Below, one piece after another: positions 1 to 64,000 of a DNA stretch of 64,000 bases. This stretch comes from an uncultured Chloroflexia bacterium. GTDB lineage: Bacteria > Chloroflexota > Limnocylindria > Limnocylindrales > CSP1-4. The stretch covers positions 480,001-544,000 of the forward strand of contig CAVVYR010000006.1 in NCBI GenBank assembly GCA_963752475.1, written 5' to 3'. The position numbers and the translations under genes are program-made. Within the stretch, counting starts at the first letter, position 1. The number at the start of each line of letters is the position of its first letter. Under the pieces are notes generated by a model that saw only the letters and a program-made list of their open reading frames with translations, searched no databases and was not told where the DNA came from.

Positions 1-1
1 C

Positions 2-1660
<1,659 letters not shown>

Positions 1661-2407
1661 ATGCTGCCCGACTTCGTCCAGTACCTCCTGTTCATCGGCA
1701 TCGCCGCGCTGATGTTCATCCTGCGCCTGGATACGAAGCGGTTCAGCGCCGCCGAATGGGACACGCAGGACGGCGAGTGGCGCGTGTGGATGGGTCGGCT
1801 CAGCTGGTATGGCGCCGGCGTGGCTCTGGCGCTCATCGTCTTCGCGCTGCATCCCTCGCCCGTGGCGGACCTCAACCTCGTGCTTTCGCCCGATCGCACG
1901 GAGGCCATGGTCTACGGCCTCTTGTTCGGTGGCGCCGGCATCGTGGCGGCCTTCATGCTGGCGGTGCTGCGAAACGGTCGTATCAGCTTCCCGGCGCCCG
2001 GTCGCTACCCCGGAGGCGTGCTCACGGCGGTCGGTACCGCCTTCTACGACGAGTGGCTGTTCCGCGGCGTGATGCTCGGCCTGTTGCTGTCACTGGGCTT
2101 GCCCGACTGGCTGGCCATCGTCAGCGCCGCCTTCATCTACGCATTCACCGTGCGTGCGGGCACCGGCAGCCGGGGACTCTTCACCATGCTGCTGTGGGCA
2201 GCCATCGGTCTCGTCGCGGGTGCCCTGACGGTCTCGACGCTGGGCATCGCCGCCGGCTTCCTGGGGCACGCCATCACGCGCTTCGCGCTGTTCATGACGA
2301 TGGGTCCGCCCGAGCGCGCGGTCGTGGCCGAGGTGCACCGGCCGACCGGTGGCACCGGTGACAACGGCGCCTACGTCATCCAGCCACGAGACGTCCGCCG
2401 CGGCTAG
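1661..2407 (+). CDS. CPBP (CAAX protease/Abi) family intramembrane protein
   Basis: Multi-TM, DEWLFRG (variant of EExxFRG), HAIT near the C-terminus. Confidence 0.7.
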   Translation: MLPDFVQYLLFIGIAALMFILRLDTKRFSAAEWDTQDGEWRVWMGRLSWYGAGVALALIVFALHPSPVADLNLVLSPDRTEAMVYGLLFGGAGIVAAFMLAVLRNGRISFPAPGRYPGGVLTAVGTAFYDEWLFRGVMLGLLLSLGLPDWLAIVSAAFIYAFTVRAGTGSRGLFTMLLWAAIGLVAGALTVSTLGIAAGFLGHAITRFALFMTMGPPERAVVAEVHRPTGGTGDNGAYVIQPRDVRRG

Positions 2408-2426
2408 CGGCCCCGCCACCCGCTCC

Positions 2427-3644
2427 ATGACGGGGCCGTCCCCCGCCGAAGGGCTCTACGTCCACTTCCCGTTCTGTGTCTCGCTGTGTCCGTATTGCGA
2501 CTTCGTGGTCGTAGCAGGGAGCGCGACGCGAGGGCCCCAGAACCGGATCGAGGCGCTGATCGGTGGGCTGCATACCGAACTCGAACTCCGCACGCGTGCG
2601 GGACGGCCTGCGGCGGCGCTGCGGTCGGTCTACCTCGGTGGCGGTACGCCGTCGCTGGCGTCGGTCGCGCAGATCGCCGAGTTGCTCGAGGCGGTGGATC
2701 GGCGTCTCGGGATCGCGGCGGATGCCGAGATCACGCTGGAGACGAACCCCGGGGCTGCCGAGGTCGGCGACCTCGCCGGCTTCCGTGGGGCGGGCGTGAA
2801 TCGCCTGTCGATCGGGGCCCAGTCGATGGCCGATCCCGAGCTGCGTCGGCTGGGCCGCCGGCACCGAGCCTCGGACGTGGTCGCCGCGATGCGAACGGCA
2901 CGTGAGGCAGGGTTCTCATCGATCAGCCTGGACCTGCTCACCGACATCCCGGGCCAGACGCTTGACTCCTGGCGGGCCTCGCTCGACGCCGTACTGGCAC
3001 TTGAGCCCGAGCACCTCTCCGCCTACACGCTGAGCCTGGACGATCCCGATGCGGATGGCTTGACCGGTCCCGAGGGCGATCATCTGCCGGTCAGCCGAGG
3101 GGCCCGGGCCTGGCGCGACCGGGCGAGGGGAGAACAGTCCGAGGAACGAGCGGCCGAGATGGAGCGGCTCAGCGACGAACTGGCCGCGGCTGCGGGTCTG
3201 CAGCGCTACGAGATCGCCAATCTCGCACGACCCGGCCACGAGAGCCGGCACAACCTGCTCTACTGGCGGCGTCGGCCGTACCTCGCTGTGGGCCCAGGGG
3301 CCCACGCCTCCGATGGGTTTCGGACCCGGACCTGGAACGCCGCCCGGCTCGACGGCTACATCGAGGCGCTCGATCGAGGGCAGCTGCCTCCGGGTGGCTA
3401 CGAGGTCGTCGACGAGGCGACGATGCTGGCGGAGTCGGCCATCCTCGGGCTTCGGTTGCGCGAGGGCATCGGGCCCGAGCTGACACAGGAACCTGGGCTA
3501 CGCGACGGACTTGACTGGGCGCGAGCGCGAGGATTGCTCGAGGCATCCGGTGGTCGGGCTCGGCTCACGCAGGACGGCCGGTTGCTGGCCAACGAGGTCT
3601 TCGCCCGATTGCTGCCGACTGCGGGTTCCGCAGCCGGCGCGTAG
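2427..3644 (+). CDS. hemW: Radical SAM heme chaperone HemW (HemN-like)
   Basis: LYVHFPFCVSLCPYCDF (CxxxCxxC), GGGTPS, YEIAN, HNLLYW; position next to lepA. Confidence 0.92.
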   Translation: MTGPSPAEGLYVHFPFCVSLCPYCDFVVVAGSATRGPQNRIEALIGGLHTELELRTRAGRPAAALRSVYLGGGTPSLASVAQIAELLEAVDRRLGIAADAEITLETNPGAAEVGDLAGFRGAGVNRLSIGAQSMADPELRRLGRRHRASDVVAAMRTAREAGFSSISLDLLTDIPGQTLDSWRASLDAVLALEPEHLSAYTLSLDDPDADGLTGPEGDHLPVSRGARAWRDRARGEQSEERAAEMERLSDELAAAAGLQRYEIANLARPGHESRHNLLYWRRRPYLAVGPGAHASDGFRTRTWNAARLDGYIEALDRGQLPPGGYEVVDEATMLAESAILGLRLREGIGPELTQEPGLRDGLDWARARGLLEASGGRARLTQDGRLLANEVFARLLPTAGSAAGA

Positions 3645-3654
3645 CATGCGCTCC

Positions 3655-4437
3655 ATGCCAGCCGTGATCCTGCGCCGTATCGTCGCGGCCACCCTGTCGA
3701 CCATCCTGCTGCTAAGCGCCGCGCTCCCGGCGGTGGCGGCGCCTGCTGCGCCCACGATCGACTCCGCTCTCGAGTCGCTCCTGGCCTCGACCGGCCCGGT
3801 GGTTGGGACGGCCAAGGTCAGGCTCCCGGCTTGCGGGGTGAAGGACGAGATGACGCGCTACGCAAAGGTCAAGCAGTGGAAGAAGACGCTGCTCGATACG
3901 AACCTGCGGTTGCCGAAGGGCTACCAGCCGTGGGACCTGGTCAGCGTGAAGCGGGCCGATGTCGCCGGCTCGGGCAAGGTCCGCAAGCGGATCATCAAGG
4001 ACCTCAAGGCCCTCGGCAGGGCCGCGCGCAAGGCCGGCAAGCCGCTGGCGGTGCGCTCGGCCTGGCGCTCCTACGACTACCAGGCGGCGCTGTTCAACAG
4101 CTATGTGCGTTCCTACGGGCGAGCGCAGGCCTTGAAGTTCTCTGCTCGACCGGGCCATTCAGAGCACCAGCTGGGCACGACCGTCGACTTCACCGTCGGG
4201 CCGGGCGTGCCGCTCTCGACGAAGTTCGGCGACTCCCCCTCGGGTAAGTGGCTCCGTCGAAACGGCTGGAAGTTCGGCTTCATCATGTCCTATCCCAAGG
4301 GCAAGAAGAGCGCCTCCTGCTATGGCTACGAGCCGTGGCACTGGCGCTACTTCGGGCCCAAGCTCGCGCGCCAGATCCACGAGAGCGGCCAAGTCCCGCG
4401 CCGCTACCTCTACGAGACCTTCGAGACCGCGCCGTAG
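3655..4437 (+). CDS. Secreted D,D-carboxypeptidase, peptidase M15B (VanY-like)
   Basis: Signal peptide, SAWRS, SEHQLGTTVD and EPWHWRY zinc motifs. Confidence 0.88.
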   Translation: MPAVILRRIVAATLSTILLLSAALPAVAAPAAPTIDSALESLLASTGPVVGTAKVRLPACGVKDEMTRYAKVKQWKKTLLDTNLRLPKGYQPWDLVSVKRADVAGSGKVRKRIIKDLKALGRAARKAGKPLAVRSAWRSYDYQAALFNSYVRSYGRAQALKFSARPGHSEHQLGTTVDFTVGPGVPLSTKFGDSPSGKWLRRNGWKFGFIMSYPKGKKSASCYGYEPWHWRYFGPKLARQIHESGQVPRRYLYETFETAP

Positions 4438-4633
4438 CGCCCACGCCGGCTTGCACCGCGCGCAAGGGGCAGTCCCGTTCGCACTCCTGTGCCTCACGCA
4501 GGTCACGAGCAGCGTCGAGCAGCGTGGGGCCACCTGACGCACGCGACTCGAGCCAGGTGGACCCTGTCGGCGGTGGCCCTCATGACTACGATGGAAGCAT
4601 CCGCGCCCTGACCACCCCGAGGAGATGCAGAAC

Positions 4634-5842
4634 ATGAGTGCCAAGATCGATCCCAGCGCCAGCACCATCCAGGAAAGGCTGCTGTGGGCGGTCGACGAGC
4701 TCGAGATCGAGATTCCCTCGTGGGGCTTCCTCAACACCGGCACGCGTTTCAAGGTCTGGCAGCAGCAGGGCACCCCGCGCACGGTCGAGGAGAAGATCGA
4801 CGACTGCGGCACGGTCCGGCGCTACACCGGCATCGCCCACACCATCAGCCTGCACATCCCCTGGGACAAGACCGACGACTACACCGGCCTGCTCGAGTAC
4901 ATCAACACCAAGGACATGGGCGTCGGTGCCATCAACCTCAACACCTTCCAGGACCCCGACTACATGCTCGGCTCCATGTGTCACCCCGACCCCGACGTGC
5001 GCGACAAGGCCCTCGCCGCGCTCAAGGAGTGCTGCGAGATCGCCGACGAGATGGGCAGCCCCGCGGTCAAGGTCTGGCTCGGCGACGGCACGAACTACCC
5101 CGGGCAGGATGACCTGCGCTGGCGCCGCAACCGGCTCGTCGAAGGGCTGCAGCAGGCCTACGCCTGGCTGCCCGAGGACGCGCGCATGTTCCTCGAGTAC
5201 AAGATCTTCGAGCCCGCGCTCTACTCCACCGACGTGCAGGACTGGGGTCAGTCGATGGCGGTCTGCAACCGCGTCGGCGAGCGGGCCGTGGTCTGTGTCG
5301 ACACCGGCCACCACAGCCTCGGCGTGAACATCGAGCAGATCGTGGCCCTGCTGCTGGCCGAGGGCAAGCTCGGTGCCTTCGACCTCAACGACAAGAAGTA
5401 CGGCGATGACGACCTCATGGTCGGCTCCATCGACCCGTACCAGATGTTCCGCATCACCCACGAGCTCATCAACGCCATGCGCGACGACGACGACCCGGTG
5501 GCCCAGAAGACCGCGGAGAACACGGCCTACATGCTCGACCAGTGCCACAACATCGAGCCTAAGGTGCCGGCCATCATCCGCTCGGTGCAGACGCTGCAGG
5601 AGCTCTTCGCCAAGGCCCTGCTCGTCGATCGTGAGGCGCTGCTGGCCGCCCAGCGGGCGGGCGACGTGCTAAAGGCCAACAACGTGCTCTGGGACGCCTT
5701 CTTCACCGACGTCCGCGGCCCGCTCGCCGAGCTGCGCCAGGAACGTGGCCTGCCGGGCGATCCCTTCAAGGCCTACCTCGACTCGGGCGAGGACGAGCAG
5801 CGCGCCGCCGACCGCGTGGGAGGCGAAGCCCAGAGCTGGTAG
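4634..5842 (+). CDS. rhaI: L-rhamnose isomerase (RhaI type, xylose-isomerase-like TIM barrel)
   Basis: PSWGF..TGTRF, SLHIPWD, GDGTNYPGQ, EYKIFEP, DTGHH, DDDL, DQCHN; AGGAG upstream. Confidence 0.85.
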   Translation: MSAKIDPSASTIQERLLWAVDELEIEIPSWGFLNTGTRFKVWQQQGTPRTVEEKIDDCGTVRRYTGIAHTISLHIPWDKTDDYTGLLEYINTKDMGVGAINLNTFQDPDYMLGSMCHPDPDVRDKALAALKECCEIADEMGSPAVKVWLGDGTNYPGQDDLRWRRNRLVEGLQQAYAWLPEDARMFLEYKIFEPALYSTDVQDWGQSMAVCNRVGERAVVCVDTGHHSLGVNIEQIVALLLAEGKLGAFDLNDKKYGDDDLMVGSIDPYQMFRITHELINAMRDDDDPVAQKTAENTAYMLDQCHNIEPKVPAIIRSVQTLQELFAKALLVDREALLAAQRAGDVLKANNVLWDAFFTDVRGPLAELRQERGLPGDPFKAYLDSGEDEQRAADRVGGEAQSW

Positions 5843-5943
5843 CGGCCCTGACTCCCGTGCTTCACGAGGCGCTGTAAGGGTTCGTCCCGGCGTCAGGCCA
5901 GAGCCGCGGCTTCCTCATCGTCATCCGACCGGAGGCGTCGGAC

Positions 5944-6792
5944 TCAGCCCGATAGGCTTGGAGCCTCCTGCGGCTCGGAGCTCAAGTCGGGGATGAGCAG
6001 TGCCGCGCCGACGAAGAAGAAGCAGGCGCCGACGAAGGTGAACAGGTTCACCAGCGGCAGGCTCAGCAACTCACCCGTCGATGGCACGATGAAGGCCGCC
6101 ACGGCCGAGATGCCGAAGGCGATGGAGCCCAGCATGTTGAGCCCGGCGATGCGCGACTCCAGCGAGCGGAAGAGGATGCCCCGCAGCTGATCGTGCGTCT
6201 CCATGATGACGAGGGCGCTGGCCACCAGGAAGAGGACCGAGCCAACCACGTCTGGCGCCCAGATCAAGCGTTCGCCCTGCTGGGTCGTGAGGTCGCGCGT
6301 GCCGGCGAAAGTGCTGACGTTGAAGGCCACGGTGCCGACCAGTTGCGTTGCCGCCGCCCACCAGCCCATCGAGTTGGACCTGATCCCGAAGAGCCGCTGG
6401 GTCCGCCCACGGTCCTCGAGGTCGTCGCCTTCGTTGGTGGCTTCGTAGAACTGCAGATATGCGGCCGAGGTGAAGAAGATGGAGCCGATGAAGAACACCC
6501 ACGCGGCCGCCGAGCCGAGGGCAGCCGCCGCCAACGGGAGCGAGCCGAGGGCGAAGCAGGCGGAACCGACCATGAAGAGCACGGCGATCCACCAGCCGCG
6601 ACGGTCCGGCGCCCACCAGCGGACCTGGCGCCCACGGGAGGGGGCCCCGCGATCGATGAGGCCGTGACCCTTGCGGTGGCGCCAGGCGGTGTACTCGAAC
6701 TCACGGCCGTCAGGGCGACGCAGCACCCGCGAGGTGACGAAGGGGCCGATGCCCCGGCGGTCGACCTCCTCCCAGCCCGTGGCCTCGGTCAC
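5944..6792 (-). CDS. YrhK-like multi-pass membrane protein
   Basis: Repeated FxxGSxxF TM helices, WAPDVVGS. Confidence 0.65.
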   Translation of the reverse strand: MTEATGWEEVDRRGIGPFVTSRVLRRPDGREFEYTAWRHRKGHGLIDRGAPSRGRQVRWWAPDRRGWWIAVLFMVGSACFALGSLPLAAAALGSAAAWVFFIGSIFFTSAAYLQFYEATNEGDDLEDRGRTQRLFGIRSNSMGWWAAATQLVGTVAFNVSTFAGTRDLTTQQGERLIWAPDVVGSVLFLVASALVIMETHDQLRGILFRSLESRIAGLNMLGSIAFGISAVAAFIVPSTGELLSLPLVNLFTFVGACFFFVGAALLIPDLSSEPQEAPSLSG

Positions 6793-6800
6793 CTCGATGC

Positions 6801-8183
6801 CTAGTGCTTGAAACCAGCTCTTTCCGCAGACCGTCGTGGGGGGTTCGCGAGCAGGTCGGCAGCTGCCTTCGTGATGTCCTCGATGAGGGCGCGGCCCAGG
6901 TCGCCGCTGAAGCCCTCGCGCACCACGATGCGGAGGACGGCGACATCGGTGGCGTTGTCGGGCATCGTGTACGCGGGCACCTGCCAGCCGTGGTAGCGCA
7001 GCCGGTCGGAGAGGTCGAACGCGGTGTAGGGCACGTCGTCGGCCACCGTGAACGAGAGCACCGGGATGGCGCTGCCGTCACTGACGATGGTGAAGGGTCC
7101 GATCTGCGCGATCCGCGACGAGAGCTCCAGCGCGATGCCCTGGAGTGTCGCGCATGATCTTGGTGTAGCCGGAGCGTCCGAGCCGGATGAAGTTGTAGTA
7201 CTGGCCCACGACCTGGTTGCCGGGGCGCGAGAAGTTCAGCGTGAAGGTGGGCATGTCGCCACCGAGGTAGTTGACGTGGAAGATGAGCTCCTCGGGCAGA
7301 TGCACCTGGTCGCGCCAGACGACGAAGCCGATGCCGGGGTAGACGAGGCCGTACTTGTGGCCCGAGACATTGATGGAGACGACGTTCGGTAGTCGGAAGT
7401 CCCACTCGAGGTCGGGGTAGAGGAACGGCGCCACGAAGCCACCCGAGGCAGCGTCGACATGGATGGGCGTCTCCAGGCCGGTCGCAGCATTGTTGGCCAC
7501 GACCGCGTCGTGGATCTCCTTGATGGGCTCGTACTCGCCGGTGTAGGTCGTGCCCAGGATGGCGATGACGCCGATGGTGTTCTCGTCGACCGCGGCGACC
7601 GCGGCCTCAGGGGTGATGACGTAGTGGCCCTTCTCCACCGGCACATAGCGCGGCTCGACGTCCCAGTAGCGGCAGAACTTCTCCCACACCACCTGCACGT
7701 TGGACCCCAGCACCAGGTTCGGCTTGGAGGTGTCCTGTCCGGCAGCCTCTCGGCGCTGGCGCCAGCGCCACTTCATGGCCAGACCGCCGAGCATGACCGC
7801 CTCCGAGGACCGGTCGTCGACACGCCGACGGCGTCTCCCTCGGTGGGCGCGTGGAAGAGGTCGGCCACGATGTTGACGCAGCGCTTCTCGATCTCGGCGG
7901 TGGAAGGGTACTCGTCCTTGTCGATCATGTTCTTGTCGAACGAGGCTGCCATCAGGCGCTCCGCCTGCGGCTCCATCCAGGTGGTCACGAACGTCGCCAG
8001 GTTGAGGCGGGCGTTGCCGTCGAGCATGAGCTCGTCGCCGATGAGGCGCTCCGCGGTGTCGGGCATGGCGCCGTGCTCGGGGAGGCGGTACTTGGGCATC
8101 TCGGCGAGGTCCATGCGATGCGTGTAGGCAGGAGAGACGATCTCCTCCTCGACCTCGCGTGCTGTGAGCTTCTTGACCACCAT
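6801..8183 (-). CDS. gadB: Glutamate decarboxylase (PLP-dependent), split by two frameshifts (~7810 and ~7146)
   Basis: [43 protein letters not shown] and GWQVPAY fall in three different frames; GGAGAAGAGG upstream. Confidence 0.9.
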
Positions 8184-8342
8184 GGCGCGACCTCTTCTCC
8201 AGTGTCTGTCTGCCCATCGGGGCGGGCTGCCCTTGAAGGGCTGTGTGGGAGTCGCCGCGACCCTCGTGGTGGGACCCCGGCAGACGTGGCTGACTCTACA
8301 CCGGGGCAACGACGGGCGGAGCAACCGAAACTGGCGCTGGCC

Positions 8343-9635
8343 TCAGCTCGGCGGCTGGGCAGCAGGCGGGCCGGCAGACTGAGCACGCTCCGCCAGGATC
8401 GAGCGCACCCCGGCGACGATCAGGGACGCGGTGCCCACCGCGATCAGGATGGGGGCCGTCTGGAGCGTGCCGACCTGGGTCAGCAGCGCCGCCAGCAGGA
8501 CCAGCGAGAAGGGCGCTGAGACGATGGCACCCGGTACCGCTGCGAGCAGGCAGGCGAAGGCCAGCCCCAGGGGCACGTCCGGGACGACCTGGTTGACGAT
8601 GACGCCGGACGTGCCACCGATGAAGAGGACCGGGAAGATGGGGCCACCGATGAAGCCGCTGGCCGCGCTCACCGCGAAGGCCACCATCTTGCCCAGGAGG
8701 ATCGCGACGAGGAGCCCGAGCCCCAGGGTCTGCGCGTCCGTCAGCACGAGCTCCAGCTGGTCGCTGCCGGTGAAGGCGGTCAGCGGGAGCACCACCGCGA
8801 TGAGTCCGAAGGCGATCCCGCCGATGACGGGCTTGGCCAGGTCGTTGACCGGCAGAAGTGCGAAGACCTTCCCGGCCACCATCCGGATGCTCACCGAGAT
8901 GATGGCCACGGCCGCCGCGAGCACGCCCAGGCCCACGCCGGCGAGCAGGTGCCAATCCTCGAAATCGTAGGCCGGGATCGAGTAGATACCCAGGAACACG
9001 CTGCCGATGATGGCGAAGTAGATACCGAACGCGACGCTCGATGCCACGAGGCTCCCGAAGAACGTGCGCTCGAACCTCTCCCGGGCCGGCCGCGCGACCT
9101 CGATGACGAGGGCCATCGAGATGAGCGGGCTCGAGAAGAGTCCGCCGAAGGCACCGGCCATGCCGCTGAGCGTCAGGGCCCTGGTGTCGTCTTCCCCGAG
9201 ACCGCGCAGCCTGGCTATCCAGCCGGCCGTACCGCCGCCGATCTGTCCGAGGGCGACCTCTGGCCCCAGGCTGGCCCCACCCACCAGGGAGACGGCCGAG
9301 ACGGCCACGATCGAGGGTACGGACCGCTCGTCGACGTGCTCATCCTGCAGGTCTGCGATCAGGCCCGGTGTCTTGGGCGGCATCTTGAGCACTCGGCGCA
9401 GGATGCCCACGACGAGACCCGCGAGCGCGGCTACACCGACCCACCAGACTGGTCCATCGAACCAACCTGTGCCCGGGTCGCCGTACCAGCTGGCGCCGAC
9501 ACCGGTCACGCCCAGGAAGACGATGCCCGCGAGCGCGCCCACTACCCCCAGCAACGCGGCATACGCGACCAAACGCCAGAAGCTGCGCTTCTGCATCTCG
9601 GCCGAGGGCTCCTTCATGCTCGTGACATCGCTCAT
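8343..9635 (-). CDS. CLC-family chloride channel/transporter (YfeO-like, no CBS domain)
   Basis: Many TM helices, SLGPE, GAFGGLFSSP, GFIGGPIFP. Confidence 0.85.
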   Translation of the reverse strand: MSDVTSMKEPSAEMQKRSFWRLVAYAALLGVVGALAGIVFLGVTGVGASWYGDPGTGWFDGPVWWVGVAALAGLVVGILRRVLKMPPKTPGLIADLQDEHVDERSVPSIVAVSAVSLVGGASLGPEVALGQIGGGTAGWIARLRGLGEDDTRALTLSGMAGAFGGLFSSPLISMALVIEVARPARERFERTFFGSLVASSVAFGIYFAIIGSVFLGIYSIPAYDFEDWHLLAGVGLGVLAAAVAIISVSIRMVAGKVFALLPVNDLAKPVIGGIAFGLIAVVLPLTAFTGSDQLELVLTDAQTLGLGLLVAILLGKMVAFAVSAASGFIGGPIFPVLFIGGTSGVIVNQVVPDVPLGLAFACLLAAVPGAIVSAPFSLVLLAALLTQVGTLQTAPILIAVGTASLIVAGVRSILAERAQSAGPPAAQPPS

Positions 9636-9851
9636 CCGACTCGCTCCTGGGGCTTGGCTCCACGGCCACCCCCGCCGCATCGACGAGGTGGCCTCTTGAG
9701 ACTATCGCGCTGAGATGTCTGGCGGGCGGTGCGAGACCGACAGCCGCGACCGAAACGCCAAGCTGACTGGTACTAGATCGTGATTCGGCGCAGACTGGTG
9801 GCCAAACAGCAATGAGAGCCGAGCGTCATGTCCCAGAGAGGTAGCAGATCG

Positions 9852-10592
9852 ATGTTGGACGGCGCGAAGGGTCCGCCACAGGGCCCGCTCACCCCCGACG
9901 ATGACCCGGTGAACGTGGTCACGCGAGTCGAGGGACGGCTCGATGATCTCGCTCAGCGCTTCGACCGGAGCGACTGGGTGGAGCTTGCGGCGGCGGTCAT
10001 CCTCGCCCTCGCGACGATCATCGCGGCGTGGTCGGCCTACCAGTCGACCAGGTGGAGCGGTGAACAGGCCACGGCTGCCAACCTGGCCATCGGCTTGCGC
10101 ACCGAGGCCGCCGAGGCCACGACCATCAACGCCGAGGGCGCGGAGATTGACGCCGAGTTCCTGACCGCCTGGCTCATCGTCGCGGCCGAAGGCAATGAGT
10201 CGGGCATGGTCGTCCTCGAGGAGCGGCTCCGAGATGAGTTCAGGCCCGCCTTCGAGGCCTGGCTGGAACTGACACCGGAAGGGGTGGTCCCTCCGGGCAC
10301 GCCCTTCGACCTGCCGCAATACGACGAGTACGCCGTCGATGCACGCGAGGACGCGTTCGACCTGAGTCGGCAGGCGGACGAGGCCACCGCGATCGCAGCG
10401 ACGGCCAATCAGACCGGCGACAACTTCGTGCTCGTGGCGGTCATCATGGCCTCCGTCCTCTTCTTCGCCGGCGTCGGGTCCAAGTTCAAGGGGAGGGCCA
10501 TCAGGATCGCGATGGTGTTCGCGGCTGCCGCCCTGTTCCTGGGCGGCTTGGCCTTCATGCTGAGCCTGCCGCAGAACTTCGGCCTTGGCTGA
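9852..10592 (+). CDS. Conserved membrane protein (DUF4337-like), paralog of 56680-57414
   Basis: ELAAAVILALAT..AAWSAYQ..RW; ANQTGDNFVL..VIMASVLFFAG. Confidence 0.7.
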   Translation: MLDGAKGPPQGPLTPDDDPVNVVTRVEGRLDDLAQRFDRSDWVELAAAVILALATIIAAWSAYQSTRWSGEQATAANLAIGLRTEAAEATTINAEGAEIDAEFLTAWLIVAAEGNESGMVVLEERLRDEFRPAFEAWLELTPEGVVPPGTPFDLPQYDEYAVDAREDAFDLSRQADEATAIAATANQTGDNFVLVAVIMASVLFFAGVGSKFKGRAIRIAMVFAAAALFLGGLAFMLSLPQNFGLG

Positions 10593-10745
10593 GCGGCTTC
10601 TCGCCGGCCGGCCGGAACCGTCCCGCCGCGCGGTCCCACCCGCGGGCTGGATCACTGGGCGGAGCTGAGGGCGCAGCGCTGGCGTCTCCCCCATAGGCAT
10701 CGCGAGCGATGCGGTCGGCTGCGTGCGGTCCGCTCTTCGAGTTCG

Positions 10746-10775
10746 TTGACACTCGGGGTGGGGGACTGATAGGAT
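10746..10775 (+). promoter_or_regulatory. Sigma70-type promoter of the hrcA-grpE-dnaK operon
   Basis: TTGACA (10746-10751), 18 nt, TAGGAT (10770-10775) with extended TG. Confidence 0.8.
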
Positions 10776-10788
10776 ATGCCCCAGGGAG

Positions 10789-10815
10789 TTAGCACTCAGG
10801 ACAGGCGAGTGCTAA
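10789..10815. promoter_or_regulatory. CIRCE element (HrcA operator)
   Basis: Perfect TTAGCACTC-N9-GAGTGCTAA directly upstream of hrcA. Confidence 0.97.
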
Positions 10816-10853
10816 CCTCCACCCGCAGACACCCACCGCAAGACGAGGATCGA

Positions 10854-11918
10854 TTGGCGAGGCGAAAGGTACGCCCAGGACCGCTGGAGGACCGTTCAGC
10901 GGCCATCCTGCGGGCGATCATCGAGGAATACGTGGCCACCGCGCAGCCGGTGGGCAGTGTCGCGTTGGTCGAGAAGTACGCGCTCTCCATCAGTCCTGCC
11001 ACCGTGCGCAACATCATGGCGGAGCTGGAGACCGCGGCGCTGCTGGGTCATCCCCACACGAGTGCGGGTCGCGTGCCCACGGACCGCGGCTATCGCCTGT
11101 ACGTCGAGTCCATCGCGGACTCCGTCAGCCTCGCGCCCGTCGAGCAACTGATGATCCGTCACCAGTTCGGCCAGGTCGAGTTCGCCAACGAGCAGTGGTT
11201 CCGGCTGGCTGCCTCCACGCTCGCGAGCGCCACCGGCTGCGCGGCCATCGCCACGCCCATCAAGCCCCAGGCCTGCCGCATCCGCCGCATCGACATCGTA
11301 CCCACGGCGGAGCGCAACGCCAGCCTCGTGCTGGTCATGGCCGTGGGGCCGGTCAAGCAGGTGCTGCTCAACCTCGACCACGAGTACCGAGCCGCGGAGC
11401 TGGACGAGATCGCGCATGGCATCGACCGCGTGCTGAGGGCCAAGACCACAGCGGAGGTGGACGCCGTGCTCGACACCTTGCGCGAGCGCCCGGGCTCGGT
11501 CGACCCGCTCTTCACCCAGGCCGTGGAACGTGTCTCCCGCGTCATGCACGAGTTCGACGCCAGCGCCATCGAGGAGGTCTTCAGCGAGGGCCTGCTCAAC
11601 GTCATGAAGGAGCCCGAGTTCGATCGCTCCGAGCGGCTGCGCCGCGTCTTCAACGTCCTGCAGGACCGCGTCTACCTGGGTGAGCTGGTGAGCCGGCTCG
11701 CGGCCAGCGACGACGTGACCGTCCTCATCGGCAGCGAGAACGAGCACGAGGAGATGAACGACGTCTCGCTCGTGGTCGCCTCCTACGGCCGCTCCGACCG
11801 CGCGGTCGGGGTCGTCGGTGTCATCGGCCCGACGCGCATGGCCTATCCCCACGCCATCTCAACGGTCCGCTACGTGCGCGGCCTCATGAACGAATTGGTG
11901 GACCACCTGTACGCATGA
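10854..11918 (+). CDS. hrcA: Heat-inducible transcription repressor HrcA
   Basis: SPATVRN.MA.LE, PHTSAGRVPT..GYR, VIGPTRM.Y; probable TTG start after GAGGA. Confidence 0.96.
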   Translation: MARRKVRPGPLEDRSAAILRAIIEEYVATAQPVGSVALVEKYALSISPATVRNIMAELETAALLGHPHTSAGRVPTDRGYRLYVESIADSVSLAPVEQLMIRHQFGQVEFANEQWFRLAASTLASATGCAAIATPIKPQACRIRRIDIVPTAERNASLVLVMAVGPVKQVLLNLDHEYRAAELDEIAHGIDRVLRAKTTAEVDAVLDTLRERPGSVDPLFTQAVERVSRVMHEFDASAIEEVFSEGLLNVMKEPEFDRSERLRRVFNVLQDRVYLGELVSRLAASDDVTVLIGSENEHEEMNDVSLVVASYGRSDRAVGVVGVIGPTRMAYPHAISTVRYVRGLMNELVDHLYA

Positions 11919-12548
11919 ATGACAAGAAGAACGGCGCCGAAGCAGGCGCAGCAGACCAACGGCAACCCCGAGCAGGCCGAGCAGGCAAGTCGGGCGCATG
12001 CCAAGCTGCGGCGGCTCCCGCGCCGAGGAGCGCATCGCCGCGCTCGATACCGAGGGCGTCTCGGTGAGCGCGCAGATCGAGGAGCTGACCCAGCGACTCG
12101 AGGCTGCCGAGCAACGTGCCGCCGAGGCCGAGGCCGGCTGGCAGCGCGCCCGAGCCGACTACCAGAACCTCAAGCGGCGCTAGTGAGGAGCAGCGGGCCG
12201 AGTCGGCCGGGATCGCCGGCGACCGTCTGCTCATCCGCGTGCTCGACCTCGCCGACGACTTCGACCTGGCCGTCGAGCACATTCCCGAGGACGCCCAGGA
12301 CAGCCCCTGGGTGGAGGGCATCACCGCCATCGACCGCAAGCTGCGTGCCCTGCTCGAAGCCGAGGGCATCGAGGCCATGGAGTGGCGAAGGCGAACCCTT
12401 CGATCCCCAGACCCAACAGGCCATCAGCTACGAGGACATCGCCGACGTGCCCGACGGCACCGTCATCAAGGTCCTCCAGCGCGGCTTCACCATCAACGGC
12501 CGGGTGCTGCGACCCGCTCTCGTAGCGGTCGCACGCAACGACGACTGA
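11915..12548 (+). CDS. grpE: Nucleotide exchange factor GrpE, multiply frameshifted in this assembly
   Basis: [22 protein letters not shown] and [20 protein letters not shown] lie in different frames; ATGA overlap with the hrcA stop. Confidence 0.9.
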
Positions 12549-12635
12549 CGCCGACGACCAACACCAACGCAGACGACCAACGCAGCCAGACCACCCATCG
12601 AACTGACATCGAAACCCCTCAAGGAGAAGCACTGA

Positions 12636-14576
<1,941 letters not shown>

Positions 14577-14612
14577 TCCGGGTCGGGGCCGCGCGCCCCG
14601 TCCGCCACAACC

Positions 14613-16112
14613 ATGCTGGAACGTTCACGGGAAGCGATGAAGCGCCTTCGGGGTGACCCGAGGGCGCCGTCGCCATCGCCGCGCAAACCCACCCGCGCGA
14701 CGCCGCCGAACGTGATCGGCAAAGGGCCCCTGTTGTCGGCGCCGGGCTTGAAGCTCGGCGTCGTCGTCATCCTGCGCAACGAGGGGCCGTATCTCGATGA
14801 GTGGCTCGCGTACCACCATGCCTTGGGCGTCGACCACTTCTTCATCTACGACAACGGCTCTACCGATGAGCTGCACGAGGTCATCGAGCCATGGGTCAAC
14901 CACGGCCTGGTCACGCTCGTGCACTGGCCGCTGCCCGGCGGTCAGATCGACGCCTACTCCCATGCGCTGCGCTTCTACGGCCCATCCGTCGGGTGGCTGG
15001 CGTTCTTCGACGTCGATGAGTTCGTGGTGCCGCTGGTCGACGACGATATCCCCTCGGTCCTGGCCCGGTTCCCCGACGCGGCCGATGTGCGCGTTCCACG
15101 CATCGACTTCGGCTTCTCCGGACATCGCGAACCGCCCGACCGACTGACGATCGAGTCCTACACCGAGGTGGCAGATGTCTTCGGGCGCGACGCGTCGAAG
15201 CCACCCCGGGTCAAGTCGATCGTGCAGCCGAAGTCGATCAGCGCTGTCGGCATCCACACCGCCACGGTGGCTGATGACCCACGCGGGCCCGACGGCGAGG
15301 CCGTGCCGCACAAGACCGTGGGCAAGTCCTGCTGGGGATTCGTGCAGCTGAACCACTACTACACGCGCTCGTTCGAGGAGTTCGAGTCCAAACGCTTCCG
15401 GGGGTCGGCCACGGGACGCATCGCCCGACCCGCCATCCCCTTCGACCTGCCGGCGCAGGGCGTGAACGATGCCGCGGTCCGCTTCACCGATCGGACGAAG
15501 GCCATGATCGAGCGCATCCACAGCCTGGCGCCCAGCCCGTACCGCTACGGCAGCGAGCTGGCGTTGGAGCGGTTCCCGCGCTTCAACGACCTCGGGCTCT
15601 TCACCGAGTTCGCTGTCGCCAACAGCGTGATGGAGGAGCCGGCACCACGACGCGAGCCGGCCCTGCGCATCCCCAACCTCTACGACGGCATCGGCTTCGT
15701 CGGCGTCGTCAGCGGACACGACCACGAGGTCGTCGAGGGTGAGCTCTCAGGCTCGATGCATCTGGAGCCGCTGCTGGAGCGAGCGCGCGGGCAGCTGGTA
15801 GGCACCCTCACCGATGCCGACGTCGTCGACGGCGAGGCGCGCTTCGACATCGACGCTGACGGTCAGCGACGGGTCTACGCCGCCGGTTTCGTGGTCACGA
15901 CCACCGCACCGACGAAGGTGGAGGCACTTCTGGTGCACGCAGACGGCAGTCGCAGCGAACCGGTCGAGCTGAAGCTCGATCCCGGACAGGCCTACGCTGG
16001 GCTCGTGGAGCTGGAACCCGAGCCCGACCTCGCCGAGACGGTGCGCATCCGTCTGGCATCGACCAGTGGCGAGATGGCCGTCCACGACCTCTTCGTCATC
16101 GCCTATGGCTGA
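14613..16112 (+). CDS. Glycosyltransferase family 92-like protein (copy 1)
   Basis: NEGPYLDEWLAYH..GVDHFFIYDNGSTD, DVDEF, QLNHYYTRS. Confidence 0.8.
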   Translation: MLERSREAMKRLRGDPRAPSPSPRKPTRATPPNVIGKGPLLSAPGLKLGVVVILRNEGPYLDEWLAYHHALGVDHFFIYDNGSTDELHEVIEPWVNHGLVTLVHWPLPGGQIDAYSHALRFYGPSVGWLAFFDVDEFVVPLVDDDIPSVLARFPDAADVRVPRIDFGFSGHREPPDRLTIESYTEVADVFGRDASKPPRVKSIVQPKSISAVGIHTATVADDPRGPDGEAVPHKTVGKSCWGFVQLNHYYTRSFEEFESKRFRGSATGRIARPAIPFDLPAQGVNDAAVRFTDRTKAMIERIHSLAPSPYRYGSELALERFPRFNDLGLFTEFAVANSVMEEPAPRREPALRIPNLYDGIGFVGVVSGHDHEVVEGELSGSMHLEPLLERARGQLVGTLTDADVVDGEARFDIDADGQRRVYAAGFVVTTTAPTKVEALLVHADGSRSEPVELKLDPGQAYAGLVELEPEPDLAETVRIRLASTSGEMAVHDLFVIAYG

Positions 16113-17709
16113 GCCCACGCCGGCGGACAAGCTGCGTCGCCGCTTGAGCCGCCTCGTGTCCGGGACACCCGGGTCACCCGCTGCCCCGAAGGACGATGGG
16201 CGCAAGCGCAAGACGCCGGGCAAGATGCTGCGCGCCAAGCCACCCAACACTCGCGGCAGGGGACCGCTGCTCAGTGGGCCGCCGCTGGGCGTGGCTGTCG
16301 TGGCCATCGTCAAGAACGAGGCCGACTACCTCGAGGAGTGGCTGGCGTATCACCTCGCGCTGGGTGTCGACCACTTCGTCATCTACGACAACGGCAGCAC
16401 CGACGGCAGCGCCGAGCTGCTCGAGCGCTACATCAACCACGGCCTCGTCACGCGCATCGACTGGCCCATCGGGGGCGGTCAGTTGGCGGCCTACAACCAC
16501 TCCCTGCGGATGTTCGGCGCCGCCGCCCGTTGGCTGGCCTACTACGACCCTGACGAGTTCCTGGTGCCGCTGGCCGATGACGACATCCCCTCGTTCCTCG
16601 CGCGCTATCCCGACGCCGCGGTCCTGCGCGTGCCCCGCGTCGAGATCGGCTTCTCCGGCCACCGCACCAAGCCAGAGGGGCTGACCATCGACGAGTACAC
16701 CGGCGTGGCCGACGTGCTCGGGCTGGATCGGGATCTGCCACCGCGAGTGAAGTCGATCGTGCAGCCGGGTGCGGTCTCGGCCGTGGACATCCACCTGGCC
16801 TTCCCCGCTGACGTGCCCGAGCCGGGCCAGCCCACGAAGACGTACGAGGCCGAGCTGCGCGACGTGGTCCAGCTGAACCATTACTACACGCGCTCGTTCG
16901 AGGAGTTCGAGGCCAAGCGCTTCCGCGGTTCGGCGACCGGCCGCATCGCTCGCTCGGCCGTCGACTTCGATCTGCCCGTGCAGCGTGTCGACACCTCGGC
17001 CCAGCGTTTCTCCGAGCGGACGACGGCGATGTTCGAACGGCTGCGTCGACTTGACCCACGCCCGTACGAGTACGGCAGCCATATCGGCTTCGAGTACTTC
17101 CCGCGGCCCAACGACCTCTTCCGCTTCGGCGAGTTCGCCATCGCCAACTGGTCGGCTGGGCTGACCCAGCCCGCGCGCTCCGCGTCGACGCGGCTCAAGA
17201 ACCGCTACGACGGCGTCGGCCTGGTGGTGGACGTCACCGACCAGCCCGCGCAGCCGTGGCGAGACGCGCTCTCGTCCTCGTCGCACATCGAGGCCCTGCT
17301 GGGTCACATGCGTGGCCGCATCGTGAACGGGTTGACCAGCGCGCCCGATCTGCCCATCGCGGCGACGGCCGGCGAGCTCGAGCTACCCGTGGACGGCCCC
17401 GCCACCATCGGCCTGGTCGATGGCGCTGCCGAGCTGCTCATCCCACTGCCGTCGGATGCGATGCTCCGCTGCTATCACCTCGGGCTGCTGGCGAGCCTGG
17501 ACGGTGAGGCCTCGGCGGTCGCTTCGATCGAACGAAGGGAAGGCTCAGCGAGCACGCCCGTCGAACTGGGGTTGCCGGCAGGCTCGAGCGTCGCTGCCAT
17601 CGTGGAGGTCGAGCCGACGCCGAAGGAAGGGGACGTGATGCGGCTACGCTTCGAGTCCTCGGTGGACACGCTCACGCTCTACGACCTCTTCGTCATCGCG
17701 ACCGGCTAG
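16105..17709 (+). CDS. Glycosyltransferase family 92-like protein (copy 2)
   Basis: KNEADYLEEWLAYH..YDNGSTD, DPDEF, QLNHYYTRS. Confidence 0.8.
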   Translation: MAEPTPADKLRRRLSRLVSGTPGSPAAPKDDGRKRKTPGKMLRAKPPNTRGRGPLLSGPPLGVAVVAIVKNEADYLEEWLAYHLALGVDHFVIYDNGSTDGSAELLERYINHGLVTRIDWPIGGGQLAAYNHSLRMFGAAARWLAYYDPDEFLVPLADDDIPSFLARYPDAAVLRVPRVEIGFSGHRTKPEGLTIDEYTGVADVLGLDRDLPPRVKSIVQPGAVSAVDIHLAFPADVPEPGQPTKTYEAELRDVVQLNHYYTRSFEEFEAKRFRGSATGRIARSAVDFDLPVQRVDTSAQRFSERTTAMFERLRRLDPRPYEYGSHIGFEYFPRPNDLFRFGEFAIANWSAGLTQPARSASTRLKNRYDGVGLVVDVTDQPAQPWRDALSSSSHIEALLGHMRGRIVNGLTSAPDLPIAATAGELELPVDGPATIGLVDGAAELLIPLPSDAMLRCYHLGLLASLDGEASAVASIERREGSASTPVELGLPAGSSVAAIVEVEPTPKEGDVMRLRFESSVDTLTLYDLFVIATG

Positions 17710-17718
17710 GCTGCAGCG

Positions 17719-19242
17719 ATGGCACTGAGCAAGCGCGTGGGCAAGGTCCTCGGTCGCAGCCCCGGCGAGGAGCGCAGGGAGCGTCCGCCGCTGATGGAGC
17801 GCGGCCGTTTCGATGTGTCCGTCATGGCCATCCTCAAGAACGAGGCACCGAACATGGAGGAGTGGCTTTGCCACCACATGGCCATCGGAGTCGACCACTT
17901 CTTCCTTTACGACAACGGCTCCACCGATGAGCTTCATGACGTGCTCAAGCCCTACGCCGACCACGGCGTCGTGACCACGATCTACTTCCCCATGCGCGGC
18001 CTGCAGCGCGACGCCAACAACCACGTCGTGCGCTTCTTCGGCGACACCACCGAGTGGATCGCCTATGTCGACATCGACGAGTTCCTGGTGCCCGAGCACG
18101 ACGAGTCCATCAGCGACGTCATGGCCCGCTACCCCGATGCCGAGCAGGTGCTCGTCTCACGCAAGGAGTTCTGCTACTCGGGGGTCCGCGAGCCCGTGGA
18201 CGGCCTGGTGACCGAGATCTATCGGGAGTACAGCGAGAACGTGCCGCGGATGGGTACGAGCGAGGTCCTGGCCAAACCCATCATCCGGCCCAGTGGGGCG
18301 GCTCGCGTGGGCATCCACAACGCCTTCACGGTCCATGGCCGCACGGTCAACACGGCGGGGCAGCCGACGAGCGAAGAGGCCACGGTCATCGAGGACCCGA
18401 GCTACGCCAACCTCCAGATGAACCACTACTTCACCAAGTCGTGGGCGGAGTTCCAGGCCAAGCGAACGCGTGCCACGACCTCGACCCATGCCTTCCAGCT
18501 GCCCGAGGTGCCCTTCGATATCCCCGGCCAAGTCGACCATGTCATCGATCGCTGGCAGCCGCGCACGCGGGCACTGATGGACGAGATGCGCACGCTGGCC
18601 CGCAGCCCGGCTCGTTACGGCAGCAAGCTGCGTATGCCCGGCTTCCCGATCAACGACATGTTCGGCCAGGAGGCCACGGCCATCACCTCCAACGAGGCCG
18701 CCGGTCTGACCGAAGCGCGCAAGAAGCGCTCCTTCCGCGGTCTGCCGATGCCCGGCGTGCGGGGTGCGCACGTGCGCGCCGAGGACCATGGCTACGAGCC
18801 CGCGCCGGGCCGCTTCCTCGCGTCCGAGCACATCGCCCAGGAGATGGCCTGGCTACAGGCCGAGGTCACATGGTCGGCACTCGAGCCCGAGCCGCCGCTG
18901 GGGGTCGAGGGCGGGACGCTCGAGGCCGATGAGGTCCCGGTGGTGCGGTTCGAGGGCGACCGTGGCTCGCTGGTGATCCCGACCGGGGGTGAGCCGCTTC
19001 GTCAGCATGCGCTGGCCTACGTCCTGCGCGTCGATGGCGCGGGGCCCGTCAGCGCGCAGCTGGCCGCCCGCGAGGGAGGGGAGTGGGTGCCGTCAGCGAC
19101 CTACGAGATGTCCGGTGCCGGCACCTATCTCGGTCTCGTGGCCCTGGAGAAGAAGCCGCGCACGGTCGACGCGGTGCGCATCTCGCTCGACGGCACGAGC
19201 GAGGTCACGATCTACGATCTGGCGCTGCTCGTCTTCGGCTGA
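17719..19242 (+). CDS. Glycosyltransferase family 92-like protein (copy 3)
   Basis: KNEAPNMEEWLCHH..YDNGSTD, DIDEF, QMNHYFTKS. Confidence 0.8.
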   Translation: MALSKRVGKVLGRSPGEERRERPPLMERGRFDVSVMAILKNEAPNMEEWLCHHMAIGVDHFFLYDNGSTDELHDVLKPYADHGVVTTIYFPMRGLQRDANNHVVRFFGDTTEWIAYVDIDEFLVPEHDESISDVMARYPDAEQVLVSRKEFCYSGVREPVDGLVTEIYREYSENVPRMGTSEVLAKPIIRPSGAARVGIHNAFTVHGRTVNTAGQPTSEEATVIEDPSYANLQMNHYFTKSWAEFQAKRTRATTSTHAFQLPEVPFDIPGQVDHVIDRWQPRTRALMDEMRTLARSPARYGSKLRMPGFPINDMFGQEATAITSNEAAGLTEARKKRSFRGLPMPGVRGAHVRAEDHGYEPAPGRFLASEHIAQEMAWLQAEVTWSALEPEPPLGVEGGTLEADEVPVVRFEGDRGSLVIPTGGEPLRQHALAYVLRVDGAGPVSAQLAAREGGEWVPSATYEMSGAGTYLGLVALEKKPRTVDAVRISLDGTSEVTIYDLALLVFG

Positions 19243-19736
19243 TTCTTGCGGCCGCCCGTGGGGGTGGCGCCACGGATCCGACCGAGCGAGACCCAGGCTT
19301 CCGGGTCATCGGCCAGCTCCGCTACCCGCGTGGGCAGCTCATGGTCGCGCAGGTTGGCCAGGGTGGTGGTCTCGAGGATGTCGCGCAGCGCGGCGCGGAC
19401 CGCGATCCAGACGTCGGTCAGTGGCTCTGCCGCGCCCTTGTATTCCATGTTCTCTGGACGGTCGCCTCGCACGTTGGCAAGCGGGCCGTCGACGGCACGG
19501 ATGACGTCGGCCACACTGATCTCCTCTGCCGGGCGCGCCAGAGCGTAGCCGCCCTCCGGGCCACGCTGGCTGCGGACGATGCCGGCGTGTTTGAGCTCGA
19601 GCAGGATGGTCTCGAGGAACTTGGCCGGGATGTCCTGTGCCGAAGCGATGCGCTCGGCCTTGATGGGCTTGTCGGTCGCGGTGGACAGTTCGGCAGCGGC
19701 GCGGGCGGCGTAGTCGGCCTTGGCAGAGACTCTCAT
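19212..19736 (-). CDS. Rrf2-family transcriptional regulator without cysteines
   Basis: MRVSAKADYA, SQRGPEGGY.LAR, DVIRAVDGP. Confidence 0.92.
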   Translation of the reverse strand: MRVSAKADYAARAAAELSTATDKPIKAERIASAQDIPAKFLETILLELKHAGIVRSQRGPEGGYALARPAEEISVADVIRAVDGPLANVRGDRPENMEYKGAAEPLTDVWIAVRAALRDILETTTLANLRDHELPTRVAELADDPEAWVSLGRIRGATPTGGRKNQPKTSSARS

Positions 19737-19804
19737 GTGCCATTATTCTCCCATATCTTGATAGGAATAGTGGGACGGCTCTGCTACGCTAGTCGGCGTC
19801 GAAA

Positions 19805-19820
19805 CCGACCGCCGCGTCGG
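19805..19820. promoter_or_regulatory. Putative TetR operator
   Basis: Palindrome CCGAC-N6-GTCGG just upstream of the TetR gene. Confidence 0.45.
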
Positions 19821-19846
19821 AAGTCGGAAACGGAGGCCAGCAGGGC

Positions 19847-20464
19847 ATGAGGCAGGAACGAAGCGCCAAGCGCCGCGAGCGCATCCTCGATGCGGCCTTC
19901 TCCGTCTTCAGCCAGCGCGGCTACCGACAGGCAGGCGTGGACGAGGTGGGGCGCCAGGCAGAGACCAGCAAAGGTGGCGTCTACTTCCACTTCCCCACCA
20001 AGGAAGCGTTGTTCCTCGAGCTGCTGCGTACCACCGCCGACCGGCTCACGGGCAAGGTCGAGCGGACCATCGCGCCGTACGACGACCCCATCGAGCGAGC
20101 GGACGTGGCACTCCAGACGGTACTCGGCGTCTTCGCCGGCCACCGCACGATGGCCAGGCTGTTCCTCATCGACGCGGTCGGTGCCGGTTCCGAGTTCCAG
20201 GCGGAGCTGCAGCGGCTCCACGAACGCTTCTCCGGCATCATCTCGCGTCAGTTGGACGCCGCGGTCGAGGCCGGCACCATCGAGTCCCTCGACACCGAGA
20301 TCGCGGGCATGGCCTGGTTCGGGGCGCTCAACGAGGTGGTCATGCGCTGGCTCATGGCCGACGACCCCGGGCGGCTGGAGGACACGTACCCCACGCTGCG
20401 GGGCATCCTCCTGCGCAGCGTCGGCATCCCCGAGGCGGGCATCGCGGCAACCGCCGAGGCATGA
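19847..20464 (+). CDS. TetR/AcrR-family regulator heading the men operon
   Basis: RERILDAA..VF...GY, SKGGVYFHFPTKEALF; ATGA overlap with menF. Confidence 0.93.
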   Translation: MRQERSAKRRERILDAAFSVFSQRGYRQAGVDEVGRQAETSKGGVYFHFPTKEALFLELLRTTADRLTGKVERTIAPYDDPIERADVALQTVLGVFAGHRTMARLFLIDAVGAGSEFQAELQRLHERFSGIISRQLDAAVEAGTIESLDTEIAGMAWFGALNEVVMRWLMADDPGRLEDTYPTLRGILLRSVGIPEAGIAATAEA

Positions 20465-21873
20465 CCGTCGTGGAGCGGGCCGCCGCGCCCGACCTCGCGG
20501 CCGCGCTGACGCCGCTGATCGCTCGTGCGGCCGGCAGCGACCAGGCCACGCTGGTCTCGGCCACCGTGCCCGTGGCGCCAGTGGACCCGGTCGCCTTGCA
20601 CGGCATGGCCCAGCCATTGGGCGTGTCGCTGTGGATGCAGCCAGGAGCGGGCATCGCGCACGTCGGCGTCGGTGAAGCCTGGGCCGCTCGGCAGAGCCAT
20701 GAAGCCCGCTTCCAGGTCGTCTCGGTCGCCTGGCGGATGCTGCTCGAGAGCGCCGCCATCGACACCGGTGACGCTCCCCGGGGCGCCGGCCCTACGCTGC
20801 TGGGAGGGTTCGGCTTCGACGAGGATCCCGTCGAGTCGGAGGTCTGGAAGGGCTTCGAGGGGGGTTGTCTGACGCTGCCGGCTCTGCTGCTGTCCACGAC
20901 ATCGGAGGGTTCGTGGCTCACAGCTTCGATGGTCGTGGAGCCCGATGGCGTCCCGCCGGGCACGATGGTCCAGTCGCTGGACCAGACGTGGGCCTTCCTC
21001 TCCGAGGCGGCGGTGCAGCCCTCTGGGCTGGCACGACAGTCCCTGGCCGTCCGACGGCGAACCCCGGATGTCACGTCCTGGCAGAGCTCGGTGGCACGGC
21101 TGGCCGGGGCCGTCGGGCGTGGCCGGCTGGACAAGGCCGTGCTCTCGCGGTCGATCACGCTGGAGGCGGCCTCCGACATCGATGTCACCGGGGTCCTGCG
21201 TCGTCTCGAGGCCTCAGCGCCTGAGTCGACGGTCTTCGCCTTCTCACGCGGACCCCGCACGTTCGTCGGCGCTACGCCCGAACGGCTCGTCAGCCTGCAG
21301 GGTCGGGAGTTGCGCACGATGGCCATGGCCGGGTCAGCCCGCCGCGCGGACGATCCGGCAGAGGACGCGATGCTGGCCGAGCGACTCCTCGCCAGCGATA
21401 AGGAGCGCGAGGAGCATGCGGTCGTGGTCGACATGTTGCGGGAGGCGCTGGCGCCGGTGGCGCAGGGGCTGACCATCCCGCGGATACCGGAGGTCGTGCG
21501 CTTCCGTCACGTCCAGCACCTGGTCACGCCCGTGTCCGGCCGGCTCGTCGATGATGCCGATGTGCTCACGCTCGTCGAGCGCCTCCATCCCACACCCGCG
21601 GTCGGCGGTACGCCTCGCGATCTGGCGCTCGAGCTCATCGCCGAGGAAGAGCCCCACGAGCGTGGATGGTATGCCGGCCCGGTGGGCTGGATGGACCGCA
21701 ATGGCGATGGTGAGTTCGTCGTGGCCCTCCGCTCAGGCGTCATCGCGGGCGCCACGGCCACGCTCTTCGCCGGCTGCGGCATCGTCGCCGACTCCGATCC
21801 GGAGCGGGAATGGGACGAATCGAGCGCCAAGCTGCAGGCTCTCGGCTCCGCGCTCGGACGGTTCGAGCCATGA
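20461..21873 (+). CDS. menF: Isochorismate synthase
   Basis: GATPERL, KEREEH, LHPTPAVGG, RGWYAG, FAGCGIV. Confidence 0.93.
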   Translation: MTVVERAAAPDLAAALTPLIARAAGSDQATLVSATVPVAPVDPVALHGMAQPLGVSLWMQPGAGIAHVGVGEAWAARQSHEARFQVVSVAWRMLLESAAIDTGDAPRGAGPTLLGGFGFDEDPVESEVWKGFEGGCLTLPALLLSTTSEGSWLTASMVVEPDGVPPGTMVQSLDQTWAFLSEAAVQPSGLARQSLAVRRRTPDVTSWQSSVARLAGAVGRGRLDKAVLSRSITLEAASDIDVTGVLRRLEASAPESTVFAFSRGPRTFVGATPERLVSLQGRELRTMAMAGSARRADDPAEDAMLAERLLASDKEREEHAVVVDMLREALAPVAQGLTIPRIPEVVRFRHVQHLVTPVSGRLVDDADVLTLVERLHPTPAVGGTPRDLALELIAEEEPHERGWYAGPVGWMDRNGDGEFVVALRSGVIAGATATLFAGCGIVADSDPEREWDESSAKLQALGSALGRFEP

Positions 21874-23627
21874 CCGGCTACCGCACACCCGCGGCGCCCC
21901 TCCGTGCCATCGTCGAGACGCTCATCGCTGGCGGTGTGCGCGACGTCGTGATCTGCCCGGGCTCGCGCTCGACGCCCATGGCCCTGGCGCTCAAGGCTGC
22001 GCCGCAGCTGCGTTGCTGGGTGCACCTCGACGAGCGCGCCGGTGCCTTCTTCGCGCTGGGCGCGGCCAGAGGCGGACGTCGTCCGTCGGCGATCCTGGCC
22101 ACTTCCGGCACGGCCGTCGTCAACTTCGCACCGGCGGTGGCCGAGGCCCGCTACGGTCGCGTACCGCTGATCGTGCTGACGGCCGACCGACCGCCTGAGC
22201 TGCAGGGCATCGGCGCACCCCAGACCATCGACCAGATCGAGCTCTACGGCCGCCATGCCAAGTGGTTCGCCGAGTTGCCTGTGCCGGCTGACGACCCTGA
22301 CGCCGAGGCCGAGCTGCGCGGAACGGTCGCCCGCGGCCTCGATGTCGCGACCAGGGCCCCAGCGGGGCCGGTCCAGCTCAACCTGCCCTTCCGGGAGCCC
22401 TTGCTACCCGATGGATCGCTGGTCGCGGACGATGCCGCTACCGAGGCGGATCCACGGCCGCGGATCGAGGCCGCGGCCATCGACCCGGAGCTCATCGAGC
22501 GCCTGCTGCCGCGCGTCCATGCCGCGGCGCGCCCGCTCGTCGTCTGCGGCCCGCTCGACCGACCCGGCTTCGCGTCACCGGTCACCGAGCTCGCGGCGGC
22601 GTTGCGGGCGCCGATCGTGGCCGATGCGCTCGCCAACCTGCGCTGCGGGCCCCACGATCGCGAGGCCATCGTCGCGTACCACGACGCCCTGCTGCGCATC
22701 CCGGGCTTCAGCGAGCGTCAGGCCCCGGACCTCATCCTCCGCTTCGGCGGCACGCCGACATCGAAGGCCCTGAACCAGGCCCTCGAGCGATGGGACGCAC
22801 CGCAGCTCCTCGTCGACGACGGGGAGGGCTGGAACGTGCCCGCCGGCGAGGCCATCGAGCGTCTCGATGCCGAACCCGTGGCCTTCGTCGAGGCGCTGGC
22901 GGATGCCGCCCGGGGGGAGGGCTCGGGCGACCCGGCATTCCTGGACGCGTGGCTCGCGGCTGATGCGGTCGCGGCCACGGCACTAGCGCAGTTCCACGCC
23001 GCAGCTGCCGAACCGTTCGAGGGAGCTGTGGCTCCCGCGCTCGACGCCGCGCTACCGGATGACGCGCTCGTGCTCGTGGGCAACAGCATGCCGGTGCGGG
23101 ACCTCGACACCTTCCTGCCCGGATCGAAGCGGCCGCGCCGCCTCCTCGGCAACCGCGGTGCCAACGGCATCGACGGGCTCATCGCTTCCGCGCTCGGGCT
23201 GGCCGCCGGGCAACCCCACCCGGTCGTGCTCGTCCTCGGCGACCTCAGCTTCCTGCACGACCTGACCTCGCTCGTGGCCGCGCAGCGACTCGGGCTCGAG
23301 CTGCTGATCGTGCTCGTCGACAACGACGGTGGCGGCATCTTCTCGTTCCTGCCGCAGGGCTCGGCCGAGCGTCCAGACCTGGGCCTTCCGGAGCACTACG
23401 AGGAGCTCTTCGGCACACCGCACGGGCTCGACCTGCGACCGATCGCGACCGCCCTCGGTGCGACACATCGACGCGTGGGCGGCGGCGACCTCGCTCGGGG
23501 CATCGCAGCGTGCCTGGAGCGACCGGGCGTGACGGTGCTCGAGGTGAACACCGATCGGACACGCAACGTCGAGCTCCACGGCGAGGCCTTCGCGGCGGTC
23601 GAGCGTGCGCTGGAGGCCCACGTATGA
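21870..23627 (+). CDS. menD: SEPHCHC synthase (ThDP-dependent)
   Basis: CPGSRSTP, DERAGAFFALG, TSGTA, NRGANGIDG, GDLSFLHD, NDGGGIF. Confidence 0.95.
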   Translation: MTGYRTPAAPLRAIVETLIAGGVRDVVICPGSRSTPMALALKAAPQLRCWVHLDERAGAFFALGAARGGRRPSAILATSGTAVVNFAPAVAEARYGRVPLIVLTADRPPELQGIGAPQTIDQIELYGRHAKWFAELPVPADDPDAEAELRGTVARGLDVATRAPAGPVQLNLPFREPLLPDGSLVADDAATEADPRPRIEAAAIDPELIERLLPRVHAAARPLVVCGPLDRPGFASPVTELAAALRAPIVADALANLRCGPHDREAIVAYHDALLRIPGFSERQAPDLILRFGGTPTSKALNQALERWDAPQLLVDDGEGWNVPAGEAIERLDAEPVAFVEALADAARGEGSGDPAFLDAWLAADAVAATALAQFHAAAAEPFEGAVAPALDAALPDDALVLVGNSMPVRDLDTFLPGSKRPRRLLGNRGANGIDGLIASALGLAAGQPHPVVLVLGDLSFLHDLTSLVAAQRLGLELLIVLVDNDGGGIFSFLPQGSAERPDLGLPEHYEELFGTPHGLDLRPIATALGATHRRVGGGDLARGIAACLERPGVTVLEVNTDRTRNVELHGEAFAAVERALEAHV

Positions 23628-24424
23628 GCCTCAACGTCCTCACCGAAGGCAGCGGTCAGCCGCTGCTCCTGCTCCACGGCTTCACTGGCACCGCACGCAT
23701 GTGGTCGTCGCAGATCGAGGCGTGGTCGGCCGACCACCGCGTCATCGCACCCGACCTGCTCGGTCACGGCCGCTCTGATGCCCCAGCCGAGCCTGTCCAC
23801 TACGCCCTCGAGCGTCAGGCCGCTTCACTGGCGGACCTGCTGGCCCTGCTCGAGGCGGAGCCGGCGACGGTGGTCGGCTACTCGATGGGTGCCCGACTCG
23901 CGCTCGTGCTGGCACTGGAGTACCCGCGGTCGGTGGCGCGGCTCGTGCTCGAGAGTCCCTCGGCCGGGATCGTCGATGACGCCGATCGAAACGCACGCCG
24001 AGTGGCGGACGAGCACCTCGCGCAGGAGATCGTGCGCGACGGCACCGATGCCTTCATCGCACGGTGGGAGGCGATGCCGATCTTCGCCAGCCACGTGGAT
24101 CTACCGGCCGACGTCGAGTCTCACCAACGCGCCGAGCGTCGCCGGCACACGCCGACCGGCCTGGCAGGCTCGCTGCGTGGAGCAGGGCAGGGGGCCATGG
24201 CGCCGATGCACGACCGGCTCCGGCACGTCACCTCGCCCACGCTCGTCGTCGCCGGCGTGCTCGACACGGCCGGCGCTGGTCGCGCGAAGGTCGTCGCCAC
24301 GGGCATCCCGCATGCCCGTCTCGAGATCATCGACCGTGCCGGCCACACGCCACACCTGGAGCGGCCCCAGACGTTCATCCGCGTCGTCGACGACTTCCTG
24401 ACCAGCAGCCCCGTCACAGCCTGA
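23624..24424 (+). CDS. menH: SHCHC synthase
   Basis: LHGFTG, GYSMGAR, RRVAD, GHTPH; lies between menD and menB. Confidence 0.9.
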
Positions 24425-24432
24425 GGAGAGCC

Positions 24433-25254
24433 ATGCCCACCGACTGGATCAGCGCCCACGACTACGAAGACATCCGCTACGAGCACTCGGGCACCGGTAT
24501 CGCCAAGATCACCATCGACCGCCAGCATGTGCGCAACGCGTTCCGGCCGGAGACCGTGACCGAGCTCATCGACGCCTTTGGGCGCGCCCGCGACGACGCC
24601 GAGATCGGCGTGGTGCTGCTGACGGGCGCCGGCGACAAGGCGTTCTGCTCGGGTGGCGACATGAACGTCAAGACCGAGGCCGGCTATGCCGACCACGAAG
24701 GCGTGGCCCGGCTGAACGTGCTGGACCTCCAGCGCCAGATCCGATCGCTGCCCAAGGTCGTCATCGCTCTCGTCAACGGCTACGCGGTCGGCGGTGGGCA
24801 CGTGCTCCACGTGGTCTGCGACCTCTCGATCGCCTCGGACAACGCGGTCTTCGGCCAGACCGGACCCAAGGTCGGCAGCTTCGACGGCGGCTACGGTGCG
24901 ACCATGCTGGCCCGCATCGTGGGCCACAAGAAAGCCCGCGAGATCTGGTACCTGTGCCGCCAGTACACCGCTGCGGAAGCGCTGGACATGGGCCTCGTCA
25001 ACACCGTCGTGCCCCTCGAGCAGCTCGATGACGAGGGTGTGCAGTGGGCCGAGGAGATCCTCGACAAGAGCCCCACCGCCATCCGCATGCTCAAGCGCTC
25101 GTTCAACGCTGATGTCGACGGGCTCGCCGGCATCCAGGAGCTCGCCGGCGATGCCACGATGCTCTTCTATCAGACGCCGGAGGCCCACGAGGGCAGCCAG
25201 GCCTTCCTCGAGAAGCGCAAGCCGAACTACCGCAAGTACCCGCGGCGCCCGTGA
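24433..25254 (+). CDS. menB: DHNA-CoA synthase
   Basis: [29 protein letters not shown]. Confidence 0.96.
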
Positions 25255-25261
25255 AGACCGC

Positions 25262-26194
25262 ATGACGAACCCCACCGCCGAGACCGGCGGAGCATCCGTT
25301 CCGGTGAGCCGCTCCCGGGCCTGGCTCGTGGCCATCCGTCCGGCCACGCTCCCTGCCGCGATCGGCCCGGTGCTGGTCGGCTTGGCCGTGGCCGTCAGCC
25401 TCGGCGTCTTCGCGCCGCTACCGGCGGCAGCGGCGCTGGCCGTGGCACTGCTGCTGCAGGTCGCCTCCAACGTCGCCAACGACCTCTCGGACTTCCGCTC
25501 CGGCGTGGACACCGAGGAGCGTCTGGGACCGCCACGAGCCGCCGCCTCGGGACTGCTCAGCGAACGTGAGCTGCTGGCCGGCCTGGCCGTGATCGTCGGC
25601 CTGGCCGGACTGGTCGGTCTGTACCTGGTATCGGTCGGCGGGCTGGTCATCCTCGTGCTCGGGGTCGCCGCGATCATCAGCGCCTTCGCCTACAGCGGCG
25701 GGCCATGGCCGTACGGCTACCACGGGCTGGGCGAGGTCTTCGTCTTCGTCTTCTTCGGACTCGTGGCGGTAGCCGGCACGACGTACCTGCAGACCTCGTC
25801 GTGGGAGCCGCTGGCCTTCGCCGCGGCCATCCCGGTCGGCTCGCTCATCACAGCCATCCTCGTGATCAACAACGTGCGCGATATCGACACCGACACGGTC
25901 ACAGGAAAGCGCACCCTGGCGGTCATCCTCGGCGAGCGCGCCGCGGTGGCCGAGTACGACCTGCTCATCGGCGTGGCCTATGCCATCCCCGTGGGGCTGC
26001 TGATCGCGGGCGACGTCACCTGGACCGTGCTGCTGCCGCTGGCCAGCCTGCCCCTGACGGTCGCCCTCTTCCGCGTCGTCCATGCCGGCGGCGACCCGCG
26101 GCGCCTCAACCCCGTGTTGCGCGAGACGGCGCGCCTCTCGCTCATCTACTGCGTGCTCTTCGCGGCGGGTCTCGCACTCGGGGGGCTCGTCTGA
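25262..26194 (+). CDS. menA: DHNA polyprenyltransferase
   Basis: RPATL, NDLSDFRSGVD, NNVRDIDTD..GKRTLAV; multi-TM. Confidence 0.94.
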   Translation: MTNPTAETGGASVPVSRSRAWLVAIRPATLPAAIGPVLVGLAVAVSLGVFAPLPAAAALAVALLLQVASNVANDLSDFRSGVDTEERLGPPRAAASGLLSERELLAGLAVIVGLAGLVGLYLVSVGGLVILVLGVAAIISAFAYSGGPWPYGYHGLGEVFVFVFFGLVAVAGTTYLQTSSWEPLAFAAAIPVGSLITAILVINNVRDIDTDTVTGKRTLAVILGERAAVAEYDLLIGVAYAIPVGLLIAGDVTWTVLLPLASLPLTVALFRVVHAGGDPRRLNPVLRETARLSLIYCVLFAAGLALGGLV

Positions 26195-27288
26195 TGCGGA
26201 TCGTCCGCGTCGAGGTCGCGACCCTCGAGGTGCCCTTCCGTGAGCCCATCATCAGTGGCACGCAGCGCTGGGAGCACCACCGTGCGGGCATCCTCGTCCT
26301 GCGCACCGACGACGGCCGCAAGGGCCTCGCCGAGTTCCCCGCGCCGCGTCCACATGACCTCGGTGAGGACGTGTCGCCCAGGCTCATCGAGTTGCTCACG
26401 GGCATCGAGCTATCCGACCCGGTCACGGTCGAGGGCACGTTGCGAGACATCGACACCTGGCCCTTCGTCGGCCGAGCTGCGAGGTCGGCGGTCGAGTCCG
26501 CGCTGATCGACCTGCTGGCGCGCGTGAACCGGCAGTCCATCGCCGCCTACCTCGACAGCCAGGCCGCCCCGGATGTGCCGCTCAACGCGATGCTGGGCAT
26601 GGATCAGCCCGAAGAGACGGCGTCACAGGCGGCCGCCCTGGTCGAGGGTGGCTTCCGCTGCCTCAAGCTCAAGGCCGGAGAGGAGCCGGATGGGTCGCTC
26701 GAAGCCCGCGTCGCTGCCGTCCGCGAGGCGGTGGGGCCGGACGTGGCGCTGCGTCTCGACTTCAACGGCAGCCTCAGCGCCGACTGGGCCTCGGAGGTGT
26801 TGGCGAAGGTCGCGCCGTTCGACATCGAGTACGCCGAGCAGCCGATCCCGCCGGGTGCCGGTGCCGAAGCGCTGGCGCGGCTGCGCTGGACCGGTAGTGT
26901 GCCCATCGCGGCCGATGAGTCGGTCCGTGATCTCGGTTCGGCTCGCATCCTGCTCGATACCGGAGCCGTGGACGCGCTGATCGTGAAGCCGGCGCGCGTC
27001 GGTGGCCTGCGTCAGGCACACGCGATCGTCGAGCTGGCCGCGACCGCCGGGGTGCCGGTGACGGTCTCGACGCTGTTCGAGACCGGTGTGGGCCTGGCAG
27101 GAGCCTTGCATCTGGCTGCCACCGCGCCGGGCTCGCAGGCGCATGGCCTTGCCACCGCGGACCTGCTCGAGTCGGACCTGCTGAGTTCGCCACTCGCGAT
27201 CAGCCGAGGCCGGATGGCGGTTCCGGAGGGCACCGGTCTGGGTGTCGACCTCGACCCCGCATCACTCGAGCGGTATCGCATCCGGTGA
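26194..27288 (+). CDS. menC: o-Succinylbenzoate synthase (enolase superfamily)
   Basis: KLK, RLDFN, EQP, ADES, VKP; operon context. Confidence 0.88.
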   Translation: MRIVRVEVATLEVPFREPIISGTQRWEHHRAGILVLRTDDGRKGLAEFPAPRPHDLGEDVSPRLIELLTGIELSDPVTVEGTLRDIDTWPFVGRAARSAVESALIDLLARVNRQSIAAYLDSQAAPDVPLNAMLGMDQPEETASQAAALVEGGFRCLKLKAGEEPDGSLEARVAAVREAVGPDVALRLDFNGSLSADWASEVLAKVAPFDIEYAEQPIPPGAGAEALARLRWTGSVPIAADESVRDLGSARILLDTGAVDALIVKPARVGGLRQAHAIVELAATAGVPVTVSTLFETGVGLAGALHLAATAPGSQAHGLATADLLESDLLSSPLAISRGRMAVPEGTGLGVDLDPASLERYRIR

Positions 27289-29504
27289 CGCTCGCTCCCG
27301 ATCCGCTGCTCGAGCGGATCCGTCAGGACCCCGATGCGCCGGCCGTGGCGGCTCGCGCCGCGACGTGGACCCGGGCCCAACTGCTGGATGCAGCCGACGA
27401 GCTGGCGTTGGCGCTGCACGCGGAGCGGCTCGGTGAGGGGCGTCGCATCGCCTGCCTGCTCGATGACGATGCCCCCGCGGTCGCGCTCATCCATGCCGCA
27501 CGTCGGCAGGGCGCGGTGCACATCCCACTGAACCGCCGGGCGAGCGTGCCTGAGCTGCGTGACCAGCTCGTGGTCTCCGCCGCCGACGGTCTGCTGTGCG
27601 ACAAGGCCAACGAGGGCAAGGCCCGCAAGGCTGCTCCCGAGGGCATGGCCACGCATCGCATCGAAGCCCTTCTGGCTGGGGTCCCGTGTGCCTTGCCGCC
27701 GACGCTGCGCGACAGGATCGACCTGGACGCTCCGGCCACGGTCGTCTTCACCTCGGGCACGACCGGGCGGCCGAAGGGCGCCGTCCTGACCCACGACAAC
27801 CACCGTGCCAGCGCCCACGCCTGGGCCGCCCTGCTGCGACCGCAGCCCGCTGACCGCTGGCTGCTCTGCGTGCCGCTCTTCCACGTGGCCGGCTTGGCGA
27901 TCGTCACGCGAGCCACTCGCTGGGGTGCCGCCCTCGATGTCCTCGACCGCTTCGATCCGACCATCGTGAGCGCGCGACTCGAGGATGGCGTGACGCATCT
28001 CTCGCTCGTGGCCGCGCAGCTGCTCGCGCTGCTCGACGAACGCGAGGACCGCCCGGTGCCGTCGTCGCTACGCGGGATCCTGCTCGGAGGTGGCCCCGTC
28101 CCGTCCGATCTGCTGACTCGTGCCCGTGCCGCCGGCTATCCCGTGTTGACGACCTACGGTCTGACCGAGACCGGCTCCGGTGTGGCCAGCGGTGGTGGCG
28201 ACCAAGCCACGCTCGACGACCCGACCGCCGGTCAGGCGCTGCCCGGAGTGGAACTGCGGATCGCCGACGATGGCGAGATCCTCGTGCGCGGCGAGATGGT
28301 CTTCAGCGGCTACCTCGGAGACGATGCAGCCACGGCGCGGGCGTTGCCCGGAGACGGCTGGCTCCACACCGGTGACTTCGGAAGCCTCGATGCGGACGGA
28401 CTGCTGCGCGTGAGCGCGAGGCGCCACGATCTCATCATCAGCGGCGGCGAGAACATCACCCCGGCTGAGATCGAAGCGGTGTTGGAGTCCCATCCGGGCA
28501 TCGGCGAGGCCGTGGTCATCGGCGTGCCGCACGAGCGCTGGGGCGCGGTACCACGGGCCTACGTCGTGCCGACCGGCAGCACCGGGCCGACAGACGACGC
28601 GCTGAAGGCCTACTGCCGCGACCGACTGGCGACCTACAAGGTGCCTGCGGACTTCGTGCGCGTGCGGGAGCTGCCGCGCAACGCCATGGGCAAGGTCGCG
28701 CGCGCGGAGCTGGGCGACGTCACCGGGACGGGCCGCTCGATGCCGTCCGTGCACCGCGACCGTCAAGGTGATGGTCCACCGCTGCTCCTGCTGCACTCGA
28801 CGCTGTCGTCCTCTCGGCAGCTGCGATCGCTGGCGACTCGGCTGGCCGAACACCACACCGTCGTCAGCATCGACCGGCTGGGCAGTGGTCGCTCCACCTT
28901 CGATGGCCCGGCGGTGCCGATCCCCGTCACGAAGCACATCGAGGACCTGGCTCAGGTCCTCGCCGCGGAACGGCTCGGGCCCGTCGCGGTGGTCGGCCAC
29001 AGCTTCGGTGGCTGCATCGCCATCGAGCTGGCCTCGCAGCGCCCGGAGCTGGTGAGTGCGGTCTTCGCCTACGAGCCGCCCTATGCGTCGGTGGCGTCGC
29101 CGGAGGTCCAGGCTGGCATGGCCGAGGTCGGCCGTCGAACGCTGGCAGCGCGAGACCAGAACGGACTCGGCGCCGCGGCGCTGACCTTCATGAAGGGCGT
29201 CTCTGGTGCCGATGCAGTGGCTGCCTTGAGCCCCGGGGCCCGTCGACGTGTGGAGCAGGCCGGGCAGGGAGCCGTCGCGGATGCCACCCTTGCGGGCATG
29301 GAACCCGACGCTCTCGAACGGATCGGCTGCCCTGTGCGTATCGCCACCGGCGCTGCCAGCGCGCCCTTCTACACCGAGATCGCCGAGGTGCTGGCCGCTC
29401 GCATCCCCGTGGCCGACCACGTCCGGCTCCCGGGTCTCGAGCACATGGCCCCCGTGCTGCGTCCGGACGCTGTCGCGGATGCCATCGAGGACTTCCTCAC
29501 ATGA
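27285..29504 (+). CDS. menE: OSB-CoA ligase MenE with an in-frame C-terminal alpha/beta-hydrolase (from ~28740)
   Basis: FTSGTTGRPKG, YGLTE, HTGD, ISGGENI, PRNAMGK, then LLHS..GHSFGG..HM. Confidence 0.85.
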   Translation: MTLAPDPLLERIRQDPDAPAVAARAATWTRAQLLDAADELALALHAERLGEGRRIACLLDDDAPAVALIHAARRQGAVHIPLNRRASVPELRDQLVVSAADGLLCDKANEGKARKAAPEGMATHRIEALLAGVPCALPPTLRDRIDLDAPATVVFTSGTTGRPKGAVLTHDNHRASAHAWAALLRPQPADRWLLCVPLFHVAGLAIVTRATRWGAALDVLDRFDPTIVSARLEDGVTHLSLVAAQLLALLDEREDRPVPSSLRGILLGGGPVPSDLLTRARAAGYPVLTTYGLTETGSGVASGGGDQATLDDPTAGQALPGVELRIADDGEILVRGEMVFSGYLGDDAATARALPGDGWLHTGDFGSLDADGLLRVSARRHDLIISGGENITPAEIEAVLESHPGIGEAVVIGVPHERWGAVPRAYVVPTGSTGPTDDALKAYCRDRLATYKVPADFVRVRELPRNAMGKVARAELGDVTGTGRSMPSVHRDRQGDGPPLLLLHSTLSSSRQLRSLATRLAEHHTVVSIDRLGSGRSTFDGPAVPIPVTKHIEDLAQVLAAERLGPVAVVGHSFGGCIAIELASQRPELVSAVFAYEPPYASVASPEVQAGMAEVGRRTLAARDQNGLGAAALTFMKGVSGADAVAALSPGARRRVEQAGQGAVADATLAGMEPDALERIGCPVRIATGAASAPFYTEIAEVLAARIPVADHVRLPGLEHMAPVLRPDAVADAIEDFLT

Positions 29505-30223
29505 GCCGGGGCAACAGCGCGCCGCCACAGAAGGTGGAGGAGATGTTCGACCGTATCTCCGGCGTCTATGACGGCATGAACCTGGCCATCAGCGGCTTCC
29601 AGGAGCCGCGCTGGCGCAAGCGCATCATCCAAGCCAGCGGCGTCGGTCCTGGTGACGCTGCGCTCGACGTGGCCTGCGGCACCGGCAAGGTCACGACGGA
29701 CCTCTTCAGGGCGGCACAGCCCGGCGGCACCGCCTTGGGCATCGACTTCAGCGCAGGCATGATCGAGGTCGCCAACGAGCACCGGCCCGTCGAGCTCGAA
29801 GGGCTCAGCTTCGAGCAGGGCGATGCGCTCGAGTTGCCCGTCGAGGACGATACGTTCGACGCGGCCACCATCGCCTACGGCATGCGCAACCTCGCCGACT
29901 ACCGCGGGGGCTTCGTCGAGATGGCGCGCGCGGTGCGGCCCGGCGGCAAGGTCGTGTGTTTCGAGATCCACACGCCCACGAGCGCCTTCGGGCGGCTGGT
30001 GGCGCTGTGGTTCGACCACGTCGTGCCCATCATCGGCAGGCTGGTGGGCCAGGGGGACGCCTACGGCTATCTCGCCAACTCGGTGAAGGACTACCCCGCG
30101 CCGGAGCGCATCGCAGAGATCATGCGCGACGCGGGCCTCGAGAGCGTCGACTGGCAGGGTTTCATGGGCGGGATCGTCGCGCTCCACGTTGGCACCGTCC
30201 CGGCGCCGAGCGACGACCCCTAG
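29501..30223 (+). CDS. menG: Demethylmenaquinone methyltransferase
   Basis: MFDRI...YD.MN, LDVACGTG, AYGMRN, Y.YL..S. Confidence 0.92.
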   Translation: MSRGNSAPPQKVEEMFDRISGVYDGMNLAISGFQEPRWRKRIIQASGVGPGDAALDVACGTGKVTTDLFRAAQPGGTALGIDFSAGMIEVANEHRPVELEGLSFEQGDALELPVEDDTFDAATIAYGMRNLADYRGGFVEMARAVRPGGKVVCFEIHTPTSAFGRLVALWFDHVVPIIGRLVGQGDAYGYLANSVKDYPAPERIAEIMRDAGLESVDWQGFMGGIVALHVGTVPAPSDDP

Positions 30224-30256
30224 CGGACCCAGCGCCCCGCAGCGTGGGTCGTAGAT

Positions 30257-31741
30257 CTAGCTCCGAACCTCGAACGCGGGCGCGACCTCGACCTTGAGCT
30301 CAGCCAGCTCTGCGGATAGAGCGTCGGCCAGCGCCTCCGTCTCGGCCGAGGGCTGTCCCGCGAGCAGGTTCTCCATCTGGCAGGGGTCGCCAGGCGAGCC
30401 TTCGGCCCACTCGTAGCAGAGGCCACCGCTGATGTCGTAGAGCTCGCGGAAGCCGCCGCGGTTCTCGATGTAGTGCCAGCGCCCGTCGGGATGGTCGGCG
30501 GTGGTCCGGATCGACCACCACACGGGTCTGTCGCCACCCGACGGCACCGTATGCAGCAGTGACTCGCGCACGGTCGGCAGCTCCTCGTCCGCCAACACCG
30601 ACGCGAACGACAGCCCGTCGGCTGTCTCCTGGCCGTTGGGATACGGACCCATCTCGCAGCCGGCCAGATCGCAGAAGGTGGGCGCGAAGTCGATCATCGA
30701 GAGCGTGGTCGCGTCATCACGCGCCTCAACCCCCCGACCGGCCGGCCAGGCCACGTAGGCCGGCATCGGCGTCGCGTACGGCGAGACCTTGGCCACGCGA
30801 CGGTGTTCACCCCAGGTCATGCCGTTGTCGGCGATGAAGACGAAGACGGTGTCGTCGAGTCGGCCCTCCTTCTCCAGCGTGCGCCCGACCCGGCCGATCA
30901 TCTCGTCCACCGAGAGCAGTGACTCGCAGTGCGCGGTGAGATCGAAGCCCTTGTCGCCGAGCGGCTCGAGCTTCTGGACATGGGCCGGCTTGTCCGAGAC
31001 ATCCGCCTCGTCGTAGTTCGGCGGCGCCCACGGCTCGAGGTCCGCACAGCGCTCGTCGCCTTCGTGTCGGGGCGCCGGCAGGTTGGGCTCGTGCGGCGTG
31101 TAGGGCGCGATGAGCGCGAACAGCGGCGCGTCATCGGGCGCCTGTCTGATGCGCTTGACCGCGATATCGGCGATGACGTCCGTCGAGTAGTCGTCCTCGT
31201 CGGTCTTGTGCTGGGAGATGTTCCCGTCGCGGTCACGGATCTGGTACCAGAAGTACTTGCCCTGGTTGCTGTTGATGACGTCGAAGTCGTTCCAGCCGGG
31301 CGGGTCGTACTGCGCAGGCGCAAACTTCTTGTAGCCGTTCAGATATTTGCCCACGTAGGCGGTGTGATAGCCGGCGTCATCGAGCTCGGTGGCGATGGTC
31401 GTGGACACGTCGAGCTGGGAGCCATTGTTGCTGTTGGCACCGCTGTTGTGGGCATGCTGCCCGGTGAGCAGGTTGGCGCGCGACGGTCCGCACAGCGGGA
31501 CCTCTCCGTGGAAGTCGGTGAAGCGGACCCCACGGCTGATGACGAGGTCGTGCAGCTCCGGCATGACCTCGGACGACCACAGCCGTCCGTCGTGCGGGTT
31601 GGCGTCGTCGAGCATGACCACGACGATGTTCGGCCGCGGTGGTTCGGCCGCCTCCGCCTGGGCGGCGACCCCGGGCCCGAGGGAGCCCAGGAGCAGGGGA
31701 GCGAGGGCCGCGGAGCCCGCGCAGCGGATGAGTCGGTTCAC
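30257..31741 (-). CDS. Secreted sulfatase (Cys type)
   Basis: Signal peptide, RPNIVVVMLDD, CGPSR..LLTG, GKYLN, PH, DNG. Confidence 0.9.
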   Translation of the reverse strand: MNRLIRCAGSAALAPLLLGSLGPGVAAQAEAAEPPRPNIVVVMLDDANPHDGRLWSSEVMPELHDLVISRGVRFTDFHGEVPLCGPSRANLLTGQHAHNSGANSNNGSQLDVSTTIATELDDAGYHTAYVGKYLNGYKKFAPAQYDPPGWNDFDVINSNQGKYFWYQIRDRDGNISQHKTDEDDYSTDVIADIAVKRIRQAPDDAPLFALIAPYTPHEPNLPAPRHEGDERCADLEPWAPPNYDEADVSDKPAHVQKLEPLGDKGFDLTAHCESLLSVDEMIGRVGRTLEKEGRLDDTVFVFIADNGMTWGEHRRVAKVSPYATPMPAYVAWPAGRGVEARDDATTLSMIDFAPTFCDLAGCEMGPYPNGQETADGLSFASVLADEELPTVRESLLHTVPSGGDRPVWWSIRTTADHPDGRWHYIENRGGFRELYDISGGLCYEWAEGSPGDPCQMENLLAGQPSAETEALADALSAELAELKVEVAPAFEVRS

Positions 31742-31823
31742 GTCCCGAAGGGTAGCGCCTCATCGTCTCGGCGCCCGCCGGCGGCCCTGAGGCAGCACGT
31801 CGTATCTCGGCTACCATCGAGAC

Positions 31824-32758
<935 letters not shown>

Positions 32759-32762
<4 letters not shown>

Positions 32763-33547
32763 CGGCTCGCGACCACCTGCGCAGCATCCTGCGTGTGGTG
32801 GAGCACCACGCCATGGTCTATCGCCGGACCTGGCACGGGACCGTCTTCTCCACGTTCCTCAACCCCGTCCTCTATCTCGCGGCCCTGGGCGTGGGCCTGG
32901 GTGCCTTCGTCGACCAGTCCAACCCTGCCGGTATCGAAGGTGTGCCCTACGCCACCTTCCTCGCACCGGGCATCCTCGTGGCCACGGCCATGAACAGCGC
33001 CACCGGAGAATCGACGTATCCGGTCATGGCCGGCATCCGCTGGCTCAAGACGTACGTGGCCATGATCATCTCGCCGCTCGACGCGCGGCACGTGGCCACC
33101 GGCCAACTGCTGTGGGCGGGCGTGCGCGTGACCCTCGGCGGCATCGTCTTCCTGGCGGTCATGATCGCCTTCGGGGCCACCGACCTGGCGCACGCGGCCT
33201 TGATGCTGCCGGTGACGGTGCTCACGGGGCTGGCCTTCGCGGCACCCATCCAGGCCTTCGCCGCGGCGCAGAAGAACGACACGCCGTTCGCCTGGCTCTT
33301 CCGCTTCGTGATCATGCCCATGTTCATCTTCAGCGGCACGTTCTTCCCCATCAGCCAGCTGCCCGAGCTGCTGCAGTACGTGGCCTATGCCACCCCGCTG
33401 TGGCACGCCGTCTCGCTCTCGCGCGGCATCGCGCTGGACATGCTCGATCCGGCGCTGGCGGTCGTGAACCTCGCGTACCTCGGCGCCCTCGTGGCGGTCG
33501 GCCTGGCCTGGTCGTACCGCACGTTCAGCCGCAGGCTGACGGAGTAG
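32759..33547 (+). CDS. ABC-2 permease (NodJ-like) 1
   Basis: Y..FLAPG, PMFIFSGTFFP, TPLWH. Confidence 0.9.
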
Positions 33548-33551
33548 CGCG

Positions 33552-34340
33552 ATGTTCATCACCACGCGCTTCATCCCCACCCGAGCCCTCGGTGGCTCGC
33601 GAGCCCACAAGGTCTTCGAGCGCAACGTCATCGTCTACCGACGCGCCTGGACCATCATCGTCAGTGGCTTCTTCGAGCCGGTCTTCTACCTGCTGGGCAT
33701 CGGCTTCGGCCTGGGTACGCTCGTGGGTGACGTCGGCGACATCCCGTATGCGGCCTTCGTGGCGCCGGGACTCATGGCCACCGCGGCCATGAACGGCGCG
33801 CTCTTCGAGTCGACCTTCAATCTCTTCTTCAAGCTGAAGTACGCCAAGACGTTCGACGCCATCCTGTCCACGCCCCTGGGGCCGTCGGACATCGCGGTGG
33901 GTGAGGTCAGCTGGGCGCTCACCCGCGGCCTGCTCTATGCCATCGCCTTCCTGGCGGTGATGCTGGTCCTTGGGTTGGTGCTCTCGCCCCTGGGCCTGCT
34001 GATGGTCCCGGGCGCGCTCCTCATCGGTCTGGCGGCGTCGGCGGTCGGCATGGCCGCGACGACGTATATGCGCAAGTGGCAGGACTTCGACATGGTCACG
34101 GTCGTAGTCATGCCGATGTTCCTCTTCAGCGGCACGTTCTACCCGATCTCGGTCTACCCCGACTGGTTGGAGACGTTCGTCGAGTTCACACCGCTCTACC
34201 GCGGCGTGCACATGATGCGGTCGTTCTCGACCGGGGAGGTCGACGCGATGATCCTCTTCGACATCGCCTACCTCTCGGTCATGGGTATCGTGGGCCTGGC
34301 CATCACCGCTCGCCGGCTACGCGGGCTGTTGCTCAAGTAG
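33552..34340 (+). CDS. ABC-2 permease (NodJ-like) 2
   Basis: FVAPG, PMFLFSGTFYP, TPLY. Confidence 0.9.
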   Translation: MFITTRFIPTRALGGSRAHKVFERNVIVYRRAWTIIVSGFFEPVFYLLGIGFGLGTLVGDVGDIPYAAFVAPGLMATAAMNGALFESTFNLFFKLKYAKTFDAILSTPLGPSDIAVGEVSWALTRGLLYAIAFLAVMLVLGLVLSPLGLLMVPGALLIGLAASAVGMAATTYMRKWQDFDMVTVVVMPMFLFSGTFYPISVYPDWLETFVEFTPLYRGVHMMRSFSTGEVDAMILFDIAYLSVMGIVGLAITARRLRGLLLK

Positions 34341-34344
34341 CGCG

Positions 34345-34546
34345 CCCTGCTACGACCTGACCAGCGGCCAGGCACCGGCCAGACCGAGGCGCCGTCCTGA
34401 TCGCTCGGAACGGCGCCTTGAGCGGCGGCGGGAGGGTCAAGGTCCCGGGGCCTCGGTCCGGACGTCTTCACGGCGTAGACGTCCTGCCAGGGAAGGGGAG
34501 AGGCGAGTCTTCTTCCCTGTCGTACGTGCGTCTCAGTACGTAGTAC
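34345..34546 (-). ncRNA. Candidate novel structured small RNA
   Basis: Directly downstream of a near-consensus promoter, five complementary stems, C-rich loops, no credible ORF; boundaries approximate. Confidence 0.55.
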
Positions 34547-34552
34547 CTACGG

Positions 34553-34581
34553 AGTCTATGGACCGACTACGTACGTGTCAA
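34553..34581 (-). promoter_or_regulatory. Sigma70-type promoter for the candidate sRNA
   Basis: Minus strand TTGACA (34581-34576), 17 nt, TAGACT (34558-34553). Confidence 0.75.
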
Positions 34582-34616
34582 GCCGGCTGGGGCTACACCG
34601 CGTCCCGGTCGCCTTC

Positions 34617-34767
34617 CTCATCCCCGAGTGGCTCGACTCGACGCGCCGACGGCCCGACTGCAGGATCCGAGGCTTGAGGTGGCTGAAACTGACGATCCGA
34701 GCCCGGTTGAGGCTGAGACGAGGCACTTCCGCGTCTTGACTGTCGAGTCCAGCTAGCTGGGGATAGC
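34617..34767. mobile_element. MITE/REP-like palindromic element, copy 1
   Basis: Imperfect terminal inverted repeats ATCCCC...GACTCGAC / GTCGAGTC...GGGGAT; similar to 49705-49857. Confidence 0.6.
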
Positions 34768-34789
34768 CGCAGGAGGTGGAGCGCGTCGA

Positions 34790-36052
34790 TCAAGCCCGCT
34801 TCGGGCGGACGCCGAACAGCCGCCTGGCAGCGCTGAGGTCACCCCAGTCGATGCGGCTGACCCCACCGAAGGCCGCGTACTCCGCAAGTGCGGTGCGCAT
34901 GGCCTCCACGAAGCCCGGCTCCTGGCGAGGGGAGAAGGAACGCTCCCACCACAGCCCAAGGACACGGATCGTGCCGCTCTCGCGATCGATGCGCGGCTCG
35001 ATGCGGCCGACCAGGCGGTCGCCCCACAGTAGCGGCAGCACGTAGTAGCCCCAGCGGCGCTTGGCCTTGGGCACGTATACCTCCCAGACGTAGTCGAAGT
35101 CGAAGAGGTTCCGCAACAGATCGCGGTCCCATACGAGCGGGTCGAGCGGAGCCAGGAACACGACCGATGGAGAGGCAAGATCGGCGGCCGCATCGGCAGC
35201 GCGTAGCTGAGTCGATTCCTCGGCCAGCACGAATCGCCGTCCGCGCACGCCCTCGACCTCCACCGGGATGAGCGCGCCAGCATCCAGCAACTCCTCGCGC
35301 AGCTCCGCGCGGGTGGGAGTGCTGGGCGGGTCCGTGGCGCGCAACTTGCTCGCAGGGCCGAGCCCGTACCAGAGCGCGTACTCGCCGCTGGCCCCGAGCA
35401 GGCCGTGCGCCCGATAGCGCGAGAGCATCTTGTGGCGCAGCTGTTCGCGCTCGGATCGCTCATCACCCAGAAGCTCGGCCGGGAAGACCCGCTCGGTGAG
35501 GTCGAAGTACCTCCGGTTGCCCTCGCGCCTGTCGAGGCTTACGACCCCGGCCTCCCAGAGGGCCTCGAGGATGGCCCGCACCTCGGTCGTCGGACCCCAG
35601 TACCAGGAGACCTTGCCCTTTCGCTCGAAGTCGAGGCTCGTGAGCGGTCCTTCGGCGCGGATGCGCTCCAACACGTGCTCCATGGCCTCGCGATGACGCA
35701 CGAACGCATCTTCGGTGTGGATGCGGGTGAACCGCGCCCACGTGTGGCGATGCCAGGGCAGCTCGGAACTCGGGACCAGGCTGAGCATCTTGTTGTAGGT
35801 TTCGAAGAGTTCGCGCGTGCCGTAGAGCAGCTCGCTGGTCCACTCGATCTCGTAGTCGCGAACGCGTGCATGGAGTGCCAGGTCATGGTTGCGGCCGGCC
35901 ACCGCCAGCGGGTCGAACTGGATCGAGCCGAGCCGCTCGAACACCGCCCGCACGCCGTCGAGCCCGGCGGTCTGGGCGCGGGCAGGCGCGAGCATGTGGC
36001 GCTGCACGAGGAAACGGCGCGCACCGGCCGCGCTGACGACGATGGGGTCCAT
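34790..36052 (-). CDS. YcaQ/AlkZ-family (HTH_42) DNA crosslink glycosylase
   Basis: IQFDPL (QxD), FLAPLDPLVWDR, FDFDYVWEVYVP..KRRWGYYVLP. Confidence 0.88.
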   Translation of the reverse strand: MDPIVVSAAGARRFLVQRHMLAPARAQTAGLDGVRAVFERLGSIQFDPLAVAGRNHDLALHARVRDYEIEWTSELLYGTRELFETYNKMLSLVPSSELPWHRHTWARFTRIHTEDAFVRHREAMEHVLERIRAEGPLTSLDFERKGKVSWYWGPTTEVRAILEALWEAGVVSLDRREGNRRYFDLTERVFPAELLGDERSEREQLRHKMLSRYRAHGLLGASGEYALWYGLGPASKLRATDPPSTPTRAELREELLDAGALIPVEVEGVRGRRFVLAEESTQLRAADAAADLASPSVVFLAPLDPLVWDRDLLRNLFDFDYVWEVYVPKAKRRWGYYVLPLLWGDRLVGRIEPRIDRESGTIRVLGLWWERSFSPRQEPGFVEAMRTALAEYAAFGGVSRIDWGDLSAARRLFGVRPKRA

Positions 36053-36125
36053 CGCCTGAGCATAGGGGTCCCGAAGTAGCGGCCGCGAGGCCAACCGCTC
36101 GACCTTCCCTATACTTCCCATCTGC

Positions 36126-37301
36126 ATGGCCACATCCCGCGACTACTACGAGATCCTGGGGCTTGAGCGCGGCGCCAGCGACGAGGACATCAAGCGCTCC
36201 TTTCGGAAGCTGGCCCAGCAATGGCACCCCGACGTCAACACCGACCCTGACGCTGACGCGCGTTTCAAGGAGATCAACGAGGCCTACCAGGTCCTGTCCG
36301 ATCCCCAACGCCGGCAGCAGTACGACATGTTCGGTCGGGCTGGCGTCGGTGGCACCGGCGCGGGCGCCGAGGGCTACGGCCCGTTCGGCGGCTTCCAGGG
36401 CTTCGGCGACATCTTCGACGCCTTCTTCGGTGGCGCTGCCGCCGGAGGTGCTGGTGGACGCCGCACGCGCCGCCCCGCCGGCGCCGACCTTCGCTATGAC
36501 CTGCAGCTGACCTTCGAGGAGGCCGTCTTCGGGGCGGAGAAGGAACTCTCCTTCAGCGCCCTCGATACCTGCGACACATGCGATGGCTCCGGCGCCGAGG
36601 AGGGTTCCGAACCCATCTCGTGCCCCCAGTGCGACGGCAGTGGCGAGGTACGTGAGGTGCGCAACACGCTGCTCGGCCAGATGGTCAACGTCACGCCCTG
36701 CGGTCGCTGCCGCGGCACGGGCCAGGTCGTCGAGAAGCCCTGCCCCACCTGTGCCGGGCAGGGTCGCGCCGAGCGCAAACGCACCCTGCGTGTGAGCGTG
36801 CCGCCCGGCATCGATGACGGCCACCAGATCCGCCTCACCGGCGAAGGGGAGGCGGCACCCCGCGGCGGCACCCCCGGCAACCTCTACGTCGTGACCCACG
36901 TGGAAGAGCATCCGCAGCTCAAGCGCGACGGTACCGAGCTCTACCTCGAGCTCACCTTGTCGATGACGCAGGCGGCTCTGGGCGCCGACATCCCCATCAT
37001 CACGCCCGACGGCGAGGAGATGCTGGAGGTCAAGGCCGGCACGCAGCCCGGGACCGAGATCCGTCGTCGTGGCAAGGGCGTCCCGCACTTGCGCCGCAAG
37101 GGCGCTCGCGGCGACCTCCATGTGCTGGTCGACATCGAGGTGCCCAAGGACCTCAGCGATCGGCAGCGCGAGCTACTCGAGGAGCTGGCCGCGGAGTCGG
37201 GAGAGCTTGCGGCTGATGGCGAGACGGCCGTGGCTGACGGGCCGCGCACGAAGCATGGCAAGCGCTCGCTGGGCGACCGCATCAAGGACGCCATCGGCTA
37301 G
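36126..37301 (+). CDS. dnaJ: Chaperone DnaJ
   Basis: HPD J-domain, G/F-rich region, four CxxCxGxG repeats. Confidence 0.98.
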   Translation: MATSRDYYEILGLERGASDEDIKRSFRKLAQQWHPDVNTDPDADARFKEINEAYQVLSDPQRRQQYDMFGRAGVGGTGAGAEGYGPFGGFQGFGDIFDAFFGGAAAGGAGGRRTRRPAGADLRYDLQLTFEEAVFGAEKELSFSALDTCDTCDGSGAEEGSEPISCPQCDGSGEVREVRNTLLGQMVNVTPCGRCRGTGQVVEKPCPTCAGQGRAERKRTLRVSVPPGIDDGHQIRLTGEGEAAPRGGTPGNLYVVTHVEEHPQLKRDGTELYLELTLSMTQAALGADIPIITPDGEEMLEVKAGTQPGTEIRRRGKGVPHLRRKGARGDLHVLVDIEVPKDLSDRQRELLEELAAESGELAADGETAVADGPRTKHGKRSLGDRIKDAIG

Positions 37302-37303
37302 AC

Positions 37304-38299
37304 GTGAACGACGAGAAGCGGACGCCGCCCGGAGCCGATGAGGGCACCTCGGCGGCAGGGACCTGGCTGGAGCTGGCCATCGAGTGTGACCCGGAGGCGG
37401 TGGAGGCCGTGAGCGAGATCCTCTCGCGCGCGGCCAGCGGCGGCGTCTCGGTAGAGCAGCCCTTCACCACCGGGCAGGAGGGCTTGGCTGCTACGCCCAT
37501 CTTCGATGCTCCGGTGACGATCCGTGCGTACCTTCCGGCCCTCGACATGGCCGCAGCAGAGGCGGCTATCGCCCAAGCCCGTGAGCGGCTCGGCCACCTC
37601 ACCGCCTTCGATCTGCGTCCCATCGGCGAGCTGCAGGTGCGTGAGGTCCACGAGGAGGACTGGGCCTCGGCCTGGAAGGAGCACTTCCCGGTCATGCGCC
37701 TCGGACAGCGGATCGTCATCAAGCCCACGTGGCGTGAGTACGACCCTGCACCCGACGACGTCATCATCGCGCTCGATCCGGGCATGGCCTTCGGCACCGG
37801 GCTGCATCCCACCACGCGCCTTTGCCTCCTGGGCCTCGAGCGCTGGGACGACGAGGGCCTCGTCACAGGCGCCAGCGCGTTCGATGTCGGCAGCGGCTCG
37901 GGTGTGCTCGCGGTGGGTGCGGCATTGCTGGGGGCCGTGCCCGTGCGCGCCATCGACACGGACCCCATCGCGGTCGAGTCGACACACCAGAACGCCACCC
38001 GCAACGGCGTGACGGTGCGCGCCACCCAGGGCAGCTTGCCCATCGACGACGGTCCCTTCGATCTCGTCTTCGCCAACCTCGTAGCCTCGATCCTCGTCGA
38101 GCTCGCGGCGCTGCTCGCCGGGACCGTTCGACCCGGCGACGGCACGCCCGGCAGCGGTGGCCGGCTGTTGGCCTCGGGCATCTTCATCGACCGCGAGCCG
38201 GAGGTGCGGCGCGCCCTTGCGGCGGCCGGCCTGCGCGTCGTCCATCGGGAGCAGGAGACCGAATGGGTCTCGCTCGACCTCGAGCGCCCCGAACCGTGA
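37304..38299 (+). CDS. prmA: Ribosomal protein L11 methyltransferase
   Basis: DPGMAFGTGLHPTT, DVGSGSG, ANL, SGI; follows dnaJ. Confidence 0.95.
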   Translation: MNDEKRTPPGADEGTSAAGTWLELAIECDPEAVEAVSEILSRAASGGVSVEQPFTTGQEGLAATPIFDAPVTIRAYLPALDMAAAEAAIAQARERLGHLTAFDLRPIGELQVREVHEEDWASAWKEHFPVMRLGQRIVIKPTWREYDPAPDDVIIALDPGMAFGTGLHPTTRLCLLGLERWDDEGLVTGASAFDVGSGSGVLAVGAALLGAVPVRAIDTDPIAVESTHQNATRNGVTVRATQGSLPIDDGPFDLVFANLVASILVELAALLAGTVRPGDGTPGSGGRLLASGIFIDREPEVRRALAAAGLRVVHREQETEWVSLDLERPEP

Positions 38300-38781
38300 T
38301 CCCGGCCGAGTGGTTCCCTTACCTCCTGACCATCCACATCATCCTGGCCATCTCGCTCTTCGTGCCGGCCTTCGCACTGCCATTCACGATGCGGACGCGG
38401 GGCATGGACGGCGAGCCCGTCGTCGGCGGCAACCGCGGTCGTGCCGTGCGCGGCCTCATCTGGCTCGAGGCGCACGGCACGGTCATCATCGGTGTCGGGG
38501 TCGCCGCGACCGGCATCGGCATGCTGGCCATCCTCGGCTCGCAGTTCGCACAGCAGCCCTGGCTCCTGCTCGGCATCTCCATCTATGCCGTCATCCTGGT
38601 CGTCTCGTTCTTCGTCCAGCGACCGGGCGTCCGTCGTCTGCTCGGGCTCAGGGAGGCCGCGACCGAGGAGGAGAAGGAGAAGTGGCGGCAGCGAGCGCGT
38701 CGGCAGCGCTACATCAGCTACGGCATGGCCGCAGCCATCGGCCTCATCGGTTGGCTCATGATGAGCAAGCCCCAGTTCTAG
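38296..38781 (+). CDS. DUF2269-like membrane protein
   Basis: HIILA N-terminus, four TM helices, LMMSKP end; GTGA overlap with prmA. Confidence 0.7.
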   Translation: MIPAEWFPYLLTIHIILAISLFVPAFALPFTMRTRGMDGEPVVGGNRGRAVRGLIWLEAHGTVIIGVGVAATGIGMLAILGSQFAQQPWLLLGISIYAVILVVSFFVQRPGVRRLLGLREAATEEEKEKWRQRARRQRYISYGMAAAIGLIGWLMMSKPQF

Positions 38782-38797
38782 TCCGCAGGAGGAGCCA

Positions 38798-39148
38798 GTG
38801 ACCGACCCGAACTGCCTGTTCTGCAAGATCGTGGCGGGTGAGATCCCGTCGGACAAGGTCCACGAAGACGAGCTCGTACTCGCCTTCAACGACATCAACC
38901 CGGTCGCGCCGACCCATCAGCTCGTCATTCCCAAGCGCCACATCGCCTCCGCCGCCGACCTGGCCGAGACCGATGCCGAGCTGCTGGGCCGGGTCTTCGC
39001 GGTGGCCGCGTCACTCGCGGCCGATGCCGGGTTGCCCGGCTCGGGCTATCGCGTGGTCACCAATGTCGGCGTCGACGGCGGCCAGTCGGTCGCTCACCTG
39101 CACTTCCATCTCCTCGGCGGCCGGGCCATGACCTGGCCTCCGGGCTGA
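38798..39148 (+). CDS. hinT: HIT-family nucleotide-binding protein
   Basis: CLFCKI, HLHFHLLGGR, WPPG. Confidence 0.95.
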   Translation: MTDPNCLFCKIVAGEIPSDKVHEDELVLAFNDINPVAPTHQLVIPKRHIASAADLAETDAELLGRVFAVAASLAADAGLPGSGYRVVTNVGVDGGQSVAHLHFHLLGGRAMTWPPG

Positions 39149-39158
39149 GCGCTCGCTG

Positions 39159-39698
39159 ATGCCGCTCAGGCTGCTCATGACACTGCCGCTGGTCGCGGTC
39201 CTCGCCCTCGCCGCCTGTGCCAGCCCGGACCGACCGTCGGTGGTGCCCGACGAGGTCGAGCTGCCGACGCCGATGCGCACGATCGACGTCTCCGTCCAGC
39301 GCACGATCACGGCGCTCGAGACCGCGCTGGCCGGAGCCGGGGAGCGCTTGACCATGCCCATCGGGTCATATCGGCCGTCGGAGCCGAGTTCGCTGCTGCA
39401 GTTGCCGCGGACGATTCGGCGCGTGGACCTCGCCGACCCCGACGACGGCTTCGTCGTCATCTACGAGGCGCCCAGCGACGGCGCCGCCACGGAGCTGGCC
39501 GATGATCTCGTCGAGTACGTCGAGTCCGGCTTCGGGCAGACGAACTTCGCTGCCGACACGCAGTTCGCGGTGAGTACGCTCGAGGACACGATCGTGTTCA
39601 CGACGTGGTCGCAGCGCCGCTCGGACGACCCTGACCGCGCGCAGGCTGCATTCGACGCCATCGCCAGCGTGGGCACCCCTGTCGAGATCAACAAGTAG
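39159..39698 (+). CDS. Hypothetical lipoprotein
   Basis: Hydrophobic signal peptide with LAAC lipobox. Confidence 0.7.
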   Translation: MPLRLLMTLPLVAVLALAACASPDRPSVVPDEVELPTPMRTIDVSVQRTITALETALAGAGERLTMPIGSYRPSEPSSLLQLPRTIRRVDLADPDDGFVVIYEAPSDGAATELADDLVEYVESGFGQTNFAADTQFAVSTLEDTIVFTTWSQRRSDDPDRAQAAFDAIASVGTPVEINK

Positions 39699-39701
39699 GG
39701 A

Positions 39702-41393
39702 CTACTCGGCCTCTCGGACTTGCAGGGCCACATCGCCACCAGCCCACTCGCGCACGAGATTGCGCCTGATCTTCATCGTGTGCGTGCGTGGGAAGTCGCG
39801 CTCGGGCCAGAGTCGCCAGGCGGCGACTCGCTGGTGCATCGAGAGGTCGGCGTTGGCGGCCTTGACCAGGCCGTCGATCTCCGTCCGCAGCTCGTCATCC
39901 ACCTCGCGGTCGTTCGCGGCCTCTTGGTCCGCCCGCACGATGGGCACTGAGCCCGGAGGTAGCACCACCGCCTCGATGCGGCCTGGATCGGTCTCGAGCA
40001 CGACGGCCTGGGACAACCCGTGGTCGGCGAGGGCGGCCTCGATGTCCTCGGGATAGACGTTGAGCCCGTTGGGCAGCACGATCATGTTCTTCAGGCGCCC
40101 GGAGAGCCGTAGATCGCCCGACTCGGTGAACTCACCTGTGTCGCCCATCCGGTACCAGCCGTCCTCGGTGCGTGCCTCGCGCGTGTTCTCCTCGTCGCGC
40201 CAGTAGCCCGGTGAGACATTGCTGCCCCTGACCTGGATCTCGCCGGTATCGGGATCGATACGCACCTCGGTGTCCGCGTGGGAACGACCGACCAGCCCCG
40301 GTGGATGGTGCCACTCGGTGTTGGCCACCGCGAAGCCGACCTCGGTCGAGCCGTAGCCCTGCAGGACGACGATGCCGAGGTCCTCCCAGGCGATCTGGAG
40401 CTCCGGTGGGAGGTAGGACCCGGCCGAGAGGATCAGCTCGAGGGCGCCGCCCATTCGCGCGTGCACCGGGCGGAACAGCAGCCGTCTGAGGGGGTAGGGC
40501 AGGAACTTCGCGAGTCGCGGGGCATGGTCGATGTACGGGGAGCCCAGGCGTCGCTTGCGGATCTGGCGCTGAAGGCTGTTCCAGACCAGCTCGAGCACTT
40601 GGGGGGTGGCGACGAGGACATTGACTTTCAGCTCGCTCAGCAACCCGGAGATCAGGCGGAGGTTGCGCACGTACACCACCTCGGCTCCGAGCATCGTGCC
40701 CGTGAACAGGGTCCCGATCTGCTCGAGCAGATGGGACAACGGGAGGATGGAGATGGTCCTCAAGTGCCGCACCTCGAAGAGGTCCGTGAACATGCCCATG
40801 GACGCGAGGAAGTTGCCGTGGGTCAGGAGCACGCCCTTGGGCGCGGCCGTGGTGCCCGAGGTGAAGTGGATCTCGAAGAGCGAATCGCGATCTGGTTGCG
40901 GCCAGCCTCGGACCTGAGCCTCCCAATCCTTGGGCCAGTCATCGTCGGGCTCGGCCGTCAGATCGCCCAGCTTCTGGATGTCCATGCTCTCGAGTCCGAT
41001 CTCGGCGGGATCCGGAGCGTCATAGCCCTCGTCCACCGCCAGCGAGCGCGTGTCGGCGATGGAGGCGATGCGCTCGACGACCTCCTTGGTCATGCGTAGG
41101 TCGATGGGCACGACCACGAGGCTGGCCCTCATCGCGCCCCAGTAGACCGCAGGCAGGTTGGGAGTCGAGGGTGACCACGTCATCAGGCGATCGCCCGGCT
41201 CCAGCCCGAGAGAGCGGAGTCGCCAGGCCGCGAGCATCGAGCGCCGCTGCATCTCCTGCGCTGACCACGCAAGCTCGGTGCCCGAGTCCAGGCGCAGGCT
41301 GTACATGACGCGTTCCGCGGGCCAGCGCCCGGCCGCATCGTCCAGCAGCTCGACGAGCGAGTCGTAGTCCGAGGCATGGGGGAAGTCGGTCAT
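39702..41393 (-). CDS. Long-chain acyl-CoA synthetase / AMP-binding enzyme
   Basis: FTSGTTAAPKG, GYGSTE, MGD, GRLKNMI. Confidence 0.88.
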   Translation of the reverse strand: MTDFPHASDYDSLVELLDDAAGRWPAERVMYSLRLDSGTELAWSAQEMQRRSMLAAWRLRSLGLEPGDRLMTWSPSTPNLPAVYWGAMRASLVVVPIDLRMTKEVVERIASIADTRSLAVDEGYDAPDPAEIGLESMDIQKLGDLTAEPDDDWPKDWEAQVRGWPQPDRDSLFEIHFTSGTTAAPKGVLLTHGNFLASMGMFTDLFEVRHLRTISILPLSHLLEQIGTLFTGTMLGAEVVYVRNLRLISGLLSELKVNVLVATPQVLELVWNSLQRQIRKRRLGSPYIDHAPRLAKFLPYPLRRLLFRPVHARMGGALELILSAGSYLPPELQIAWEDLGIVVLQGYGSTEVGFAVANTEWHHPPGLVGRSHADTEVRIDPDTGEIQVRGSNVSPGYWRDEENTREARTEDGWYRMGDTGEFTESGDLRLSGRLKNMIVLPNGLNVYPEDIEAALADHGLSQAVVLETDPGRIEAVVLPPGSVPIVRADQEAANDREVDDELRTEIDGLVKAANADLSMHQRVAAWRLWPERDFPRTHTMKIRRNLVREWAGGDVALQVREAE

Positions 41394-41643
41394 GGCCGGG
41401 AAGTGTAGCGGTGAGTCCAGGCCGCGATGGAACCAGCAGGCGCGAGTGAACGATCAAGTCGAACCCGAAGCGGATCGACTCACCTACTAGTCGATGATCA
41501 CCACAGAGGGTCCGGCCGGTCATCGAGGAGGCAGATGCTCGGCGCAGGATCGGGGCCCTGGCTACTCCATCCTCGATGCACCCGACCAGTACCGCCGATG
41601 CCGGTGGACCGCTGCCTGACGGGGCTCGGGCAAGATAGTGCCG

Positions 41644-42279
41644 ATGGACAAGCGCACCTTCTTCGACATCATGGGTACCGCGCCCGCGACGGTCACCGTC
41701 GTGACCACCGTCGACGCCGACGGCCAGCCCCGCGGTTTGACCGTCGGTGCCGTGGCCAGCGTGTCAGCCGAGCCGCCGTCGCTGCTCATCAGCCTCGACC
41801 GGCGATCGCGCTCGTTGCAGCTGCTGCTGGCGGCGGGTCGCTTCGCGGTCAACTACCTGCGCGGTGACCGGGCAGAGCTCTCACGCCGCTTCTCCATGCC
41901 GATCGACGACCGGTTCGCCGGGATCGAGTGGCGCCCTGGCTCTACGGGTATGCCGATCCTGTACGAGGACAGCCTTTCGTGGCTTGAATGCCGCATCGAA
42001 CAGGTCGTCGAGGCCGGTGACCACGTCGTGCTCATCGCCGCGGTGGAGGATGGACGAACGCCAACGCCCGGCTCACGTCCGCTGATGTACTTCCGGCATC
42101 ACTACGAGGCCTGGCCCGGCAACGTCGACGACCCGCAGGCTACGGCTCCGAAGCAGGGCTCGGCTCCGAAGCAGGGCTCGGCTGCGCCCGCGCCGACGGC
42201 TCCGCCGACGGAGACGGGGCTCCCGAGGCAGACGGGCTCGGTGCCTTCGACGCGGAGGACTTCTTCGAGCCAGTCTTGA
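41644..42279 (+). CDS. Flavin reductase family protein
   Basis: VTVVTT, SVSAEPP, GDH, PLMY; the 3' tail overlaps the convergent LCP gene. Confidence 0.85.
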   Translation: MDKRTFFDIMGTAPATVTVVTTVDADGQPRGLTVGAVASVSAEPPSLLISLDRRSRSLQLLLAAGRFAVNYLRGDRAELSRRFSMPIDDRFAGIEWRPGSTGMPILYEDSLSWLECRIEQVVEAGDHVVLIAAVEDGRTPTPGSRPLMYFRHHYEAWPGNVDDPQATAPKQGSAPKQGSAAPAPTAPPTETGLPRQTGSVPSTRRTSSSQS

Positions 42280-43711
42280 AGACGTTCTTCACGGCCTTGC
42301 GGATCCTGGACAGGTTGGGCTTGATGTCGTAGTCGGCCTGGGTCACCCCATAGCCCTTGAGCGGTGAGAGCACCAGCGACCGGGGCTTGCGCGTATCGAG
42401 CTCGGTCGCGAGCAGCACCAGCTGCGGCAGCATCCTGGCTGGGATGTTGGTGGTCACGTACTCGTCGAACTGCGTGCGCAGCTCACCGATGACGCCCGGC
42501 TCGAGCATGGCCTCGAGGTCGACCTGATCCCTGAACGACTCGACCAGGTACTGCTGCCGGGCGGATCGGTCGAAGTCCGAGGTCGACTTGCGCGAGCGGG
42601 CGTACGCCAGCGACTCCTGACCATTCATCTTCTGGATGCCCGGTGGGACGTAGAGCTTGAGCTTGCCGCGTCCGTCGGCGGCGGCGTAGGCCGCATCGAA
42701 GAGCGGCACCTGCACGTCCACGACCACACCGCCCAAGGCGTTCACCGCTCCTCGGAAGGACTTGAGGTCGACGGCCACGTAGTGCCGGATGTCGAGCTTG
42801 TAGAGCTCCGACAGCGCGCCCATGAGCGCCCGGTAGCCACGGTCCTTGTCGTTGCCGGGGAAGAGGTCGTCACGCAGCCGCGCGGTGATGTAGAGCGTGT
42901 TGATTCGGCCGGCGTAGGCATCGCCGAAGACGGAGCGGGCCTTGCGGAAATCGGCGGTCCGTGGAAGCGGCACGTCGACGGTGTCGCGTGGCAGGGAGAT
43001 GAAGGCCATGCGACCCGAGGCCGGATCGATGCTCACGACCATCATCGTGTCGGTCAGGTAGGTCCGCTCGCCGGGCCGGCCGCTGTCGAGACCCACGAGC
43101 AGGATGTCGAGCCGCTCGTCGGAGTCCCAGGGCTCGACCGTGGGGGAGGGAGTGTCGCCAGGTTCAGGGCTGGCAGCGAGGGCGTCGGGAGCCGCGGTGG
43201 CCGAGACGATGTCTCGCAGGTCCGGCGGGAGCTCGCTGATGTCCGGGATGGCGCTGGTGTCGCCGCCGCCATCGAAGGCGTCGAGCACGTCCTGGGCGTA
43301 GCGCACCGGCATGGCGGTCGCGACGTGGCTGCCCAGGATCACGACCACGATGAGGGCGACACCGACGGCCGAGGCCGTGCGCGTGATGCCCGTCCCGATG
43401 AGCGGGTCGCGCGCGAGGCGCCAGGCGTCGAGCACCGCAGCCAGTCGGTAGAGAGCATCGAGGGCGATGAGCAGGAGCGCCGCGGTGAGGACGTCCGGAT
43501 CGACGAACGATGCCAGGGTCTCCTTGACCCCGGTCGTGGTGATGTAGCCGAGGCTCGCGACCAAGGCAAGGATGGGGAGCGCCATCCAGAGAAGGGCTCG
43601 AAGCCAGCGTCGCAGGTAGACATGGCCCAGGCCGGGCAGCAGGAACGAAAGGAAGGCGGCCGTAAACGCGCTCCTCACCGGCGCGAGTGCGGCCCTTCCT
43701 TCACTGGTCAT
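42140..43711 (-). CDS. LytR-CpsA-Psr (LCP) family protein with N-terminal TM region
   Basis: ILLVGLD, TDTMM, SLPRD, YARSR, DFDRSARQQ. Confidence 0.9.
   Translation of the reverse strand: MTSEGRAALAPVRSAFTAAFLSFLLPGLGHVYLRRWLRALLWMALPILALVASLGYITTTGVKETLASFVDPDVLTAALLLIALDALYRLAAVLDAWRLARDPLIGTGITRTASAVGVALIVVVILGSHVATAMPVRYAQDVLDAFDGGGDTSAIPDISELPPDLRDIVSATAAPDALAASPEPGDTPSPTVEPWDSDERLDILLVGLDSGRPGERTYLTDTMMVVSIDPASGRMAFISLPRDTVDVPLPRTADFRKARSVFGDAYAGRINTLYITARLRDDLFPGNDKDRGYRALMGALSELYKLDIRHYVAVDLKSFRGAVNALGGVVVDVQVPLFDAAYAAADGRGKLKLYVPPGIQKMNGQESLAYARSRKSTSDFDRSARQQYLVESFRDQVDLEAMLEPGVIGELRTQFDEYVTTNIPARMLPQLVLLATELDTRKPRSLVLSPLKGYGVTQADYDIKPNLSRIRKAVKNVFKTGSKKSSASKAPSPSASGAPSPSAEPSARAQPSPASEPSPASEP
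42143..42183. repeat. 18-bp tandem repeat, about 2.3 copies
   Basis: CGGCTCCGAAGCAGGGCT x2 + CGGCT; encodes the SPASEP tail of LCP. Confidence 0.85.
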
Positions 43712-44063
43712 GCGGCAGCGGCACCCCTCTCGACGACTCGTGCACCACGGCAGCGCACGCCCCAAGCCTGCAACCTCTCGGCCGCCGAATCAAGCCCCGC
43801 CGGTGTCTCGAAGACCAAGACTCCTTCACATCGTGAACGACGCTCTCGGGCAGCCGCCGATCAGGCACGCGAGTGACGGCCGCAAGCACGGGGATGAGGC
43901 CGATCGCCGGTCCGCTGTGGCTGCCTCGCCGAGAGTGTTGCGAGCGGCCGATCGGTTGGCTCGGTGGTGTGGCCCCAGGCGTGTGGACCAGGGCGTCCGC
44001 TCACCGTCATCCTGGCCATGATCCCTTGTCCTCGCGTCGGCGTGGCGCCACTACACTCAGGTC

Positions 44064-44441
44064 ATGACTGGTGAACGACTCGCTCGGGTGACGCTCGCGC
44101 TCGACGCGGGCTATTGCGCGGTGATGGGGCTGCTCGTCATCGTCTTCCGTGCCCGCATCGCCGGACTGGTCCGCCTGCCGGGCGTGGCCATCGGCGCCCT
44201 CGGCGCAGCCATCATCGGGTGGGCCTATGTGGTTCTAGGGCAGGCGGTGCGCCTCGACTGGCGCCGCGGTATCAAGCAGACGCTGACTGCCAACGTGGCG
44301 GCAGCATCGCTCCTCGCGCTCGGCGCCGCCCTCCATCCGGGTCGAGGTGCGAGTGCGCTGATGGCTTTCGTGTCCCTCGACGCCATCTCGATGGCTATGG
44401 CCCAGGCTTTCTCGCTCACCCGACGGCGCGGCAGGGAGTAG
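44064..44441 (+). CDS. Small membrane protein (about four TM helices)
   Basis: Hydrophobic 125-aa ORF; TACACT 6 nt upstream of the ATG. Confidence 0.7.
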   Translation: MTGERLARVTLALDAGYCAVMGLLVIVFRARIAGLVRLPGVAIGALGAAIIGWAYVVLGQAVRLDWRRGIKQTLTANVAAASLLALGAALHPGRGASALMAFVSLDAISMAMAQAFSLTRRRGRE

Positions 44442-44918
44442 CGCTCAGGTCGCACGGCTCGAGAGGGCCATGAGCGGAGGCAAGAGGCGTGCAGATGGCC
44501 AGCCGTCGCTGGAGCCGACCGTAGTCTCACTCGTAGTCAGCCGTTCCAGGCCACGAGGACGGTGGCCGGCCGGCGACGAGCGTGAGTGGGCATATTCCCG
44601 GCGCGGATGCCTCGATTCGGGCGACAAGAGTCGTCCCACGTTGGACTTGCGTCGGCAGGAGCGACGCGTGGCTATCGCTCGAGCTTCGAGCGGCCGCTAG
44701 CGTCGGTGCCGGCGACGATCGGCCATGAGCCAGGCTCCAACAGCCGATAGCGTCGGTGCAGGCGACCTTGATCCAAGGACGAGTCGTGCTGTGTCTGGGC
44801 GATCGGCCGTGTCGTGCAGCTGGACTAGACCGATGACCTTCACGGCCGATGGGGCGGCCGGCCACCTCATCGGCGGCGATGCGCCCGCCGCGCCATGGCA
44901 CCGGAACCGCTGGGCCGT

Positions 44919-44948
44919 TTGACCGCGCGCGAGAGCGTCACCTACACT
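44919..44948 (+). promoter_or_regulatory. Probable rpsU promoter
   Basis: TTGACC, 18 nt, TACACT. Confidence 0.6.
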
Positions 44949-45055
44949 CTATCTCGGCCTCACCGTGCACTTCACGTCGCGCGGGGCTCCCCGTCGGTCC
45001 TGGTCCCGACGGTCGAGTGCGGCCTGATACCGACCAGCGGGAGGTGATTTCCTAG

Positions 45056-45235
45056 TTGGCAGAAGTCCGAGTCGGTGAGAACGAGACCTTCGAGGCAGCA
45101 CTGCGACGCTTCAACAAGAAGATCCAGCAGAGCGGCATCCTCGCGGAGGCCCGTCGACGCGAGCATTTCGAGAAGCCCAGCGTGAAGCGTAAGCGCAAGG
45201 AAGCGAAGCGCAAGAAGGCTGCGCGCGGCGAATAG
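45056..45235 (+). CDS. rpsU: 30S ribosomal protein S21 (59 aa; absent from the ORF track)
   Basis: TTG start after GGAGGT; [48 protein letters not shown]... Confidence 0.97.
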
Positions 45236-45303
45236 CCCGCCCCCAGAGATTCCCAACAAGGTCCCCGAGCCCCCTCCACCTGCCCTATGAGAGGAGGTCC
45301 GCC

Positions 45304-45765
45304 GTGAGCCTTACCGAACAGCTCCAGGCTGACATGAAGAACGCCATGCGTGATGGCGACGCGCACCGACGCGACACGTTGCGCATGGCGCTCGCTGCTG
45401 TCCAGAACGCGGCCAAGGACAAGCGCGAAGATCTGACCGACGAGGAGGCCCTGGTTGTCCTCACCAAGCAGGTCAAGACGCGCCGCGAATCGATCTCCGC
45501 CTACACCGATGCCGGTCGCGACGACCTGGCGGCCAAGGAGCAGGCCGAGATCGAGGTGCTCCAGCCCTACCTGCCCGAGCAGATGGGCGAGGCTGAGGTT
45601 CGCGCCCTCGTGGCCGAGGCCATCGCCTCGACCGGCGCCAGTTCGCCCAAGGACATGGGTCGTGTCATGGGTGCACTCATGCCCCAGACCAAGGGTCGTG
45701 CCGACGGCAAGCTGGTGAGCGGAATCGTCAGGGAAGAACTAGCCAAGGCGGCTCCGGCCTCCTAG
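45304..45765 (+). CDS. yqeY: GatB/YqeY domain protein
   Basis: KQVKTRRESI..Y, YLP.Q, KDMGRVMG, GRADGK. Confidence 0.93.
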   Translation: MSLTEQLQADMKNAMRDGDAHRRDTLRMALAAVQNAAKDKREDLTDEEALVVLTKQVKTRRESISAYTDAGRDDLAAKEQAEIEVLQPYLPEQMGEAEVRALVAEAIASTGASSPKDMGRVMGALMPQTKGRADGKLVSGIVREELAKAAPAS

Positions 45766-45774
45766 GCTTCGCTC

Positions 45775-47271
45775 ATGCTGGCACGACGGGGGAGCCAGAT
45801 CCTCGCATTCACCAGGCGCGACGCTGTGCGCCTGGGGTTCCTCTCTACGCTCCTCGTGGCCGGACTCACGCTGGTCCTGGCCTTCAACGACCTGCGCTCC
45901 ATGTCGGGAGCCGACGACTATCTGGTGGTCTTCGGCTGGCTGTTGCTGTCCATCGTGGTGGTGACCACCCTCATGGCCTGGATGTGGCGTTTCCGCTCGC
46001 GCCTGTGGCACCGCAACAACGCCATGTTGCTGCTGGCGCTGGCCTTGCTCACGGCCACCACCCTGCTGGTCATCACCGGCGACGGCACGATCACGCCCTA
46101 TCTCGTGCCCACGTTCGCGGTCGGGCTCCTGCTCTCGGTGCTGCTCGACTCGGGCGTGGCCAGCATGGCTACGGCCATGGTCGCCGTGATGGCCGGCGTC
46201 ATCACCGGCTCCATGGACCTCGCCGCCTACACCTTCCTCGGTGGTCTCGTGGGCACCATCGTCATCGGCCGCGGCGAGCGTCTCTCGCAGTTCGTGCAAG
46301 CCGGCGCCGCCATCACGGCCGCCAACATCGCCGTCGTCACCGCCTTCACCATCATCATGGGTGGTCGGGACCTCGAGCTCTACCTCCAATTGCTCGCGGC
46401 CTCGGCCATCTCGGCCTTCGGTGCCGCCATCCTCTCGGCTGGTACGTTCGCCGTTCTCGGCAGTGTCTTCGGCATCACCACGTCCTATCAGTTGCTCGAG
46501 TTGGCCAACCCCACGCAGCCGCTCCTGCGGCGTCTGCTGCTGGAGGCTCCGGGCACGTACCACCACTCGCTGATGGTGGGCAACCTCGCGGAGCAGGCCG
46601 CGGAAGCTATCGGCGCCGATGCCCTCGTCACCCGTGTCGCGGCCTACTACCACGACATCGGCAAGCTCTACGATCCGGTCGTCTTCATCGAGAATCAGGC
46701 CGGCGGCGAGAACGTGCACGACGAGCTGCCGCCCGAGGAGTCGGCCGCGATGATCGTGGGCCACGTGGCACGCGGCATCGACATCGCCTACCAGTACAAG
46801 CTGCCCAAGGCGCTCATCGGCTACATCCCGCAGCACCACGGCACCGCGCTCATGGGCTACTTCTACGCCAAGGCCCGCCAGATCGCGGCCGAGGAGGCGG
46901 GGGCACCGCTGACGTCGGCAGCCGGCAAGGAGGCCGCCGACAAGGTCGATCCGCGCCGCTTCCGCCACGCCGGACCCAAACCTCAGACGCGCGAGGCCGC
47001 CATCCTCATGCTGGCCGACAGCGTGGAGGCCTCGGTCCGCTCACTGGCCAGCCATGACGAACCCGCCATTCGAGCGATGGTCAGCCAGATCATCAGCGAT
47101 CGCCTCATCGACGGCCAGTTCGACGAGTGCGACCTGACGCTGCGTGACCTCGATCGCATCCGTGAGTCGTTCATCGAGCAGCTGCTGGCCATGTACCACC
47201 GTCGCATCGCCTACCCCACGAACAAGATCGTCGAGCTCGAGTCACGACGAACGGAGCGCAAGGGCGCTTGA
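45775..47271 (+). CDS. 7TM-HDIG phosphohydrolase (PgpH-like)
   Basis: APGTYHHS, YHDIGK, FIENQ, QHHGT, MLADSVEA; upstream of ybeY. Confidence 0.88.
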   Translation: MLARRGSQILAFTRRDAVRLGFLSTLLVAGLTLVLAFNDLRSMSGADDYLVVFGWLLLSIVVVTTLMAWMWRFRSRLWHRNNAMLLLALALLTATTLLVITGDGTITPYLVPTFAVGLLLSVLLDSGVASMATAMVAVMAGVITGSMDLAAYTFLGGLVGTIVIGRGERLSQFVQAGAAITAANIAVVTAFTIIMGGRDLELYLQLLAASAISAFGAAILSAGTFAVLGSVFGITTSYQLLELANPTQPLLRRLLLEAPGTYHHSLMVGNLAEQAAEAIGADALVTRVAAYYHDIGKLYDPVVFIENQAGGENVHDELPPEESAAMIVGHVARGIDIAYQYKLPKALIGYIPQHHGTALMGYFYAKARQIAAEEAGAPLTSAAGKEAADKVDPRRFRHAGPKPQTREAAILMLADSVEASVRSLASHDEPAIRAMVSQIISDRLIDGQFDECDLTLRDLDRIRESFIEQLLAMYHRRIAYPTNKIVELESRRTERKGA

Positions 47272-47822
47272 GCGGAGCCGAGGGTCGCGCGGCGGTGTCC
47301 GTGGAGGTCGTGGTCCGCGAAGGCGTGCCCGAGCTGCTATCCATCGAGGAGTGCCAGCAGGTGCTGGCCGCCGCGGTGGCGGCCGCCGGTGCGCCCGAGG
47401 GTAGCTTGATCACGCTCACGCTCGCCGATGATGGCCAGCTGGCCGCCCTCAATGCCGAGCATATGGGCAATGAAGGACCAACCGACGTGCTCAGCTTCCC
47501 GCTGTTGCCGCCGTCCGCCTTTCCTGAGCACGCCGGGCAGGACCCGGCCGTGCGTGGGGCCGTCGATGCCTTCCCGATCCTGCCGGGCGAGCCCGTGAAC
47601 CTGGGTGACATCGTCGTCTCCGTGGAGCGCGCCATCGACCAGGCCGAGGGCGGCGCCGGAGGCCAGACCAGCGACCTGCGCTGGGACCCGTCCGACGAAC
47701 TGCGCCTGCTCATCACGCATGGCGGGCTGCACATCTGTGGTTGGGATCATGGAGAGCCAGAGGAGGAAGCAGCCATGCGTGCCCTAGAGCGGCAGTTGCT
47801 GCGGATCGAGCGGGACGGCTGA
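47268..47822 (+). CDS. ybeY: rRNA maturation RNase YbeY
   Basis: PTDVLSFP, LGDIVVS, HGGLHICGWDH. Confidence 0.93.
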   Translation: MSGAEGRAAVSVEVVVREGVPELLSIEECQQVLAAAVAAAGAPEGSLITLTLADDGQLAALNAEHMGNEGPTDVLSFPLLPPSAFPEHAGQDPAVRGAVDAFPILPGEPVNLGDIVVSVERAIDQAEGGAGGQTSDLRWDPSDELRLLITHGGLHICGWDHGEPEEEAAMRALERQLLRIERDG

Positions 47823-47853
47823 CTACCAGTCCCGCTCGGGTGCCGTGGCTCGG

Positions 47854-47976
47854 CTAGTCGTCGTCGTGCCAACGGTGCTGACGCCACCAGCCGACCCAGA
47901 GGCCGGAAGCGACCACACCGCCGATGAGCAGGACGAACATGGCGACTGCGGCCAACAGGTACGTGAACCAGTCCAT
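47854..47976 (-). CDS. Unannotated 40-aa single-TM protein
   Basis: GGAGGT 5 nt before the ATG; MDWFTYLLAAVAMFVLLIGGVVASGLWVGWWRQHRWHDDD*. Confidence 0.7.
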   Translation of the reverse strand: MDWFTYLLAAVAMFVLLIGGVVASGLWVGWWRQHRWHDDD

Positions 47977-48459
47977 GACGCACCTCCACGGACAAGCGTC
48001 TCACCACGATGCCGCGAGGACAAGGGCGGAAGTGCCCGACCGCCTGGGCGGCCAGATGGCACCCGGGGCTCAGGCACGCGAGTGCAAGTCCCGTCGACCC
48101 TGGCCCTCATCCCGTGGAGACCGGGCGGACGCTCGAGCCGGCCGCGGGGGGCTTCTCGAGCGTCGGGCCTTCCCTGAGGGGCTCAGATCGTGCTGCGAAG
48201 CGTCGAAGAGTGTCCGTGGGATGGACCGACGCTGGTCAGGGTCGGATCGGACCGACTCGAGCGTCCGGGCAGTCTGGGGAGGATGACCGGCGCCCGAGCC
48301 TGAGCCCATCTTCCACCGATCCCGGGGAGTCGTCAGGCCTCGAGTCGTGAGCCGACGGCCATGAGCGCGGTCGCCAACAGCGCCAGCGCCAGATAGGGGC
48401 CGGAGGGACCCGCTCGTGCCGAGCAGGGCCAGGCTCGAGCCGTGCCCTAGCATGGCCAC

Positions 48460-49635
48460 ATGCTTCGACCGACCGCTCTCGCCACCCTCTTCACCCTCGG
48501 CCTCACCGGGGCCGTCAGCGCCAGTGATGACTGTGTCGTTCCAGACGCGGGTGAGCCCGCGTCGAGGCTCGCCCGGACCGATCACAGCGTCACCGGCAAC
48601 CGCATCGTCGGCGGCTGCGGCCCGCTCCGTGGCGACACGCTCGACGTCGCGCTCGGTGGCACGCCTGCCTGGGTGCTGCCCGATCCCAGCGACCGGGGCG
48701 GTTCCTGGTTCGTCGTCCTCGATGACGGCACCGTCGACCACGTCATCGACGACGGCAGCGGTGCGGCCTACGTCAGCGAGAGCCAGTCACCGCCGCTGGC
48801 GCCCGGCCATCCCCCACTGGCCTTCGCCGCGGGTGAGGACGAGGTCGTCGTCGGCTCCGCGCTCGGTGCTACGGCCTGGTTTGCCGACCCCTTGCCCGAT
48901 GCGCGCGTGACCGAGATCCCCGGTGCGGCGCTGGTCGCTCCCGTCGGTCCGACCGATCGCTATGCCCACGGCGTGCTCGGCGACGAGCTGGAGGGTTCCG
49001 CCGTCGAGGTGCGCGATCAGGCCGGACCGCTGGCGCGAGTCGCGGTCGGCACCGACGAGGTCCTGGAGGGGACGTCGGCGATGGTCGTGGAGCTGGTACC
49101 GAACGACCTCGGCCACGAACTGCTCGTCACCGTCAGCGATGCCGACGACGGCGCCCGGCTGCGCGCCTACGCGCTCGATGGCTCGGTCGTGGCAGAGTCT
49201 GAGCCCATCGGCCAGAGCAACCGCTGGCTGCATCAGATCGGCGCCGGCGCGCTCGCCCCTGACGGCGAGCTCGAGATCATCGCCGTGCGCACGCCGCACA
49301 TCGGCGGCATCGTGGAGGCCTATCGTGTCGTCGAGGATCACCTCGAGCTCGTGGCCTCGACCGGGGGATACAGCTCCCACCAGCTGGGTTCGGACAACCT
49401 CGACATGGCCCTGCTCGCCGATGCCGACGGCGATGGGCGCCTCGACGTGGTCGTGCCCACGCAGGCGATGGACGAGATCGCCCTTCTCGCCCGCACGGAC
49501 GACGGCTTCGAGGAGCTCGACCGGCTGACGCTCGACGGCCGGCTGCTGACCAACGTGGCTGCCACGCCCGCCGCGGACGGTGGCTTGGTCCTCGCCGTCG
49601 GCACCGACGATGGGAAGCTGCGCATCTTCCGCTAG
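48460..49635 (+). CDS. Secreted hypothetical protein with FG-GAP-like motif
   Basis: Signal peptide; DRYAHGVLGD, RTPHIGG, DADGDGRLDVVV. Confidence 0.7.
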   Translation: MLRPTALATLFTLGLTGAVSASDDCVVPDAGEPASRLARTDHSVTGNRIVGGCGPLRGDTLDVALGGTPAWVLPDPSDRGGSWFVVLDDGTVDHVIDDGSGAAYVSESQSPPLAPGHPPLAFAAGEDEVVVGSALGATAWFADPLPDARVTEIPGAALVAPVGPTDRYAHGVLGDELEGSAVEVRDQAGPLARVAVGTDEVLEGTSAMVVELVPNDLGHELLVTVSDADDGARLRAYALDGSVVAESEPIGQSNRWLHQIGAGALAPDGELEIIAVRTPHIGGIVEAYRVVEDHLELVASTGGYSSHQLGSDNLDMALLADADGDGRLDVVVPTQAMDEIALLARTDDGFEELDRLTLDGRLLTNVAATPAADGGLVLAVGTDDGKLRIFR

Positions 49636-49704
49636 CGCCTTCGTCGGTCGCCGACGTGTCGGCCGACAGCTCCGTGGACCTGTCGGCCCATGATGGCTGC
49701 ATCC

Positions 49705-49857
49705 GCCATCCCCTGATGGCTGAACTCGACGTCGGTTGACGCCGAACTGCTCCATCTCAGCCTCCAGCAGGCTCGGAGCGCCAACCTCGGTCCCCACCGG
49801 GCTGAGACCGCGCACTCCTGGCCCCGGGCTGGTCGAGTCCAGCCAGCAGGGGATGGC
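49705..49857. mobile_element. MITE/REP-like palindromic element, copy 2
   Basis: 26-bp terminal inverted repeats (24/26) at 49705-49730 and 49832-49857; inner TCTCAGCC/GGCTGAGA. Confidence 0.65.
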
Positions 49858-49905
49858 CGAGGCACGGCACCGAGTCGCCGAGGCACGGCACCGAGTCGCC
49901 GAGGC
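49856..49905. repeat. 21-bp tandem repeat, about 2.4 copies
   Basis: GCCGAGGCACGGCACCGAGTC x2 + GCCGAGGC. Confidence 0.85.
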
Positions 49906-50030
49906 CGACGAGCTCACTGAGCGGTCCGGCATCTTCCGCTAGCCTCGAGCGAGTACCATCACTCACCTGCGCCGCGCGCCTGGGATCGGGTCGCGGCCGC
50001 TGCGCATGCCCACGACATGAAAGGACGCGC

Positions 50031-50789
50031 TTGAAGAAGGTCGTCGTCGGCCTGGGGAACCCCGGGTCCAAGTACGAGAACTCCCGACACAACATCGGCT
50101 GGATGGTGCTCGATCGACTGGCCGACCGCCACGGCGCATCCGGCAAGGGCAAGACCAAGGATGCCGCCGCCACCGCCCGTGGTCGCATCGGCGATGACGA
50201 GCTCATCCTGGTCAAGCCCCTGACCTATATGAACCGCTCGGGCGAGGCCATGCGCAAGGTCATGGCTCGCGAGCGCGCGCCGATGCCGGACGTGCTGGTG
50301 GTCGTCGATGACATGGACCTGCCCTTCGGCAAGCTGCGCATGAAGGCCAAGGGCAGCGCCGGCGGCCACAACGGCCTGCGCTCGATCATCGGCGAGATGG
50401 GCACGGAGGACTTCGCCCGCCTGCGTGTCGGCATCGGCAAGCCCACGAGCGGCGCCATCGGTCACGTGCTGGGCGACTTCGCGCACGCCGAGCAGCAGCA
50501 CCTGGACATGATCCTCGACGCCGCGGCCGACGCGGTCGAGCTGTGGACCGAGAAGGGTCCCGACGTGGTGGCCAACAGGTGGAACGGCTGGAAGCCGCCC
50601 ATCGAGGAGCCACCGAAGCCCAAGGCCGAGACGCAAGAGCCGCAGCAGCAGCCCAGAAGAGCGACCATCCAGCCCGAGGCTGCGCCGGAGGAGCCGAAGC
50701 CTGATGCCGACGGCGTGGTGCGGACGAAGACCGGCTGGCGCAAGCTCCTGCCCGGTATCCTCGGCGGGCGCGGCCAGGACGAGGCGTGA
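50031..50789 (+). CDS. pth: Peptidyl-tRNA hydrolase with C-terminal extension
   Basis: GLGNPG, RHNIG, KPLTYMN.SG, GGHNGLRS. Confidence 0.95.
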   Translation: MKKVVVGLGNPGSKYENSRHNIGWMVLDRLADRHGASGKGKTKDAAATARGRIGDDELILVKPLTYMNRSGEAMRKVMARERAPMPDVLVVVDDMDLPFGKLRMKAKGSAGGHNGLRSIIGEMGTEDFARLRVGIGKPTSGAIGHVLGDFAHAEQQHLDMILDAAADAVELWTEKGPDVVANRWNGWKPPIEEPPKPKAETQEPQQQPRRATIQPEAAPEEPKPDADGVVRTKTGWRKLLPGILGGRGQDEA

Positions 50790-53700
50790 CCGACGCTATC
50801 CGAAGCACGCGACTTCGCCGCCGTCGCGACGAGACACGGCCCGCGACCGCCGCGCGGCACCGCATCCCGAACCTTTCGCCGCTGACGGCGCTGCTGGCAG
50901 AGAGCGGGCACCTCGATGCCCTTGTCGACGGCTTTCGAAAGGCAGCCAGCGGCCGGGTCGGGCGGGACCTGCGCCACGTCACCTACGCGGCGCTGCCGCA
51001 TGGTGCCAAGACCTACCTTGCGGCCGCCGTGGCCGTGGCCTCGGGGGAGCGGCTGGTGTGGATCGCCCGCGATGCCGAGATCGCCGATCGGGTCGCGGAA
51101 GAGCTTGGCGCCTGGCTCGGCGGCGCCGAGCGGGTGGTGACGCTGCAGGCGCGGACGGCGCTGGCCTATGAGCGCTCCGAACTGGTGCGTGACGAATCGG
51201 CTGCACGGGTCGCGGCACTCGCGGAATGGCGTCGCGAGGGATCGGCGGCGCGCATCCTCGTAGCCAGCCTGCAGGCGCTCTTCCAGCGCACGCTCGCGCC
51301 CGACGACATCCCGTCCGAGCCGTTGCGATTGTCGGTGCGCACGCGACTGGCGATGGACCGCGTGGTCGGCGCGCTCGTCGACCTCGGCTACGAGCACGTG
51401 CCCGAAGTCGGTGGCCGTGGCGAGTTCGCGCGGCGTGGCGGCATCGTCGATGTCTTTCCCGCGGGGCAACCGATGCCCGTACGCATCGAGTGGTTCGGTG
51501 ACGAGATCGACTCGCTACGCGCCTTCGATCCCGCCGATCAGCGCGGGGTCGGATCGGTCGAGGAGGCTGTGCTGCTTCCCGCCTCGGAGTTCCTGCTCGG
51601 TGCGAGTGTCAGGGACGAGCTCGTTGAACGCATGAACCGCACCGTCGAGCGCCTGCCCGAGGGCTTGCAGTCGGACCTTGGGCGCTTCGACTCGGGAGCG
51701 CTGGGCGACGCAGCCGAGCTGTGGGGTGGCTACCTCGCCCCACACACCGCCCTCGACCACCTTGGTCCAGCGATCTGGCTTGTCGATGAGCCAGACGAGG
51801 TCTCGACCGTGGCCGAGTTCCTCCAGACCCAAGCCGAGGAACGGCGCGACGAGCTGGAGCGGGCAGGGGAGCTGCCCGCGCGCTGGGCCACCGCCTACCC
51901 CACGGCCCGCGAGTGGAAGACGGCGTTGCACGAAGCGCGAACGCTGGAGCTGACCTGGGAGTCGGAGATCGAGGGTGCGCCGCCGGGCGGCAACCCCTTC
52001 GGCTGGCATGAGCCGGTGATGCCGCCCGCGCCGATCGGCGACCTCGCCGCCACCGTCCGTCGCTGGCGGAGCCAAGGCGCACGGGTGGTGCTGGCCTCGG
52101 ACCAGTCGGCACGGCTCTCGGAGATCCTCGAGGACGACGACCAGGGCGCCGCACCCCTCGCCGACCTGCACGAGGTGGTCCCGGCTGGCGGGTTCGCGAT
52201 CATCGAACGCAGTCTCAACGGCGGCTTCGCCGGTGGTCCTGACGACCTCGCGTTCATCACCGACCGTGAGCTCTTCGGCTCGGTCCGCGTCCGTCGACCA
52301 CGCGCCATGCGGCGTGTCGTGCCACGCGACCTGCTCGAGCGTCTGGAGCCCGGAGACGTCGTCGTCCACGTCGATCACGGTGTCGCCCGCTACGACGGCC
52401 TCGTCCGACGGGCTGCCGCGGGCAGCGTGGAGGAGCGCGACTACCTTGAGCTGCGCTTCGCCGAGAAGGGCCGCATCTGGGTGCCGGTGGAGCAGATCGA
52501 GCGCGTCTCGCGATACGCGGGTGGCGACCACCCGCAGCTCTCGAAGCTCGGCGGCGGCGAGTGGCAGCGTGCCCGCACGCGGGTCAAGAAGGCCGTCGGC
52601 GATCTCGCCCGTGACCTGCTGCGGCTGTACGCCGATCGGGCCAAGGCCCACGGCCGCTCGTTCGGCGAGGACACCCCCTGGCAGTCGGAGATGGAGGCAG
52701 CCTTCCCCTACGAGGAGACGCCCGACCAGCTACGCGCTGCCATCGACGTCAAGGCCGATCTCGAGAAGGCCTCGCCCATGGACCGGCTCGTCGTGGGCGA
52801 CGTCGGCTACGGCAAGACGGAGGTCGCCCTTCGGGCCGCCTTCAAGGCCATCCAGGCTGGCACCCAGGTGGCGGTGTTGGTGCCCACGACCGTGCTCGCG
52901 GCCCAGCATCTGGTCACCTTCCAGCAGCGTTTCGCGGCCTATCCGGTCACCGTCCGTTCGCTCAGCCGGTTCGTGCCCAGAGCGCGAACAGCAGGACACG
53001 CTCAAGGGACTCGAGGCCGGCACCGTCGACATCGTCATCGGCACGCATCGATTGCTGAGCAAGGACATCGGCTTCCGTGACCTGGGGCTGGTGGTGGTCG
53101 ACGAGGAACAGCGCTTCGGCGTGACCCACAAGGAGCGCCTCAAGCAGCTCAAGACCGAGGTCCACGTGCTCACCTTGAGCGCTACGCCCATCCCGCGCAC
53201 CCTGAACCTTGCGCTCGTGGGTGTGCGCGACATGTCCGTCATCGAAACGCCGCCGGAGGACCGCCTGCCCATCCAGACGCGCGTGGCCGAGGCCTCTGCT
53301 GGCTTGGTGCGCGACGCCATCCTGCGCGAGCTCGACCGCGGCGGGCAGGTCTTCTACGTCCACAACCGCGTCGAGACCATCGATGCCCAGGCCGAGCAGC
53401 TGCGGCGGCTGCTGCCCAGCGCCCGCATCGCAGTCGGCCACGGCCAGATGGCGGAGGGGCAGCTCGAGAAGATCATGCTCGCCTTCGCGTCCGGCGAGTA
53501 CGACGTCCTCGTGTCGACCACCATCATCGAGTCGGGTCTCGACATCCCCAACGCCAACACCATCATCATCGACCGTGCTGACGCCCTTGGCCTGGCCCAG
53601 CTCTACCAGCTTCGGGGTCGCGTCGGCCGCTCCTCGCGCCGGGCCTACGCCTACCTGCTCTACCGGCGCAAGGCGGCCCTGAGCGACATCGCCCGCAAGC

Positions 53701-54389
53701 GTCTGGCGGCTATCTTCAATGCCTCGGAGCTCGGAGCCGGGTTCCAGATCGCGTTGAGCGACCTGGAGATCCGCGGTGCGGGCAACATCCTGGGCGCCGA
53801 GCAGCACGGGTACATGGCGGCCGTCGGCTTCGACCTCTACACGCGCATGCTGGCCGAGGCGGTGGAGGAGGAGAAGGCCAGCGTCGAGGGTCGTGAGCCA
53901 CGTCATGCTCGAACCCAGGCCAAGATCGATCTGCCCATCGAGGCCTACCTGTCTGACGACTACGTACCCGAAGAGCCGCAGAAGCTGGAGCTCTATCGGC
54001 GGCTGGGCCGTGTCGTCAGCGATGACGGGCTCCACGAGATCCGCACGGAGCTGCTCGATCGCTACGGGACCATGCCGGCGCCAGTGGAGCGCCTGTTGGA
54101 GGTCTCGCAGCTGCGCTATCGGGCGGAGGAGGCCGGCCTGTCGTCGGTGGCGCTCGAGAGCGGCCAGGTCGTCCTGCGTTTCGGGCCCGACTGGTCTCGT
54201 GCGGCCACGATGCGGGCTTTGGCACCGCAGTCGGTCGATGACCCCTTGCGGACGTTGCAGGGACGCATCAAGTACGGCAGCAACCAGGTGCGGGTGCGTC
54301 CGCCCGCGGAACAGGAGCGCTCGTGGTCGCTGACGCGGGCCATGGTCGACCGACTGGCGCAGCTCTCGGGCCGAGAGCCACTCGGCTAG
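50786..54389 (+). CDS. mfd: Transcription-repair coupling factor, frameshift at ~52979
   Basis: RRGGIVDVF and GDVGYGKTEVA in one frame; DEEQRFG, QLRGRVGRS and the TRCF domain in the next. Confidence 0.95.
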
Positions 54390-54447
54390 CGCGAACGGGG
54401 AGCAGGGGTGGGATCGGCTGCGCCCAGGACCTCCCTGGGAGCCGAAC

Positions 54448-55491
54448 CTAGCCGCCGGCCGACTCATCCGCGGCGCCTTCCGCTTGTCGTCGCTCCAGGT
54501 GGCGGGCGCCCTCCGCCTCGCGACGGGCTCGTGCCTCCTCCTGGTCCAGGGCGTAGCGCGTGGCGTAGGTGTCGGGTTCCGCCTCGCCCAGGACGATCGC
54601 GGCCGCGACGAAGTCCCGATAGCGAGTCATGGCTGCACCGTAGATCAGGGCCAGGAAGACAAGGCGTAGCCAGACCAGCGCGACGAACACCGAAGCCATC
54701 ACCCCGAAGGCCTGGAATCCGGACACGAGCCACGGGGAGAGCACGCTGTAGAGCAGCGTCATGAGCGCGATGGCGCCGCCGGCCAGTGCGGCAGGCAGCA
54801 GGGCGCTCTGGCGTGCGGGAGGGTTGGAGGGGATGACCCGGTAGGTGCCATAGACGATGCCGCCCGCGATGGCGAACGTGGCCAGGGTGCCGACCACGGC
54901 CAGGATCCACTCGCCGTCCAGCCTCAGGGCTTGAGCCACGACGGTGACGACGCCGGCGAGGATGACCGCGGCCAGGACACCCACGATGATCAGGAAGACC
55001 AGCATGACCCCCAGGACGCGTGCAAGCGCGCCGCTCACCCGCTCACCGGGGAAGAAGCGCTCGATGGCCCGAGTGAGGTTGAGATAGAGGCCGCTGGCGC
55101 CCCAGAGGAAGCCGATGAGGGCGATGGCGCCACCGACGGCCGCCAGCTCGTGGGCACCCTCGACGGCCTCGTCGGTGAAGTCGCTGAAGGCCGGGAAGGC
55201 ATCGTTGATGAGGTCGATGGCCTGCTGGCGGAACTCGGGGCTATCGACAAGCAGGAAGACGCCGGCGATGACCAGGATGAGTGTCGGGATGAGGGCGAAG
55301 AGCGCTGCGTACGAGAGTCCTCCGACGATCAGCCCACCGGCGCTGCTGCGGTACACGACCTGGATGCCGAGGGCGCGCCGGAGAAGCCCATAGCGCGTCA
55401 GCCTCGGCATCAGCCAAGCCTTGAGGCGACCCTTCTTCTTCGCTTCGGGTGCAGCCTCAGCGGTTCCTTCGTCCGTGCCCGGCTCGCTCAT
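54448..55491 (-). CDS. YihY/BrkB family membrane protein
   Basis: LSYAALFALIP, LWGAS, FG.MASVFVALVW; multi-TM. Confidence 0.8.
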   Translation of the reverse strand: MSEPGTDEGTAEAAPEAKKKGRLKAWLMPRLTRYGLLRRALGIQVVYRSSAGGLIVGGLSYAALFALIPTLILVIAGVFLLVDSPEFRQQAIDLINDAFPAFSDFTDEAVEGAHELAAVGGAIALIGFLWGASGLYLNLTRAIERFFPGERVSGALARVLGVMLVFLIIVGVLAAVILAGVVTVVAQALRLDGEWILAVVGTLATFAIAGGIVYGTYRVIPSNPPARQSALLPAALAGGAIALMTLLYSVLSPWLVSGFQAFGVMASVFVALVWLRLVFLALIYGAAMTRYRDFVAAAIVLGEAEPDTYATRYALDQEEARARREAEGARHLERRQAEGAADESAGG

Positions 55492-55513
55492 CGACGGTGG
55501 CCGTGTGGCGAGC

Positions 55514-56671
55514 TCAACCTGCGGCCGGCGCCTCCAGATCGTCCTTGGAGAAACGCGCGACGTACTCCGGCCGGTAGCGGTCGTAGAGCGTCACCAGCAG
55601 CGTGATGAGGAACACGAAGAAGCCCGTGTTCTGGCCGTCGATGGGGTAGCCCAGCAAGTCGAAGACGAAGAACATCACGATCACGACGACGATGTTCAGC
55701 AGGCCGGTGACCACGAATTGGCGCAGCGCCGGGCCGGGACCGAAGCCCTGCCGTTCGAGCACCAGGCTGAGGGCCGCGTTGCCGAGGACCACGATGCCGA
55801 TGATGACGGCGATGCCGATGGGCTCAGCCTGCACGTTCAGCATGAGGCCGAAGATGATGCCGGTCAGGGCCAGCAGGCCGATCTTCTCGAACAGGCCGGG
55901 CCGCAGGAACGTCTTCGCCATGCGGGCCCGCTCTGCCTCCAGGCGTTCGGTCGGGACCTTGCGGCTCGGCTCGGCGTTGGCGTCGATGGTGAGCGGTCGG
56001 TCGCGTGGTGGAAGCTTGTTCTTCATGACCCAGTACGCCGCGGCGATGAGCAGGACGACGACGATGATGGCGATGACCACGATCCACGGCTTGGCCGCGA
56101 AGGTATCGATCCACGCGGTATCGGCCGGTACACCGAAGATGTCCTCCTTGATGAAGTCCGTCATGTCCAGCTGCGCGACATGCAGCCACCACTCCTGCGG
56201 CAGCTTGATGAAGATCCAGATGAAGGCGGTGGCGCCCACCAGGACCTTCATGTTCATCCGGCGCGGATCCCAGAATAGGCGCACGGACTCGTAGAAGATG
56301 AAGAAGTACTCGAAGGTGTTGGGGAAGATGATGAGCAGCTCGCGCACGCCGGTGATCTCGAACAGGACCACGCCCGCGAGTCGGTAGAAGATGAGGAAGC
56401 GGGCGATGTAGACGGCGGGCTGATTGGTCCAGTTGCGTTGCGTCGTGATGTAGGCGATGACCAGGTAGTAGACATCGAGGGCCTTGTCGTAGCTCTGGTA
56501 GCTGGTCAGGTCGGCGTCAGGCGCTACGGCCTGGAAGATCGACTGGTCGACGCCATCGATGATCAGGCAGGCGAGGATCGCCGGCAGCGGGAACCGAGGG
56601 ATGAGGAGCGGGACGAACAGCCGCGAGAGGACGACGGCCCAGAAGACGAGTTCGGCGCTATTGAGTTCCAT
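55514..56671 (-). CDS. Conserved hypothetical multi-pass membrane protein
   Basis: 385-aa hydrophobic ORF with AGGAG RBS; YQSYDKALD, FPNTFEYFF, KLPQEWWLH. Confidence 0.75.
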   Translation of the reverse strand: MELNSAELVFWAVVLSRLFVPLLIPRFPLPAILACLIIDGVDQSIFQAVAPDADLTSYQSYDKALDVYYLVIAYITTQRNWTNQPAVYIARFLIFYRLAGVVLFEITGVRELLIIFPNTFEYFFIFYESVRLFWDPRRMNMKVLVGATAFIWIFIKLPQEWWLHVAQLDMTDFIKEDIFGVPADTAWIDTFAAKPWIVVIAIIVVVLLIAAAYWVMKNKLPPRDRPLTIDANAEPSRKVPTERLEAERARMAKTFLRPGLFEKIGLLALTGIIFGLMLNVQAEPIGIAVIIGIVVLGNAALSLVLERQGFGPGPALRQFVVTGLLNIVVVIVMFFVFDLLGYPIDGQNTGFFVFLITLLVTLYDRYRPEYVARFSKDDLEAPAAG

Positions 56672-56679
56672 GGCGTCTC

Positions 56680-57414
56680 CTAGATGCCGACGTTCTGCGG
56701 CAGGCTGAACATGAACCCGACGCCGCCGAGGAAGAAGAGCACGGCCACGAGAAGCATGAAGAGGCGGACGACCCGGCCCTTGAGCTTCGTGCCCACACCG
56801 GCGAAGAACAGGACCGAGGCCATGATCACCGCCGTCAGCACGAAGTTGTCGCCGGTCTGGTTGGCCTCGGCGGACGTGTCGGCGAGCACCTCGGCCTCAG
56901 CGTTCAGGCGGTCGGCCTCGGCCTGTGCCGTGGGTTGGTACTCGGGCATGTCGAAGGGCGTGCCGGGTGGGACTTCGCCCTCCGGCACAGACGAGATCCA
57001 GGACTCGAACGCCGGCTTGAACTCGTCACGGAAGCGAGCTTCGAGGAACGCTGCGCCTCCCTCGTTGTCGTCGGCCTCCTGCTGGAGCCACAGGCTCCAG
57101 ACCTGCAGGTCGACCTGGATCTGGGTCCCGAAGATGCTCGTCTGCTGTGCCGCATCGGTCTTGGCTTCGATGGCGCTGCGCGAGGAGCTCGCCTGCACAC
57201 CACCCCAGCGCGTGGCCTGGTAGGCCGACCAGGCAGCGACGATCGTTGCCAGCGCGAGGATGACGGCCGCGGCCAGCTCGATCCAGTCGGTGCGGTTGAA
57301 GCGCTCCTGGGCGATGACGTCGAGGCGATCGCCCCACGGCAGGACGGCGTCGGAGTCGGGCTCGCCAGCCGCTTCGGGGGCGTGTGGCTGGCTGTCCTGT
57401 GGATCGCTCGTCAC
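56680..57414 (-). CDS. Conserved membrane protein (DUF4337-like), paralog of 9852-10592
   Basis: Same motifs as 9852-10592; GTG start after GGAGG. Confidence 0.72.
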   Translation of the reverse strand: MTSDPQDSQPHAPEAAGEPDSDAVLPWGDRLDVIAQERFNRTDWIELAAAVILALATIVAAWSAYQATRWGGVQASSSRSAIEAKTDAAQQTSIFGTQIQVDLQVWSLWLQQEADDNEGGAAFLEARFRDEFKPAFESWISSVPEGEVPPGTPFDMPEYQPTAQAEADRLNAEAEVLADTSAEANQTGDNFVLTAVIMASVLFFAGVGTKLKGRVVRLFMLLVAVLFFLGGVGFMFSLPQNVGI

Positions 57415-57529
57415 CTGGTCCCTCCGTGTCGCCTCGTCGGCCTGACGCACGATAGCAAACCCGGAGGTGCCCCGACCCATCGGATGGGGGAAACCGCCCT
57501 CCCTCGGCGATGCGCGCTAGAGTCCCATC

Positions 57530-58432
57530 ATGCCCCACCATCCCGAGACCATCGACGGCCTGCAGGCTGCCTTTGCCGAGCGCGACTACGTGGCCGACCG
57601 CGCGCTCGTGACCTCCGTCTTCCTCGGCCTCCAGCTGGGCCGGCCGCTGCTCCTCGAGGGCGAGGCGGGCGTGGGCAAGACCGAGCTGGCCAAGGTCCTG
57701 GCCTCGACGCTCGGGACCCGGCTCATCCGGCTGCAGTGCTACGAAGGCCTCGACGTCAACACCGCGGTCTACGAGTGGAACTACCCGCGCCAGATGCTGG
57801 AGATCCGGCTGCTGGAAGCACAAGGCAAGCTCGGCGACGCGCGCACACACGACATCTTCAGCGAGGAGTTCCTGCTCAAGCGGCCGCTGCTCCAGGCGCT
57901 GGAGGCGGCGGACGGCCAGGCGCCGGTGCTGCTCATCGACGAGATCGACCGCGCCGACGAGGAGTTCGAGGCCTTCCTGCTGGAGCTACTCTCCGACTTC
58001 CAGGTGACCGTGCCGGAGGTGGGCACCGTGCGCGCGGAGCATCCGCCGCGCGTGATCCTCACCTCCAACCGCACGCGCGAGGTCCACGATGCGCTCAAGC
58101 GACGCTGCCTCTATCACTGGATCGACTACCCCGATGCCGCACGCGAGTATGAGATCGTGCTGGCTCGTGTGCCCGACACCCCGGAGCGTCTGGCGGAGGC
58201 CATCGTGACCTTCGTGCAGCGGCTTCGGGCGGGCCAGCTGACCAAGGTGCCGGGCGTGGCCGAGACCATCGACTGGGCTTCCGCCTTGCTGGCGCTCGGC
58301 GCGGGTCGGCTGACCGCGGAGCTCGTCGACGATACGTTGGGCGTGGTGCTCAAGTACGAGGAGGACGTGCAGGCCATCCGTGGCGCCACGGCCGCCCGCT
58401 ACCTGGAGGAGCCGGCGGGTGGCGCCGGCTAG
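57530..58432 (+). CDS. MoxR-family AAA+ ATPase (CoxD-like)
   Basis: GEAGVGKT, RLQCYEG, LLIDEIDRAD, DALKRRC. Confidence 0.92.
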   Translation: MPHHPETIDGLQAAFAERDYVADRALVTSVFLGLQLGRPLLLEGEAGVGKTELAKVLASTLGTRLIRLQCYEGLDVNTAVYEWNYPRQMLEIRLLEAQGKLGDARTHDIFSEEFLLKRPLLQALEAADGQAPVLLIDEIDRADEEFEAFLLELLSDFQVTVPEVGTVRAEHPPRVILTSNRTREVHDALKRRCLYHWIDYPDAAREYEIVLARVPDTPERLAEAIVTFVQRLRAGQLTKVPGVAETIDWASALLALGAGRLTAELVDDTLGVVLKYEEDVQAIRGATAARYLEEPAGGAG

Positions 58433-59747
58433 CAGGACGTCCGCGCCCGATAGCGGTCCCGGGATCTCCGGCAGCGCCTTCTTCTGGAACGCACTGCTGT
58501 TCACGCGTGCCCTGCGCGCCGAAGGCTTGACCACGGACCTCGGTGCCGCCATGGACTACTCGCGGGCGCTGACGCTCATCGACATCGGTGATCGCGAGCA
58601 GGTCCGAGCCGCGGGTTCCTCGATCTTCGTCCGTCGCCGCGACGAGGTCGACATCTATGACGGGGTCTTCGACCGCTTCTGGACCCGCTACGAGCTGGCC
58701 ATCGAGCCGCCCGACTTCGATCTGGAGGTGGATCTCGCGGGCCGGGAGCACGAACAAGGCGCACAGGTCGCGGCCGAGGGCGGAGCTGACGATGGCGACG
58801 TCGCGGCCGGCGCGACCGAGGACGAGGGTGACGCGTCGGAGGCCGATGGCGCCGATCTCAAGGACGAGGACGGCGCTTCCCGGTCCTGGAGTGAGCGCGA
58901 ACGCTTCCTCAGGAAGCCCTTCGACCGCATGAGCCCCGATGAGCTGCGTGATGCCGAGCGGCTCGTGGACCAGGTCCGCCCGCGTCTCGAGCAGCGGCGT
59001 TCCCGGCGCCAGGTGCTCCACCGCCACGGTCGGCTGCTGGCAGCACGGCAGATGTTCCGGGCCAACCTCCAGAACGGCGGCGACCTCGTGCAGTGGCTCT
59101 GGCGTCGGCCGGCCATGCGTCCGCGCTCGATCACCGTCATCTGTGACATCTCCGGCTCGATGGAGCGGCACTCGCGCCTGCTCATGCGTTTCGCCATGGC
59201 CTTGCATCGGATGTCCAACGTGCGCACGGAGGCCTTCGTCTTCGGTACCCACCTGTCGCGCGTGACGCACGAGCTCACGGGTCGCGACCCGGATGTCGCG
59301 CTTGACAAGGTCTCGGCGGCGGTCTCCGACTGGTCCGGTGGTACCCGCATCGGTGCCTCGCTCGAGCAGTTCAACCGCGACTGGGCCCGGCGCACGCTGC
59401 GCTCCAGCGGCGTGGTCATCGTCGTCAGCGACGGTTGGGATCGTGGCGATCCCGCTCTCGTACGTCGCGAGATGGCACGCCTGCAGCGCTCGTGCCACCG
59501 CCTCATCTGGCTCGATCCGCTCGCGGCCACCGAGTACTACCAGCCGCTCGCGGGGGGCATGGCCGCGGCCTACCCGTTCATCGACGACCTGGTCGCGGTG
59601 CACGACCTGGCCTCGCTCTTCCGGCTGGGCGAGCTGTTGGCCGAGATGGCCGAGCATCGCAGCCGCCGGCCCGACCGCAACGGCGTGCCCCGTCTCCACC
59701 GTGATCTGCGGACAGAGGTCGCCCTGCGGCCGGGGGTCGTGGCATGA
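58419..59747 (+). CDS. VWA domain protein (CoxE-like)
   Basis: DISGSM MIDAS, WSGGTRIG, SDGWDRGD; GTG after GGAGGA. Confidence 0.9.
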   Translation: MAPASRTSAPDSGPGISGSAFFWNALLFTRALRAEGLTTDLGAAMDYSRALTLIDIGDREQVRAAGSSIFVRRRDEVDIYDGVFDRFWTRYELAIEPPDFDLEVDLAGREHEQGAQVAAEGGADDGDVAAGATEDEGDASEADGADLKDEDGASRSWSERERFLRKPFDRMSPDELRDAERLVDQVRPRLEQRRSRRQVLHRHGRLLAARQMFRANLQNGGDLVQWLWRRPAMRPRSITVICDISGSMERHSRLLMRFAMALHRMSNVRTEAFVFGTHLSRVTHELTGRDPDVALDKVSAAVSDWSGGTRIGASLEQFNRDWARRTLRSSGVVIVVSDGWDRGDPALVRREMARLQRSCHRLIWLDPLAATEYYQPLAGGMAAAYPFIDDLVAVHDLASLFRLGELLAEMAEHRSRRPDRNGVPRLHRDLRTEVALRPGVVA

Positions 59748-60850
59748 GGGAACTGCTCCCGACGCTCGACGCCTGGACGGCCCAAGGGCTGGCGGTCGCG
59801 CGCGCGGTGGTGATCCGGACCTTCGGCTCTTCGCCCCGACGCGAGGGGGCGACGATGCTGCGCGCCTCGGACGGACGCATCAGCGGCTCGGTCAGCGGCG
59901 GCTGCGTAGAGGGTGCGACAGCCGAGCACATGGAGGCGGCGGCCGCTTCGGGCCAGCAGCGTGTCGTGCGCTTCGGCATCAGCGATAGCGATGCCTGGGA
60001 TGTGGGCCTCGCGTGCGGCGGCACCATCGATGTGTTGGTGCAGCCGGCGGTGCCGGCCGCCGCCGTCGAGGCCGTTCGCGCCACGCTCGTGGACCGTCAT
60101 GCCGGTCGAGCACTGGTGACGACCTTGCCCCACGACTCCCCCGGTGCGGAGCTCGGCGGCTCCGAGCTGGGCCCGATGGCAGCCCCCTCCGATCCGCTCA
60201 TCGTGCACGAGGACGGCTCGCTCAGCGGCTCGCTGGGTGAGGCGGAAGTAGATGCGTCGGTCGTCACACTCGCGACCGACGCGATCTCGAGTGGCACATC
60301 GATCACGACCGAGTCGGCCGGCCGTCAGTTGTTCATCGAGGCCTTCCCGGTACGCCCGCGCCTGCTGGTCGTGGGTGCGGTCGAGGTGGCCGTCGCGTTG
60401 GTGCGACTGGGTGGCGAGCTGGGCTACGAGACGGTCCTCATCGACGGCCGCCCGGCGTTCGCGACGCGCGAGCGCTTCCCCGATGTCGACCACCTCGTCA
60501 TCGGCTGGCCCGACGAGGTCGCGGATGAGCTGCAGCTCGGTCGCGGTGATGCGGTCGCCGTGCTCAGCCACGATCCCAAGTTCGACGATCCGGCCATCAC
60601 CGTGGCGCTCGAGCGTGAGTGTCGCTATGTCGGCGCCATCGGCTCCCGCAAGACGCAGCGAGCACGCCGGGCGCGACTCGCCGCCGCGGGCCTCGACGAG
60701 GAGCAGCTGGCCCGCCTGCGCGGGCCCATCGGGCTCGACCTCGGGGGTCGGGAGCCGGCTGAGACGGCGCTGGCAATCATGTCCGAGATCGTGGCCGCCC
60801 GGCATGGCGCCAGCGGGGGCTCGCTGGTCGATAAGCCACCCCGCCGCTGA
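59744..60850 (+). CDS. XdhC/CoxF-CoxI family molybdoenzyme maturation protein
   Basis: GSVSGGCVE, GLACGG, SHDPKFD, YVGAIGSR, PIGLDLG. Confidence 0.92.
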   Translation: MRELLPTLDAWTAQGLAVARAVVIRTFGSSPRREGATMLRASDGRISGSVSGGCVEGATAEHMEAAAASGQQRVVRFGISDSDAWDVGLACGGTIDVLVQPAVPAAAVEAVRATLVDRHAGRALVTTLPHDSPGAELGGSELGPMAAPSDPLIVHEDGSLSGSLGEAEVDASVVTLATDAISSGTSITTESAGRQLFIEAFPVRPRLLVVGAVEVAVALVRLGGELGYETVLIDGRPAFATRERFPDVDHLVIGWPDEVADELQLGRGDAVAVLSHDPKFDDPAITVALERECRYVGAIGSRKTQRARRARLAAAGLDEEQLARLRGPIGLDLGGREPAETALAIMSEIVAARHGASGGSLVDKPPRR

Positions 60851-60934
60851 GCCGAAGTCCGCGTGAGCGGTGCAGGACGTGCGCTAGACTCTGAGTTCCG
60901 CCCACCAACCAGCCCTTTCATGACGGGAGCCACC

Positions 60935-61456
60935 GTGTCCGCCGACTCGCTACGGGCCCAGATCCGCGAAGTCCCCGACTTCCCCAAGCCCGGGATCCTC
61001 TTCTACGACATCACCACCCTGCTCAATGACGCCGAGGCTTTCCGCGAGTCCATCGAGCTCATGAACGAGCCCTTCAAGGACGAGAAGATCGACATCGTCG
61101 TGGGCATGGAGTCACGTGGCTTCATCTTCAGCGCGCCGATGGCCTTGCACCTAGGCGCCGGCTTCGTGCCGGTCCGCAAGCTGGGCAAGCTGCCGGCGGA
61201 GACGATCAGCGTCGAGTACGAGCTCGAGTACGGCACCAATACCCTCGAAGTCCACCGCGATGCCATCCGCCCCAACCAGCGGGTGCTCATCGTCGACGAC
61301 CTGCTGGCCACCGGCGGCACGGTCCTGGGCACGATCGAGCTGGTCAAGCAGCTGAAGGGCGAGGTCGTCGGCCTGTCCTTCCTCGTCGAGCTCGGCTTCC
61401 TGAAGGGTCGCGAGCGCCTCGATGGCTACCCGATCAACAGCGTCATCGGGTACTGA
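60935..61456 (+). CDS. apt: Adenine phosphoribosyltransferase
   Basis: PDFPKPGILFYDIT, ESRGF, RKLGKLP, IVDDLLATGGT. Confidence 0.97.
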   Translation: MSADSLRAQIREVPDFPKPGILFYDITTLLNDAEAFRESIELMNEPFKDEKIDIVVGMESRGFIFSAPMALHLGAGFVPVRKLGKLPAETISVEYELEYGTNTLEVHRDAIRPNQRVLIVDDLLATGGTVLGTIELVKQLKGEVVGLSFLVELGFLKGRERLDGYPINSVIGY

Positions 61457-62788
61457 CCCGCAGGATCCCCAGGAACCCGCGGAGGTTGCCGAGGCACCGC
61501 CGGAGGGGGAGGGTGACCCCGACGAAGCCGTTCACGACCCTGACCGTCGGGCGTTCTTCTTCCAGTTCGGCAAGCAGGCTGCGTCCGCGGTCGGGCAGGT
61601 GGCCGGCATGGCGGATGTCGTGGGCCGGACCTCCAGTGCCCTGGCCGGTGAGTTGCTCGGCCTCGACGAGCCCGATGCGGAGGGTGAGAAGCCGCAGTTC
61701 GCACGCTCTGGTGCGGCCGCCGATCCTGTCACGAGCGCAGCCGAGCCCGCAGCCGAGAACAGCTACCGCAGTGCCTACCGCCTGGCCGACGAGGGACTGG
61801 TCATCCTCGATCAGCGGCGGATCCCCGAAGCGCTCGAGGAGGTCGCGGCCAAGCGCGGCAGCGACGTGGCCTACTACCTGCGGCTGGGCGTGGCCCGCGG
61901 CGGTCCCCTCATGGCGCAGCTCGCGGCCTACGGACTCTGGCTCACCGCTGCCGAACGCGCGGACAAGCCTGCCGAGCAGCGTCGCGTAGAGCTGCGTCGC
62001 ACCGAGCAGACGCTCATCGACGCACGACCCTCGTCGCGTCCGCTAGCCGGTGCGGTCGAGCGCATGCGCACGTTCACGGCGCGCTTCGGTGACTCGGCGA
62101 GCGGCATCGAGGTAGCCGAGGCCATGCGCGTCGAGGCCGACGCCATCGCGGCCGAGGCGACCGCGGCCGAGGCCAGGCTGGCGAGCCGGCTCGAGGCGGC
62201 GCTGCCACGACCCGACGGTCGTCCGCTGACGCTGCTGCTCCATGGCGGCCAGGGGTCGCTCGTGGCGGGGCAGCTGGGTGCCACGCTCACCGCCCTCAAC
62301 CGTATGCGCGACGCCGGCCGTGAGCTGCGGGTCTTCCTCGCCGAAGGACGGCCCTTCATGGACGGGGCGCGGCTCGCGAGTTGGGAGCTGCGCCAGTCGG
62401 GGCTCGAGCACAAGATCGTGGCCGATGCCGCCGCTGCCTGGCTCCTGGACCGGATGCCGTTCGACGCGGTGGTCGTGCGTGGCGAGTGGCAAGCGGCCGA
62501 TGGCGACACCTCGGCGCTGGTGGGTGCCCGCGCACTCGCTCAGCTCGCCGCGGCCGCCCGCGGCGCTGACGCCAGCCCGCGCTTCGTGACCGTCACACCG
62601 TCGACGGCCATCGACGCCGACACCGCGGATGGGAACGCCATCCCCTCCGAACTCCGACCGTCGCGTGAGCTCTCCGCCTACCTCTCTGACACGCCCATCC
62701 GCACCTCCGACGCGCTCGTTCCCGCGGCGGACGTCATCCCCTCCGGGCTCATCGATGTGTGCGTCACGGATGCGGAGCCGATGGCCTG

Positions 62789-62789
<1 letters not shown>
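61422..62789 (+). CDS. Degenerate MtnA / eIF-2B-fold protein (start uncertain)
   Basis: LDQRRIP, VARGGP, ARPS, EGRPFMDGARLASWEL, D..P..LID..VTD; catalytic motifs altered. Confidence 0.78.

Positions 62790-64000
<1,211 letters not shown>

Follow-up and report, generated by a model that had tools for sequence, protein, structure and literature searches.

On comparative sequence evidence, the minus strand of the stretch of DNA analysed here (64,000 nucleotides, referred to as the window) carries an uncatalogued, structured small RNA (sRNA) gene that appears to derive from an mRNA and belongs to one clade of one uncultured bacterial genus. The reading that we favor for it is a regulated, trans-acting sRNA of about 175 nt that would occlude purine-rich ribosome-binding sites, and we give this whole chain of steps roughly a 50% chance of being correct. 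Our confidence that the locus is a real conserved RNA gene, judged from the comparisons among its relatives, is much higher. We favor trans action at ribosome-binding sites because a C-rich tract is the one conserved unpaired element of the RNA, is predicted to be mostly accessible and resembles the 3′ end of 16S rRNA.

In the working that we propose, the RNA would be driven by a strong sigma-70-type promoter with TACGTA-type palindromes beside and across it, and a DNA-binding regulator would occupy these palindromes. The transcript would begin with a 5′ hairpin (P0), followed by a variable hairpin (P1) presenting a conserved C/U-rich tract (CCUCUCCCC here) and then by a conserved 3′ domain, predicted to consist of hairpin P2 and a three-way junction (P3/P3a/P4) that ends in a long G+C hairpin. 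The C-rich tract would pair with purine-rich ribosome-binding sites on mRNAs from other loci, blocking their translation, and the 3′ domain would supply termination, stability or a protein handle. The RNA would have originated as the 5′ leader and 3′ untranslated region (UTR) of a secreted-protein mRNA that four relatives appear still to encode.

Promoter and genomic setting

The promoter consists of a -35 hexamer, TTGACA (34576-34581, - strand), and a -10 hexamer, TAGACT (34553-34558, - strand), with a spacer of 17 nt. The first-pass annotation had ranked TTGACA-17-TAGACT among the closest consensus matches of the window, and it is indeed one of only two sites in the 64 kb, both strands included, that match at least 10 of the 12 consensus positions. 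Within 33500-35500 it is the single sigma-70-like site (34581-34553, - strand) against 0.1 expected from shuffled sequences. The accompanying claim that the RNA has an independent promoter holds as well, since TTGAC[AG]-N17/18-TAnnnT lies upstream of the RNA in 18/18 genome copies, with TAnnnT 17-18 nt from the -35 element in each, and likewise in the metagenome copies. The lexA promoter of the same genome has an identical layout (TTGACA-17-TACTGT), evidence that the genome does use this consensus. Promoter geometry only places the predicted transcription start at 34546 (- strand), the seventh base after the -10 hexamer.

Two operator-like palindromes accompany the promoter: CACGTACGTAG (34577-34567, - strand), which adjoins the -35 hexamer, and CCGTAGGTACTACGTAC (34552-34536, - strand), which spans the predicted start. 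Both are near-invariant among relatives, where they appear as blocks of CACGTACGTAG at -35 and TCCGTAGGTA(C/G)TACGTA right after the -10 hexamer, and a TACGTA-rich leader is retained in all 18 genome copies, its conservation extending up to the promoter. As the near-invariance includes bases upstream of the predicted start, it suggests recognition at the level of DNA by a protein that binds TACGTA-type palindromes. A regulon was sought with the 15-mer TTGACACGTACGTAG, which is unique within this genome and which, with at most one mismatch, was found across 49 genomes of the genus at this locus only, plus one coding-region match; because the 15-mer is confined to the RNA locus, the regulator cannot be inferred from it. 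A match to the promoter pattern in genome G046 proved to be a coding-region false positive, and SOS control through the TACGTA palindromes was ruled out, the LexA box of this genome (CGAACAGGTGTTCG) being different from them.

The promoter is aimed at about 200 nt reaching to the stop codon of a convergently oriented gene for an ABC-2 permease (33552-34340, + strand). Upstream on the same strand lies a gene for an AlkZ-like DNA glycosylase (34790-36133, - strand), and the genes flanking the RNA comprise those for the AlkZ-like glycosylase, the ABC-2 transporter and DnaJ. In all 18 genome copies the RNA is bordered by the AlkZ-like gene on one side and by the convergent permease gene on the other, with 0-60 nt from the conserved core of the RNA to the permease stop codon. 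The AlkZ-like frame, recognized by its RLFG motif, ends at a TGA within the -35 hexamer in 13/18 relatives. This genome is not among them, and here a genome-specific insertion, a dispersed repeat of about 209 nt (34582-34789, - strand) with GGCTTGA on either side, lies between the AlkZ-like stop and the RNA promoter. The repeat has 13 further matches in this genome, at 68-93% identity and in about 12 places, and is missing at the corresponding position in relatives.

We found no credible ORF on the minus strand of these 200 nt, in agreement with the first-pass annotation: the only candidates are a GTG ORF of 67 aa, which extends into the ABC permease gene, and an ORF of 35 aa. Among 14 relatives in which the RNA stands alone, ORFs of at least 12 codons vary in position and frame, and 2/14 copies have none. 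The small-protein reading is ruled out by this lack of conserved reading frames.

One rival reading is a cis-acting 3′-end module, in which P2 and the junction act as terminator, insulator or stabilizer for the AlkZ-like mRNA, for the element's own transcript and for the ABC-2 operon, the rest being a leftover mRNA shell with no distant targets. AlkZ transcripts must enter the element in the 13/18 relatives that have the AlkZ-like stop within the -35 hexamer, the core never lies more than 60 nt from the convergent permease stop, it forms the 3′ UTR of an ORF in four relatives, and P3 and lower P4 are invariant. We nevertheless consider this reading unlikely. Five well-assembled genomes of the same genus that lack the RNA all retain the AlkZ/ABC pair tail to tail, which indicates that the RNA is not required as a spacer, and in three of the five only about 25-80 nt separate AlkZ from ABC, so the pair can do without an elaborate insulator. 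A terminator would also leave the promoter, leader and C-rich tract of the 14 ORF-less copies unexplained, and a simple canonical scan, whose model may not be that of the host phylum, found no terminator-like site in 33500-35500.

The convergent permease stop, so close to the core in all 18 genome copies, would equally suit cis-antisense action or transcriptional interference on the ABC-2 operon, with polymerase and RNA entering the operon from its 3′ end, or with overlapping 3′ ends processed as a duplex; given read-through of the ABC mRNA, the P4 palindrome would occur in both transcripts. The conserved RNA, however, stops short of the ABC ORF, and the intervening tail (34341-34371, - strand), which leads from the core to the permease stop, is not conserved, varying in both length and sequence among relatives. 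Antisense action would moreover leave the conserved P2/P3a fold and the C-rich tract unexplained, and we regard it as improbable.

Family distribution and conserved fold

A first DNA search gave matches in genomes of the same genus and in 0/16 genomes of the sister family; one match, in genome G007, was discarded as a coding-region false positive. From an alignment of 11 core sequences (A1), RNAalifold predicted 32 pairs, 11 of them with compensatory changes, and a covariance model (R1) was built on this alignment. The model detected 18 copies in 17/49 genomes of the genus at 88-133 bits, among them the copy in this genome (34372-34508, 103.5 bits), where the RNA is single-copy. Extended to an order-wide sample, it found none in other genera of the family (25 genera, 103 genomes) and none in the sister family (42 genomes). 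Metagenome contigs, scanned with a specific pattern, yielded five that were model-positive, four of them distinct, and a looser pattern scan of genome contigs was model-positive for 4/120 among the matches listed. The metagenome pattern fixed bases of P3 and lower P4, so these four copies cannot test covariation there. The homolog search that the first-pass annotation had proposed thus produced copies in 17/49 genomes of the genus and four distinct metagenome copies, and the family is lineage-specific, occupying a single clade in one genus of Candidatus Limnocylindrales, which belongs to Chloroflexota and not to Actinobacteria.

Comparison of the whole window with Rfam 15 gave no match at gathering score. 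Between 34200 and 34850, a search at E up to 10 returned five noise matches only, the best of which (KDPG-aldolase) scored 20.4 bits against a cut-off of 54.6 and lay mostly outside the conserved core. The earlier description of the RNA as undescribed stands on this result. In the full-text literature we found no regulatory RNA for this order and no C-rich sRNA for Chloroflexi, and to our knowledge almost no regulatory RNAs have been described in Chloroflexota.

The whole conserved RNA spans 34372-34546 (- strand, about 175 nt) when the R1 match is joined to the leader, which is conserved up to the promoter. At its 5′ end, P0 is a hairpin of UACGUA repeats (34521-34540, - strand), predicted for this copy and for the majority of 14 stand-alone relatives that were folded. 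P1 pairs CAGGGAAG with CUUCCCUG (34519-12 / 34495-88, - strand) and holds the C-rich tract (34503-34495) in its loop; only some members of the family are predicted to form a P1-like G-rich/C-rich hairpin. P2 (GGACGUCU/AGACGUCC, 34484-77 / 34467-60, - strand; loop ACGCCGUGA) has seven pairs, five of them with compensatory changes. Its loop reads mostly YUGCCGUGA across the family, with GCCGUG in 14/22 copies, GUCGUG in one more and GCCGCC in three, and it is GUUCYG/GUUUCG in the four ORF-bearing copies.

The three-way junction (34381-34459, - strand) is closed by P3, in which GGACCGAGGC (34459-50) pairs with GCCUCGGUCU (34390-81). P3 has six consensus pairs with 98.5% of cells paired and one-sided changes only; three of the six never vary, and the outer pair is G-U in 14/22 copies. 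Within the junction, hairpin P3a (CGGGA/UCCCG, 34447-43 / 34433-29, - strand) has five pairs, four with compensatory changes, and a loop (CCUUGACCC here) with a GACC motif in 17/22 copies. P4 is a long G+C hairpin of 14 pairs (34387-34418, - strand; GGCGCCGUUCC...GGACGGCGCC), followed by UCGGUCUGGCC, a U-poor run. Its lower 7-8 pairs are invariant (8/14 never vary), and four pairs at its tip have compensatory changes. P4 is a possible terminator or 3′ stabilizer.

Taken as a single sequence the fold is not exceptional (z of -1.88 for the minus strand, -2.35 for the plus strand), and the case that it exceeds chance accordingly rests on comparison. In a 22-copy alignment (A4) that was fitted to the covariance model and includes four metagenome rows retrieved with a pattern fixing P3 and lower P4, 95.4% of 700 pair cells are paired, versus 38-48% when the partners are slid by 1-3 columns. 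Compensatory changes occur in 13/32 pairs and 52 cells of the same alignment, and 0/500 column shuffles reach the observed values, so covariation, the kind of evidence that the first-pass annotation had called for, favors a conserved structure. An alignment of 18 copies, also fitted to the model, gives 95.5% paired, 13 compensatory pairs and 46 cells. Covariation is located in P2, P3a and the tip of P4. P3 and lower P4 show none, and conservation there could therefore be for something other than RNA pairing.

The comparisons also bear on strand. As given, 95.5% of cells are paired versus 90.6% on the opposite strand, and across the family 40 G-U cells versus 12 A-C cells favor the minus strand, a G-U argument that the first-pass annotation had made from one stem and that extends to the whole family. 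By these measures the locus is a conserved structured RNA on the minus strand. Every sequence element that the first-pass annotation had listed is present where it was placed. Among its proposed stems, those corresponding to P2, P3 (GACCGAGG/CCUCGGUC, 34458-51 / 34389-82) and P4 (34415-08 / 34397-90) are backed by homologs, and P1 by part of the family. Two others exist in this sequence but are not kept by relatives: a CCUUGA/UCAAGG stem, for which the CGGGA/UCCCG stem of P3a is the conserved alternative, and a closing helix, UACGAC/GUCGUA (34524-19 / 34356-51). The sequence 3′ of P3 is variable and in some relatives nearly missing.

Weak single-sequence fold statistics and an origin as an mRNA shell would be compatible with the locus not being a functional RNA: the promoter could match by chance, the element could be a remnant in decay, or a small protein could be encoded. 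This explanation is close to refuted by the 13 pairs with compensatory changes, the promoter present in 18/18 copies, the absence of a conserved reading frame and the free divergence among relatives of the flanking sequence outside the core.

A further reading takes its start from invariance beyond the needs of pairing, namely the 8/14 pairs of P4 and 3/6 pairs of P3 that never vary. The RNA would then bind protein or form a ribonucleoprotein, with the P3/P4 stems and the P2 loop (GCCGUGA) recognized by a protein that is sequestered, guided or scaffolded, and the C-rich tract would be secondary. The recurrent loop sequences of P2 (GCCGUG, or once GUCGUG) and P3a (GACC) fit this reading, as does the one copy without an anti-SD-type motif. 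The neighboring AlkZ-like glycosylase, ABC-2 transporter and DnaJ genes, however, offer no linked partner, and the invariance may merely reflect shallow sampling within a single genus; we find a primarily protein-binding role quite unlikely.

The C-rich tract and candidate function

Pairing of the C-rich tract with mRNAs in trans, which we favor, draws on the conservation of that tract. In 21/22 copies the 24 nt immediately 5′ of P2 contain a CCUCY, CUCCC or CCCUC motif, the exception being metagenome copy L180, which is without any CCUC-type motif. Over these 24 nt, C accounts for 247/503 bases (49%) and G for 59/503 (12%). The tract resembles the 16S rRNA 3′ end of this genome (GGAUCACCUCCUUUCU). 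Accessibility was predicted for the 13 of 14 stand-alone copies in which the tract was found: its mean unpaired probability is 0.43-0.99 in 11/13, and it is predicted to be mostly paired in the other two (0.24 and 0.30; G005 and G048). The first-pass annotation had described two exposed C-rich loops; one conserved C-rich tract is borne out, whereas most of the second loop, CCCUCCC, belongs to the 3′ arm of P3a, a conserved stem.

An RNA with such a tract may repress genes through occlusion of their ribosome-binding sites. Candidate targets were sought among 3,487 predicted start regions in the genome, taken from crude gene calls; the energies form a continuum with no outlier (mean -19.1, sd 4.8, best -37.2 kcal/mol), from which we conclude that complementarity to Shine-Dalgarno (SD) sequences is generic. 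The neighboring genes come no higher than 360th, and the scan was set aside as uninformative. Among the contigs of four sequencing runs, those of three RNA libraries from two studies contain the region equivalent to 34375-34584 as it occurs in relatives. The contigs of these libraries also contain the ABC gene, and one spans the promoter; they give neither strand nor ends and so say nothing either way on transcription. The sampled-word share of the locus in sequencing runs was only 0.09-0.17. We infer the transcription of the RNA, its ends, its regulator, its trans action and its targets from the features described above.

AlkZ-like glycosylases and ABC-2 exporters are kinds of protein associated with self-protection against genotoxic natural products. 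Given these kinds of neighbors and a promoter type found at this locus only, the RNA may be a locus-specific stress- or drug-responsive switch, a reading that we hold as doubtful as the account of its birth given below.

Locus history and relation to known RNAs

The promoter lies 37-94 nt upstream of the model start in 14/18 copies and about 670-680 nt upstream in the other four (G001, G059, G010 and G044). These four carry a 200-aa ORF between leader and RNA core, with a signal-peptide-like N-terminus and no Pfam match, and they make the RNA look like the shell of an mRNA minus its ORF. A C-rich tract (CCUCCUCCC) begins 4-6 nt past the stop codon of this ORF, which has a GAGGGGAG-type SD. This genome contains no homolog of the 200-aa protein. 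Two of the five RNA-less genomes encode a 184-aa homolog (29% identity, E 1e-13) with unrelated flanks.

In a tree of AlkZ and ABC sequences, RNA-bearing loci form one clade (SH-aLRT 96), and the ORF-bearing loci are nested within it (96) as sister to G021 (95). Forcing the RNA-only copies, a group named after the first tree was seen, to be monophyletic cost 46 log-likelihood units and was rejected (p-AU 0.0015). The segment from leader to C-rich tract differs between RNA-only subgroups. The history was one of either repeated ORF loss or a single regain, and on either course the RNA-only form corresponds to the leader plus 3′ UTR of that mRNA. The nesting of ORF copies among RNA-only copies and the retention of the RNA in ORF-less genomes point to selection on the RNA independent of the ORF.

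A fuller account, which we consider doubtful, would see here the birth of an sRNA out of an mRNA. The gene for a secreted protein, placed between those for the AlkZ-like glycosylase and the ABC-2 exporter, would have gained a dedicated TACGTA promoter and a structured, C-rich 3′ UTR; the ORF would then have been excised, possibly several times independently, the SD arm and anti-SD tract would have collapsed into P1, and selection would have kept the shell as an autonomous riboregulator. Pairing of the 3′ UTR with the SD of its own mRNA gave a mixed result across three ORF-bearing copies. Composition-matched shuffles gave as good a duplex in 9/300 cases for G001, 126/300 for G010 and 143/300 for G044, and the pairing is thus no better than shuffles in 2/3 copies.

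The family is well supported in its promoter, fold and distribution and could be added to RNA family catalogues, where it would aid the annotation of abundant uncultured bacteria. An mRNA form, with promoter, ORF and structured 3′ UTR, and an ORF-less form share one chromosomal site, and because both occupy the same site the locus offers an unusually clear natural series for the origin of stand-alone sRNAs from UTRs. Its practical weight is limited by uncultured hosts, by restriction to one clade of one genus and by a function that is inferred.

Several known systems resemble parts of this arrangement. In the icaR mRNA of Staphylococcus aureus, an anti-SD motif in the 3′ UTR pairs with the mRNA's own SD. 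The four ORF-bearing relatives similarly combine the C-rich CCUCCUCCC just past the stop with a GAGGGGAG-type SD; unlike icaR, the duplex beats shuffles in only 1/3 copies, and most family members have no ORF. sRNAs of the DapZ/MicL type derive from 3′ UTRs and have their own promoter at the end of an upstream ORF. Here too the promoter overlaps the last codons and stop of the upstream same-strand gene in 13/18 relatives, and the core is the 3′ UTR of an ORF in four; in contrast to that type, this RNA retains the 5′ leader plus 3′ UTR of an mRNA whose ORF is missing, and in this genome the repeat of about 209 nt parts its promoter from the upstream gene.

RsaE/RoxS of Firmicutes and the csRNAs of streptococci have regulator-controlled promoters and C-rich, anti-SD motifs that block ribosome-binding sites in trans. 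They are shorter and have canonical terminators, whereas the RNA described here is longer, has no U-tract terminator that we could find, is not similar to them in sequence and matches no Rfam model. 6C RNA (RF01066) of Actinobacteria is small, independently transcribed and G+C-rich, folds into two hairpins with a run of C in either loop, and probably pairs through its exposed C-rich sequence with G-rich sites in mRNAs. Our RNA shares with it small size, a G+C-rich sequence, a promoter of its own and a C-rich element. It differs in that the RF01066 model is not matched even at E up to 10, in having one conserved C-rich tract 5′ of P2 and not two C-rich hairpin loops, in a 3′ domain built as a different three-way junction and in its Chloroflexota host. 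The 6C comparison drawn in the first-pass annotation is an analogy only. In its proposed working, the RNA would be most like the sRNAs with C-rich seeds, such as 6C, RsaE/RoxS and the csRNAs.

A possible alternative pairing within the three-way junction

In 17 of the 22 RNA copies (18 from genomes, four distinct ones from metagenomes), the loop of P3a, the hairpin inside the three-way junction, carries a GACC motif, as UGACC or AGACC. The motif repeats the GGACCGA arm of P3, the helix that closes the junction (P3a loop and P3 arm at window 34434-34442 and 34450-34459, minus strand), and the loop could therefore compete with that arm for the UCGGUCU strand. Such competition could give rise to an alternative fold or a switch.

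Occupants of the AlkZ/ABC site in relatives

The intergenic site between the AlkZ-like glycosylase gene and the convergent ABC-2 permease gene holds, in some genomes of the genus, a gene for a secreted protein, whether the RNA is present or absent. Members of this 184-200-aa family (loci L014, 867-1469, plus strand; L156, 815-1369, minus strand; L157, 3229-3783, plus strand) end in CP(A)GIL and had no match in Pfam. Genome bin G053 carries the whole AlkZ-RNA-ABC locus twice, on different contigs (L033 and L034). The two RNAs are of different subtypes, one almost identical to the copy in G051, and the bin's contamination is given as 5%; its two loci probably represent two strains in one bin rather than a duplication.

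Related and consensus-type promoters

Four relatives have a second copy of the TACGTA promoter and leader, the same as that of the RNA, which drives a small ORF of ~65-85 aa (L014, 2049-2246, plus strand; equivalents in L007, L160 and L168). Its C-terminus is conserved as C(P/S)ACLGIGC(S/N/G)D(C/R)C..GR, and the ORF may encode the precursor of a cysteine-rich peptide or a protein that binds metal. An overlapping 225-aa ORF is broken in two of the four, and a conserved arginine-rich ORF of ~150 aa comes after the small ORF in three.

Within the window, the only near-consensus promoter besides that of the RNA is TTGACA-18-TAGGAT at 10746 (plus strand; 10/12 matches). Outside it, the lexA promoter of the same genome (contig C8, about 342700-342760) has the textbook form TTGACA-17-TACTGT, and its spacer contains a LexA box of the Gram-positive type, CGAACAGGTGTTCG.

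A dispersed repeat beside the RNA promoter

An inserted dispersed repeat of ~160-200 nt (window 34582-34789, minus strand), flanked by GGCTTGA on either side, separates the stop codon of the AlkZ-like gene from the RNA promoter. Another copy lies near window 49705-49855, and this genome as a whole holds 13 matches beyond the one at 34582-34789, in about 12 places, at 68-93% identity. The repeat looks like an element of the MITE or REP type.
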